Of a stretch of 64,000 bases of DNA, positions 1 through 64,000 are shown in pieces. This DNA is from Mobula hypostoma. Lineage: Eukaryota. The notes below the pieces were generated by a model. That model saw only the letters and a program-made list of their open reading frames with translations, ran no database searches and was not told the DNA's origin. The stretch's first letter is position 1. The number at the start of each line of letters is the position of its first letter. The stretch lies in contig NC_086097.1 in assembly GCF_963921235.1 (NCBI RefSeq), positions 138,386,001 to 138,450,000 of the forward strand, read 5' to 3'. Made by a program: the position numbers and the translations under genes.

Positions 1-496
1 AAATATAACATTTAGCTCTATTCCTAACATTCAGTCTGCTGGTGCAGGAAGAATGCCATGCTTAACTGCAAATAATTGAAGCCATTCATTTTAAGAGGCA
101 AATAGTGGGAATTTACATCCATTTACTTAAATTACAAAAAAAAAGAACATTTTTCTTATAAACTCATATTAGATGGTCAATGTCAGGTGAGGTCATGAAA
201 GGAATAATTGGCAATGATTTTCAAAGAAAATTATTTGTGCATGAACAGGGGAAAGAAAAATGGAAATTTACCATGTTAATTTGAATTCCAAATATTACAC
301 ATTAGTTATATTGCTGGCATTGTGGAATCTATTTACAATTTCTTGTCAAATAATTTATGGCATAGCTAACATTCTATCACACCTTCCAACCATACAACTC
401 AGATTGGTTATTAAAAAATTAAAAGCACTGAGTGTGATATTTAGAGCTGGAACCAGAAGTTTAATACATGTTCATCATATTTCCTTTTAGTATGAA

Positions 497-1723
497 CTAG
501 ACAACAGGGTGACCCGTTGGGACCCCCTTTGAGAGAAGGGAGGTGTAGTCTAATGTGACCAGAATGAACATTAAATTTTTCTGAATGCTATTGGTATCAC
601 TTTGTTTTGGAAACTGAAGTAGAAACTTCAGTTTATTAAAGAAGAACGATGCGTAGCAAAGCAAATATAGCTCCTCCTCATTTGACAAAGGACACTTCTG
701 ATGGCAGCATTTCTGGTTTATCTGCCATCCTCGTGCCTCTTGTTGTCATTCTAGAGACGTGCAGTCTTTTCATCCCCCGTCTCTTCATCTCTTCTGCTGT
801 TTGTTCTTTGTCTCTGATCCTGGAGACGTGCATTTCTCAGCTCCTTTGTCTCTTCCTCGCTCTTCCTTCTGTACCTGTTTTTGTCATTCTGGAGACATGC
901 AGCCCTTTCATCCTGTCTCTTCAGCTCTTCTGCTGTTTGTCTCTGATCCTGGAGAAGTGCATTCCTCTCCTCCTCCGCCTCCTCTTCTCTCATCTTTTTT
1001 TGTCCTGACTCCTTGATCCTGGAGTCATGCAGCCCTGGCCTCATCCGATTCTTGATCTCTCCCTCTCCTTGCCGCTTCCCGATGACATCTGGCGTCATCT
1101 CTTGACCATAATGTCCCCATTCCCTTTCCACACGGCATAATTAAGCTGACCATTTTTTTTTACCCAAATGCTGGATAGAAGATACGAAGCAGTAACACCA
1201 AAGGATGCTGATTATACTTGATGATGTGGTTGGCGCTCTCCTAAATGGACGTGATATAGTCACCACTGTCCTTTGACTGCAGCAAAGGGTTTTATGGGTG
1301 TCTCGAAGTACGTCATTACAATAAGATTTAATTATCTCTTATTGATGGGTGGCAGTTAGATCTGTCCCAATCCTGCACATGCTGATGGTGATTAGCAGAA
1401 TCTGACCCCTTGAAATAGAGCTGCCCTGCCCTTTTGCTCTGGTAGGTGTCGCTGCTGAGGCTGGCCATGTGCATGCATCAGTTTATCACATCCTGATTTC
1501 CATGATGGCCGATTGGTTCTCGGATGAAAGCCAGCCTGTTGATTTTTGGTGAATGAGAAATTTTATACAAATACATAACCCTGAACTTTGCCTACATTCT
1601 GTAAGTTAGCGCATTTTAATTCAATTTAGCCCAAAAAAGTGCCGCTGTAATGCACCATTTGCGCTAATTGGAGGTCACAAACAGGCAAACAGACAGAGCA
1701 TGAAAGTTTTAGTAGTATATAGA
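497..1723 (-). mobile_element. Non-autonomous Helitron (internal deletion derivative)
   Basis: Minus strand starts A|TCTATATACTACTAAAAC (TC at 1723-1722) and ends GGGGGTCCC-AAC-GGGTCACCC-TGTTGT-CTAG|T (CTAG 497-500). This gives 5' TC, a subterminal GC hairpin, 3' CTAG, an A/T target and no TSD. Confidence 0.85.
751..1138 (-). pseudogene. Remnant N-terminus of Helitron RepHel-like protein with ~23-aa charged repeats (STPR-like)
   Basis: ATG at 1138: MPCGKG...ESDEARAA*LQDQ, then a frameshift into EAEEERNALLQDQRQ...ETKELRNARLQDQRQR...ETGDEKTARL. The internal TGA fits CGA CpG decay. Confidence 0.6.
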
Positions 1724-2073
1724 TAGCTGACTGCCAGAACATCTCACAAATCCATCACTTGAGTTACAACATTTGTTAATGAATTTAACATTTCCAAGAA
1801 TAATGAAGATTGCAAGAGTAGAAAGGAGTTGAGTGAATCATCACAAAACCTCTGGAATCTTTCACCAAGATATTGAAGTTTTATCAGGACCATATTACTT
1901 CTACCAACTTATCCACAAAATGATTTTACACCACAATCGAATCGAATTTACTTGTTTTATATACAAAAAATAAGTGTTATGAGTATAATACAAATTTCTA
2001 CATAAACAGGTCATGTGTAACACAGAATAACCAATAAACATACAATTTATTAGCAAGCCCTTGTCTGTGTTCT

Positions 2074-2283
2074 AAACACAGATTCTGGTCATGCTGGAAA
2101 TCTGGAGCAATGTACACAAAATGCTGGAGGAAATCAGCCAGTCGCAGAGCACCTGTTCAGGGGAATATACAATCAATGTTTCAAGCAGAAATCTTTCATC
2201 AGAATGCTGCCCAACTTGCTGAGTTCCTCCAGTATTTTATGTGTTGCTCTACATTTCCAGCAATTGCAGAATATCTTGTGTTT
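2074..2283. mobile_element. Short palindromic element built from inverted PLE terminal sequences
   Basis: Left arm ...ACACAAAATGCTGGAGGAAATCAGC is the inverse of right arm GCTGAGTTCCTCCAGTATTTTATGTGT.... The centre holds a CTGATGA..GAAAC core on the minus strand. Confidence 0.7.
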
Positions 2284-3055
2284 AAGTGGAAATAAGCAGC
2301 TTTCAAAAACCTGCCTAACCACCACAGATACATACACATCAACTTTTAAAACCCTTGTTTGACATCCAAAATGAATAAATCTGAGGCATTTTCTTCAACT
2401 CAATTCCACATCCTTGGCTCAGTGGATGAAACTTATCCAAGCTGAGGATGGACATCCCTCTTCAGGTACTTGAGTACATTATCTGGGTTAGCCAGGCTGT
2501 GACAGTACAACACACTCCTTCAATTCAGAAATCTGTCTTTTTTCTTAGTAGGCAAAAATATTCAAGGTACTGTTTTGAAGAGCTGGAAACTTCTTCCAAG
2601 TCAATATCTATCAACCAAGTTTACTGAAATACATCACATTGTGTTTCTGGCAGCTTGATTTGTATACCTATGTTACAACAACCACCACACCTTCATTGAT
2701 TGTAAACCACTACTGAAATAAAGATGAACTTAGGGAGGTTTGACATGAATTACAGCAGGGGATACAAGTTCCAATTAACAGAGGCATGGGAAGGAGTGGT
2801 GCTGGGTTCCAGCATCAATTGTTGGGTGTGCAGGACAGGAACTGTAAGTGCATTTGGAGAGGAGGATAAGCTGGATTGTAATCAGCTGCTGGGATGGTAT
2901 GGGGCCAAGACCACAATTGATACAAGGGACCATTGCAGGCAGCTTAAATATTTCAATTGTACCTAATAAAAACCCAAGGTCTAATTATTTTTTTTCCTGC
3001 AATCAAACTCCATGCTAGCAAAAAATTCAACCTTTCAAAATTTACATCTTTAGTA

Positions 3056-3680
3056 AGGCAGGAGGAGAAGATGGCAGCACGTCTGTGTGTGCACAGCCCT
3101 CCGGTGAAAAATGATATTGTATCTGTTAAATAGGGGCCGTGGACAATTCTGATTTGATGGAGAATGGACGTGAAAGCACAGAGGAACATCTGGAGAAATT
3201 TCTGAAACGCCCATTCGCCACTGTCATTACTGCGTGGTCGGGAATCTTTCCGGGGGTAGGCCTCAAAATCCCCGGCCTTGCCTGCTTTTGGCGACCGAGA
3301 AGGAGGTCGAATCGTTCGGACAGAGATGGCGCTCAGTACTCGGTGTCGGAGAGCTGATCAGAGCTCGAAGTTTTCGGATGACTCAGAGTCGGATTGTGGT
3401 CGGCATGGCAGGGAGAGTTTTTCTTCCTTCTCCCGTCTGCGTGAGATGTGGGACATTTGAGAAACTTTGAACTTTACTGTGCTCATGGACTTCTGCATCA
3501 AGTTATGGTATTGTTGCACTGTTGTAACTATATGTTATAATTATGTGGTTTTGTCAGTTTTTTCAGTCTTGGTCTGTCCTGTGTTTTGTGATATCACACC
3601 GGAGGAAATAATGTATCATTTCTTACTGCATGCATTACTAAATGACAATAAAAGAGGACTACGTGACCTGTCTTCATAAG
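3056..3680 (+). mobile_element. Non-coding, CpG-retaining retroposon-like repeat
   Basis: AAGATGGCAG head, CpG-rich body, AATAAA near 3647-3652. No credible ORF. Confidence 0.5.
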
Positions 3681-5024
3681 CATCATATCTTCACAATCAT
3701 CATATCATATTGCTTCAGGAATGCAACACATGGTTTTTAAAATTACCTTTCCTCTGTGAGGTCAGAAGCATGTACGTTTGCAAGCGGCTGCATAATGTTA
3801 GATAATGAAGATAATGAAGCAACAAATAGGAAGATCCAGAGGACATTCAGGAACAGGCTGATGAGGGGCAAGCAACATTGGAGTTGCAGGATATAACCCA
3901 TTAATTGGGATGTGGTGTAACAGTGGTAAATTTCAATATTAATATGATTTGTGATGCAAATCGTGTTACTGATTATTTAAATTTAGTTGTACTTTACAAA
4001 ATTGATATGAATACACTCCTTGTCTGATGTCTTTAACACTGAAAATACCCGATTTTAACAAAAACTAAAACCATTCTGCTGAAAATATTAGAAAAGACTA
4101 AAATCCCTTTATAAACAAAAACAAGGTAGAAAATTAAAGGCCACATTGAAGTTCATCTTTTGCACCAAATGGTGTAGATGCTTCAGGGGCAATAGGGCCC
4201 AATGTGGCTCTTTTTTCAGGTTCTTATTTTCACTACAATACACATCATTCAATTTATTCAGCATCATGTTAAAACATGGCACTGGAATTGGATCTAATAA
4301 AAATGTAGCAAACTTCAGCACCTAATTGATGGGTCATTCCTTGGCAAATATTGGTTGCAATTTACCGGCGGCTGCACAATCTTAAGAGTTGCAAATAGGA
4401 TTAAAGACATGCAGTCAATTGCAAACATACCACTTCCAATTTTGCCAGAGAGAGGCACCACAAGGTAGGTCAAGATGGTTCAGCCAAGGATAACTACCCA
4501 AAGGAACTCTTGCTTCAATGTCCTGAAGTTGGGAAAATTGGCCTTCCTTCACAACCAGCACTATATTCCTTTGTGCTAACTGGGACTCCAGCCAGTAGGT
4601 CCCACTGGGTTCAGTTCTATTAGGAGGCTCCTTGGTGCCTTGACATCAGGGATGGCACACACACCTCACTGGCAATACTCAAAGTGCAAGTAGTGGCATT
4701 ACTTGGCATTACTGTCAACGATGCTTTCAATCAGTAGCACAACGATAAAGGGTTGGAAACCAACTGGATTAGGTCTGCCCTGAATTCCATACCCAGGAAT
4801 GTTCAGACAATTTTCTATTTCATTGGGAAGATGCCAGATAAACTGGGAAAGCTTGGCTGTAAGGGCCACAAAAATCCAGTACCAAGGGCAAGCTGGCCCC
4901 AGAGCTTTTATCGTATGCAAAAAACACAAAGGGTTTGCTTTAGGCACTTCCTCCTCCCACTACTGTTGAACAACTTGCAAGCTGATGCAGGAAGATAAAA
5001 GAGCTTTGAGTTGATCCAATGGTT

Positions 5025-5855
5025 AAGAACATAAGAAAGAAAAGCAACAGTAGGCATCTGGTTCATCTAGCCTGCTCTGCTATTCAATAAGACCACAGCT
5101 GATCCGGTTGTGGGCTCTGCCCCACCCACTTTCCTTGACCCCATAACCCTTAATTCCTCTGATGTGCAAAAAAATCTGTGTCTTAAATATATTTAGTGAG
5201 GTACTCACTACTGCTTTCCTGGGCAGACAATTCCAAAGATTCAGCAGTCTCTAAGAAAAATAGTTTCTCCCCATCATCGCTATCCTAAATCTACTCCCCC
5301 AAATCTCGAGGCTATGGCCCACAGTTCTAGTCTCACCTACCAGTGGAAATTTGCTCCATATTTTCTATACCTTTCATAATTTTGGAAGCTTCGAGAAGAT
5401 TTCTCTCATTCCTCTGAAATCCAGCAAGTATAATTCCAGGCGACTCAATCTCTCCTCATAGGCTAAACCCCTTATGCCCAGAATCAACCTGGTGAACTTC
5501 CTCTGCACCACTTCCAAAGGCAGCATATCCACCTTGGGCTCCATGGCAGCATAGAGCTTCGTGCAATGCTATTACAGCTCGGGGCATTGGAATTCAGAGT
5601 TCAATCCCGATATCCTTTGCAAGGAGTTTATATGTCCTCCCCATAGAGTCCAGATGCTCCAGTTCTCCACCACCACCACCTCCCCACCCCACCCGCCACC
5701 CCAGCATACCAGTTAGCAAGTTAATTGGTCGTTGCAAGTTGTCCTGTGATCAGGCTAGGGTTAAGTGCTGGTGGCATGGCTCGAAGGGCCAAGAGGACCT
5801 ATTATGTGCTTTACCTCTAAATAAATAAATCTTTCCTCAAGTAAGGAAACCAAAA
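5025..5855 (-). mobile_element. CR1 LINE 3' fragment interrupted by a SINE
   Basis: Reverse complement of the CR1 RT C-terminus and 3' UTR (AAGAACATAAGAA tail). The sequence resumes after the SINE at CTTTCCTCAAGTAAGG. Confidence 0.7.
5540..5830 (+). mobile_element. tRNA-derived SINE
   Basis: B-box-like GAGTTCAATCC, central GTTAATTGGTC block, (TAAA)n tail. Related copies at ~31190-31380 and ~59590-59940. Confidence 0.65.
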
Positions 5856-7379
5856 GTAATCTGTGATTTCTTTAATGTTTAACAATAACACAAGAGATTC
5901 AGCAGATGCTGGAAATTTTACTGTTTATTCAATTTTGTTTTGTTACTTTTTTATCTAGGCATCACAAACAAAGCAAGCATCAATTGACTGTCCCTAATGA
6001 CTCTTGAATCAGAATCAGGTTTATTATCACTGGCATGTGACGTGAAATTTGTTAACTTATCAGCAGCAGTTCAATGGTGCCAGTGGGAAGGTGTCGGAGA
6101 GGCATGTTTTAGAAAAACTACAGTCCCTCAGGCCCAATACAGGGAATAGCAGAGTTAGTCCCAGCAAACAGTACAGCAACCTTTGATATTCCGCCATGTC
6201 AGGATAGTGCACAACTTGGAAGTAAACTTGGGTGGAGGTACTTCACTACACCTGGAAAGCTTTGCAGGCTTGGCGATTATTGGTAGACTAGCTGTAGTGC
6301 ATTTTGCAGACAGAACAGCCTGCAGCTACTCTGTCCCAATAAGAGGAATCCATGTTAATGATGGTTGATGGGTGCAATAATAAGGGAAGTTTACTGTTCA
6401 GATTCTTGACTTTATGGGAACTGTGTACTTAACCCAGCTAAGTGGAAAGTATCAATCGCAATCTTAATCTGGGTCTTGTAGATGGTGGAAAGACCTTGGG
6501 GCATCAAGGAGGACAGTAACCACTGCTGCATACTTAACATCTAACCTGCTTGAGAAGCTATACTGTAGCTGTTCAGTTTTTCATCAGCTGCAGGACTTGG
6601 CAATGGTAATGTCATGGAACATCAATAGGTGATTAGATTCTCTCTTGTTGGAGATGGCCTTTGCTTGTATTTTTGTCTCATACATGTTGTCACTTATTAG
6701 CCCATACCCGAATGTTGTCTAGGTCTTTCTGCACATTACATACAATCAAATATCCCACTCCTGGAAGAAAGCTCACTAATGATGTAACTGGGGTTGTTTG
6801 GGCTTGTAGTGATGTCCTGAGGCTGAAATGACTGACCTCTGACAGCCACATCCTTTGTGTGAATGCAAAGATGCCACACCTGGTTACGTATTCTCAATGT
6901 CGCAGGCAGTTTCTCACACCTCACCTCCAGAATTGTGTGCTTGATGTTTCAATCCAGGCTGTGATCAGGTCTGGAGCAAAGCAGCCCACGCAGTAACACA
7001 AAGGGACATCCAAGAGTGGGCTTTCAGTCGTGGTGACTTCAACTTCTGTCACTTGGCTCATGCTGGAGTCAGATTAATAGTGAGTAATCAGATTGCATGT
7101 CTACTCCATCCACTGGTTAGGCAGTAGCTTTGCCTCAACATCTCATTTTGCTGGTGCTGCTCCCACCATGGCTCTCTGCACTTCTCAGCGAAACCCAGTT
7201 GATCACTATCACATGTAGCAGGTTACAATATTACAGATTGTCCTGAAATAGATTTCTGTTTCTGACATTCACCAGGATGACAATTTTTGAGCTCCCAGAT
7301 ATGTTGACATATAGTTGATTTAGGAGTATCTTGCCAATGACAGCTCAGATTTATATCATCTCATTATTCCAGTTCTTCA

Positions 7380-8005
7380 GGCTTATGGAATGTTTGTTTT
7401 TGTTAGTCGAGATATTGACTTCAAAAGGCAAGAGGATATAAGTTGCAACTTTATAGAAGTCCGGTTAGGCCACATCTGGAATATTGCATACAGTCTGGTT
7501 GCCCCACCATAGGAAGGGTGTTGAGGCTTTGGAGAGGGTGCAGAAGAAGTTTACCAGTACGCTGCCTGGTTTAGAGGGCAAGTGCTGGACAAGCTTGTGT
7601 TGTTATCTCTGGAGAGGTGGAGGCTATGGGGAAGTCTGATAGATTATGAGAAACAGAGTAGACAGGGAGTATCTGCTTCCCAGGATAGAAGTGTCTAATA
7701 CCAGAAGGCATGCATTGAAGGAGGGAGGGGGGTAGGTTCAAAGGGGATGTGAGGGGCAAGTTTTTTTTTAAACTCAGAGTGATGGATAACTGGAATGCAC
7801 TGCCTGATATGGTGGTAGAGGCAAATATATTAGAAGCTTTCAAGAGACATTTGGATTGGCAGATGAATATGAGGAAGGTAGAGGGATATGCACATTGTGT
7901 AGATAGGAAGGATTAGGTTTTCGGGGGGATTTTTTGATTGTGCTGGTTTGGCTCAACATTGGGGGCTGAAGGGCCTGTTCCTGTGCGGTATTGTTCTACT
8001 TTCTA
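7380..8005 (+). mobile_element. CR1 LINE 3' fragment
   Basis: RPHLEYC-like motif, ERVQKKFT, KFKGDVRGKFF, and a 3' end GAAGGGCCTGTTCCTGTG..TTCTA. Confidence 0.8.
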
Positions 8006-11000
8006 ATAACAGCTAGATAAGAGTACAATATAAAGAAACAGATTATTAACCTCCTTGGTAGGAAGGCAGCAGGTACAGCAGGTAAATGGGAAAACAAATT
8101 AAACATCAGCCTTCATGACAAACGTGAAAGAGAATAAAAGTAAGGAAGTGATGATAACCGTACAGGACAATGAGACTACAACAGTGTTCCATTACAAGCT
8201 GCAGTTTCCTGAAATAAGGAGGGCTTTGCTGGCACTGAAGGTTCAGAGTTGGCTTCCTGGATTGATACCTGGGATGAAGGGGCTACGTAAACAAGGATGG
8301 CTGAGCAGCAATTAATTGGATATTAAACAATAAGAAGCGACCAGTTGCTTGGGCTGCCGCTATTCACAAACCTGGTGCAAACCCCTGCTTTACACTGATG
8401 CTCTGGCAGCAAAGAATCATCCACTGAGGACAGGCTGTCCAGAAGGCTGATGTTGAGAGGCTGAAGCAAGCAAAGCACTTACACATTGCTTGAGATGTGG
8501 GGCCCAGAGGTACTGTCAGTTCCCAGTAATGGATCACACTCAGCCTGGCCAGCACAGTATGTGTGGACCATCACCACGATCAAGCCCTACGTGTTCACAG
8601 ACTGTCTCTCTCATCAACTCCTACTGGATGTAGTGGAAGCTGCCATCTCTCCCTCTCTTTGACTATACAGTTGCCCCCAGCCCAAAGGTGTCTCTATGAT
8701 AAATAAGCCCTCCCAGGCATCCCCATCGTATAGGTGATACAACTGCTTCATGGGCAAAGCAGCATCCACCTCAAGCAAATGCCTTTTATATAACACAGTG
8801 GAATAGTGCATCTAACACCAGGTCCAATGACAACAAATCAATCATCCCCATGTAAGGTTAGCAAGGTACCAGTGTACACAGTAGTAATGTCAAAGATGAG
8901 GCATGTTTGCAGGAACTTGACATCCGGAAAGATCCAATGAGGATAAGCCAACTATAATTTAATTTAATGAATGCAATAAAGAACTCCTGCCAACAGCAGT
9001 TTGGTTTGTGATCATCCCTAGGATTGACCTGATAGCTTACCTGGAGACAACCACACAAACAACCTTCAAAGCTTTAAAAATTGGAAACTACTGCATTTAG
9101 CTAAGTGCAATAGCAATTTTGTTTTGCAAAATACAAACCTGTTAATATCGTTTTCTACCAAGCACGGCGTAACCACACCAAAAAAATTATCTTTGGAAGC
9201 CTGTAATAGCCTCATTTAATTTAATTGTGGTGTTATGTATCATCAGACTGTGCACCCAAAAAGAAACTTGGCATCCAGATGTTCAGCTTACTCTGCAGAC
9301 ACGAAAGTCACTAGAAAACAATCGTTTCAGCTATAAAAGACTGCCTTAAGTTCCAGATGATAAGGCAAAGTAATTGTACACAGGAATTTCCTCTTATAGG
9401 GATTTCCTGTGGGATGGTAGCTGAAAATAAAGTTTAGATTTGTAATTCCACTTTCAATCTTTCATGCAAGTTGAGTTTCTAACTTCAGTTGATGTACATT
9501 TTTTAAATCAACATCTACATACCAACCCTTCAAACTGATGATACTTAGCACCACAATAAAATTAAATGAGGCTGTTATAGCACCTTATCAATTTAAAGCA
9601 GCAAGGAAAGCCAAACTAAACCAAGAAAGGCCATCTTCCCACACAGCAGATCAAGTGTTGATTCAAGCACAATAGCACATTGGGTGGTCTCAATTACTAC
9701 CTTTCCAGCTTTCTTTCAAAGGCGGCATTAAACCAAGGCAGTATCTATCATTGCAGGTGGATATAATTTGAAGTACAGGAAGGATTTCCCTGATGTTTTG
9801 ATCATATTCCTCATCCAACCAACATCACCAAAACAAATGCTAAATGTGGAAGCTTGCTGTGTGCAAACAGGCTACCACATTTCCTAGATTTTGACTTTGA
9901 TGACACTTCAAAAGTACAAAAGTGCTTTAGGACGTACTGAGATAAAATACGTTACCAAAGTCAGTTCTTTTCAAATGAGAAAAATGGAATGGGACAGATC
10001 CTTTCAGATTTTTAATGAAGATTTTAGCCAGCTTCTGCAGAAACCCATCCATACTCGATTTGAAATTCTAAACTTGGACAGTGTGCTCAAGATTCCTGCC
10101 TCATGAAAGCAGCCAATGTTATCAAGGACCTCTCCCATCCTAGTTGCTGTCTCTTTTCCCCTCCCATTCGACAAAAGATACTGAAACTTGTGTGCATGTA
10201 CCACCAGAGTTAAAGAAATCTTCTTGGTTCTATCTCACTTATCAGACTCTTGAAAAGACCTTGCATATGCTAAAAGATGAACTCTTGATCTCCCCAACCA
10301 CCTCATCACTGCTCTTGCATTTAATTTGTCAATATGCACTGCACCCCTCTCTGTAACTGTAACATTTTCCATTCTGTTTTCCTCTGTACTACATTGAGAT
10401 ATTTATGCAAGACATGATCTGTCTAAATGACATGCAAACAAAACTGTACCTCAACACACAACACTTCTGATCATAGGTCATTTATAAAATGAATCAGAAA
10501 AAAATAAATTACTCAAGGTCAAACTGTAAAATCTGAAGGATTTTTTTGTTGACACCACCAGCAAACTTTAATCTATAAATTTTAAAAAGTTAAAGCAAGG
10601 CAAAGTGAGATAGAGGTAAATAGAGGAAGGAATGTACAGCTTCCTTTACTTTAATATTCAGTAAAATAGTTTTTTTTTAAGTTTTGAAGCCTGCTTCCAA
10701 CCTAGCAACAAACATTCAATCTATTGCACCTGCACCAGCTCTTAAATCGAACTTTGGTGTTTTTTTCATCCACTCATTTTTCAAGGTACGAGTATTGCTG
10801 GCAAAGAAAACATTTACTGTCCATCGCTACTTGCTTCCAGACAGAGTGGATTGCTAGGTCATGTCAGAGGACATTTAAGAGTCGATCACATTGCTGTGAG
10901 ACTGAAATAACACATAGGGCATGCGAGGATGGCAAATTCTATCTTTGGAGTACAAAATGAACCAAATGTGTTTGTGTTAGTAACAATCCGTTAGTTCTGT

Positions 11001-11474
11001 AGTCATCATCTGGGACTAATTCTTTTTCATCCCACTCCCCTGACTTCTCCTACAGTCTTCCTTTTCAAAAACTCACTGTATTAAAAAAAATTCTTCTAAC
11101 CGGCCTTTGCTTCTTTTCCCAATTATTTCAGACCTGTCTTCTCTGGTTACCAGTGCAAACTAACACCTTATTTGCTCCATCATCATTCCTCGTATCAACA
11201 CAAGCTGATTCAAAGTTGGCTATGAAATCATTAAGGGATAAGAAAGTTAAATATTTAATAATTTTAGGGTGGGTCTACAGACTTGAAGGAAACACTCCAA
11301 TATATACCATATAATCTTATCAGAAATGAAGTGCAAATGTTCGTGAATTTACAAAATAATTAGTCTCTTCAGTGCCAATGTAATTTCTTTGTCAGTTTGG
11401 AATAAACACTACCAATGTTTTAGTGAACTGTGTTATTAGTCCCAATCATATTGCACCAGTAGCTCTATACTCAC

Positions 11475-11588
11475 TATCATCTCCAAGTTTTGAAGCATAA
11501 TCATTGATCAACTCTTCACCGACATCAGCGATCTGTTCACTATTCCGGTAGTTCTCATCTCGCCATTTTCTCAACTTGTCACGCATTT
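11475..11588 (-). CDS. EMC2: ER membrane protein complex subunit 2 (TTC35), coding exon 2
   Basis: 114 nt bounded by TTTTTATTTTCAG| and |GTGAGT. Translates (E)[37 protein letters not shown], matching vertebrate EMC2 (human [38 protein letters not shown]). Phase 1/1 fits exon 1. Confidence 0.97.
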
Positions 11589-12434
11589 CTGAAAATAAAA
11601 AGCACAGGAAAAATTTGGCCCAAGCAACAAAAAGACTTCAATTGTATGGTGTAAAATCTACTGGACCAGGGTCTTTGGAGATCTGAATGTATGCAATGAC
11701 ATGAGAACAATAACTTTCTCAACATCATCATTTTCATCAAGAATGAACATGACAAGCCCATGGACAGCACTGTTCAGAGTTAAATTTTCATTTTGACCCA
11801 ATTCCTTCAAACAGATGTTACAGGTTTTCACAGCTGAGGTACTTCTCAATCTTTACCTTGTGAACAACAGTGCTGGTTTTGCAAACAGACAAAACACTCG
11901 AGTCATGATCACAGTGTGATCATAGTGTTGTAAATAGAATCAACAGCAGAGGAACACAGATCTTTAGACTGTGCACCTCCTCCCCATGTCCCCAGTCTCA
12001 GTCAGACAACAATGTAAAGACTCCAATCATAAAAGACCCCAATCATTGATTCCCCAATGAAGAACAATGGCACAGGCATAGCAATAAATTCTTGTTCACG
12101 GGTTATGGTGTCACTGGTGAGACAACATTTATTGCCGATTTCTAGGTATCAATGTGTTCATGAGCTGCCTGTTTATAGATACACAAAGATAATCTAGCTA
12201 TGCTATTAAGAATTTCTAATACTGTCACAGTAACAATAAGGAGCAACCGAAATTCTTCCAAGTTGGTGAGATATATGACAGAAGACAACTTGGAGCTTAT
12301 GACATTTCTGCTGCTTTCAAATCCCACCAGCATCAGCTCCCTATCCTACAATGCAGTGCCTATTGTGAAATAGGAAGGTGAAGCTCAATGTGATTTCAGG
12401 AGTTACTTGTGTAATAGAGTGGGTGTGCCTCAGT

Positions 12435-12815
12435 GAAGACCACATCCTTGTCGTCATGTTTTGGAGGCCTGTGTGCCTCAATGACTCAGACAGCAATGTT
12501 GAATGGAGTCAAAGTTTTATGCTTTGGCTCTTGGTAGGGTCACCCATGTCAAACGGGTTAAAGAGTAGAGGCCAGACTAAGAATGGTCAACTGATCCTCC
12601 AAATTTGGCGGTAAATCAAAATTGTTACGGAAAAAGGAACGAAGAATCCTTCATTTGAGTGTGAAAGTATTCCTGAGTCTCCACCTGGGAATTGCATGAT
12701 TGACAGTAGTGAAAACTGAGAGGAAGCTACAGACATATTGAAGGAAGCCCAGAATACTGCCAGAGACGGAGGATTCCTGCCCTAAATACCAGCGGTGCTG
12801 CAGGAAGTAAGTAAG
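12435..12815 (+). mobile_element. Degenerate non-autonomous RTE-derived element (5' UTR fused to 3' end)
   Basis: CCTTGTCGT..GTGTGCCTCAATGA..GGTAGGGTCACCCA resembles RTE-clade 5' UTRs. Ends in a GTAAGTAAG tail. Confidence 0.5.
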
Positions 12816-13054
12816 AGGGGGTGTCCATGTCTACAGCATTACCTACAATTTTGCAACTCCTTTTGAGCTGAGGAGGCAGAGCTGATGAAATTATAGCACT
12901 TTTCAAATTATACTTTCTCCGTAATTGTAACACCATATATGACATTGTTTTCGTTTTTACTACCTCAATGTCCTTATGCATGGAATGATGCAAAAGATGG
13001 CACAAAAGCAAAAGCTTTCACTGCATTTTGTGTAAACCAATACCTATAATTAAT

Positions 13055-13785
13055 CAAATGGTGCAAGCTAAATCATCTGCAGCTCAACATCAGTAAGGCA
13101 AAGGAGATTGTGACAGACTTCAGGAAGGCTAAACCTGCACTGCTCCCTGATGGTGAGGATGTGGATGCGGTGAGGACCTGGGGCGTGCACCTGACTAACA
13201 GACTTGAGCGGAGCACCAACACAGAGGCTGTGTACAAGAAGGGCCAGAGTCGCTTCTACTTCCTGAGGAGACTGAGGTCCTTTGGAGTATGCAGGCCTCT
13301 CTTCGACCAGTCTGTTGGCAACAGTACAATCTTCTTTGCAGTGGTATACTGGGGCAATGACATCAACATGGGTGATGCCAACAGGCTAAATAAATTGATT
13401 GGAAAGGCTGGCTGTTATAGGAGTCAAACTGAACACACTGGAGGCTGTGGTAGAACAAGGGACCCTACGGAAAATCCTGGAAATTCTGGACGTTTCTCAC
13501 TGTCTACATGCCAGCTTGGTTGAACAGAGGAGCACTTTTAGTAACAGATTAAGACAACTACGCTGCTCCAAAGAGTGCTCTATATAAGGTCATTCTTACC
13601 CTCGGCCATTAGGCTCTATAATGAATCAACCTATAGCCAGGGAAGTGATGACCCCCTCCTGTTAAGACTGTTGAGGTAACTTTTTTTTTTCTTTCTTACT
13701 TCCCTTCTAGTACTTGTATATCCGTGCAATTGCAGTGCTACTGTGATACTGTAATTTCCTTTGGGATCAATAAAGTATCTGTCTA
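13055..13785 (+). mobile_element. Rex1/Babar-type LINE 3' fragment
   Basis: ORF 13110-13523 (DFRK..GVHL..KKGQSRFYFLRRLRSFGV). 3' end GGGATCAATAAAGTATCT. Same family as 38005-39905. Confidence 0.8.
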
Positions 13786-15274
13786 AATTAGCTTAAGTGT
13801 CAACTCTGGTAGCAATTCAACTTCCAGTCAACAGCCTGAGTTGAAGCATCTAATCCAAATGGTATTGTAGTACTGAAGGAATGGTACACAGACACTATCT
13901 TCAGACAAGATATTGAATTGAGGCTATGTTCTGCCCTTCCAGATCATTGCTGAACACCACAATGCTACCTCAAGAAATGGTCAATTCTATATTGTACCCT
14001 GGCCAATATTAATTGCAAAAAAATTAATAACTTTCTTGATTGTGGGAACTTGTTTTGTTCAAACTAGCTGCTCCATTTCCTTTACCAGCTGAGGTCATGA
14101 AAACAGCTCCAAAAGTAAGCTTTCTATTCTTTTATTGTGCTTTTCTGACACAAGTTTGGAATCCATTGCATCATTTTGCAAATGGTACATCAATTCCCTG
14201 ATGAGCTTAACATTATCTGTGCGCACGTTGAAAGGGAGAATAGCACAGTACCTGTGTGAATTCCCATAGCATCCAGAGACCTTGTGATCTCTGTCTAGAA
14301 GTTGATGTCAGAATATCCTTCAAAGAGGTGAATCCTCGCAAGCTGTCAGGCCCTGACGGTGTACTGAAAATCTATGTCGACCAAATGGCTGAGTGTTCAA
14401 GCACATCTTCAACCTCTCACTGCTGCAGTCTGAGGTTTCCTACGGCTTCAAAAGTGCAGTAAATCATACCAGAGCCCAAGAGGAGTAGGGTGAGCTGCCT
14501 CAACAAACATGAACTGGCAGCAATCACATGTAATGAAGTGCTTTGAGAGGTTGGCTATAGCTAAAATTAGTGTCTACCTGACCAAAGGTCTGGATCCACT
14601 GCCACAGCAGGTCGACAGCAGATACAAACTCACTGACTCTCCGCTCCGCTTTGGAGCACCTAGACAAGAGCAAAACATATGTCAAGCTGCTGTTCACCAA
14701 CTATAGCTCAGTATTCAATGTCATCAACCCCTCCATATTAATCACTAAGGTTTTAAACCTGGGCCTCAGTATTTCCCTCTATAACCAGGTCCATGACTTC
14801 ATCATCAGAAGACCACAGCCAGTATGGATCGGTGATAACATCTCCATATTGCCAATCAACACAGAGGTACCTCAGGAAATGTGCTAACCCATTGCTCTAC
14901 CCTTGCCACATGACTATGCGGCTAAGCACATCTCAAGTGCTATCTATAAATTCACAGATGACACCACTGCTGTTGGTAAAATCTCAAATGCTGACAAAAT
15001 AGCATGAAGAAGAAAGATAAATTGGCTGGTTGTGTTGTGTTGCACTGCACCTTTGGACAATCATGCACTCAGCAATAGCAAAGACCAACAAATTGGAGTG
15101 GACTTCAGGAAGAACACACGCCAGTCCTCACTGAGAGGTCAGCATTGGAAAGGGCAAGCTGCTTCAGCTAGATCCCAGCTGTCAACGTCTTGAGATTGCC
15201 AAATCCTGAAGCAGTCATGAAGGCATCACAACAGGGGCTCTAATTTATTAGGACTTTAAGATTTGTTATGTTCA

Positions 15275-15890
15275 AAGGTTCATTTCTTATCACAGTACAG
15301 AACTCTGAAATTCTTCTTCTCCAGATAGACACAAAACCAAGAAAGACCATCAGCCCCCAAATCCAACTCCCCCACACAAAAAAACGAGAAAGATCGGGCC
15401 AAAAACACAGAATATAAAAAAAACTATAAGACTGAAAATATAAGGCCATAGTCCAAACCGATCTATTTCCAAAAAGCAGAAAACCTGGGTAACATGCTCC
15501 AGGCATAGTGGCAGCCTCTCCCCTCTCCGTCAGCAGAGCGATCCCACCAGCGATCAAAAGGCAGGCAGCCGGCATGCACCTTCCACATTCACCTCGATGT
15601 TTCAATCTCACTTTCTTGCTTTAATTGGCGAACAGTGTAAGCTTCAATCACCGAAGTGGAGTCAAACATCAGCTCGCACCCCGTCTCACAGTCTCCTTGC
15701 CATGAGATTTGTGCTCACTGGCTCTACCTCCCAGTAGTCTCTCTGAGACTGCAAATCACAGCCTCCGACAGTTCCAGAATCATACTCAAGACAAAAAGCA
15801 GACATAAGAGACAAAAGTGAAATAACTGGTTTCGTGGTCTATCCAGAAGATGTCAACTGTGGGAGCGTTGTACACGGGTGCCATTTGGAC
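15275..15890 (-). mobile_element. Non-coding retroposon-like repeat (same head as 31772-32690)
   Basis: Shares the GAAGATGTCA..GTTGT..CCAT.T.GAC end and the AAGGTTCATTT end with 31772-32690. Confidence 0.55.
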
Positions 15891-15944
15891 CAGAACACCA
15901 AGTATTCCTACCAATTTCAATACTATACTCAAGCTCAGGAAAAG

Positions 15945-16702
15945 ACAATGCATCCAACGGCGACTCCTTTGCTTGCATCTTCGGAAACAGCTCTATTTCC
16001 ATCTCTAATACCTCCTTTTTTCCATTTCAGAGTTCTTTTGAAAACTCTGACCCGGAGTTACACACTGACTTCAGTTCTTTGTGAGAATGGGACCCATTCT
16101 CGGGGTTTTATGTCTGGCCATTATTCAATATGCCAAGGATGCGGTCTAAGAGATTAGCTCGCCTTTGGAGTTCCTGGATCCCATGGCTCTGGAGACCGCT
16201 GGACCAAAGGTCAGTGCCTCTGCAGGAATCTGGTGTGTTGTGGGAGACAGAAGGTAAAAGCAGTGAGCTGGCTGCTGGCTGTGTGCCCAAAGACCCGAGT
16301 TCTTTGGGGACAGAGCTCAGAAAAAGCGACACAACAGACTTAACATCGTATCAGCATGTTGTTTGTTATGTCTCCCCTCTTGCTGTGAAGTGGAGACACC
16401 TCTTTCTCCCTTATTAGTGAACAAGAAGTCTTTGGGGTACTGCACGTCTGTGTGTTTGCTGATGTTTTGCTGCACGCTTGAGTGCTCGGTGGTGGGTGCT
16501 GATGCTTTTTCTTTGCTGGTGGGAGATGGGGGACTGTTGCTTTGCTGCTGCTTACGCGTGGGACGGGGGAGCTCTGGGGTTCTAACATTTAACTGTCGTT
16601 CATCCTTTGGGGGAACTCCTCTGTTTTCGTGGATGGTTGCGAAGGCAAAGTATTTCGGGATGTATATTGCATACATTTCTCTGACATTAAATGTAGCTTT
16701 GA
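15945..16702 (+). mobile_element. Non-coding retroposon-like repeat
   Basis: Discrete insertion in the Rex1 remnant. TG-rich 3' half ending CTGACATTAAATG..CTTTGA. Confidence 0.5.
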
Positions 16703-17799
16703 AAATCTATAGCATTCTGACTGGTACATCACAGCCTAGTAATGGAGACTCCAATGCACAGGATGGCAAGAAGCCATGGTTGTAGACTCAGCCAATCCCA
16801 TCATGGGCACAACCATCCCCACCATCGAAGGCATCTTCAAGGGTGGCACTTCAACAAAGTACATCCATCAGCAAGGATTCTCACCATCCCAGACATATCC
16901 TCCCCTTGTTACGACCATCAGGGAGAGGCTTAATGCTTACACTCAGCAATTCAGAAAAAGCTTCCTCCCTCCACAAGATTTCTGAATGGTCTACAAACAT
17001 AACCTCATTATTTCTTTTCTTGAACCATTTATTTTGTAATTTATAGTAATTTTCTGTCGTTGCACCGCATAAATAAATTTCATACCATAAGACATTGATA
17101 ATAAACCTGACTGAACTGCACTGCAGCTGCTCACCTAGGTGTTACAACAGCACCTTTCAAGAATGACACAGCATTCAGGTTAATGGGATGACCACTGCCC
17201 CGTGGTTCCTCTCCAAACACTGGAAAATATCAATTCTTCATCATTGTTATACTTAAATCCTGTCCTCCACAAATCTGATTTATGCTAAGGTGCAGCACCT
17301 TCTCAGGGAGACCAATGTTCACGTCTGAAACTTAATTTCATCAAAGTATTCATTTGATCAAAGTTTTTAAAAAATCAGATGCATTAAGGTGCACAAAGTC
17401 GGGAAAGAAATCACAGAGTCCATTAGAGAGATATTGGCTTTATTGTTAGCCATTGGTGAAGTTCAAATGACTGGGGGGTGGCTAATGTTGTCCCATTGTT
17501 CAAGAAGGGTAGCCAGGAAAGGCCAGGGCACAACAGGCCAATGAGTGACTTCAGTTGCAAGGAGAGATTAAAGAATAGTTTTATTTGCCACATGTACATC
17601 GAAACATACAGTGAAATGTATAATTTTCATCAAATCAGTGAGCACTGGGCTGGGCAGACTGTAAGCAATGCCACATTGCTGACACCAACATAGCATGCTC
17701 AGAACTCACTAATCCTAACAGTACATCTTTGTACTATGGGGGGGATACGGGCACTTCAGCAGTCAGGGCATCAAATTTAAGAGCAGGGACACTATGTTG

Positions 17800-20330
17800 C
17801 ATCTGTTTCACTGAGACATGAACTCACTAAAGACACAGTGGGCACAGCAGTGCAGCTTAAGGTATTCTGCAGATCAACAGGAGACCGAATGGATCAACCT
17901 GCAGAACATTCAGGAAAGGCAAAAAGTGGTGATTTATGTTTCATGATAAACTCGTGGTGCTCGGACACAGCAGTCTTGTCATACTCTTGTTCTCCCGACT
18001 TGGAACATCTAATGATTAAGTGCCAACCCTTCCATCTATTGAGAGGGTTCTTCTCCATGATCCTGACCACAGATTACATACCGCCAAAGGCAGATGTTAA
18101 GCAAGGACTCAATGTATTGAGTGCCACAATATGCAAACAAGAAACAACCTACCCCGATGCCTTCACATAATTATTGGGGACTTAAACCAAGCTTGCTTGA
18201 AGAAATCTTTGTCCAATTCTCTCAACATATCACCTGCATCACCAGGGGTCCCAACACACTTGACCACGGTTATACTACGATCAGGAATGCTTACTGTTCA
18301 TCCCTGGACCGGATTTTGGGAAATCTAATCATCTGACTGTCCTCTCTTACCTGTGTACAGGCAGAAGAGCGGTTTTGGAATTGCTTTAATTTGGTGGACT
18401 GTGCCATGTTCAAGGACTCACTTGAGGACCTGAATGAATATACTACAGTTGTCATGGACTTTATAAAGAATTTCCAGGTATGACCTCTGGAAAGTCATCT
18501 CCCATACAAAGTGGCAGTTCTGGAACAAAATTGAAATACAGAAGAATGCTCGACAGCTGTGGCAGGGCTTGAATGTTTTCACCTCCGACAAGCAACGTAA
18601 ATGACAACAAGGTTTTACTCCCAGGTGAGCTTAATGCCTTTTTTTACTTGCTCTGACTGACAAAACATGAAAGCATCTTCACAAACTCCCACAACCCCTC
18701 CCCCCCCCCATGACCCAGTGATTTTATTCTCTAAAGCCAATGTGAGAGCATCCTTTAGGAGGGTGAACCCATGAAAAGCACCTAGCCTAAATGGTGTACC
18801 TGGCCGAGTACAGAAAACCCGCGCTAATCCACTGGCTGGAGTGTTCACTGACACCTTTATCCTCTCGCTTTGGCAGTCTGAGGTACCCATCTGCTTCAAG
18901 CACACTACAATCATACTGGTGCCCAGGAAAAACATGGTAACCTGCCTCAATGATTATCATCCAGTATCAGAGTGATGAAGCGCTTTTAGAGGTTGGTATT
19001 TGAAGCATATCAACTTCTGCCTAAAGAGTGATTTGAATCCATTTCAAATTGCCGACTCTCGAAAAAGGTCAACAGCAGACACAAAAAATGGGGCTGGTGA
19101 ACGCAGCAGGCCAGGCAGCATCTAAAGGAAGAGGTACAGTCGACGTTTCGGGCCGAGACCCTTCATCAGGACTAACTTCATTAGCTCTCTGCTAAGCTCT
19201 GGACCATCTGGACAAAGATACAGACATCAGAATGCCCTTCATTGAGTACAGCTCAGCAATTAACACTATCGTCCCCACAAAACTAATCAGCAAGCTCCAT
19301 TCTCGGCCTCAATATCTACTCGGTAACTGTATCTGCAATTTCTTCACTCGCAGACCCCAGTCAGTACAAATTGGCAACAACAACTCCTCCACAACCACCA
19401 TTAGAAGAGATGCACCACAAGTCTGTGTGCTTACCCCCTGCTCTATTGCTTTATACTTTTGACTGTGAGGCCAAGAACAGTTCCAATACCATATTTAAGT
19501 TTCCTGGCATCACCACTTTTGGTGGCTGAATCAAAGGTGGTGATGAATCAGCATACAGGAGGGAGATTGAAAATATTGTTGAATGGTTTCACAACAACAA
19601 CCTCTCACTGAATATAAGCAAAACGAAAGAGCTGATTTTTGACTACAGGAAGGTGAAATGGGGGGGGGTCCATGAGTCAGTGCTCATTAGGGGATCAAAA
19701 GTGGAGGGTGTCAGGAACTTTAAATTCCTGTACGTTACCATATCAGATGATCTGTCCTGGAAATGCAATTTCCCAAGAAAGTACAGCAGGTCCTCTACTT
19801 TCTTAGAAGTTTACACAGATTTGACGTGTCATCTAAAACTCCGACAAAGTTCTGTAGATGCACAGTGGAGACCATCCTGACTGGTTCCATTGTGGTCTGG
19901 TATGGAAACACCAGTGGCCAAGAACTGAAAAGCTGACAAAAGGTGGCCCAATTAATCAGAAGAAAAGCAGCATCCACCAAGGACCACCCCCGCCCCCCAC
20001 ATAATCCAGGCCACGCTCACTTCTTACTGTTACCATCAGGAAGGTGGCCTTAGCTCCCGTACCACCAGGTTCAGAAACAGTTATTACTCCTCAACCATCA
20101 GCTGGATGGTTTCACTCACCACAACACTGAACTGATAAATGAACACAAACTCTGGAATCTTTCAAGGACTCTACAACTCATGTTCTCTATTTATTTATTG
20201 CTGCTTGTTTCTTTTTATATTTGCACATTTTCTTTATGTTGTTTTTCATTGATTCTATTGTATTTTCTTCTACTGTGAATGCCTACAAGAAAATGCCTTA
20301 GTATTTAGTGACATACATACTTAATAAGTT
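17800..20330 (+). mobile_element. Degenerate Rex1/Babar LINE (APE endonuclease + RT + 3' UTR)
   Basis: APE-like LCFMINSWC, IIIGDLNQ and TRGPNTLDH. RT-like [11 protein letters not shown]. Many stops and frameshifts. Confidence 0.75.
19080..19177 (-). mobile_element. Short PLE terminal fragment with intact minimal hammerhead core (19138-19173)
   Basis: Minus strand AGTC-CTGATGA-AGGGTCTCGGCCC-GAAAC-GTC-GACT, near-identical to the termini at 46198 and 63305. Confidence 0.8.
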
Positions 20331-22680
20331 TGAACTATACAAGTTATTAGTAAAAACACAATTGGAGCATTGTGTACAGTTTTGGTCACCATTATAGGAA
20401 AGACATCGTGAAGCTGGAGAGGTTGCAGATTTATGATGATGTTGCCTGAACTAAAGGGTCTGAATTGGATAGAGTGAGAGGTTCAGCCACTATGAGCCTT
20501 TATTCCTTGGGGTATTTTTACTCACCTCATTCCTGTCCTGCACTAACACAAGTATCCAATGCTTTTAGTTCAAGTAAATAGGTAAATTTTATAAAACAGA
20601 CTTTCAGTGCATGTATAAACTACATAAATATCTTATACAATTTTCATCAATGCACCATAGAAACACTACCTACATGTTCTGCACATTACCGCATGAAACT
20701 GCAGTGTTGTGACAGAGCTCAGTACATCTCAGAAAGCAGCCTCCTGTATCTATACTTTTTGTTGACTTAGTAAAGCAGCTAGCAGAATAAAAAGCCTCAC
20801 CCACCCTGGATATTCTCTCTTCTCATTGGGCAGATACAAATTTCTGAAAACACTCCCACCAGGCTCATGGACAGCTTCTGTCCCATCATTATCAGAGTCC
20901 TAAATGAAACTACCTTGTTAGATCTTGCACTTTGTTTACCCACACTGCATTTTCTGTCTTGATGAAGGGTCAAGGGTCTCAGCCCGAAACACCAACTGTT
21001 TACTCTTTTCCATAGATGCTGCCTGGCCTCCAGAGTTCCTCCAGCATTTTGTGTGTGTTGCTTTGGATTTCCAGCATCTGCAGATTCTCTTATGTTTGTG
21101 ATTCGACTGCACTTTCTCTGTAACTTTTAATTTATTCTGAATTATGGCTCTTGTTCTACTTCAATGACTATATAATGATTTGATCTATATGAGCAGCAAG
21201 CACGACAAGCTTTTCACTGTTATCTTGGTGTATCTGACGATAATAAACCAACACCAAACCAATATATTTGTAATGGAGTCCATTCAGCCCATTGATTCTG
21301 TGTTGGCTTCCATGCATATGGTGGACACTGCCCAGCCCATCACATCCACCAAGGGTGCTGCCACAAAAAAAGCAGCATTCATCATCAAGGACTGCCATCA
21401 TCCAGTCCATGCTCTCTTCTCATTGCTGCCATTGGGAAGGAGATACAGGAGCCTTTGGTCCCACACCAGCAGGTTCACCATCAATCACCTGAAGCAACAT
21501 GGATAACTTGGGACACCTCAACTCTGCAGAACCGATGGATTCACTTTCAAGGATTCTACAACTCATGTTCTCAGAATTACTTTTTCAAAAATATTCAGTT
21601 TGTCTTCTTTTGCACCTTAGTTGTTTGTTAGTCTATGTGTGTCGTTTTTCATTGATTCTATTGTATTTCATTGTTTTATTGTGAACACCTGCAAGAAAAT
21701 GAATCTCAAGGTAGTATATGATGACATATAGGTACATAGACAATACATTTACTTTAAACAAAAAGCAATCCCATTTGGAAGATGGTAGGGGAGGGAGGTT
21801 TGGCAGGAGGGCTCATTTCCAATGCACACCTCCAACACATCCTCTTCACAGATGCCCATCAATTCTCCTTGGATTTTCTTTTTTACCATTAATCTACCAA
21901 CAAGTTTCTGGGATGTGGGAGAAAAACAGCACATTGTGAAGACATGCAAACCACAAACAGACAAGACGAAAGTTAGGGCTAAACCCAGGTCACTGAAGCC
22001 CTGATGTAGTAGCATTAGCTACTGTAGGGTACCATAAAAGCCGCCATACAGATGGATTTTAAATCTGTATGATAATGCTTTCAAGTTATTAACTTGCTCC
22101 ATGAATTGTCCATCAGAAGTGTGACAGTCCATGGTTACAATCAACCTTTACAAGCATTGCAAAGTTAAAATGAACACATTTAAGAGCATCAGCAACTCTT
22201 CAATAACTTCCAGTGATAAAGTAACAATGTAACTAAATATTTTGATGCACTTTAATAAAACAGGTGTGCATGCATTTTCTCTCTGGAGTTGGAACAAAAT
22301 TCAGTATGGCCCAAGGGCATTATGGCCAAGGAACTTGTGTACTCTAATCATTGGTGCACAATGAAAGATACTGTGCAGCCAATTGTAACACAGCAAGATC
22401 TTACAAATAACCATTGACAATCTATTTGTGTTAGCCAGCTTACTAAGAAAACACACCTGACATTGCCCAAAAGTACTTACCATACACTTGTTTCAATTAA
22501 GCAAACTATAAGGTTGCCAAATTGTCAGCAACACCAAACTAATCCATTGAAGCCTGCACAGGGAAGGGAAGGGAAGTGAATGAGCCAGAATGGGCCATCT
22601 TTATGAAGTCTGTGCACAAGTGCCAAAACAGATTTGAGCAAGTAGTACACAAGCTTCAACCTGTGACCCCCTTATAAACT

Positions 22681-24279
22681 TAGTGGCATGCAAAAGTTTG
22701 GGCACCCCGGTCAAAATTTCTGTTACTATGAATAGCTATGCGAGTAAAAGATGACTTGATTTCCAAAAGGCATAAAATTAAAGATGACACATTTCTTTAA
22801 TATTATAAACAAGAAAACTTTTTTTTCCATCTTTTACAGTTTCAAAATAACAAAAAAGGAAAAGGGTCCGAAGCAAATGTTTGGGCACCCTGCATGGTCA
22901 GTACTTAGTAACACCCCCTTTGGCAAGTATCACAGCTTGTAAATGCTTTCTGTAGCCAGCTAAGAGTCTTTCAATTCTTGTTTGGGGGATTTTCGCCCGT
23001 TCTTCCTTGCAAGAGGCTTCTAATTCTGTGAGATTCTTGGGCCCTCTTGCATGCACTGCTCTTTTGAGGTCTATCCACAGATTTTCAATGATGTTTAAGT
23101 CGGGGGACTGTGAGGGCTATGACAAAACCTACAGCTTGCGCCTCTTGAGGTAATTCATTGTGGATTTTGAAGTGTGTTTAGGATCATTATCCTGCTGTAG
23201 AAGCCATCCTCTTTTCATCTTCAGCCTTTTTTTACAGACGGTGTGATGTTTGCTTCCAGAATTTGCTGGTATTTAATTGAATTCATTCTTCCCTCTACCA
23301 GTGAAATGCTCCCTGTGCTACTGGCTGCAACACAAGCCCAAAGCATGATCGATCCACCCCCGTGCTTAACAGTTGGAGAGGTGTTCTTTTCATAAAATTC
23401 TGCACCCTTTTTCTCCAAACATACCTTTGCTCACTGCATCCAAAAAGTTCTATTTTAACTTCGTCAGTCCACATGACTTGTTTCCAAAATGCATCAGGCT
23501 TGTTTAGATGTTCCCTTGCAAACTTCTGATGCTGAATTCTGTGGTGAGGATGCAGGAAAGGTTTTCTTCTGATGACTCTTCCATGAAGGTCATATTTGTG
23601 CAGGTGTCGCTGCACAGTAGAACAGCGCACCACCATTCCAGAGTCTGCTAAGTCTTCCTGAAGGTCTTTTTGCAGTCAAACGGGAGTTTTGATTTGCCTT
23701 CCTAGCAATTCTACGAGCAGTTCTCTCGGAAAGTTTTCTTGGTCTTGACCTCAACTTGACCTCCACCATTCCTGTTAACTGCCATTTCTTAATTACATTA
23801 CAGACTGAGGAAATGACTACCTGAAAACGCTTTGCTATCTTCTTGTAGCCTTCTCCTGCTTTGTGTGTATCATTTATTTCAATTTTCAGAGTGCTAGGCA
23901 GCTGCTTAGAGGAGCCCATTGCTGTTGATTGTTGGGACAAGGTTTGAGGAGTTAGGGTACTCACAAAGCTTTGAAATTTGCATTACCTGGCCTTTCCTAA
24001 CAATGACTGTGAACAGGTCATAGCCCTAACAAGCTAATTAAGGTCTGAGACCTTGGTAAAAGTTATCTGAGAGTTCAAATCTCTTCCGGTGCCCAAACTT
24101 TTGCATGGTACTCCTTTCCTTTCTTTCACTTTAAAATTGTACAAAACAAAAATAATGTACTAATCTTGCTTAAAATGTTGAAAAGAATGTTTCATCTTTA
24201 CAGTTCATCTTCTACTCACTTAACTATTCACAGTAACAGAAATTTTGACCAGGGGTGTCCAAACTTTGGCATACCACTG
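22681..24279 (-). mobile_element. Full-length Tc1-family DNA transposon, IR/DR type
   Basis: Termini TAGTGGCATGCAAAAGTTTGGGCACCC and GGGTGTCCAAACTTTGGCATACCACTG|TA. Inner repeats at ~22871-22890 and ~24088-24108. Length 1.6 kb. Confidence 0.93.
22898..23919 (-). pseudogene. Tc1 transposase, frameshifted
   Basis: MGSSKQL..GEGYKKIAKRF..RPRK, WTDEVKIELFG, KHGGGSIMLW, QQDNDPKH, ending GVTKY*. About 340 codons across several frames. Confidence 0.9.
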
Positions 24280-24889
24280 TATACTGTGAGGCATGACCTC
24301 AGGCTTCAAACATATGAGGATCTTTCTTCCACTACTGTCAACTCCCACTTATACCACCACTGATACTGAACTGCCTTCTCAACGGTCATAAATATTTTGA
24401 CACCAAAATCTTTGTGTGTCAACCTTGTTTACCCACGCCATAGCCTTTCTCCAAATAATCCACAAGCTCTACTGCTCTGAGCTCATGTCCCCTCTCCCAA
24501 GCTCTGGTCCCCATTCTGTCCACAATCTTGCGACCACTGTCACCAATTCACCCCGAGCATCACTCCTCACCCCATCAAGTTCCAGCTCCAGCCCTCACTC
24601 ACTTCATGGCTTTGCAGTCGTTTTCACCAAACCCAATGAGACCCACACAGCCCCCCAAAAACCACTTTCTCCACATGTTCTTTCCCAACCTTACCCCACC
24701 ATTCTCCCCACGTGGCCTGAATCCCAGAAACCCCACTCTTGGCACGTATCCAACCCTAAAATCAATCTTCATTCTCCCCATGTGACCCACTGCCAAGCAG
24801 GCTCCCCCACTCACCCCGCGTGATCCTCCAAAAAGCAGGCCTTTCCCACTCGCTCTGCGTGGCCCACCAACAGGCAGGCCCCCCCCCAC

Positions 24890-25480
24890 TTTTTTTTTTA
24901 CAAAACTATAAAAGTTTATTCACATCACAATTACACAAGGTACATACATTCAGTACTTACAAGACGGTGAGTGCACTCAGATTAAAATATGGTTACTACC
25001 ATCCTCAGGGGGCCCACCACTCCCAAAAGTCCCCCATGTACTCATTGCGACCACATGCTCCCTCTCCCAGGACAGCTGGCGTGAACGTATCCTCAGAAAA
25101 GGGGCAGGTGGTCAGCCCAAGCAGCACCCTGCACTTTCCGCCGCCTAGACCCATGATTTGCCAACTTAGCCAGGCCCAGGAGCATGCCCACCAGGAGATC
25201 ATCCTCAGGAACTGCCCCCTTCCAAACTAGGTGCCCATATATGAGGAGCACGGGACTAAAATGTAGCCAGAACCCAAGAGCAGCCCCTTCAGAAACTCAA
25301 ACAGGGGCTACAACCTCTCACGTTCCGTGTAGCTTGGTATCCTGACTCCTGCCGTCCTCAAAATGGACAGGTAGACGGGGTGCAAACCTGCTCAAAATCT
25401 GTACTGCCCAATGCAACACCTTCCACCCTAAGTCCCCAGTGTACAGTAGAAGCACCCCTGCATAGAGTTCCATTGGAGAC
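24890..25480 (-). mobile_element. L1/Tx1-type LINE 3' fragment with AATAAA and poly(A)
   Basis: LYAGVLLLYTGDLGWKVLH and LLGLAKLA-like motifs. TTTATT at 24915-24920 and a T-run at 24890-24899. Confidence 0.7.
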
Positions 25481-25689
25481 CCCCTCCACTGCGACGGTAA
25501 CATAAACTCACCCCACGTAACCCACCCCCCACTCACCCCATTTCCCAACCTCAAGCAACTCTCCCCCACTCACCCTGTACCCCACAACGAAACAGACCCA
25601 TCCCATTCCTAAACACGCTCAGTCACCCCGTGATCCTGTCCCCACTCTCCCATCACCTTGCCAACACAATCACCTTCACTCAGCTCTAA

Positions 25690-26110
25690 GCACCTCACTC
25701 CCCACGGCCGCGCCAACAAAGGCTCAGCAGCAAGCCTATAAGTAAACAATCGGAACCCCAAATCCGCTTCAGCAACCCGGGAACAACTCACCCTCCCAGG
25801 TCACATCGAACATGTCCGCGACCGACGCCATGTTGTACGCTACATCACGTGACCCGACGCCCCCACGCACAGTCATCCCGCCCCTTCACCTCCGTCGTCA
25901 AATAGGAGCTAGCTGATTTCCCAGCGAGCGGGCGGTTCAGGGACGGGGCTTCTGCGCAAGTTGGCGATCCTCGCATCTGATTGGCAAGTTACCACCACTA
26001 TGTTAATCACTGAGGCAACGCAGCGTCTGCACACGTACGGCGTCCGTACGTCACCTGTCGTACACTGGTGTCCGCCGCCTCACCTTTATCCAGGACCTCA
26101 CCTGTTCGCT
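25690..26110 (-). promoter_or_regulatory. CpG-island promoter of EMC2
   Basis: CpG-dense island around exon 1. E-box GTCACGTGAT at 25844-25853, GC box at 25877-25884, CCAAT box GCCAATCAG at 25977-25985. Confidence 0.8.
25792..25831 (-). CDS. EMC2: ER membrane protein complex subunit 2, coding exon 1
   Basis: ATG at 25831. 40 nt MASVADMFDVTWE+G then GTGAGT (human MAKVSELYDVTWEE). Joins exon 2 in frame. Confidence 0.95.
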
Positions 26111-28014
26111 CTCCAGTACACCTGTCCACCGTCTGCACCTGTATCCTTACTTCACCTGTCTAATCTCCAGGTAAAGCAGGGGTTTATCGTCTGTCCCTGT
26201 ATCCCTCCTCTCAACTGCCCTTCACACCTGGCTTCTTTCAGCGCCTGTACCTCTCCCTTCACCTGACAACTCTCCTTATCTGCGCAACCCTAAGACTGAA
26301 GCTATAAGAGACTGCAGATTCTGAAATCTGGAGCTAAAACCAAACTGATGAAGGTACTCGACCGAAAACATCACTACATATAAGTAAGTGATAATAACCC
26401 TATTCTGTTTTTCCCCCTTTGCCTCCACAGATGCTGCTCGAGTTCCCCAGCCTTTGTTTTTTTTGTGTTTTTACATACCTTTCAGACAGCACTTGAAGCG
26501 CAATGCATTCGTCCCAGCCTTCACGTCACCCTGTCCTCTCTCCACACCTGCCCACCTTCTGCAGTGCTCCTATATGTAGCCATCCTAAAAAAAATACTAC
26601 TGCACCATCTATCTTTTCACCCTCACTCCTCACTTCACTGTGGCCATCAGCTTTCCGCGTGAGTAAAACTGCACAAAAACAACATTAAACAATTAGACAT
26701 TTATTGGAGTAGAAATAGAAATGGCAGTATGTAAGCAGAAATATCAACATTATAATCCAACGGAGGAGCCAGTGAGAGGTTTTAATTCCAAAGGCTGCCA
26801 CTATCATTGTAAATCCCCTTCATGCCCTTCCATTTCTTCAGTACTCAAAACATGTCCTGTTATGGAAACTTTTGAGAAATTGATTACATGTTATAAAGAA
26901 TATCTCATTTTAAGCCTTGATTCAGTTTCTCAAGTCAGAGGAAGATCATAAACCAATCAAACTTTGCTGTTAAAGGTTGATGATGCCACTAAAAGCATTT
27001 GATTGAATTACCTTGTGGAAACATGGTGCTTATTATTGCCTGCAGCAAGGTTGATGCAATGATGTGGGGCCAAACCCCTTTGCCTTTTCCATACAGAACT
27101 CCCAGAGATTTAACATGGGCTTAAGTTGCCTGATAAAGGCTTTAGATGCCACACTATGTGCTCTAAGAATCCTGACACGATAAAATTTCATTCCTAAAAC
27201 AGCTATCTGTAGGAGGGCTAGGGCTTGTTACACAATTCAGAGCGGAGTGGATCTTTCAAAACAAAAGGATTTGCCTTTGTAAAGTTTCTCTCACAACAGT
27301 CAAAGTCCAGCCTCTGTTGGAACGTAGGAAACAGACTGCAAACAACAAGCCTGATGAACAGCAAAGAGCTGACTTATGATGGGGCAGTGTTACACTTGTT
27401 CTTTTCACTTCCAACTGAGAGAACAAATAGGACCTCAGTTCAATGTCTCTAAGAGCAGTGGAAGAAGCGGCTTTAAATATCCTTAATGTGGATGGATTCT
27501 TGATAAGTAAGGGCTGAGCTTTTATCAGGGAGAGGTTGGAATATGGAATTGTGATTACAATCCGATCTTATTAGTCAACAAAACTGAGAGGCCTAATCTT
27601 GCTACTGATTGGTATGTTGATGTATTATATCCAAAAACCAATCTGCAATGCTCCTGCAGTACAGGCGGTGTCAATCTGTAGAATTTGCAGCAGAGAGATG
27701 TGAACACAGTCTATCAAAAAAAGAGCCTCCTCTCCATATCTACACATTCCAATGCCATGAGAAAATAGCCGACATAATCAAAGACCCATCTGTTGTCTAT
27801 TTAATATTTCAGTAATATTTGAGCAATATGCTAAATATTTTGTTTAATTAAGTGTTCTTTGTGTTTTAAATAATTCATTACGGGTTATATGTAAAAATAA
27901 ATGAATTGAATATGCTATCATGAGATACATGCACACCTTGCTTAATGTAAACATGAAGTTAGACTCGCATTTTGGACTCCTTTGTTTTCATTTCAATTAT
28001 TTTTTATGTCAAAC

Positions 28015-29195
28015 ATTCTCTTCTTCCAGCCAGCTACAGAAATCGATTTTAACCGACATTTCGATGGAAAACTTTTCCATGTTCATCAGGGATGATGCCT
28101 AGGCATGTCTAGCCCATGGTATTTATACCCCCATCGTCTGTCCCTCCTGATTAGTTAGTCCTCATCCAATCAGGCTTCCACTGTCCCACCTTGTTTATAA
28201 TCGAATTCTAGTTCTTACTTAGAGCAAGATCTTCATCTTTGTTAAAATTCATTTTATCTAGTTTTATTTCAATAGCCTCCTTCACCAGGTGGTCCCAAAA
28301 GCCATTGGCATGGTGCAGTAGTTTTGTGCTGTCAAAGTCAATCCTATGGCCATTGCAAATGCAATGTTCTGCTACTGCTGATTTTTCTGGGTAAACCAAA
28401 CGATTACACATCCTGTGCTCCTTGGTGTGGGTTTCCACCGTGCATCCCATTGGCCGATATACACTGCTCCACATTCACGGGGAATTCTGAAACGCCAGCC
28501 GTCCTGAGTCCCAGGTCACCTTTGACTGCATTAACTGCGATTTGAGCTTCCTTACAGGTTTGTGGATGGTATTAATCAACGGTAATCCTTCCAGAAACAG
28601 TGGAAATATAGGGAAGACTGATGTAAGTGATGGGTTCCTGGTTTTTCTGTCAGCCCTTTTAAGGGTCCAATTGATTTCCTTCACTTGTAACCATTCTGTA
28701 GGAACAGCCAGATGGGATGCATGGTGGAAACCCACATCAAGGAGCACAGGAGGTGTATTCATTTGGGTTACCCAGAGAAATCGGCAGTAGCAGAATATTG
28801 CATTACAATGGCCATGGGATTGATTTCGACAGCACAAAACTACTGTGTTGCACCAATGACTTTTGGGACCGACTGGTGAAAGAAGCCTTTAAAATAAAAC
28901 TAGAGGAAAAGAATTTCAACATAGACAAAGGTCTCACTCTTAAGTAAGACCTGGAATTCGATTGTAAACAAGATAAGACATCGGAAACCTGATTGGATGA
29001 AGACTAACCAATCAGGAGGGAGGGACAATGGGGCTATAAATGCCATGGACTAGACATGCCCAGGCATCATCCCTGATAAAGATGCCAGAGTTTGTCATTG
29101 AAACATCAGTTAAAATCAATACCTGTACCCGGCTAGAAGCCCAAGAAGAGTTTATTTGTCATACATGCCAGGAAAGCACTAGATCCTTTTCTAAT
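28015..29195. mobile_element. Two inverted PLE 3' segments (GIY-YIG C-terminus + terminal repeat)
   Basis: ORFs 28208-28474(-) and 28717-28947(+) both encode ..IDFDSTKLL..FWD.LVKEA..IKL..NFN.D. Both arms end in CTGAT(G/A)A..GAAA motifs. Confidence 0.8.
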
Positions 29196-30819
29196 CTTTA
29201 TGCTTTGGAGTTACAAAACATAACATCATGCACCCTGGACATTCTCTCTTCCCCCATATTCCACCAGGTAGAAGACACAAAACCTTGAAAACATGCACCA
29301 TCAGGATGAAGGACAGCATCTATCCTGTTGTTATAAGACTCTTCAACGGATCTCTTGTATAATGAAGATGAACGCTTGAGATCCCAATCTCTCTCAAGGG
29401 TTAGATGGTTCCTTTTGAGTTGGGTGTTCATGGGTTCAAACCCCACTGCAGGCATGCAGTGCAGGAGATACTCAGCACTGTCTTTCAGGTGCTTCATTAA
29501 ACCAAGGCCCTCTCTGCCCTCAGAGTTAAAAATCACATGGGTCTGTTCTGCAGAGCAGGGGCTCTCTTGCTGTTGAAACCACGTTTATACCTCTAACAAC
29601 ATTGCTGGGCAGATAACATGGTCAATTCACATTGCTGTCAGTAGGGCAGGTAGAATGTAAAATTAATTCAAAGCCAAAGTTTGAGTTTATTGTCATATGC
29701 ACATGTGCATATAAGTACAGAAGTAATGAAAAACTTACTTGAAGCAGACACAGAGCATCATATAAGCAGTATACATATGAAAAACATAAATTAAACAATT
29801 TATTTAAGAAAGAACACAATCATAATATTTAAAAGTCCATTTTAGTGCAAAATAATCACAGCAATCAAATTTGTTATAAACTAGTGATTAGGACTCTGCA
29901 GGTTGATTCAAGAACCAAATAGTTGGAGAAATGTAGCTGGTCTTGAACCACAGAAATAGCTGTGGAATTTCTGGATTTTATATCAATTAACAAATCATAG
30001 CTGCAAGAAGATGGTATAGTCCAGATGGTGGGGATGTTCGATGATGGATGATACCTCCTTTAGATACAACGGATGGTGGGGAAGGATGTGCCCATGATGG
30101 GCAGAGTCCACTGCTTGCTATAGCTTCTCATATTCCTGTGCATTTGAATTGTCTTACCAGACCATGATATAATTCATCAAGATTTTCAACAGTATATTAG
30201 TAGAAGCTTGTTAGAGTGTTCAGTGACAAGCCAGATCTGCTTAATTTATTTGGAAAGTAAAGACTTTGGCACACTTTGCTTATGATTGCATCTATATGCA
30301 GGGCCTAGGTAGGACAGGCTACCCAAAATGTTAATGCACACTCTCAGTCACCGGACAGCCTTGATTCATCTCTGGAAAGCAAGTTAGCTAGTTCAATGCT
30401 CAGGAGAAGTGTTACACTATTTTTCACTATTACACTATTGTCAGTAACCATAGAACAGGCCAACAAAGGAAAAGAACAGAGAGAGAAATGGAAAATAGGA
30501 AAAGGAAAAGGCTACTTGTCCTGCTTCCCATTCTATATGATCCGTTATCAAAGCTATGCAGCAAATTAAACACCTTCTAAAAAATCACCAAAGATGGAAA
30601 GTTCCTTCAGAGTTTTCAGTGAGATTTTACTTGTGAAAAGACATTGCTGTTTCAAGGGCAAATAAAAGAGTGCTTGAATGTCTTTCCACCATGTGCTTCA
30701 AATTGAAATCTAAATTAATATATGCAGGAAATGATTTTTTTAAAAAAACAGCTTATGTACAGAATGTGATATTCATATACAATTAACTGTGTACAAAATG
30801 AACTGTGCCTCTGGAGACT

Positions 30820-31165
30820 AGAACAACCACATTCCTGCCCTCTCCCCATACCCTTGATGCCCTGTGTGTCCTTTTAAATGTATTCAACATTTTCAACTCC
30901 ACGGCTGCCTCAGATGGAGAGTTCTGCCTGTTCACCAACCTTGAGTGAAGAAACTTAACTCATCCCAGCCCGAAATCTCTTGGTGCCATATTCTGAGACT
31001 GTGCCTCTTTGTTCTAAATACACCAGCCTGGAGAAAAATTCCCCTTGCATCCAGACTATTGAACCCTGTCAGAATTGTGTACCATTCCATGAGACCTCTT
31101 CTCATTTTCCTAAACTCCAGTAGATCCAGGCCCAATCTGTTCAAACTCCTCTCATTCATAGGCCA
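30820..31165 (-). mobile_element. CR1 3' fragment
   Basis: ORF 30932-31159 LNRLGL..LEFRKMR. Confidence 0.65.
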
Positions 31166-31771
31166 CCATGATGCTATTATAGATCAGGTCATTCAAGAGT
31201 TCAAAGTTCAATTCTGACGCCATTCTGTAAGGAGTTTTTGTACGTACTCCTCATGGAATGTGTAGGCTTTCTCTGGGTCCTTCGGTTTCCTCCCACTGTC
31301 CAAAGACATTGTAAGTTGTCCCGTGATTGGGTTAGGATTAATCGGCTTTGTCGGGGGTTGCTCAAAGGGCTAGATAATAGGTACCGTGGTCCGTCATCCC
31401 AATTGACTTCTGTGGCACTCCCTTTTTGACAAGTAGATCAGGGAGGGAGGCAAGGTGAGGTGGGAAAGATGGGTAAATAAGAACACTAAAATAGCAGATA
31501 GTACTCCAGTTGTACAATTATGAAGACCCTGTATCACTGTGGCACGTCATCCCTGCTCCTATACTCAGAAACTGCAGTGAAGATAAACATACCATCTGCT
31601 AATGTAACTCCTCACTTCATGTCTGCTCCCAGCAACTGTTGTAGAAGAACATGTAGGTCCCTTCTACATTAACAGCTTTAAATGTAGTACCACTTAAATA
31701 CTACGTCACTTTTTATTATTCTAAATAAAACTTTATATTTGGCTAAATTGTATTGCATCTGCCTACTCAAA

Positions 31772-32690
31772 GGTTCATTTTATTGTCAAAGTATAATACA
31801 ACTCTGATATTTGTCTACACGAGATAGCCATTAAATACAGAATGGCCATGGGCGTTGATGAAAGAAAAGACATCAACTCCCCCCACCGGCGTGAAAAAAA
31901 GAAACAAAACTCGCAGACCCCTAATTCCCCATCGCCCGCAGCAAAAAACAGCCACAAAAGCATCAACAATCCTCGACGCATAACAATCCCTAACCCCCCT
32001 CACTCGCAGAAAAGAGCAGTAACAGTAGCACCAAATCCCCAACCTACTCCCCTCTTACACACAAAAAAATAACAGGTCACCCACCCGCCAATCAACCACA
32101 AGAAAGAAAACACTGAAAAGCTGAAGGAAACCAATATAATGTACAGTCCAATAATCACATAAATTTCAGAATATGAGGAACGCCTTTTCGTTGCATAGGA
32201 GGAGAGCAGCCGCACAAACTCAGGCCTTTCGTAAAGAGTGATTGCCAGTCCAGGTCCTCACACCTCCGATATGGGGCCGAATGCCGCCCACCTGGAGCCA
32301 AACCGGACTCAGACGCGCTAATCTGACTGCTGACTATCTCACACAAAGCCACCCCTGACCCCCTCCACATTCACCTCAATGCTTCAATCTTCCTCACCTC
32401 TTCAAGATGGAGTCATTCATGACCCCACACCTCATCTTTGGTCTTTTCCAAAGTCAGCTTGTGTTCTTGGATCTTTCCGGACTCCCGTCTCTGATCTCCA
32501 CGGGGCAGCTGTCCAGACACAGCACAGCGCTGGGTCCTTCAATCAAGATGCGAGCTGTATGTCACAGGCTCCAGCACAAACAAGACAAAAAGAACAAGCA
32601 GAGGCATAGAAAAAGTGAAATAATTGAAAAGTTTTGCTATCTGGAAGATGTCACCCATGGAATTGTTGTTCGCTGGCACCATCTTGACTG
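31772..32690 (-). mobile_element. Non-coding retroposon-like repeat
   Basis: Minus head CAAGATGGTGC, tail AATAAAATGAACC. Related to 15275-15890. Confidence 0.55.
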
Positions 32691-32789
32691 GAAACAACTT
32701 GTATAAATCAACTTGAAGCATCTTAGCATTATATGCACAACTCACAAATTCCTCCAGATCCATATCATTTGCAACATTTTAAATATTAC

Positions 32790-33460
32790 AGTACATCACT
32801 TCCCTATGAAAATGAATAGACAGTCAACATTTCAGCCAAAGCGCTTCTTCGGGACTGGAAAGGAAGGGGGAAGATGCTAGAATAAGAAGATGGGGGGGGG
32901 GAAGAAGAGCAAGCTGGAATGTGATAGCCGAACCCAGGTGAGGGGGAAAGTAGATGGGTGGGGGAGGAGAGGTTAAGTGACAAGCATAGATGTGATGGGT
33001 GGAAAAGATGAAGAGCTGAAGAGGAAGGAATCTGATAGGAGAGGAGATTGGATCATGGGGGAAAAGGAAGGAAGTGGAGCACCAGTAGAGGGTGATAGAC
33101 AGGTGAGAAATGAAGGTATAAGAGGGGGGTCAGAGGCCATGGAGCGACTTGTTGAAATGGGAATGGGGAGTGGAACTAAATGGTTGGCCAACGCTAAATC
33201 CTCCCCATCCTGGACAAAGCAAACAAGGTGGTTCCTCAATCTATATTTCATCTCACTAATACAGAGGCCTCACCAGGAACACCAGAAAGAGTAGAAGACC
33301 CTGAGTGACTTGCAGGTGAAATGTTGCCTCACCTGGAAGGACTGTTTGGGGAATCTGCCCATTCCCCTCCTCCCTCACCACCATTTAAGGTCCCAAACAG
33401 TGCCCAATAGAAACTACTTAATCTTTGCTACATTTCAAACCCCTTGATGATTTGAAACTC
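32790..33460 (-). mobile_element. Degenerate PLE 3' fragment
   Basis: Purine-rich tract and GGTGAAATGTTGCCTCACCTGGAAGGACTGTTTGGGG shared with 63243-64000. Confidence 0.7.
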
Positions 33461-33689
33461 CTCTGTTAGGCACAGTTCCAGCTTGTGCAGTCCATCATAA
33501 AATAAAGCCCATCATCAATGAGGGAATTCACATGAGACAACTCTCTCACTAAAGCTACAGGGCACAAATGTGCTTACCATATTGGCAGGTGTATGCGATC
33601 TTGATGTTATCTCAGTGCCTCTTCATGTAGTACTCCATGACAAAGTTTAGAAAAAGGAATTGTCATGAACAGCAGGATTTAAAGGATGT

Positions 33690-33906
33690 ATGGAATGTGC
33701 AGGGAGAGTTAGCGCCTCTGGGGAAGGGACCTGTTGTGTCCAGCTGGGACAGCTTCCTCATCTTTGGACCCTCTGGACACTCAGCTCTATCCTGTGGCTC
33801 CAAGTAGTGGTTTGAATATGACAGTGACCACACCCCGATACACTACTTTGACAGGTGGGTTAAACCATTTGAGGGTAATTGCTGGGCCTCATACCCCGAT
33901 GAGATT
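33690..33906 (+). mobile_element. Old relative of the HDV-ribozyme retroposon head
   Basis: Collinear with 38196-38410: CACTCAGCTCT, CCTGTGGCTCC, CCACACCCC, TAAACCA. Confidence 0.7.
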
Positions 33907-33942
33907 TGCCATAGCACCTTCAGTCCTGCTCTAATATAAATG

Positions 33943-35105
33943 TCCTCCATTTTTACCACAATGAGGCCATGCTTAGGGTGAAGGAACAACACCTCATATT
34001 TTATCCAGGTAGCCTGATGACATGAACATCCATTTCTCCATTGGGTAAAAAAAAATCCCTCCTCCTATTCTCTTCTTCTATTTCCGAAGCTGGTCTCTTA
34101 CCTCTTCTTCTCACTTCCCCCTTCACTTGTCCAGAATGTGTGGATATGACATCAGGAGATGGAATCCAGGACTGACAGTCGAGGGCTATGCTGGACTCCA
34201 GGTGAATTGGAATTGATATTGGTGTATTTTTCTGACATGTACCGAGATACGGTAAAAAGTTTTTATCTCCATGCTGTCCAGACAGATCAACAACTCCAGA
34301 GAAAAACACACAAAATGCTGGAGCAACTCAGCAAGTCAGGCACCATCTATGAAAATGAATAAACATGCTACATAGGCTTACATACAACATTTTGGACCAG
34401 AAGAAATGGTCCAGAAGAGATTTATGGAATCTATTGTTACTATGTTTCTTAACAACTAATACCATTACTTAGCCTAATAGATTAGAATTACCACTGTACA
34501 TAATTATCTATTTAAGTGTCTAATTTCCTTTTATATCATCTCAATGTGTACTTAAGAATGTATAATTAATTATAGTTTTATATATATAAAAAATGGAAAA
34601 GGTTGTAAGTGTGGAAAAAGTACATGACACTTGTGAATTCCTTATCCAAGTAAAAATAAAATTTAAAAAAAAGAAAATGAATAAACAGTTGATGTTTCAG
34701 GCTGCGGCCCTTCTTCAGGACCAGATAGGAAGGGGAGAGACACCATAATAAAAAGCGAGGGCCAAGGGAAGGAGGGCAAGCTGGAAAGTGATAGGTGAAG
34801 CCTGGTAGGTTAGAGAAGTAAAGGGCTGGAGAGGAAGGAATCTGATAGGAAAGGAGAGTGGACCATAGGAGAAAGAGAAGAAGAAGGGGCACCAGGGGGA
34901 AGTGAGAAGAAGAGGTAAGAGACCGGCTTCAGAAATAAAAGAAGAGAATAGGAGGAGGGATTTTTTTTACCAGATGGAGAAATAGATGTTCATGTCATCA
35001 GGCTACCTAGACAAAATATGAGGTGTTGTTCCTTCACCCTAAGCATGGCCTCATTGTGGTAAAAGTGGAGGCCATGTACCAACATGTTGGAATGGGAATG
35101 AGACT
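33943..35105. mobile_element. PLE 3' fragments in inverted arrangement
   Basis: 33943-34121(+) is the near-identical inverse of 34895-35071. Terminal CTGAAGA..GAAAC core at ~34686-34722(-). Confidence 0.7.
34366..34672 (+). mobile_element. AT-rich poly(A)-tailed insertion (probable L1 3' end) with 15-bp TSD
   Basis: GAAAATGAATAAACA duplicated at 34351-34365 and 34673-34687. Insert ends AATAAAATTTAAAAAAAA. Confidence 0.75.
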
Positions 35106-35115
35106 AAGAACTACA

Positions 35116-35660
35116 TTTTTTAACCAAAATAAAATTTATTCATACTAAAAATTATTTACAAGAATAAACCATTCAATGCCTTTTCATTCCTTCCTCACAT
35201 GGTCAATGCTTTCCGTACTGTTCTGTTTTACATTCATACACATTAATAGTACTGCTGGCACTGATGTGGCACTCTGAGGTGGTATACTAACCACTACAAT
35301 AATTGAGAGGCTCACTGTACAGTAGGAGAATAACCCCTACACTGTGCTCCTTCCCACTGAGCCCAAATGGTGGCCGCACCAAGCTTCAATGTGTCCCTCA
35401 TCACATACTCCAGCAGACCAGAATGCGGCAGTCGGCAGCATTCTTCAATGGATATCTTGATGTGCCGGTAGACCAGAGAGTAGCTTTCACCAAGATGATG
35501 ATCTGCCAGCAGCACTTGACATTTTTTTCCTAGTGCATCCCTAGGAATCGCCCTCTGTTATGCAACTGCTCAGGATGAAATGCAACACAGGCCCTTTTGT
35601 CTGTCTCCAGACCTCTTCGCAAACCCATATTCTGCATAGAGGTGAGCTACAGTGTCTTCC
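35116..35660 (-). mobile_element. L1/Tx1-type LINE 3' fragment
   Basis: ECCRLPHSGLLEYVMRDTLKLGAA..AQW. AATAAA on the minus strand at 35135-35140. Confidence 0.7.
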
Positions 35661-35739
35661 CCACGACGGTCATCCTGCAGACCACAGCACTAGTAGAGAG
35701 GACCAAGAAGGTATGGGCAAGGGAGGCACAGGAGCGCTT

Positions 35740-37970
35740 ATAGGACTGCTTTCAGTCAGTGGACTGGACAGTAGGCAAGGATCCATCTTCGAGTCTGAAT
35801 GAATATGCCACAGTTATCACTGACTTCATTAAAACCTCTGTGGTTGAATGCATGCCTATGAGAACATACTGTACGTACCTGAATTAAGAGCCATGAATGA
35901 ACCAGAGGAGTCATCGTCTGCTGAGGGCTGGATCTATGGCATTCAACTTCTGGTGATCCAGAAGGCCACGTACGACTTACAGAGGACTAACTCAAGAGCA
36001 AAAGAACAATTCCGATTGAGGTTAGAGGCGGAATTGGATGCATGTCAACTCTGGCAGGGTTTGCAGAACATTACATCCTACAAAGTGAAACCTAACATCA
36101 TGAATGACTGTGAAGCTTCACTCCCAGATGAGTTCAACGTCTCTTATGCTCACTTTGAAAAGGAGAATAAAATTATAGCTATGTGGATACCAACGGTATC
36201 CTGTGATCTCTGTCATGGAGGCTGACCTGTTTCAAGAGAGTGAACCCTCGCAAGGTGACAGGCCTCAATGGTGTACCTGGTGGGGCTCTGAAAACCTGTA
36301 CCAGCCAACTGGCTAGTGTGTTCAAAGACATTATCAATCTCTCATTGCTACAGTTGGAAGTTCTCACCTGTACTACAAAAGGGAAACAATTATACCAGTG
36401 CCCAAGAAGAGCAGTGTGAGTTGCCTTAATGACTACATCTACAGTGATGAAGTTGGTTATGGGTTATTAGAATAACCAGGTCTCAGCAAGGACCTGGACC
36501 GTTGCAATTTGCCTATCACCACAATAGGTGTACAGTGGATGCAATCTCATTGGCTCTTCATCCAGCCTTGGATCACCTGGAAAATACTAATACTTCTGTC
36601 AGGCTGCTATTTATTGACTACATCTCAATGTTTGTAGCTGTTTGCATGCGACGCGGCCACACCCCGGGCAATGGCTTCGACAAGCCGGCTAAACCAGGTG
36701 AGCGTAGTTGACGGGTCTCAAACCCTCATGTGAAGACAGACTCTGGCGGATTGAGCAGACGAGACCAATGGAAGGTCCAATAGTGAAGAAGGCGGTCTCT
36801 GCAAGCGTCGTGGAATGTGTAGAGCAGGACAAGACACAGAAGACGTCGTGGTCATCCACTGCACCTGGTCCCATCTCCAGTCGTCTCGACTCTGTCTTGC
36901 CACTGGATCCAGATGGGAACTGGGAAGAGAGAGTGAGACTGACGCTGCGTAACTTTCCCTCACTTAAATGCATATCACGTGCCAGTCTCGACACCGTCAT
37001 AATGGTGTTGAGGTCCTCATCAACGTTGACGACGGACGAACACACATCTCAATGTTTAACACAATCATTCTCACAGTTTTGATCAAAAAGCTCCAAAACC
37101 TGGGCCTCTATACAACCATTGTAGGCTGAATCTCAGATGGTAAGGAGAGGGCATACAGAAGTGAGATATAACAGCTGGTAGAGTGGCGTCGCAACAACAG
37201 CCTTGCACTCAACTTCTGTAAGACCAAAGAATTGATAGTGGACTTCAGAAAGGGTAAGGCGAGGAAACACATACCAGTCCTCATAGAGATCAGAAGTGGA
37301 AAGGGTGATCAGTCTCAAGTTCCTGGGTGTCAATATCTCTGAGGATCTATCCTGGGCCCAACATATTGATGCAGTTACAAAGAAGGCACGACAGCAGCTG
37401 TAACTCATTAGGAATTTGAGGAGATTTGGTTTGTCACTAAAGACACTCGCAAATTTCTACTCATGTACCATGGAGAGCATTCTAACAGGCTGCATCACCA
37501 TCCAGTATGGGTGGGGGCACTGAACAGGATCAAAATAAGCTGCAGAAAGTTGTAAACTCAGTCAGCTCTATCATGGGCACTAGCATCCCCAGCATCCAGG
37601 ACATCTTCAAGGAGCGATGCCTCAAAAACACAGCATCCATCATTAAGGACCCCCATCACCTAAGACTTGCCTTCTTTTCATTGCTACCATCAGGGAGAAG
37701 TTACAGGAGCCTGAAGGCATACACTTAACGATTCAGGAATAGCTTCTTCCCCTCTGCCATCAGATTTCTGAATGGACATTGAACCCATGAACACTACCTC
37801 TCTAGTCTTGTTGCACTACTTATTCAATTTAACTTTTTTAATATGTATATACATTTTACTGAAATTTAAAGTTTGTTTTATTATTATGTGTTGCAATGTA
37901 ACCCTGCATAACAACAAATTTCATGACATATGCCAGTGATATTAAACCTGATTCTGATTCTGATTCTGAT
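35740..37970 (+). mobile_element. Rex1/Babar LINE remnant with (ATTCTG)n tail
   Basis: LDPLQFAY..DAISLALH..VRLLFIDY, KTKELIVDFR and FLGVNISEDLSW motifs. Confidence 0.85.
36634..37043 (+). mobile_element. 5'-truncated copy of the HDV-ribozyme retroposon
   Basis: 14-bp TSD ACATCTCAATGTTT at 36620-36633 and 37044-37057. Highly similar to 38309-38748. Confidence 0.9.
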
Positions 37971-38195
37971 ACAGACTGGCAAAGAAGGATCTAAAGATCC
38001 TAATGTAGATAGATAGATACTTTATTGAGCCGAAAGTAAATTACAGTGTCACAGTAATACAGTGCACAGATATACAAATATTAGAAGAGAAGTAAGAAAG
38101 AATATAAAAATAAGTTACCTCTAACAGTCTAATGGGGGGGGGTCATCACTTCTCTGGCTATGTTATCTCATTATAGAGCCATTATAGGGGTATAT

Positions 38196-38378
38196 GGGGT
38201 GTCAGGGAAGGGTGGCACCTCTGGTGGGGGAACATGTCGCGTCCTTTTCAGGGTGGTTAGTCCATCTTTGGTCCCCACCTGGCACTCAGCTCTCACCTGT
38301 GGCTCCTCGTAGCTGTTTGCATGTGACAGCGGCCACACCCCAGGCAACGGCTTCGACAAGCCGGCTAAACCAGGTGAG
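38196..38378 (+). ncRNA. Predicted HDV-like self-cleaving ribozyme
   Basis: P1 GGGGTGT/ACACCCC, P2 CTCACCTG/CAGGTGAG, P3 GGC/GCC, L3 TCCTCG, GCAA, P4 CGGCTT/AAGCCG, J4/2 G-C-TAA. Folded by eye; activity untested. Confidence 0.75.
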
Positions 38379-38748
38379 GATAGCCGACGGGTCTCAAACC
38401 CTCGATGAGATAGGGAGTTGTCTATCCCAGCATGCGAAGACAGACTCCGGCGGATTGAGTGGACGAGACCAATGGAAGGTCCAACGGTCAAGAAGGCGGT
38501 CTCTGCAAGCGTCATGGAACGTGTAGAGCAGGACAAGACACAGAAGACGTCCTGGTCATCCACTGCGCCTAGTCTCATCTCCAGCTGTCTAGACTCTGTC
38601 TTGCCACTGGACCCAGATGGGAATTGGGAAGAAAGAGTGAGGCTGACGTTGCGCAACTCTTCCTCACTTAAATCCAAATCACGCGATAGTCTTGACACCA
38701 TCATTATGGTGTCGAGGTCCTCATCGACGTCAACGATGGACGAACAAC
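38196..38748 (+). mobile_element. Apparently full-length non-coding retroposon (probably RTE-mobilised) headed by an HDV-like ribozyme
   Basis: Interrupts the Rex1 3' region. Imperfect TSD AT(A/G)GAGCC at 38173-38180 and 38749-38756. 3' hairpin GACACCAT-CATT-ATGGTGTC and AACAAC tail. Confidence 0.85.
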
Positions 38749-40201
38749 ATGGAGCCTAATGGCTGAGAGTGAGAATGACCTCGCTTTATACTCTTTGGAG
38801 CAGCACAGTTGTCTTAGTCCATTATTACTAAAAGTGCTCCTCTGCTGAGTCAAGATGGCATGCAGAGGGTGAGAAGCATTGTCCAGAATTGCCAGAATTT
38901 TCAGCAGGGTTCTTTGTTCTACCACAGCATCCACCGTGTCCATTTTGATTCCTATAACAGAGCCAACTTTTCTAATCAGTTTATTGAGCCTGTTGGCATC
39001 ACCTGTGCTGATGCCATTTTCCCAGCACACCACCACATAGAAGATCATACTGGTGACAACAGAGTGGTAGAACATGTGAAGGAGATGCCTGCACACTCCA
39101 AAGGACCTCAGTCTCCTCAGGAAGTAGGGGCAACTCTGGCCCTTCTTGTACACATCATCTGTGTTGGTGCTCCACTCAAGTCTGTCATCCAGGTGCACCC
39201 CCAGGTACTTGCAGGTTCTCACCACATCCACGTTCTCACCAACAATAGTTACAGGGAGCAGTGCAGGCTTAGTCTGCCTAAAGTCCATCACCATCCTATT
39301 TGTCTTAATGAGGCTGAGCTGCAGATGATTCAGCTTGCACCATTTGACAAAGTCCTAAACCAGGGCCCTGTATGTATCCTCCTGTCCTCCCTTTATACAC
39401 CCAACTATTGCTGAGTCATCAGAGAATTTCTGCAGATGACAAGCCCGAGGTATACCAGGTAAACAAGAAGGGAGCCAATACAGTCCCCTGTGGGGCCCCA
39501 GTGCTACTTATAGCTATGTCTGACACACAGCTCTGAAGCTGCACAAACTGGGCTGCCAGTCAAATAGTCCATTATCCAGGATACAATGGAAGCGGCAAAC
39601 TGCATTAAATGGAGCTTTTCCCCCAGCAATGAGGACTGTATGGTATCAAAGGCACTTGAGAAATCAAAAAATATGATCCTTATAGTGCTACCCTGCTTAT
39701 CTAATTGGAATAGCCTCTGTTCAGCAGGTAGATGACAGCATCATCAACTCCAATGTGCTCCTGGTAAACAAACTGCAGGGGATTGAGGGCTAATTTGACC
39801 AGGGGTCGGAGGTGAGCCAGGAACAACCCCTCTAGGGTCTTCATGATGTGTGAGGTCAGGACCAATGGATGGTAGTCATTCAAATCTTACAGTTGGCCCT
39901 TCTTTTTGTTCGTATGTCCATCTGTGAGGGTGCGACTGAGCTGCTTACTTCCTTAATGTTGTGGATCATAGAGCTCCTCCTGTGAATCTTGGAAGAAGAA
40001 ATGTGAACACGTCTCATTCTGTTCTACAGTGTGGACCCTGATCGGAAGATGATCTTGGAGGATTTGGCAGTGAAGTGCTGGGCTTGTTGGCTTTTCACTT
40101 CTCGTAACTTCTCCCTCACATCCACCCCCTTTGACTGCTGAAGGAGAATTTGCTGCAACTGTCTGTATTTTACACAGTTTCCTCTGACCCTACCTTGCTT
40201 T

Positions 40202-41426
40202 AGAACATAGAACATAGAATAGTACAGCACAGTACAGGCCCTTCAGCCCATAATGTTGTGCTGACCCTCAAACCCTGCCTCCCATATAACCCCACACCTT
40301 AAATTCCTCCATATACCTGTCTAGTAGTCTCTTAAATTTCACTAGTGTATCTGCCTCACAGGCAGTGCGTTCCACGCACCAACCACTCTCTGAGTGAAAA
40401 ACCTTCCGCTAATATCTCCCTTGAACTTTCCACCCCTTACCTTAAAGGCATGTCCTCTTGTATTGAGCAGTGGTGCCCTGGGGAAGAGGCGCTGGCTATC
40501 CACTCTATCTATTCCTCTTATTATCTTGTACACCTCTATCATGTCTCCTCTCATCCTCCTTCTCTCCAAAGAGTAAAGCCCTAGCTCCCTTAATCTCTGA
40601 TCATAATGCATACTCTCTAAACCAGGCAGCATCCTGGTAAATCTCCTCTGTACCCTTTCCATGCTTCCACGTCCTTCCTATAGTGAGGTAACTAGAACTG
40701 GACACAGTACTCCAAGTGTGGCCTAACCAGAGTTTTATAGAGCTGCATCATTACATCGCGACTGTTAAACTCTATCCCTCGACTTATGAAAGCTAACACC
40801 CCATAAGCTTTCTTAACTACCCTATCCACCTGTGAGGCAACTTTCAGGGATCTGTGGACATGTATCCCGAGATCCCTCTGCTCCTCCGCACTACCAAGTA
40901 TCCTGCCATTTACTTTGTACTCTGCCTTGGAGTTTGTCCTTCCAAAGTGTGCCACCTCACACTTCTTCGGTTTGAACTCCATCTGCCACTTCTCAGCCCA
41001 CTTCTGCATCCTATCAATGTCTCTCTGCAATCTTCGACAATCCTCTACACTATCTACACCACCACCAACCTTTGTGTCGTCTGCAAATTTGCCAACCCAG
41101 CCTTCTACCCCCACATCCAGGTCATGAATAAAAATCACGAAAAGAAGAGGTCCCAGAACAGATCCTTGTGGGACACCACTAGTCACAATCCTCCAATCTG
41201 AATGTACTCCCTCCATCACGACCCTCTGCCTTCTGCAGGCAAGCCAATTCTGAATCCACCTGGCCAAACTTCCCTGGATCCCATGCCTTCTGACTTTCTG
41301 AATAAGCCTGCCATGTGGAACCTTGTCAAATGCCTTACTAAAATCCATATAAATCACATCCACTGCACTACCCTCATCTATATACCTGGTCACCTCCTCA
41401 AAGAACTCTTATCGGGCTTGTTAGAC
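40202..41426 (-). mobile_element. Young 5'-truncated CR1 LINE
   Basis: ORF 40692-41393 with DFSKAFDKV, GVPQGSVLGP and KFADDTK. (TTCTATG)n tail. TSD ACCTTGCTTT at 40192-40201 and 41427-41436. Confidence 0.93.
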
Positions 41427-41469
41427 ACCTTGCTTTCTGAACTCTTTTGTGGAGTAAGAACCTCTTAAT

Positions 41470-44050
41470 GTTCTCCTTGGTCACCTCCCACCAGTGAACG
41501 GGGGAAAAGGTTGGCCACCGGGAAATTCTGCTTTTGGTGGACAGAGTGGAGGCACTTGACAAAGTGGTCCCCCAATTTACATCAAGTCTCACCAATGTAG
41601 AGGAGGCCGCATTGAGATCACCAGATACAATAGACGACCCCAACAGATTTGCAGGTGAAGTGTTGCCTCACCAGAAGGACTGATTAGGGTCCTGAATGGA
41701 AGTAGGGGAGGAGGTAGGTGGGCAAGTGTAGTATTTCTGTCGCTTGCAGGGATATGTGCCAGGTAAAAATGTGTTTGGTGGTAGGATGCCATTGAAGTGG
41801 TTGGTTAGTTGATGAAGAAGATCCTGAGAGGCAGGATTTATGAACATTTGGAGAGGCATAATATGATTAGGAATAGTCAGCATGGCTTTGTCAAAGGCAG
41901 GTCGTGCCTTACGAGTCTGATTGAATTTTTTGAGGATGTGACTAAACACATTGATGAAGGTAGAGCTGTAGATGTAGTGTATATGGATTTTAGCAAGGCA
42001 TTTGATAAGGTACCCCATGCAAGGCTTATTGAGAAAGTAAGGAGGCATGGGATCCAAGGGGACATTGCTTTGTGGATCCAAAACTGGCTTGCCCACAGAA
42101 GGCAAAGAGTGGTTGTAGATGGGTCATATCCTGCATGGAGGCTGGTGACTAGTGGTGTGCCTCAGGGATCTGTTCTGAGACCCCTTGGCAAATGGAGTTC
42201 AACCCAGGTAAGTGTGAGGTGGTTCATTTTGGTAGGTCAAATATGATGGCAGAATATAGTATTAATGGTAAGATGTTTGGCAGTGCGGAGGATATGAGTG
42301 ATCTTGGGGTCCAAGTCCATAGGACACTCAAAGCTGCTATGCAGGTTGACTCTGTGGTTAAGAAGGCATACTGTGCATTGGCCTTCATCAATCGTGGTAT
42401 TGAGATTAAGAGCCGAGAGGTAATGTTGCAGCTATATAGGACCCTGGTCAGACCCCACTTGGAGTACTGTGCTCAATTCTGGTCGCCTCACTACAGGAAG
42501 GACGTGGAAACCATAGAAAGGGTGTAGAGGAGAGTTACAAGGATGTTGCCTGGATTGGGGAGCATGCCTAATGGGAATAGGTTGAGTGAACCCAGCCTTT
42601 TCTCCTTGGAGTGACGGAGGATGAGAGGTGACCTGATAGAGGTATATAAGATGAAGAGAGGCATTGATTGTGTGGATAGTCAGAGGCTTTTTCCTCAGAA
42701 CTGAAATGGCTAGCATGAGAGGGCATATTTTTAAGGTGCTTGGAAGCAGGTACAGAGGAGATGTCGGGGGTAAGTTTTTTACGTGGAGAGTGGTGAGTGC
42801 ATGGAATGGGCTGCCAGCAACAGTGGTGGAGGCGGAGATGATGGGGTCTTTTAAGATATTCCTGGATAGGTACATGGAGCTTAGAAAAATATAGTGCTAT
42901 GGGTAAGTCTAAGTAGTTCTAAGGTAAGAACATGTTCGGCACAGCTTTGTGGGCCGAAGGGCCTGTTTTGTGCTGTAGGTTTTCTACATTTCTATGAGTG
43001 AGATTAATGGGGAGGAACAAATGGAGAAGGGAATCATGGAGGGAGTGATCCATGCAGAAAGTGGTGTGGGGGGCGGGGGGGGGAAGTAAAAATGTGTTTG
43101 GTGGCAGGATCCCGTTGAAGATGGTGGAATTTACAGAGGATGATGTATTGGATGTAGATGCTCATAGTGTGATAAGTGATTGAAAGAGGAACTCTTTCCC
43201 TGTTAAGGCAGCAGGAAGATGTTGTGAGCACAGATGTCTGGGAAGTGGAGGAGATGCAGGTGAGGGCAGCATCAATGGTAGAGAAAGGGAAATGCTGTTC
43301 TTTGAAGAAGCAGGTATCACCAATGTCCTGAAAAGGAAAATCCCATCCTGCAAACAGAGGCAGTGGAGATGAAGGAACCTTGAAAATGGAATAGCTGTTT
43401 TGCAGGAGACAGGGTGGGAAAAGATAACGTCACGATAACCATGGGAATCGGTAGGTTCATACAAGATGTCAGTTGACAGTTTGTCTCCAGAGATGGACAC
43501 AGAGAGATTGATAAAGGGGATGGAGCTGTCAGAAATGGAGCAAATGAATTTAAGTGAAGGGTGGAAGTTGGAGGCAAAGTTGATGAAATTGATGAGCTCA
43601 GCATGGGTCCATGAAGCAGCACCAATGCAGTTGTCAATGTCACACAGGAAGAGTTGGGGAGCATTACCAGTGAAGGCTTGGACTATTCTATGTAGCCAAT
43701 GAAAAGGCAGGCATACTGAGTGCCCAAGGCTGCCCCTTGAGCCTGGAGAAAGTGTCAGGAGCCGAAGGAGAGATTGTTGAGGGTGAGGATCAGTTCTGCC
43801 AGATGGAGGAGGGTGGTAGTGGATGGGCACTGGCTGGGTCTTGTTGAAAAAGAAGTGGAGAGTTTTAAGGCCTTCTTCATGGAGAATAGAAGTGTATGGG
43901 CACAGGACATCTATGACGATAATGAGGCAATCAAGGCCAGGGAATTGAAAGTTGTTGAGGAAATCGAGAGAATGTGAAGTGTTGCAGATGTTGGTAGGAA
44001 GGGAGTGAACCAAGAGTGGAAGAGTGCAGTCGAGGTATGCAGACAGAATA
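41470..44050 (-). mobile_element. Degenerate PLE (RT + GIY-YIG) interrupted by a CR1
   Basis: ORF 43162-44013 (LFLCDIDNCIG, NFHPSLKF, IPFSRF). GIY-YIG-like remnant at 41480-41700. Confidence 0.75.
41798..42996 (+). mobile_element. CR1 LINE, 5'-truncated with internal deletion at ~42185
   Basis: SQHGFVKGRSCLTSL, DFSKAFDKV and GVPQGSVL, then a jump to WQMEFNP (FADD motif lost). TTCTA tail. Confidence 0.9.
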
Positions 44051-44142
44051 TAGTGTTGCAGTTATAGGGGAAGTGTAGTGCAGGTAGGCAAATAAAGTCC
44101 CAGGACCATGATGAGGAAATCTAGGAGATCAGGAGTTCATCT

Positions 44143-45325
44143 TGTCACAGTGGCGGGGCATTGGGAGCAAGGGTGGACCCCAATGCAAGACACATCTTGT
44201 GAGGCTACTTATATTTAGTTTATTGTTCGATACCAGGAGAGCAAGGCAGGAGCAGGAGTCGCGAACTGGACAAGGACTCAGGACTACGACTAGGCTGGGA
44301 CTAAGGGTCCGGGCTTGGACTCGGAATCAGCTCCCAGAACTAGAGGAGACATGAAGAGGCTAGAGTATGGACTCCGAGCCAGAGACTGGGCAAGGATCCA
44401 GTACCTGGGTCTTGCCTCGGGCTCAGACCCCAGGACCAGGCAAGGACATGACATGGGCTAGGGAGAGGAGGAACATGGGAACACAGAGCCTCGGTCTCGG
44501 GGAGCAGGTACATGGAACCATGGACACATACACAGAACACAGAGTCGGGACCCCTCCTTGGGTACAGGACATAGGGCCGGGACTCACGACCCTCCGCGGG
44601 GCAACGGCAAAACGGCCTGACCTACCCCACAGAGGCGAGGACAAGACAAGACATGACCCCCCTGCGGAGCAACAGCAAGATAGCCTGACTTACCCCACGG
44701 AGGTGAGGACAAGACATGACAAGACCAACACAAATGAATACCAGACAGTACCTATCTAGCTCCAGTGATGGAACTAGACCGAAGTGCAGGCGGGAGCTGC
44801 AGACAAGGGCTAGAGGCGAGAGGGGCAGAGAAGGGATTCAGACAAGGGGGTAGGACAGGAATCACAGACCGCCAGGGCCAGGACTTGACTCAGAACTGGG
44901 AAGCCGCCAGGACCAGGACTTGACTTGGTACTTCAATGCCGCCAGGGCCAGGACTTGACTTGGAGCCTCCGGGTAGTGGCGAGCTCTCGACTCGGCCTGG
45001 GAACTGTAGACAGCGGTTCTTGCTTGCTTTGGCGAGGTAACTGGACAGGGTTGCTGTGGTGAGGAGAGGCGAATTACTGGCACTGGCTTCGGCAGAGACT
45101 AGGCTTGCTCCAGCCAGATGACATCGGCTCACCGTACCTTAGATAACTTTGCAGATGCTCCCGCACTGAACGGCTGAAAGCCGGAGACTATAAACTACGG
45201 GTTCAGCCGAGCGTTAATTGCCTCTAATCACCAAAGTCGAGGGACACGGGAAAACAGGGAATCAATGGTCCGGATCGTAACATAAACAAGGTAAATTTAA
45301 AGGGACCCCGATCCAGACCATGACA
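44143..45325 (-). mobile_element. Solo LTR (probably Gypsy-type)
   Basis: TGTCA...TGACA termini with 5-bp TSD CATCT (44138-44142, 45326-45330). AATAAA on the minus strand at ~44219-44224. Internal tandem repeats. Confidence 0.85.
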
Positions 45326-45701
45326 CATCTTTAGTTTACCAGAGGTGCATTGAAGAGTCTGATAACAGCAGGACAGACCCTGTTCTTTGAGCCTGGTGGC
45401 ACATGTTTTCAAGCTTTTGCATCTTCTGTCTGATGGGGGAGGGGTGAGGGAGAATGGCTGGGAGATTGAGAGGGTTCAAGGTGGGACAGGCCATTGATTA
45501 TGTTGGCTGCTTTCCTGAGGCAGTGGAATCATTGTTGGAGTCAATAGAGGGAAGGCTGGTTTGTGATGGACCAGGCTGCATTTACAGCTCTCTGCAATTT
45601 CTCGCACTGTTTGTCCCCTCCATGAGGTAAGAGGCTTGTAGGTCTTCACCAAAGACACAGTTGTTCTGAACTGTTTCCTGGCCAGTCTTTACCTCTCAAG
45701 C

Positions 45702-46295
45702 AAGATGAAGCTATCCACGGCCTCCTCTACTGTAAAGATGAAGCTATCCACGGCCTCCTCTACTGTAAAGATGAAGCTATCCACGGCCTCCTCTACTGTA
45801 AAGATGAAGCCACACTCAGGTTGGAGGAACAACACCTTATATTCCGTCTGGGTAGCCTCCAACCTGATGGCATGAACATCGACTTCTCTAACTTCTGCTA
45901 ATGCCCCACGTCCCCCTCGTACCCCATCTGTTACTTATTTTTATACACACATTCTTTCTCTCACTCTCCTTTTTCTCCCTCTGTCCCTCTGAATATACCC
46001 CTTACCCATCCTCTGGTTCTCCCCCACCCCCCCGTCTTTCTTCCCGGACCTCCTGTCCCATGATCCTCTCATATCCCTTTTGCCTATCACCTGTCCAGCT
46101 CTTGGCTCCATCCCTCCCCCTCCTGTCTTCTTCTATCATTTTGGATCTCCCCCTCCCCCTCCAACTTTCAAATCCCTTACTCACTCTTCCTTCAGTTAGT
46201 CCTGACGAAGGGTCTCGGCCTGAAACGTCGACTGCACCTCTTCCTAGAGATGCTGCCTGGCCTGCTGCGTTCACCAGCAACTTTCATGTGTGTTG
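45702..46295 (+). mobile_element. Young PLE 3' fragment
   Basis: LEEQHLIFRLGSLQPDGMNIDFSNF C-terminus. Near-identical to 63243-63760(-). Confidence 0.9.
46198..46233 (+). ncRNA. Minimal type I hammerhead ribozyme motif
   Basis: AGTC-CTGACGA-AGG(GTCTCGG)CCT-GAAAC-GTC^GACT. Confidence 0.75.
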
Positions 46296-47039
46296 TTTGT
46301 TGAAAACCATTTCGCAGAACCAGCACAAGTACAATGTGCTAACTGGTCTCCGCAGGAGTTTTCCATTCCATGATTTGACCTAAAATCAGGCAATCCAATT
46401 TGATATAACCTTCAAAATCTGGTCTGGAAATGCCGGAAAGAGATTATTAGCTAAGTTTAAAGGGTTCTGTGTAATAACAAGGTGGATTCTTGCAGCCTGT
46501 TCCCATTCCATCTCTCCAACTGCCCCAGCACTAAAATTTATTATAATGGTATGGAATAATTAAAGACTACAAATTCTCCAGGACTGATCTGAGGAGACAC
46601 TGTTATACTGCACCCTTTAGGAGTCTTCTATCTGTGAGGGAAATAACAGGGACTGGCTTTTTAAATCAGAGCAATGTGTTTGTGGAAAGGAAAATGGGGT
46701 CAAAGGGAAAAGCACTCAAACCAAGCTGGTGCTGGGAGTGCCCAGTGTGGGCAATGTGTTGCCTCCTCACTTGAATGATTTCTGTAGCAGTGTACAGTAA
46801 CTGCGCTCTTCACTGGCTGAGGTAGTGAGTGGCTCTGTAATGCCAGTCTTCCCCTCTTGAAGGGGTGTATCACTTGGGTGGAGCATGCGCTGCGTTTGTG
46901 TAGGAGGAGAATGTCCATGAAACATTGACAAATGGCTTATGATCCTTTTAAATACCACTGACTGTGGACCATATGTTTTCTCTGCTGCTGTGGGTGAACA
47001 CAGGGCAAAAGGATCAGTGGGCACAGGAGATGACAGAAC

Positions 47040-47712
47040 CATGGGGAATGTTGTAGAACAGAAACACAGAAGAATACAAGTACATTGTTCCCTGAAAGTG
47101 CAACATGGGTAGACAGGGTGGTGAAAAAGGTCTGTGGCAGACTTCTCTTCAGCAGTCAGGGCTCTGACTCGAAGAGTAGAGATGTCATTTTACAACTTTG
47201 CAAGACATCGGTGAGAGAAAGCTTGAAGTATTGTGTGCAGTTCTGGTCATCTAATTCTAGGAAGGAGTCGTTAAGCTGGAATGGGTGCAGAGAAGATTCA
47301 GAAGGGTGTTACAGGGTCTGGATGGCTTGAATATAAGGAGAGACCAAATAGGCTGGGACTAAATCCTCGTGATTTTATATACAGAAGTATATAAAATACA
47401 GAAGTATATAAGATCACGAGGATCATAGATAAGTTGAATGGTCACGTTATCCTTTTTTTAAAGGTAGAGGAATCAAAAATCAGAGGTCATCGGTTTAATT
47501 GAGAAGAAAGAAATTTAACAGGGAGCTGGGAAGTGGGGGTGGGGGCAGCATTTTCACACAAAGGGCAATAGGCATGTGGAATACCTATTCAGTTACATTG
47601 ATAGGAAGATATGGGACAAACACAGGAAAGTGGGACTAGCTTAGTTAGAGAATCGGTCAACATGGAGAGGTTGCACAAAAGGGCCTATTTCTGTGCTGTA
47701 TAACTCTATGGT
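47040..47712 (+). mobile_element. CR1 3' fragment
   Basis: VDRVVKK..LKYCVQFWS. 3' GGGCCTATTTCTGTGCTGTATAACTCTATG. Confidence 0.75.
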
Positions 47713-48769
47713 TTTATGGTTTATAAAAAAAGTACAATGAAATAATAAAGAAGGTTTGCATTTGTCATTGGTCTCAAACCAGTAGGGCTGAAAAGCAGGG
47801 TTTATTAAAAAGCACAATGTCTTTTGCTCCCACTTCGACAAATGGATAGATTTCCATCAGTAGTTGCAAGGCAATTCAGCAACTTCCTCTCGGCCACCAG
47901 TCCCATTGTCGCCTTGGAACATGTGTATTCAACGCTCTTCCCGCAACCCTGATAACTTAATGGATATGTCTGTATTCAAGGATTTGCAAGAATGATTGGA
48001 GCATAGAGTTTACAACTGTCAGTAAGGACTGTCAGGTTGGCGGGGAGTGGGTGGGTAATGGAATCTTCAGGTACTACTTGAAGATTACTGGAAGAAACCT
48101 GTGTAAAGCCTGGTGGTCTTTGATTACAACAAGATATGCACACAGCATGGCACATTCCAGGGGTGCAAGAGTATTTGATGAAGGGCATACTGAAGCTTGG
48201 TGCAGCCACCACAAAGGCTTTGTAAGGAAGAATCACTGTCGGGGCAACATACCCATCAAGTGTTAGAGAGGCTGTGTCCTGTGTGACCACCCCTCAAACA
48301 CTTTGTGTGTATGTTGGTGCAAGAGGGTTTCAGTATGGAAGGCAATAGTGGCACTGCTGTTTTGTAAATGGAATGTATTGGTTTTATGGCAGAATAAATG
48401 TAAAATTGGACAGGTCCCGATTATTTTGTATTTCCTCTATATATTTCCTGTGTATATTCCCTCATGTAAATCATTGACAACATGTCAGAAATAGCTGAGC
48501 ACCATGGACTTCTCCCCGTGGGTTCTTTCTAGTTACTGCCTGAAACCTGAACATGCATACAATAAAAGCAGAAACTACCAGAAACACTCAGCAAGACTTT
48601 GAACAGTTACTGACATGAAATATTAACCCTACTTTTCTCTCTCTGTACAGATGTTGCCTGGCCTGCTGAGTGTTTCCAGCAATTTTTATTTCGGTTTCCA
48701 GTGTGTGCAGTGTTTTGGTTTCTAAGGGAAGGGCTTTTATCCCTTGTTTGTTTGAATCAATTTGCATTT

Positions 48770-49200
48770 CAAATCAATACACTGCTTCCAATGCACAGCA
48801 CTTTAAGTTTACACATTAACCTCTCAAACAAGGTTTGGTCAAACCCTTTGGAAAATTCACGTACACCATATGCATAGGTTCTCTCTTTTCTACTTATTAC
48901 ACACAAAGAAAAATTCAAGCAGACTTTTAAATACAATTCCCCTTCCAGAAATCCGTGTTGACTTGTCTGATGCTGGTGGTACATTTCTGGATACCCTAGA
49001 ATGGGCTCTGGCATTAATCTCAATAATGGTGGCAGATCTCTGGTTCCTGTTTCCCATCTCCCACCTTTTTTAAACAATGGAGTTACATCGACCACCCTCC
49101 AATCTACTGGAACCATTGCAGATTTCTGGGAAGTGTAAGGACTAAGGACTGATGTCAGAGCAAATATAAGGCACACCGCCCTGCAGGATTTGGATGATAA
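48770..49200 (-). mobile_element. Old CR1 RT fragment
   Basis: VPVDWRVVDVTPLFKKG, SQHGF, FSKGFD. Confidence 0.7.
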
Positions 49201-52200
49201 ATCTTCAGATATACAGCGACCCTTCATGCATTCCGAATAACATTGAACCAGTGTACACAAATTCGTGTGTGTGTGTGTTCATATGTGCAGGTGTGAATGA
49301 GTGTGCTTTATTGTAAGGGAGAGACAAAGACAGATAGAGTAAGATTTATAGAGACAGTAAAAGACAAGTGTAAGAGAAAGAAAGAAGTATAAAAGGACAG
49401 GTGAAAGGGATGGAAGGAGAGCGTAGACAAAGAAAGAAAGAGAGAGGCAGACAGAATGAGTGAATGAGGGAGGATTGGAGCTTTTTGTTCTTTCGGTAAT
49501 CTCAACTTGCTGTTAACAACAGCATTTATTGCCCATCCCTAATTGCCCTTGAGAAGACAGGAGTGGGCTGCATTCTTGAACTGCTGCAGCCCTTTTGGTG
49601 AAAGTGCTGAGGATTTAGATGCAGAACTGATGAAGGACCAACAGTATATTTCCAAGTCAGGATGGAGTATGATTTGGAGGGGAACCCGTAGCTGGTGGTG
49701 TTCCCTGGTGTCCCCTGCACTTGTCCTTCCTAATATTAGAGGTGGTGGGTTTGGGAGGTGCTGTTGGAGGAACCTGGGTGAGTCACTACAGTGCATTTTG
49801 TCACAGAACATACTACTCCCATTGTGCACCAGTGGTGGTGGAGGCAGGGGGGTATTTAAAGTGGTGGATGGGGTGCTAATCAAGTAGGCTGCTTTGTCTG
49901 GATGGTGTCAAGCTTCATGATGCTGTTGATGATGTGTAAGTGCACAAGCGAATGCAAATATTGAAAGAAATATTGATACAGAAGTCAGCTTGATCCCCCG
50001 TACAGCCCACACTGACAAACACGCATTGTGCGTGCTCCATTCTTGGAACGCATCCATGATCTGCTTGGCTTTTAATCTGCAAACCGGCAATGTGCCTTCA
50101 AGTGAATATGTGGCCAGGCTGGTTAGACATTCCAAATAATAAAGAAACCACATAAAAATAATCAAGGCCTAACCAAGAGTCCAGCAGTCTGTCCTGCTGG
50201 CACTGTCAATGGTGAAGATTACCGTAGCAAGCTGCACATAAGGACAGGACCTGCTGAGCACTATTTAACGTCAGTGCATCAACTAGATTCATTGTCTGCC
50301 TGAGTCTCAAGCCAGACCACAGAAGGAAACTTTGAGCAAGAACACTTGCAAAGTGTTTGAATTGGAAAGATGATTGCGAGTACACACATTATTCCTAAAA
50401 TCAGGGGTTCCAGTGCTTTAATAAATTAAACAAGTGGAGTTCAAGGGCTTCCACTAACTGCTGATCACTGAAGCAGGCCCGGATTTTTACTGTGCTCCAA
50501 GTACTTTAAATAAAGCAGTAAGAAAGTCAATTTCTTCTCGCCGGATGAATGTTGATGAAAACTGGAACTAATCTGGAAAATTTTGCTCTGAGGCAACTTT
50601 CTGGAACACTGCAGGGCTGGTTAATCAAATAACTCCCGACTTTTGAACTCGCAAACAAGGTCAGAACCAGCTCAATGCAAAGCCATAGAGAGGTTGGTAA
50701 AAGTAGTGGATATGAGAAATCAAAAAGCCAGTCACGGGCCTGAAGGAGAAGCAGAGGGGCAGTGAGGTGGCAACTTTTAAGGAGCGGGTTCTGAAGTGAG
50801 TGGTTAAAGGTTTCAATGTCAGTGGTAGGGAAGATGGATAGGGATGTAGAAGAAACCAGATGCACAGAAAACTATGAAAGAGGTTACAGAGAGGAGGGCA
50901 AGCCTGGAGAGATTTAAGAACAATGGTGAAAGTTTCACAATCAAAGCCTTTTTGGATTGGGAGCCAATGAACGTAGAGGTACTGAGTGGGAGTAAAGGAA
51001 CAGGCTGTAGTGTTCTGGCTGAGCATGACTGGACTGAGACTGGTAAATGGGACACAGGGAATTACTTGGATGCAGTTGAGGGACGGGTGGGGCGGCAGGA
51101 ATGGGGGGGAATTTGAGTCAAGTAGATGACGGAGGTCAGAGTGAGACGAGCAAATTCAATCTTTTGTGATGAAGAGAATTTTGATCAGAAACATAAAAAT
51201 ATTTACATAGCAACTGGCTCATCTGAGAGGACAGGGAGAGAGTGAGAGTGAGTATCAAAGTATCTGATTGGACTCTGTCAGGTGTGTGATGAAGAAACAG
51301 ATCTCCAGGAGATAGGTTGGGAAGTTTGTATGGAAAAGCCTTCTATGCCCAAAATGTTAGAAATTCTCTGCTAGTTAGGGAGAAGACTTCAGTTCTGATA
51401 AAAGATCACCTGCTTGAAACATTAACTCTTTCTCCTTCCATTGCACTCTGACCTATTTCCTACATCCACCGTCTTTATTTTGAATTTATACAAACTGGCA
51501 TATTTTATTCCGGCATATCGGGCATGTTCTTGCAAGGCACATTTTCTGGTTCATCATGGGAACCATTCTAACTGGTTCCCATGTTGAACCAGAATTATCT
51601 AAAACATCTCTCTTGGTCGCACTCTTCCTCTCTCTCTCTCTTTGTCTCATCCTTCAGCTCCCATGTCTGTGCACTCCTCCAACTTTGGCCTCCTGAACAT
51701 CCCCAGATCCATTGCTCCACCACTGGCAGCTGTGTCTTCAGCTACTTGGACCCTGAACTCCCTCCCTATATCTCTCACCTCTCTCTCCTCCTTCACTGCC
51801 TGGGTCCCAAGCTCTGAGACCCCCTCTTACATCTTACCACCCCGCTCCTCTTTCACTGCATGGGTCCCAAACCATCCTTTCCTTAAAATCTTCCCTGACC
51901 AAGCCTTTGGTCTAGCCTGATTTATTCAGCTACCTCCTTCAGTAACACAACATGAGGCTTTTGTTGGACACTGCTCTTGTGATGTACTGGAGGGTTTTGG
52001 CCCATTAAAGACAGCTGCTGTCCTTCTGCTGAGGCAAGTGAACAGGGCAAAGTGAAATTGTTCCCAATTCTTCATCTTTGGGACTTGGCATTTTCCCATA
52101 ATCTGGTTCATGTTGTCACGGGGCTAGAGTTGAAAGGAGCTGTTTCCCGGATTTCATTTCTCTCCTTGTGGACATGCAAGACTCAAAGTGAGCTCACTGG

Positions 52201-54894
52201 TTTTGTTAGTTAGAGGAATGAGTAACCTTTGGCACCAAACACCCAGATCAATATGGTATTGAACTGTTTGCGATATGTCGCATTCTGCAGAGCAGAGAGT
52301 CAGTGAGGAGGCTGTAATTCGATCAAGCTCTGATGATTTCATGTAGTGTGGAGACAGAAGCCAAATCCTGGGGTGTGGCTGGTACTTCCAGTTCATCCAC
52401 ATCCCACATTCCGGTGTGTCCGGCAAACCCGCGTGCCGTATCCTATCTCTGTAACCTGTAGCCCTGTGCGACTTCCGGGTTTCGCCTGCAGAGTCCAAGT
52501 GTGATCAGTGGGCTTCACATGGTATTCGGGTTAACTTGCATCATATTTCCGAATGGACAAAGAACCCGAGGACATTCCTTCATCAATTTTTCTTTTTTTT
52601 TGCTCTCTTTCTACGCTACTTATTCAACCTAATTTTATATAATTTTTCCTGTAATTTGTAGTTTTTATGAATATGTATTGCATTGTACTGCTGCTGCATA
52701 GCAACAAATTTCACGACATATGCCGGTGATATTAAACCTGATTCTGATTCTGATTCTAAAAGACTCTTATGCCCACCAGTTTAAGCGTCCTGAATCTAAG
52801 TGGCATCAGAATGAAGCTTGTTATGCCAGGGCCTCAGTCAAACAACAGTTGAGTGTGGGAAGGCCACAGCTCTCAGGTGGTGAGCTGGAGAAGCTGGGCT
52901 CAGTCTTCTTGGAACAGAAGCGATTTTAGCGGTAAATCGGGATTTCCAGCGGCAGGAGTGTCAGTGGCTAGAGGACACAACGATTGTTGGGTGAGAAGGC
53001 TGAGGGTAGGGGTGGGGTGGCATGGTGCAAAGTGCCTTCATGTTGTGAGTCACTGTGCTCTGGCTATTCAGCCAGAAAAGGCAGTGAGAGGAGCTTTCAA
53101 TACAGAAATGGGTAACGTTTTGTAAAGGGGAAGTATCTGAAGTTGTGGAGAAGGAGCAAAACATGGGCAGGACTGAAAGCACTGGCACAGTTCTGATAGG
53201 CCTAATGGCCTCTTCCCAGAGTGTGGTGTTGTCCAACGTACATTGTCTAGGAAGTTTAAGAGGATATAAACTTACTGCCCAGTGAATAGCATCAGTGCTG
53301 ATTCAGGGGTCAGTCCCAGGTGTCTGACATGGCCAAATGCATGTGGAAAATTCCATGCTCACAATCCCAGCCATTCTCTGCTGCTGTTTGGGCAGAATTG
53401 CATGAAAAGAGTTAAGTTCTCACAGTCCAACTCAGGGTATCTATAGTGGGAAATGGACAGTTAAGGTTTTAGGTCCAGATGAAGGGTCTCAACGTGAAAC
53501 ACCGACTGTCTTGTTTCCCTCTATAGACGTGCTTGATCTGCTGAGTTCCTTCAGCCTCTTTATGAGGATTACCTTCGAGTCCAGTCAGTGACCAAGCAAG
53601 GAAAAGATCCCGGCCTTACCCTCATACTGTGTTAACTTCTTTCAGCCCTACAAATCATGGGTGTCTCACCTGGACTTGACTCCAGCCACTGCAAATCCCT
53701 CTTCGTCTCCCCTTCTCTGTAACCTGCCTTTCTGAGGTTCCTCATGCAGCTTGGTGTAAAGTACCAGGCGAAGCTCTGGCCAGATGCCCTGTTTGGTACA
53801 GGAGCACACATAGATGGCAGTCTTTCTCATTCAGTGCAGGCTGATAAATGATGCTAAGTGAGTTTAATAGCTGGAAACTAACCACTGAAACTTTGCCAAG
53901 AATTCCAGAAGGTGGTTGGGAAAAATAACCTGAAATGGGGATCAGGAGATGATGGCATTGCCGGTGAATGTTGAATCCATCAAAGTGTCTTTTTTTCCAG
54001 ATCACTGAAGGTAGAAGCTGTCAGTCAGCTCGGCTGTGCCTGGCCCCGCCCACACTGACAATGCCAGACTGCTCCAGTCAGAGGTTGGTGTCAGTGACTG
54101 AGCATGACTGATATTACCGCCGACAACCCTAATGCTTCAATGCCACAAGGTGAATTATGAGTTGCTCCCGGAGCGGAACAATAGTTAATAAGTTCTTTAC
54201 AAGCACACAGGAGGTGCTGTCACTACAGTGAGTATCTTCAGGAGACAATCTATCATGCATTAATGCTGCTCTGTGCTTCTCAATACATCATGCACATCTG
54301 GGTAATTGGCATCCAGATGTGGCTGATTATCTGTCTGATTAGTAAATAAACACGGAATAACAGACTTGATCACTGGGGCTGCGATCACAGGGCCTCGAGC
54401 CGCAGAGAGCGCGGGTGAGCTGGTGAACTGTGAGAAGAGTGGGAGAGCTTTCTGATCACTGTCACAGCTTCATTTGCCTGCTTGCTGATGGCGGAAGTTG
54501 ATTAAAGAAAGATAAAGCAATATCTCAACAATGAGGGGTCCCTTGCAAGCTAGTCAGCCCACCTTCCAAAGTGTGGCTTCTGCTTCAATGGGGATTCACA
54601 GTCAATTTATTGCAGGCGGTAAGCTCACAACATGTCTCCCTGGTGATGAGCAGATCTGCCCACAATCGTCCCTGAACATAGAGGAAAACTTATTGTTATA
54701 GAATTTCAAATAGAGGGACCTTCACAATTCTGGCTGGAAGGAGCCAAGTGCTTGTTTAACACCAGCCAAAGAACAGCAGAGCCACCAGACACACCCATGC
54801 ATGAAACACATTCTGAGTGCAACACTCCCTCAGCAACACCCTTCCCACAATACGACATTCCTGTATTACTGCCCCTCCCAGAGTGGATTCTCCT

Positions 54895-55510
54895 TCAGTC
54901 CAGCCCTTCTCCCAGTGTGACACTCTCAGTCCTGTCCATCCCACAGTGTGACACACCCTCAGTACTGTCCATCCCACAGTGTGACACTCCCTCAGTACTG
55001 CCCATCCCACAGTGTGATAATCCCTCAGTACTGCCCATTCCACAGTGTGACACTCCCTCAGTACTGTCCAACCCACGGTGTGAAACTCCCTCAGTACAGT
55101 CCATCCCACAGTGTGACACACCCTCAGTACTGTCCATCCCACAGTGTGACACTCCCTCAGTACAGTCCATCCCACAGTGTGACATTCCCTCAGTACTGTC
55201 CATCCCGCAGTGTGACACTCCCTTAGTACTGTCCATCCCAAAGTGTGACACTCCCTCAGTACTGTCCATCCCACAGTGTGACACTCCCTCAGTACTGTCC
55301 ATCCCACGCTGTGACTCTCCCTCAGTCCTGTCCATCCCACAGTGTGACACTCCCTCAGTACTGTCCATCCCACAGTGTGACACTCCCTCAGTACTGCCCA
55401 TCCCACAGTGTGACATCCCTCAGTACTGTCCATCCCACGGTATGACACTCCCTCAGTACTGTCCCTCTCACAGTATGACTCTCCCTCAGTACTGTCCCTC
55501 TGAAAGTACT
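54895..55510. repeat. 33-bp minisatellite, roughly 18 units
   Basis: Unit CTCAGTACTGTCCATCCCACAGTGTGACACTCC, head-to-tail, no spacers. Confidence 0.95.
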
Positions 55511-56016
55511 GTCAGAGAGTGGCTAGCTTGGGATGTTGACTGGAGGTTGACTTAAAGCTTTTGGCAGGAAACTTGTAATTTACCTGACTGACCGGATGCA
55601 TCCAAATAGCTCTTTTGCACTGCAGTTAATATGAAATGGTTGTGGAAACAGAGGTTAAGGTGACCCATAAAGTGCAGAAGACACTTATAAAATAAACAGC
55701 AGAGATCCTTAACTTCATAATCTCTAGTGTACAAACCAAAGAGAAATATATTGAATCATGGCCAACCATAGCTGAACTATCCTTGCCAACACTAGGCTTT
55801 GCATTTTGGGACACTTATACACAGGATGAGGGTCTTCACATCTGTTTATTAACAGCTGGGGCTGTTCTCCTTACAGCAGGGAGGGGATTGAACATAAAGG
55901 TTTTGATCCAGTAAATATTGAGAAACCTGGGAGGGCAGAAGGATAGGTAATCACACAGCAGAGAATTGGCAAAGTAAAGTCAAAGTAAATTTTATTATCA
56001 AAGTACACTTTATTAT

Positions 56017-57603
56017 GAAAAAGAGAGGCAAGAGTGGATATCGGACCACTGGAAAATGATGCTGGAAAGGCAGTAATGGGAGACAAGGAAATGGTGGACA
56101 AACTAAATAAGTACTTTGCATCAGTCTTCACTATGGAAGACACTAGCAGTATGGTGGAAGTTCCAGGTGTCAGAGGGCATGAAGTTTGTGAAGTTGCATA
56201 GCTAGAGAGAAGGTTCTTGGGACACTGAAACGTCTGAAGGTAGATAAGTCACCTGGACCAGATGGAGTACATCCGAGGGTTCTAAAAGAGGAGGCTGAAG
56301 AGATTGTGAAGGCATTAGTAATGATCTTTCAGGAATCAATAGATTCTGGAATGCTTTCAGAAGACTGGAAAATTGCAAATGTCACTCCACTCTTCAAGAA
56401 GGGAGAGAGGCAGAAGAACAGGAACTATATGCCAGTTAGTCTGACCTCAGTGGCTGGGAAGATGTTGGAGTGATTATTAAGGATGAGGTCTCAGCGTACT
56501 TGGAGGGACATGATAAAATAAACCATAGTCACCATGGTTTTCCTCAAGGGAAAATCTTCCCTGACAAATCTGTTGGAATTATTTGAAGAAATACTAACCA
56601 GGATAGACAAAGGAGAATCAGTTGATGTTGTGTATTTGGATTTTCAGAAAGCCTTTGACACGGTGCCACACATGAGGCTGCTTAATAAGCTGTGAGCCCA
56701 TGGTATTACAGGAAAGATTCTAGCATGGATAAATCAGTGGCTGATTTGCAGGAGGCAAAGAATGGGAATAAAGGGAGCCTTTTCTGGCTGGCTGCCGGTG
56801 ACTAGTGGTGTTACGGAGGGGTCTGTATTGGGACAATTCTTTATACATCCTATGTCAATGATTCGGATGATGGAATCGATGGCTTTGTTGCAAAGTTTGC
56901 AGACAACATGATGATAGGTGGAGGGGTTACAGAAGGTCCTAGACAGATTAGAAGAATGGGCAAAAAAAAATGGTAGATGAATACAGTGTATGGAAGTGTA
57001 TGGTCATGCACTTTGGTAGAAGAACTGAAAGGGTTGACTATTTTCTAACTGGACAGAAGATATAAAATAAAACTGAGGTGCAAAGGGACTTGGGAGTTCT
57101 TGTGCAAGATTACCTAAAGGTTAATTTGCAGGTTGAGTCTGTGGTGAGGAAGGCAAATGTGATGTTAACATTAATTTCAAAAGGACTAGAATATAAAAGC
57201 AAGGATGTAACGTTGAGACTTTATAAAGCACTGGTGAGGCCTCACTTGGAGTATTGTGAGCAGTTTTGGGCACCTTATCTTAGAAAGGATTTGTTGAAAC
57301 TGGAGAGGGTTCAAAGGAGGTTCAGAGATATGTTTCCAGGATTGAATGGCGTGTTATACGAAAAGCATTTGATAGCTCTGGATTCACTAGAATTTAGAAG
57401 AATGAGGGGTGACCTCATTGAAACCTGTCGACTGGTGAAAAGCCTTGATAGAGTGGATGTGGAGAGGATGTTTCCTTTGGTGAAAGAGTCTGAGACCAGA
57501 GGACACAGCCCCAGGATAGAGGGGTGTCCTTTTAGAATGGAGATGAAGAAGAATTTCTTTAGCCAGAGAGTGATGAGTCTGTGGAGTTCTTTGCCACAGG
57601 CAA
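56017..57603 (+). mobile_element. CR1 LINE ORF2 remnant
   Basis: SPGPDG, DWKIANVTPLFKKG, DFQKAFD, KFAD and RPHLEYCEQFW, with stops. Confidence 0.9.
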
Positions 57604-58430
57604 CCCTCTCCACCTCTGATCCTCTGATGAGGGCTGGATCATGGACCTCTGGTTTCCCTCTCTTGAAGTTTACCATCTTGCTGACATTGACTGAGAAGTT
57701 GTTGTTATGACAGCTCTCAGCCAAATTTCCAGTCTCCTTTCTGTATGCTGACTCATAATCACTTTTGATTCGGCCCACAACAGTGGTGTCATCGGCAAAC
57801 TTGAACATGGTATTGGGGCTGTGCTTAGCCACTCAGTCATAGGTGTAAAGCGAGTAGAGCAGGGGGCTAAGCACACAGCCTTTTGGAGTACCTGTGCTGA
57901 TGGAGATCGTGGAGATGCTGTTGCCAATCTGAACTGACTGGGGTCTACAAGTGAGGCAATCTAGGATCCAATTGCACAAGGTGGTATTGAGGCCAAGATC
58001 TTGGAGCTTACTGATTACTTTTGAGAGGATGATGGTCTTGAATGTTGAGCTGTAGTTGATAAAGAGCATCCTGATGTATGCACCTGTGCTGGCCAGATGT
58101 TCCAGGATTGAGTGGAGAGCCAATGAGATGGCATCTGCTATGGACCTATTGCTCTGTTGGGCAAATGGGAGCTGATCCAAGTCACCTCTCAGGAAGCAGA
58201 TACATTTCATCACCAGCCTCTGGAAACACTTCACCACTGTGGATGTCAGTGCAATTGGGCGATAGTCATTGAAGTAGGTCACAACACTGTTCTTGAGCGA
58301 CTGGTATAATTTAAGCCTGCTGGAAGCAGGTGGGTACCACATACTGCTGAAGTGAAAGTTTAAAGATCTCAGTGAACACACGAGCCAGTTGGTCAGCTCA
58401 GGTCTTTAGTGCATGGCCAGGTACTCTGAC
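57603..58430 (-). mobile_element. Rex1/Babar RT fragment
   Basis: NDYRPIALTS, YIRMLFINYSSTF, GCVLSPLLYSLYT and KFADDTTVVG. Confidence 0.88.
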
Positions 58431-59589
58431 TGGTTCAAACATCTACAGTTTATTCCTTTCCATAGACGCTGTCTAACTTACTGAGTTCCTCCAGCATTTT
58501 GTGTCTGTTGCTCCAAAACTCTCTGCCGCTCAGGCAGTTTGAGCAGATTCAAATGGAACTATGAGGTCAGAACTGGAGAAATTCTTGTCGAGTTTTCTGC
58601 CAGGCAGTTGGGGGAGAGCAGGAGGTGTGGGAACAGTTGGGGAGCTGTTCTGAGAGTCCATACAATAAGGCCCCATGAATTTAGGAGCTGAATTTGGGAC
58701 GGGATTCTTTCATTCCCTCTGCATCCTCAATTCAATGGGAGGACATTTCAAATCAGAATGGCAGTATTCATGCAGTGAGCTGTAAGCCCGCTCTACTGGG
58801 CCACACCGCGTATGTCCATGTACCAGGTTTCATTGGCCCTCTGTTTGCAGCAGCATTAATGTCAGTAATTAAACTGGGGCTTTTATCTTGGACTTTCATC
58901 AGCTGCACTAGATAGAGGAATCCAGCACAGAATGCACTGTTGAAAACTGAATGGCAAAAGTTCAGTTAACATGCTGACCTCATCCAGATTCGGTAGCTGT
59001 GTAATATATACATCACCTTTTGACATGTTAGCTTTAATTCCACTCAGCCCCTGGTCAGATGCTTGATCACATGCAGACAAGGGGAGCACTGTTTTCCCTG
59101 ACTCTGGTTTATTCTGCAGCCACTGAGCACTGTGTGTGATGCCATGAGGTTGTCAAGACAACAAGGTCAGCGAAGCCTATTAGAAATGGCCGAGTGAGCA
59201 GCTGGTGTTGGCTGGGTACGATCAGCGTAGGGGCTCTAGTTCAGAGCTGTGCAAACCCACTGAAAGAACTGCAACTCAGACATGTCCAGCCTTGGAAAAT
59301 CTGCACACAAAGAGTGCCCTGATTGTTCCATCAATCTCCAGTGAATCAATGAATGGGTGGTGTTGGGGGGGGAGGGGGGATGGAAATGGGAGGGCCATCC
59401 TTAATTCATGTGTGGCCTTGAAAAGGATGTAAAAGGTAATATATAAATGAAAGTTTTTTCAAACTCATCCAAATTTTCCACATTTGTGAGATGGGTATGG
59501 TGCTATTTCTATTTCTGTGCTACAGTTTTTCTGTCTCCATTTCAATAACAACATCAGCAAGTACTGTGCCTTTAAGCTCATAAAGGATG

Positions 59590-59940
59590 GTGCACAGTTG
59601 CAGCAGCTCATGCTGCTGTCTCACAGCTCTAGTGACCTGGCTTTGATCTGACCTCCGGTGTCTGTGTCAGTGCTGAGTTTGCACATTTTCCCTGAGGTGC
59701 TCCTGTTTCCTCCTACATCCCAAAGGTGGGTTAATTGACTGCTGTAACTTGCCCCTTGGTGTCGTTAAGTGGCAAAAGAATCAGAGTGGAGTTGATGGGC
59801 AGGTGATAGATTGTTGCAGTACTACAGGAAAATAAGGAGGGGGAAAATGTGTGGATGGGATTGCTGTGCTGGGGACTGGCATGGATCTGATGGGCTAAAT
59901 AGACTCCTTATGTCACTGTAAGAAAATAAAATAAAATATC
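59590..59940 (+). mobile_element. tRNA-derived SINE
   Basis: GCTGTCTCACAGCTCTAGTGACCTGG..TTGATC head, GGTTAATTG block, (TAAAA)n tail. Confidence 0.6.
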
Positions 59941-61094
59941 TCTGTGGCATGCTATTAGAACATCGCAAACAACATCTAACATCTTAAGCTGGCCACGTTG
60001 GATTCTCCCAGGAGCCAGGTGTAGGAAGGGAGGTTGTGAGGCTGGAGGAGACAGTGTGGAAGAGATTAACACTGCATCCGGAGCAGTGCACTGGCCTTCT
60101 CACCTGGTGAGCTGAGCCGGTTGCTACCATGCTGGACACAAGGTCATTGGGCATCTGAAGTGTGGGACATTGAGCATCTCAAGTGTAGGAGGCTGAGGGG
60201 TTTATAAAATTATGGGAGGCACAGATGGAATGGATAATCAGCGCTTCTTTCTGGGATGGAAATATCAAATGGTAAGAGGGTATAGCTTTAAAAATGAAAG
60301 CAGGAAAACCTAAATGAGAATTTCAAGGCAAATATTTTTTGTCACATACAGAGTGGTAGGTGCTGGAATGTGGTGGTGGAAGAAGACACAATGATAGCAT
60401 TTGAGGCATTTAAACAGCCATAAAAACAGGCATAAAATAGAGTGATCTCGTTTACGTGCATAATTTGGCCTCATGCTTGACAGAGACATGTTAGGCCAAA
60501 GTGCCTGTCCCTGTGTTGTTCTATTGTAAGTTTCATGAAAGGCATCCCTGCCTTTCCACTGCACACAAGCACCAGACTTTCCACGTCAGTGATGTGCTGC
60601 TCCTAGCACACAACATGCTAACCCTGATGCAAACAAGGTAGTGGCTGCTTGTCCCCTTGTGGAGTACAAAACCACCAGCAGCCTGTCATTTTGTGCTGCT
60701 GGGGCCCATTGCTTCCCATTCCAGTAGGAACAAATTACATGATCATCCACATGCAATGCATTGCAGATGCTAAAATTCTGAAATAAAAACAGAGGAATAT
60801 TCAGTAGGTCAGGCAGCTTCTGTCGAGAGAGAACCGAAGTTCTCAATTCAGGTCAACAACCTTTCAGTAGAATCTGAAATATAAACTGTTTCTGGATTTC
60901 TTCAGCTTCCACTGTTATTGTCATAGTCTTTATCCCAGGATAGAGAAGTCTAAAACTAAAGGGCAAGCATTTAAGCTGAGAGGGGAAAGATTTAAAGACT
61001 TGAAAGGCAATTTTTTTTTTTACACAGAGTATGGTAGGTACATAGAAGAAGCAGGTACAGTTACAATTTTTAGAAGACATAAGGCAGGTACCCA

Positions 61095-61652
61095 CACTCA
61101 GTGGCCACTTTATTAGGTAATTCCTGTACCCAGTAAGTGGCCACTGAGTGTATATTTGTGGTTTTTTTGTTGCTATAGCCTACCTACTTCACAGTTCGAC
61201 ATGTTGGGTGTTCAGATATGCTCTTCTGCACAGCATTTTTATTATGTTTGTTTATTTGAATTACAGTTGTCTTCCTGTCTGCCTGAACCAGTCCGGCCAT
61301 TTTCCTCTGACCTGTTTCATTAACAAGGGATTTATACCCATAGAATGTCTCGTCACTGGATGTTTTTGTTTTTTGGCACCATTCTTTGTAAACTCTAGAG
61401 TCCGTTGTGTGAAAAAATCCCAGATATCAGTAGTTTCTGAGATACTCAAACCACCTCGTATGGCACGAGCAATCATTTTATGGTCAAAGTCACTCAGATC
61501 ACATTTCTTCCCCATTCTGAAGTTTGGTTTGAGCAACAAATGAACCTCTTCACCATGTCTGCAAGCCTTTATGCATTGAGTTGCTGTCACAACGTTGGCT
61601 GATTAGATATTTACATTAATGATCAGGTGTACCTAATAGTGGCCACTGAGTG
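61095..61652 (-). mobile_element. Tc1-family deletion derivative with three TIR copies, inserted in a CR1 fragment
   Basis: TIR CACTCAGTGGCCAC at 61095, inverse copies ending 61150 and 61652 (each followed by TA). Encodes MGKKCDLSDFD..GLSISET, an HTH N-terminus. Confidence 0.85.
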
Positions 61653-62059
61653 TACATAGAAAAGTTTTACGGGGATACAGGCCCAGCCCAGGTAAATAGG
61701 ACTAGCTCAACAAGCCACTTTGGTTGGTAAGGAGGAGTTGGGTGGAAAGGCCTGTTTTTATGCTGCGTAACCCTATGATCCGATATTCTGTACTAACCAG
61801 TGTGTATGCAAACTCAGAGCCATTTGCATTTATCTACAGAACTGAGGTCAGCCAGTCAATCCTGGGTGTATATTCATAACATTGAGTAAACTTTGCTCTA
61901 ATATCCCAGTCAAAAGGTGGCACCTCCAGCAGCATGCCACTCACCCAGTTATGCATCGGAGCACTAGTTTTGAGTTTGTCTTCCATTCTCCAGAGGATGA
62001 GCTGAAAGGTGAGAGCAGTCTCTTAAAGCGCAAGCATTGCCAACACTGCGGAAAGAAGG

Positions 62060-62430
62060 AAGATCAGAGGTGACTTGATAGAGGTGTATAAGATGATAAG
62101 AGGCATAGATAGAGTAGACAGCCTAAGTTTTTTACCCCAGTTCAGAATGGCTAATATAAGGGATAATATAACTTTAAACTATTTGGAGGAAAGTAAAGGG
62201 GAGGCGTCAGAGGTAGACCTTATACACAGAGTGGAAAGTGCATGGGATATGCTGCCAGGGGTAGTGATAGAGGCAAATATATTAGGGACATTTAGAGGGG
62301 CACATAGATGAAAGAAAAATGGAGGGCTATGTGGGAGAGAAGGGTTAGATTGTTCTTGGAGCAGGTTAAAGGGTCAGCACAACAGTGTGGGCCGAAGGAC
62401 CTGTATTGTGCAGTACTGTGCTGTGTTCTA
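62060..62430 (+). mobile_element. CR1 3' fragment
   Basis: DLIEVYKMIRGIDRVD and a typical 3' UTR. Confidence 0.8.
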
Positions 62431-63242
62431 GGCGACACTGTACAAAAGGGGTATTGCTGAGGTATTATTCTGTGAAAACTCCAACAATAACACCATGCTA
62501 GGAATAATAAACAATTCAACACCAAGCCAGCCGGAGAAAGGGATAAGAATTGAATGGTGTCTTTAATGATTATGCCTGATTTATACTCAGTAAAATGCCT
62601 ATCACCAGGAAAATTGTGCTGAACATATCCATGAGGAGCAGTCGGCATTGTGCCTGAACTGTTCATATCAGTCTGCAGAATGCTCACAAGATTGAGTTCA
62701 GATATCTTTATTTGAAAGCTTTGTCCAGCTCATGTTCTCCTTCAAACCCACCATCACTCACCTAGACTCCTGCAGAAGCCGAGCAGGGAGAGGCTGGTCT
62801 GGTCTCCAGGTCGTAGCGCTTCACTTGTTCCACACTCGTCATCTGCCATGCTGCATGCTGCTTTCAGTGCCAGGCTTAACACATCACCCCCCCAATTCTA
62901 AATAAATAGTTCAGGAGCTGTTTCAAAGTCATTCCAGAGGGAAGTTAATCACTCTGAATCTCATGAATAACAGCAGCTGTACTGGATCTAGGTTTCCGTG
63001 AAGCCTTTGAAAAGACATCATGTTCAGGACTGATGGAAAAGGTCAGAAAACATGCTGTTACAGGAAGCGATTGTGGAACGCACGTGAAGTTTTAGAAGGA
63101 AAAGAGAAGGCGCATAGGGCAGCCAGTCAGAGTACCTGGAATTAGGATGTGGTGCCCCACAAGGATCACTGTGGGACCACTGTTCACTATTTGCATTAAT
63201 GATTCAGACATCGGAATCAAAAACTACTATTTCTAAATCTGG

Positions 63243-64000
63243 CAACACACATCAAAGTTGCTGGTGAATACAGCAGGCCAGGCAGCATCTGTAGGAAGAG
63301 GTGCAGTCGACGTTTCAGGCCGAGACCCTTCGTCAGGACTAACTGAAGGAAGAGTGAGTAAGGGATTTGAAAGTTGGAGGGGGAGGGGGAGATCCAAAAT
63401 GATAGGAGAAGACAGGAGGGGGAGGGATAGAGCCAAGAGCTGGACAGGTGATAGGCAAAAGGGGATACGAGAGGATCATGGGACAGGAGGTCCGGGAAGA
63501 AAGACAGGGGGGGGGGGACCCAGAGGATGGGCAAGAGGTATATTCAGTGGGACAGAGGGAGAAAAAGGAGAGTGAGAGAAAGAATGTGTGCATAAAAATA
63601 AGTAACAGATGGGGTACGAGGGGGAGGTGGGGCCTCAGCGGAAGTTAGAGAAGTCGATGTTCATGCCATCAGGTTGGAGGCTACCCAGACGGAATATAAG
63701 GTGTTGTTCCTCCAACCTGAGTGTGGCGTCATCTTTACAGTAGAAGAGGCCGTGGATAGACATGTCAGAATGGGAATGGGGTGTGGAATTAAAATATGTG
63801 GCCACTGGGAGATCCTGCTTTCTCTGGCGGACAGAGCGTAGATGTTCAGCAAAGCGGTCTCGCAGTCTGCGTCGGGTCTCGCCAATATATAAAAGGCCAC
63901 ATCGGGAGCACTGGACGCAGTATATCACCCCAGTTGACTCACAGGTGAAGTGTTGCCTCACCTGGAAGGACTGTTTGGGGCCCTGAATGGTGGTAAGGGA
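63243..64000 (-). mobile_element. Young PLE, GIY-YIG endonuclease and terminus; continues past window edge
   Basis: ORF 63635-63961 FTCESTGVIYCVQCSRCGLLYIGETRRRLRDRFAEH. Confidence 0.93.
63305..63340 (-). ncRNA. Minimal type I hammerhead ribozyme motif
   Basis: Identical to 46198-46233 in reverse complement. Confidence 0.75.

Follow-up and report, generated by a model that had tools for sequence, protein, structure and literature searches.

The window, a stretch of 64,000 nucleotides of the Mobula hypostoma genome, carries at 38187–38749 a 563-nt retroposon (subfamily A) whose first 195 nt are predicted to fold as an HDV-like nested double pseudoknot bearing an extra hairpin in loop L3 (all coordinates are those of the window and all features lie on its forward strand unless otherwise stated). 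Alignment with its relatives indicates that this element is a bipartite non-autonomous RTE element, in which the first ~510 nt of the 5' UTR of a LINE are fused to the final ~45 nt of the 3' UTR. The original prediction of an HDV-like fold heading a short non-coding non-LTR retroposon that uses an RTE-type enzyme is upheld by the comparison of the family, by the match with a LINE family of the same genome (family D) and by alignments presented in PMC5786205. The idea of a free-standing SINE-like parasite has to be replaced by that of an internal-deletion derivative of a ribozyme-bearing RTE LINE lineage.

Both borders of the element are defined by its copies. A search of the genome (3.48 Gb) with 38100–38800 gave 6,109 first-look candidates; among the 40 of these that were scored, the 39 non-self matches cover approximately 38187–38749 with 94–96% identity and stop at both borders. 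Exact matches to a 22-nt core pattern number 3,314 in the genome, against none for the reversed control pattern. The flanks are unrelated among copies, and an exact word of 7–17 nt is common to both flanks in 22 out of 30 loci. The window copy is a worn one, with an ACA-repeat tail and target-site duplications; the 5' duplication read from the sequence (38174–38180, 7 nt, one mismatch to 38750–38756) is followed by 6 extra nucleotides before the element. This copy is inserted, with its 7-nt duplication, in the 3' region of a LINE remnant lying on the opposite strand, of which an uninterrupted relative is found at 13525–13688. The variable duplications, the ACA tail and the truncations displayed by the copies are the pattern left by target-primed reverse transcription, and an LTR or proviral nature was rejected because of the variable duplications, the repeat tail and the 5' truncations. 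When 30 copies were picked by their last 62 nt, 20 started at positions 1–7 of the element (position 1 being G38187) and one at position 13, the nine others being truncated or 5'-inverted; L163 and L168 are such 5'-inverted copies, as twin priming would give. At another locus (L251, G000:C1:21775730-21777606), two subfamily-A copies lie head to tail with a spacing of 576 nt. A coding role for a 116-aa frame of the element was rejected, as Pfam does not recognize this frame and neither subfamily B nor family D preserves it. No pol III A or B box was found in the element by scoring against a consensus of these boxes, and a tRNA search of the element returned no tRNA, so that it does not have the tRNA or 5S head of a SINE. 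Contigs from public runs of several organisms contain the family; expression suggested by runs X15 and X19 was dismissed, the RNA type being guessed and the contigs possibly being DNA.

The head is common to three short subfamilies (A, B and C) and to family D, a decayed LINE of ~4.1 kb that is probably of the RTE clade. Selected A copies differ by 2.3% from the A consensus. Subfamily B, found via an old copy reduced to its head in the window (33685–33905), is older, with a median of 13.9% from its consensus (40 copies), and subfamily C, which comes from the position-ordered sample described below, stands at 6.1% (9 copies: L234, L241, L252, L256, L269, L275, L276, L281 and L283). The window also includes a second subfamily-A copy (36634–37047, 83% identity to 38309–38750), which had been put forward as a sister copy; it is indeed related, but its 5' truncation falls within L3, which leaves it with no 5' strand for P1, P2 or P3. 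In one B copy (L089), an insertion of ~300 nt separates head and body; read by eye on the opposite strand, it resembles a tRNA-headed SINE.

Family D was found by a search with L250, a copy of the ordered sample that runs into a longer UTR (476 candidates). Its head is of the C type and includes the L3 hairpin, its 5' UTR measures ~830 nt, and it encodes an APE domain, a reverse transcriptase (RT) and a C-terminal Cys/His motif; APE, RT and Cys/His motif lie in one frame when assembled across broken copies; all D copies examined are broken and none has an intact full frame. The D tail carries a stem-loop like those of the A and B tails and is reached by 8 of 12 extended D copies, hence the length of ~4.1 kb. 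In the Atlas, the clusters nearest to the D protein are APE-RT proteins, one of them named craniofacial development protein 2-like. Over ~505 nt (positions 1–507 of A), subfamilies A and B show 78% identity to D, and as both are collinear with D, both can be read as internal-deletion derivatives of sister LINEs. Subfamily C is 97% identical to D over 386 nt, but at a shared motif of 13 nt (38554–38566 in the window copy) it changes to a 3' half that has no alignment to D and that looks, by eye, like another type of RTE UTR in the PMC5786205 supplement. According to these alignments, C would be a tail exchange, a D-type head having been placed on the 3' half of a different RTE type, which brings a tail of its own, and such exchanges among bipartite RTE elements are described in PMC5786205. 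The collinearity of A and B with D reduces a broader scheme, in which three tails were swapped under one head, to this one exchange.

Beyond the ribozyme-like head, the window copy carries the rest of the RTE 5' UTR (38382–38699, 78% identity to D), of which 38554–38699 resembles by eye the 5' UTR domain of RTE-3_AMi, RTE-3_PM and RTE-1_NV, and then an RTE 3' tail (38706–38749) made of a stem-loop and ACA repeats, like RTE-3_AMi 3854–3893 and the D tail. Since a blastn comparison between the A consensus and the D tail gave no match, the likeness of the tails is short and depends on inspection by eye. The junction between the 5'-UTR and 3'-UTR parts is spanned by a 12-bp hairpin (38690–38717; −18.3 kcal/mol for the A consensus), formed by complementarity between the end of the former and the beginning of the latter. 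Four of 25 pattern matches (L185, L198, L205 and L208) begin or rejoin at this junction, and the WALLSI1A junction in the PMC5786205 supplement also looks self-complementary by eye; pairing between the 5' and 3' UTRs of an RTE RNA could guide the position at which bipartite deletions arise. In run X19, 38700 marks a drop in summed contig depth from 206 to 2, and a contig diverges at 38697, at the predicted junction; this contig is possibly a LINE or another derivative in that organism. A still shorter derivative (L208:1278-1547) has head positions 1–243 fused to the 3' tail.

Several candidate relatives and helpers were rejected. No LINE having the tail or the 5' UTR end of A turned up among 30 loci retrieved by a tail query, and three patterns gave 0 of 25, 0 of 4 and 0 matches. 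The DUF6451-type RTEs of the genome (30 loci and 4 longer stretches) share neither head nor tail with the element, their sole likeness being a 22–31-nt match to B copies (E 0.005–0.017), and a PF14529 search gave 56,620 candidates, of which none of the 30 loci examined match the element. An RTE-like element at L121:3260-6313 (minus strand) has an open frame of 1,018 aa (APE, RT and DUF6451) and a GAA-repeat tail; a self-made descriptor found no HDV-like head in it. Within the window, several broken reverse-transcriptase frames occur on both strands at 40342–44061, which we take to be CR1-like and Penelope-like.

In the consensus sequences of A, B, C and D, the strands of P1, P2, P3, P1.1 and P4 follow one another in the order required by the nested double pseudoknot, with linkers of 3 nt and 1 nt and a P2 of 12 pairs. 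In the window copy, the P1 5' strand (38187–38193) includes A38192, which gives an A-C mismatch, and is followed by a large J1/2 domain (38197–38287) formed, according to the folding of three consensus heads and to pair counts, by P1.2 (38197–38206 with 38278–38287) and inner stems. The 5' strand of P2 (38289–38300) makes up to 12 pairs with 38369–38381, with one mismatch at 38380 here; P3 (38301–38303 with 38332–38334) encloses L3, the whole spanning 38301–38334, and the stretch 38335–38347 provides the 3' strand of P1 (38335–38341), that of P1.1 (38342–38343) and J1.1/4 (38344–38347). P4 (38348–38363) has six pairs, three of which change on both sides between subfamily consensuses without any mismatch, and 38364–38381 consists of J4/2, including C38365, the C75 equivalent, and the P2 3' strand. 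Most of these strands had been correctly read from the single copy: P2 as 38292–38300/38369–38378 with one bulge, P3, the P1 3' strand, AG at 38342–38343, GCAA at 38344–38347, P4 as 38348–38353/38358–38363, G38364, C38365 and the hairpin at 38312–38330. The J1/2 stem GGTGGGG/CCCCACC also proposed is not the conserved one; 38223–38227 pairs with 38263–38267 instead, and one of these pairs changes from G-C to A-U in subfamily B (columns 49:87).

The bases on which catalysis would depend are conserved. The catalytic C is fixed in the A, B, C and D consensuses while the base that follows it and those of J1.1/4 vary, and the U and G of L3, the CC/GG of P1.1 and the catalytic C are invariant across the three consensus heads. 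Core columns are identical in 54 of 55 cases against 227 of 330 elsewhere in the head (Fisher p 3e-7, three consensus heads), the sole exception being position 6, which is A in a biased A consensus. The window copy has lost one P1 pair (A-C) and one P1.1 pair, AG replacing the family GG; A38342 had been rightly regarded as a departure from a family G, which is found in the A consensus and in 234,746 of a summed contig depth of 277,878 in run X1. Because of these two losses, the window copy is probably slow or dead as a ribozyme. P1, P2, P3, P4, the P1.1 GG, the L3 G and the catalytic C are all intact in 7 of 43 ordered A copies. A competing pairing (38298–38303 with 38332–38337) extends P3 at the cost of P1 and P2 and is partly adopted in the minimum-energy fold of B.

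The extra hairpin lies on the 3' side of L3 (38312–38330) and consists of five Watson-Crick pairs, one U-G pair and a 7-nt loop; 98.2% of its cells are paired and, folded alone, it reaches −4.4 to −6.0 kcal/mol. In subfamily C, both partners of one U-A pair are lost and the loop differs, pair 141:151 being gapped on both sides in all nine C/D rows of the alignment; a contig of run X19 (depth 122) has the same two deletions as C. Owing to this hairpin, L3 has a length of 28 nt in subfamilies A and B, and of 26 nt in C and D. The L3 of HDV-like ribozymes is typically ~7–9 nt long. With its long L3 and without a match to Rfam models, the structure would be a variant that "works like" the HDV ribozyme. 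Within the loop, U38304, C38305–38306 and G38309 are fixed, and 38307–38308 differ between subfamilies. The TCCTCG likened earlier to genomic HDV contains a minority letter, T at 38307 being found in 7 of the first 100 pattern matches listed; the consensus is TCCCCG in A and TCCAAG in B, C and D. The base before the L3 G is thus C in A and A in B, C and D, and the CPEB3-based descriptor given in PMC6326823 fixes a C there, which counts against the HDV-like reading. The hairpin most probably points outward behind the conserved U-CC-NN-G of the loop, as an insertion that the fold tolerates. The same hairpin is present in the related ~4.1-kb LINE, which indicates inheritance from the LINE lineage. 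A similar L3 hairpin is found in a lizard Vingi 5' UTR. A Vingi origin, suspected at first, was dropped because of the RTE UTR and family D matches. A search of article text, covering part of the ribozyme literature, found no description of an L3 hairpin or of this family.

A loose self-made descriptor found 45 cores in 60 second-order Markov sequences of 64 kb (0.75 per 64 kb) against one in the window; a strict one (P2 of 8 bp, P4 of at least 5 bp, CNAA), written after the site had been seen, found one core in 200 Markov sequences, again against one in the window. Rfam release 15, queried with 35500–40000 at E up to 10, gave no HDV-family match and two unrelated weak hits, and the folding z-score of one 216-nt copy is −2.15. 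As the loose descriptor is unselective and Rfam is silent, the case rests on the comparison of copies rather than on one sequence. In an alignment of 29 copies chosen by hand (10 A, 10 B and 9 C/D), 94.9% of 1,788 cells are paired, and two-sided changes affect 44 cells, 32 of them in P4, versus 12.9 ± 3.4 in shuffles and 3–11 in slid controls; the shuffle control ignores relatedness and the signal comes from a handful of events in three lineages. An A + B alignment of 44 rows gives 61 two-sided changes against 27.3 in shuffles. P4 differs in sequence in each subfamily and is fully paired in each, and the two-sided changes amount to three subfamily-diagnostic P4 pairs and one J1/2 pair, only three lineages being compared. 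In the 29-copy alignment, two-sided changes are absent from P1, P2, P3 and the L3 hairpin, whose support comes from invariance and from one paired deletion.

The 5' ends of the copies indicate where the RNA would be cut. A position-ordered sample, corresponding to the first 60 pattern matches along contig C1, comprises 61 elements, of which 43 belong to subfamily A; 27 of these start at position 1, 7 at positions 2–5, 3 at positions 6–12 and 6 further. Pooling A copies from sets not selected for an extreme 5' end, some of them selected by likeness to the window copy or by tail, gives 118 copies, which start at position 1 in 69 cases, at 2–5 in 23, at 8–10 in 6 and at 13–102 in 14. The LINE itself behaves similarly, 19 of 30 family D loci starting at positions 1–5. 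Of the position-ordered A copies, 34 extend to the base corresponding to G38187, and 31 of them have G there, as do the B, C and D consensuses. The head opens with a repeated unit, GGGGTRT-AT-GGGGTGT, whose first occurrence is perfect in 31 of 34 A copies reaching it. From the window copy, the P1 5' strand had been placed at 38196–38202, on the second unit, with a cut 5' of G38196; both are wrong by 9 nt, as shown by the 5' ends of the copies and by the pairing of 38197–38206 with 38278–38287. The outcome that was to refute this placement, 5' ends lying upstream of its P1, is what the copies display, since their ends pile up at the first GGGGTRT, 9 nt before the P1 then claimed. Therefore, P1 was moved to 38187–38193, not removed, with predicted cleavage 5' of G38187. 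The choice of the second unit arose because the window copy belongs to a minority with A at position 6. Two copies (L042 and L045) carry an extra whole or partial 9-nt unit ahead of position 1, which suggests slippage or template jumps that could also explain the origin of the repeated unit.

As the most likely explanation, the RNAs would be freed from read-through transcripts through a cut 5' of G1, then inserted in trans by an RTE protein. A copy would be transcribed from an upstream host promoter and its RNA would cut itself 5' of G1 (38187). An RTE protein made in trans would then bind the 3' stem-loop, and insertion by target-primed reverse transcription would yield copies starting at G1, ending in ACA repeats and flanked by short duplications.

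The main rival, which we consider rather unlikely, is that an internal pol II promoter sets the 5' end at G38187 and that the fold does another job (RNA stability, protein binding or translation of the LINE) or provides a back-up cleavage, as in Pr77/L1TcRz. A sharp 5' end is equally expected from a promoter, a dual promoter-ribozyme is described for L1Tc and NARTc (PMC3383444), and both the L3 insertion and the competing extension of P3 could slow cleavage. However, the first base of the copies is exactly G1 of a 7-bp P1, and the equivalents of U20, G25, P1.1 and C75 are fixed while their neighbours vary, a pattern that catalysis needs.

Much less probable is the register of the original prediction, in which the first 9 nt would be a leader. 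The window copy pairs better with the second unit (7 of 7 pairs with the P1 3' strand, versus 6 of 7 with the first), and the six starts at positions 8–10 exceed what is expected from 14 starts over 13–102, so that the second unit is maybe a minor alternative; these starts also fit truncation at a G-run microhomology. Against this register, 92 of 118 copies start at positions 1–5, the first unit is perfect in most copies and the second is locked in the 10-bp P1.2 in all three consensus folds, its partner strand changing with it between subfamilies. In folds computed without pseudoknots, the unpaired probability of positions 11–16 is at most 0.03 in the A and B consensuses and, in C, at most 0.11 for positions 11–15 and 0.64 for position 16, and positions 1–7 remain mostly unpaired in B and C and have partial pairing elsewhere in A. 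Slightly less probable still is that a GC-rich, self-complementary UTR gives this fold by chance. The yield of the loose descriptor on random sequence, the z-score and the silence of Rfam are in its favour, but the strict descriptor finds a single core in 200 random windows, the fold stands at the exact 5' end of the element, the changes within P4 and within J1/2 are compensatory and the core is fixed.

If self-cleavage at G1 does free these RNAs, the consequences go beyond this family. L3, right beside the active site, would join J1/2 and P4 as the third place at which the HDV fold accommodates a natural helix, and searches relying on a short L3 would undercount HDV-like ribozymes in vertebrate genomes. 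The thousands of dated copies would be a natural record of the cut position, and subfamily C suggests that the ribozyme head is exchangeable between RTE partners. A more tentative proposal, to which we give clearly less than even credit, is that a new and active HDV-like architecture with an L3 stem-loop, overlooked by Rfam, characterizes a whole RTE lineage and that its head of ~385 nt is a portable, promoter-free SINE head that was moved in C; the ribozyme would then take the role played by the tRNA head in ordinary SINEs. RTE UTRs are used in RNA-templated gene insertion (PMC13708176), which makes a natural template of 563 nt of some practical interest.

The overall biology, namely ribozyme-processed RTE 5' ends and bipartite derivatives, is already known. 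HDV-like ribozymes are reported at the 5' ends of RTE, R2, R4, Ingi/L1Tc and LOA elements (Ruminski 2011, as cited in PMC5786205 and PMC6765202), and ribozyme-headed RTEs as well as ORF-less bipartite derivatives of RTE, Ingi, Vingi and R2 elements are described (PMC5786205, PMC6765202, PMC4035085). RTESINE2, WALLSI3 and MAR4_MD (Kojima 2018, PMC5786205) likewise join 5' UTR and 3' UTR parts of an RTE LINE without any ORF, and the WALLSI elements resemble by eye the window element in the RTE 5'-UTR domain and the type of tail, as do RTE-3_AMi, RTE-3_PM and RTE-1_NV; for these bipartite elements, the comparison is limited to 38554 onward and the sections of PMC5786205 consulted describe no ribozyme fold. 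NARTc, RIME, SIDER and R2 SIDE (PMC4035085, PMC3414825) belong to other LINE clades and hosts, and the trypanosomatid ribozymes are 77–94 nt long versus 195 nt here. In Schistosoma mansoni, the 5' end of Perere-3, also of the RTE clade, is ribozyme-processed as well, but by a Twister and not an HDV-like ribozyme (PMC8501958). The survey of R2 ribozymes reports variable P1, P2, P4 and J1/4, its consulted text mentioning no L3 helix (PMC3774820). A similar architecture is that of retroposon HDV-like ribozymes such as drz-Agam-2-1 (PMC4908430), which likewise form a double pseudoknot from the first base of the element, with a large J1/2 containing a paired P1.2, short linkers and a P2 of 12 bp. 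To this known class, the window family, although unmatched by Rfam, adds an L3 hairpin of 17–19 nt and a 9-nt unit present twice, from which the P1 5' strand and one arm of P1.2 both derive.
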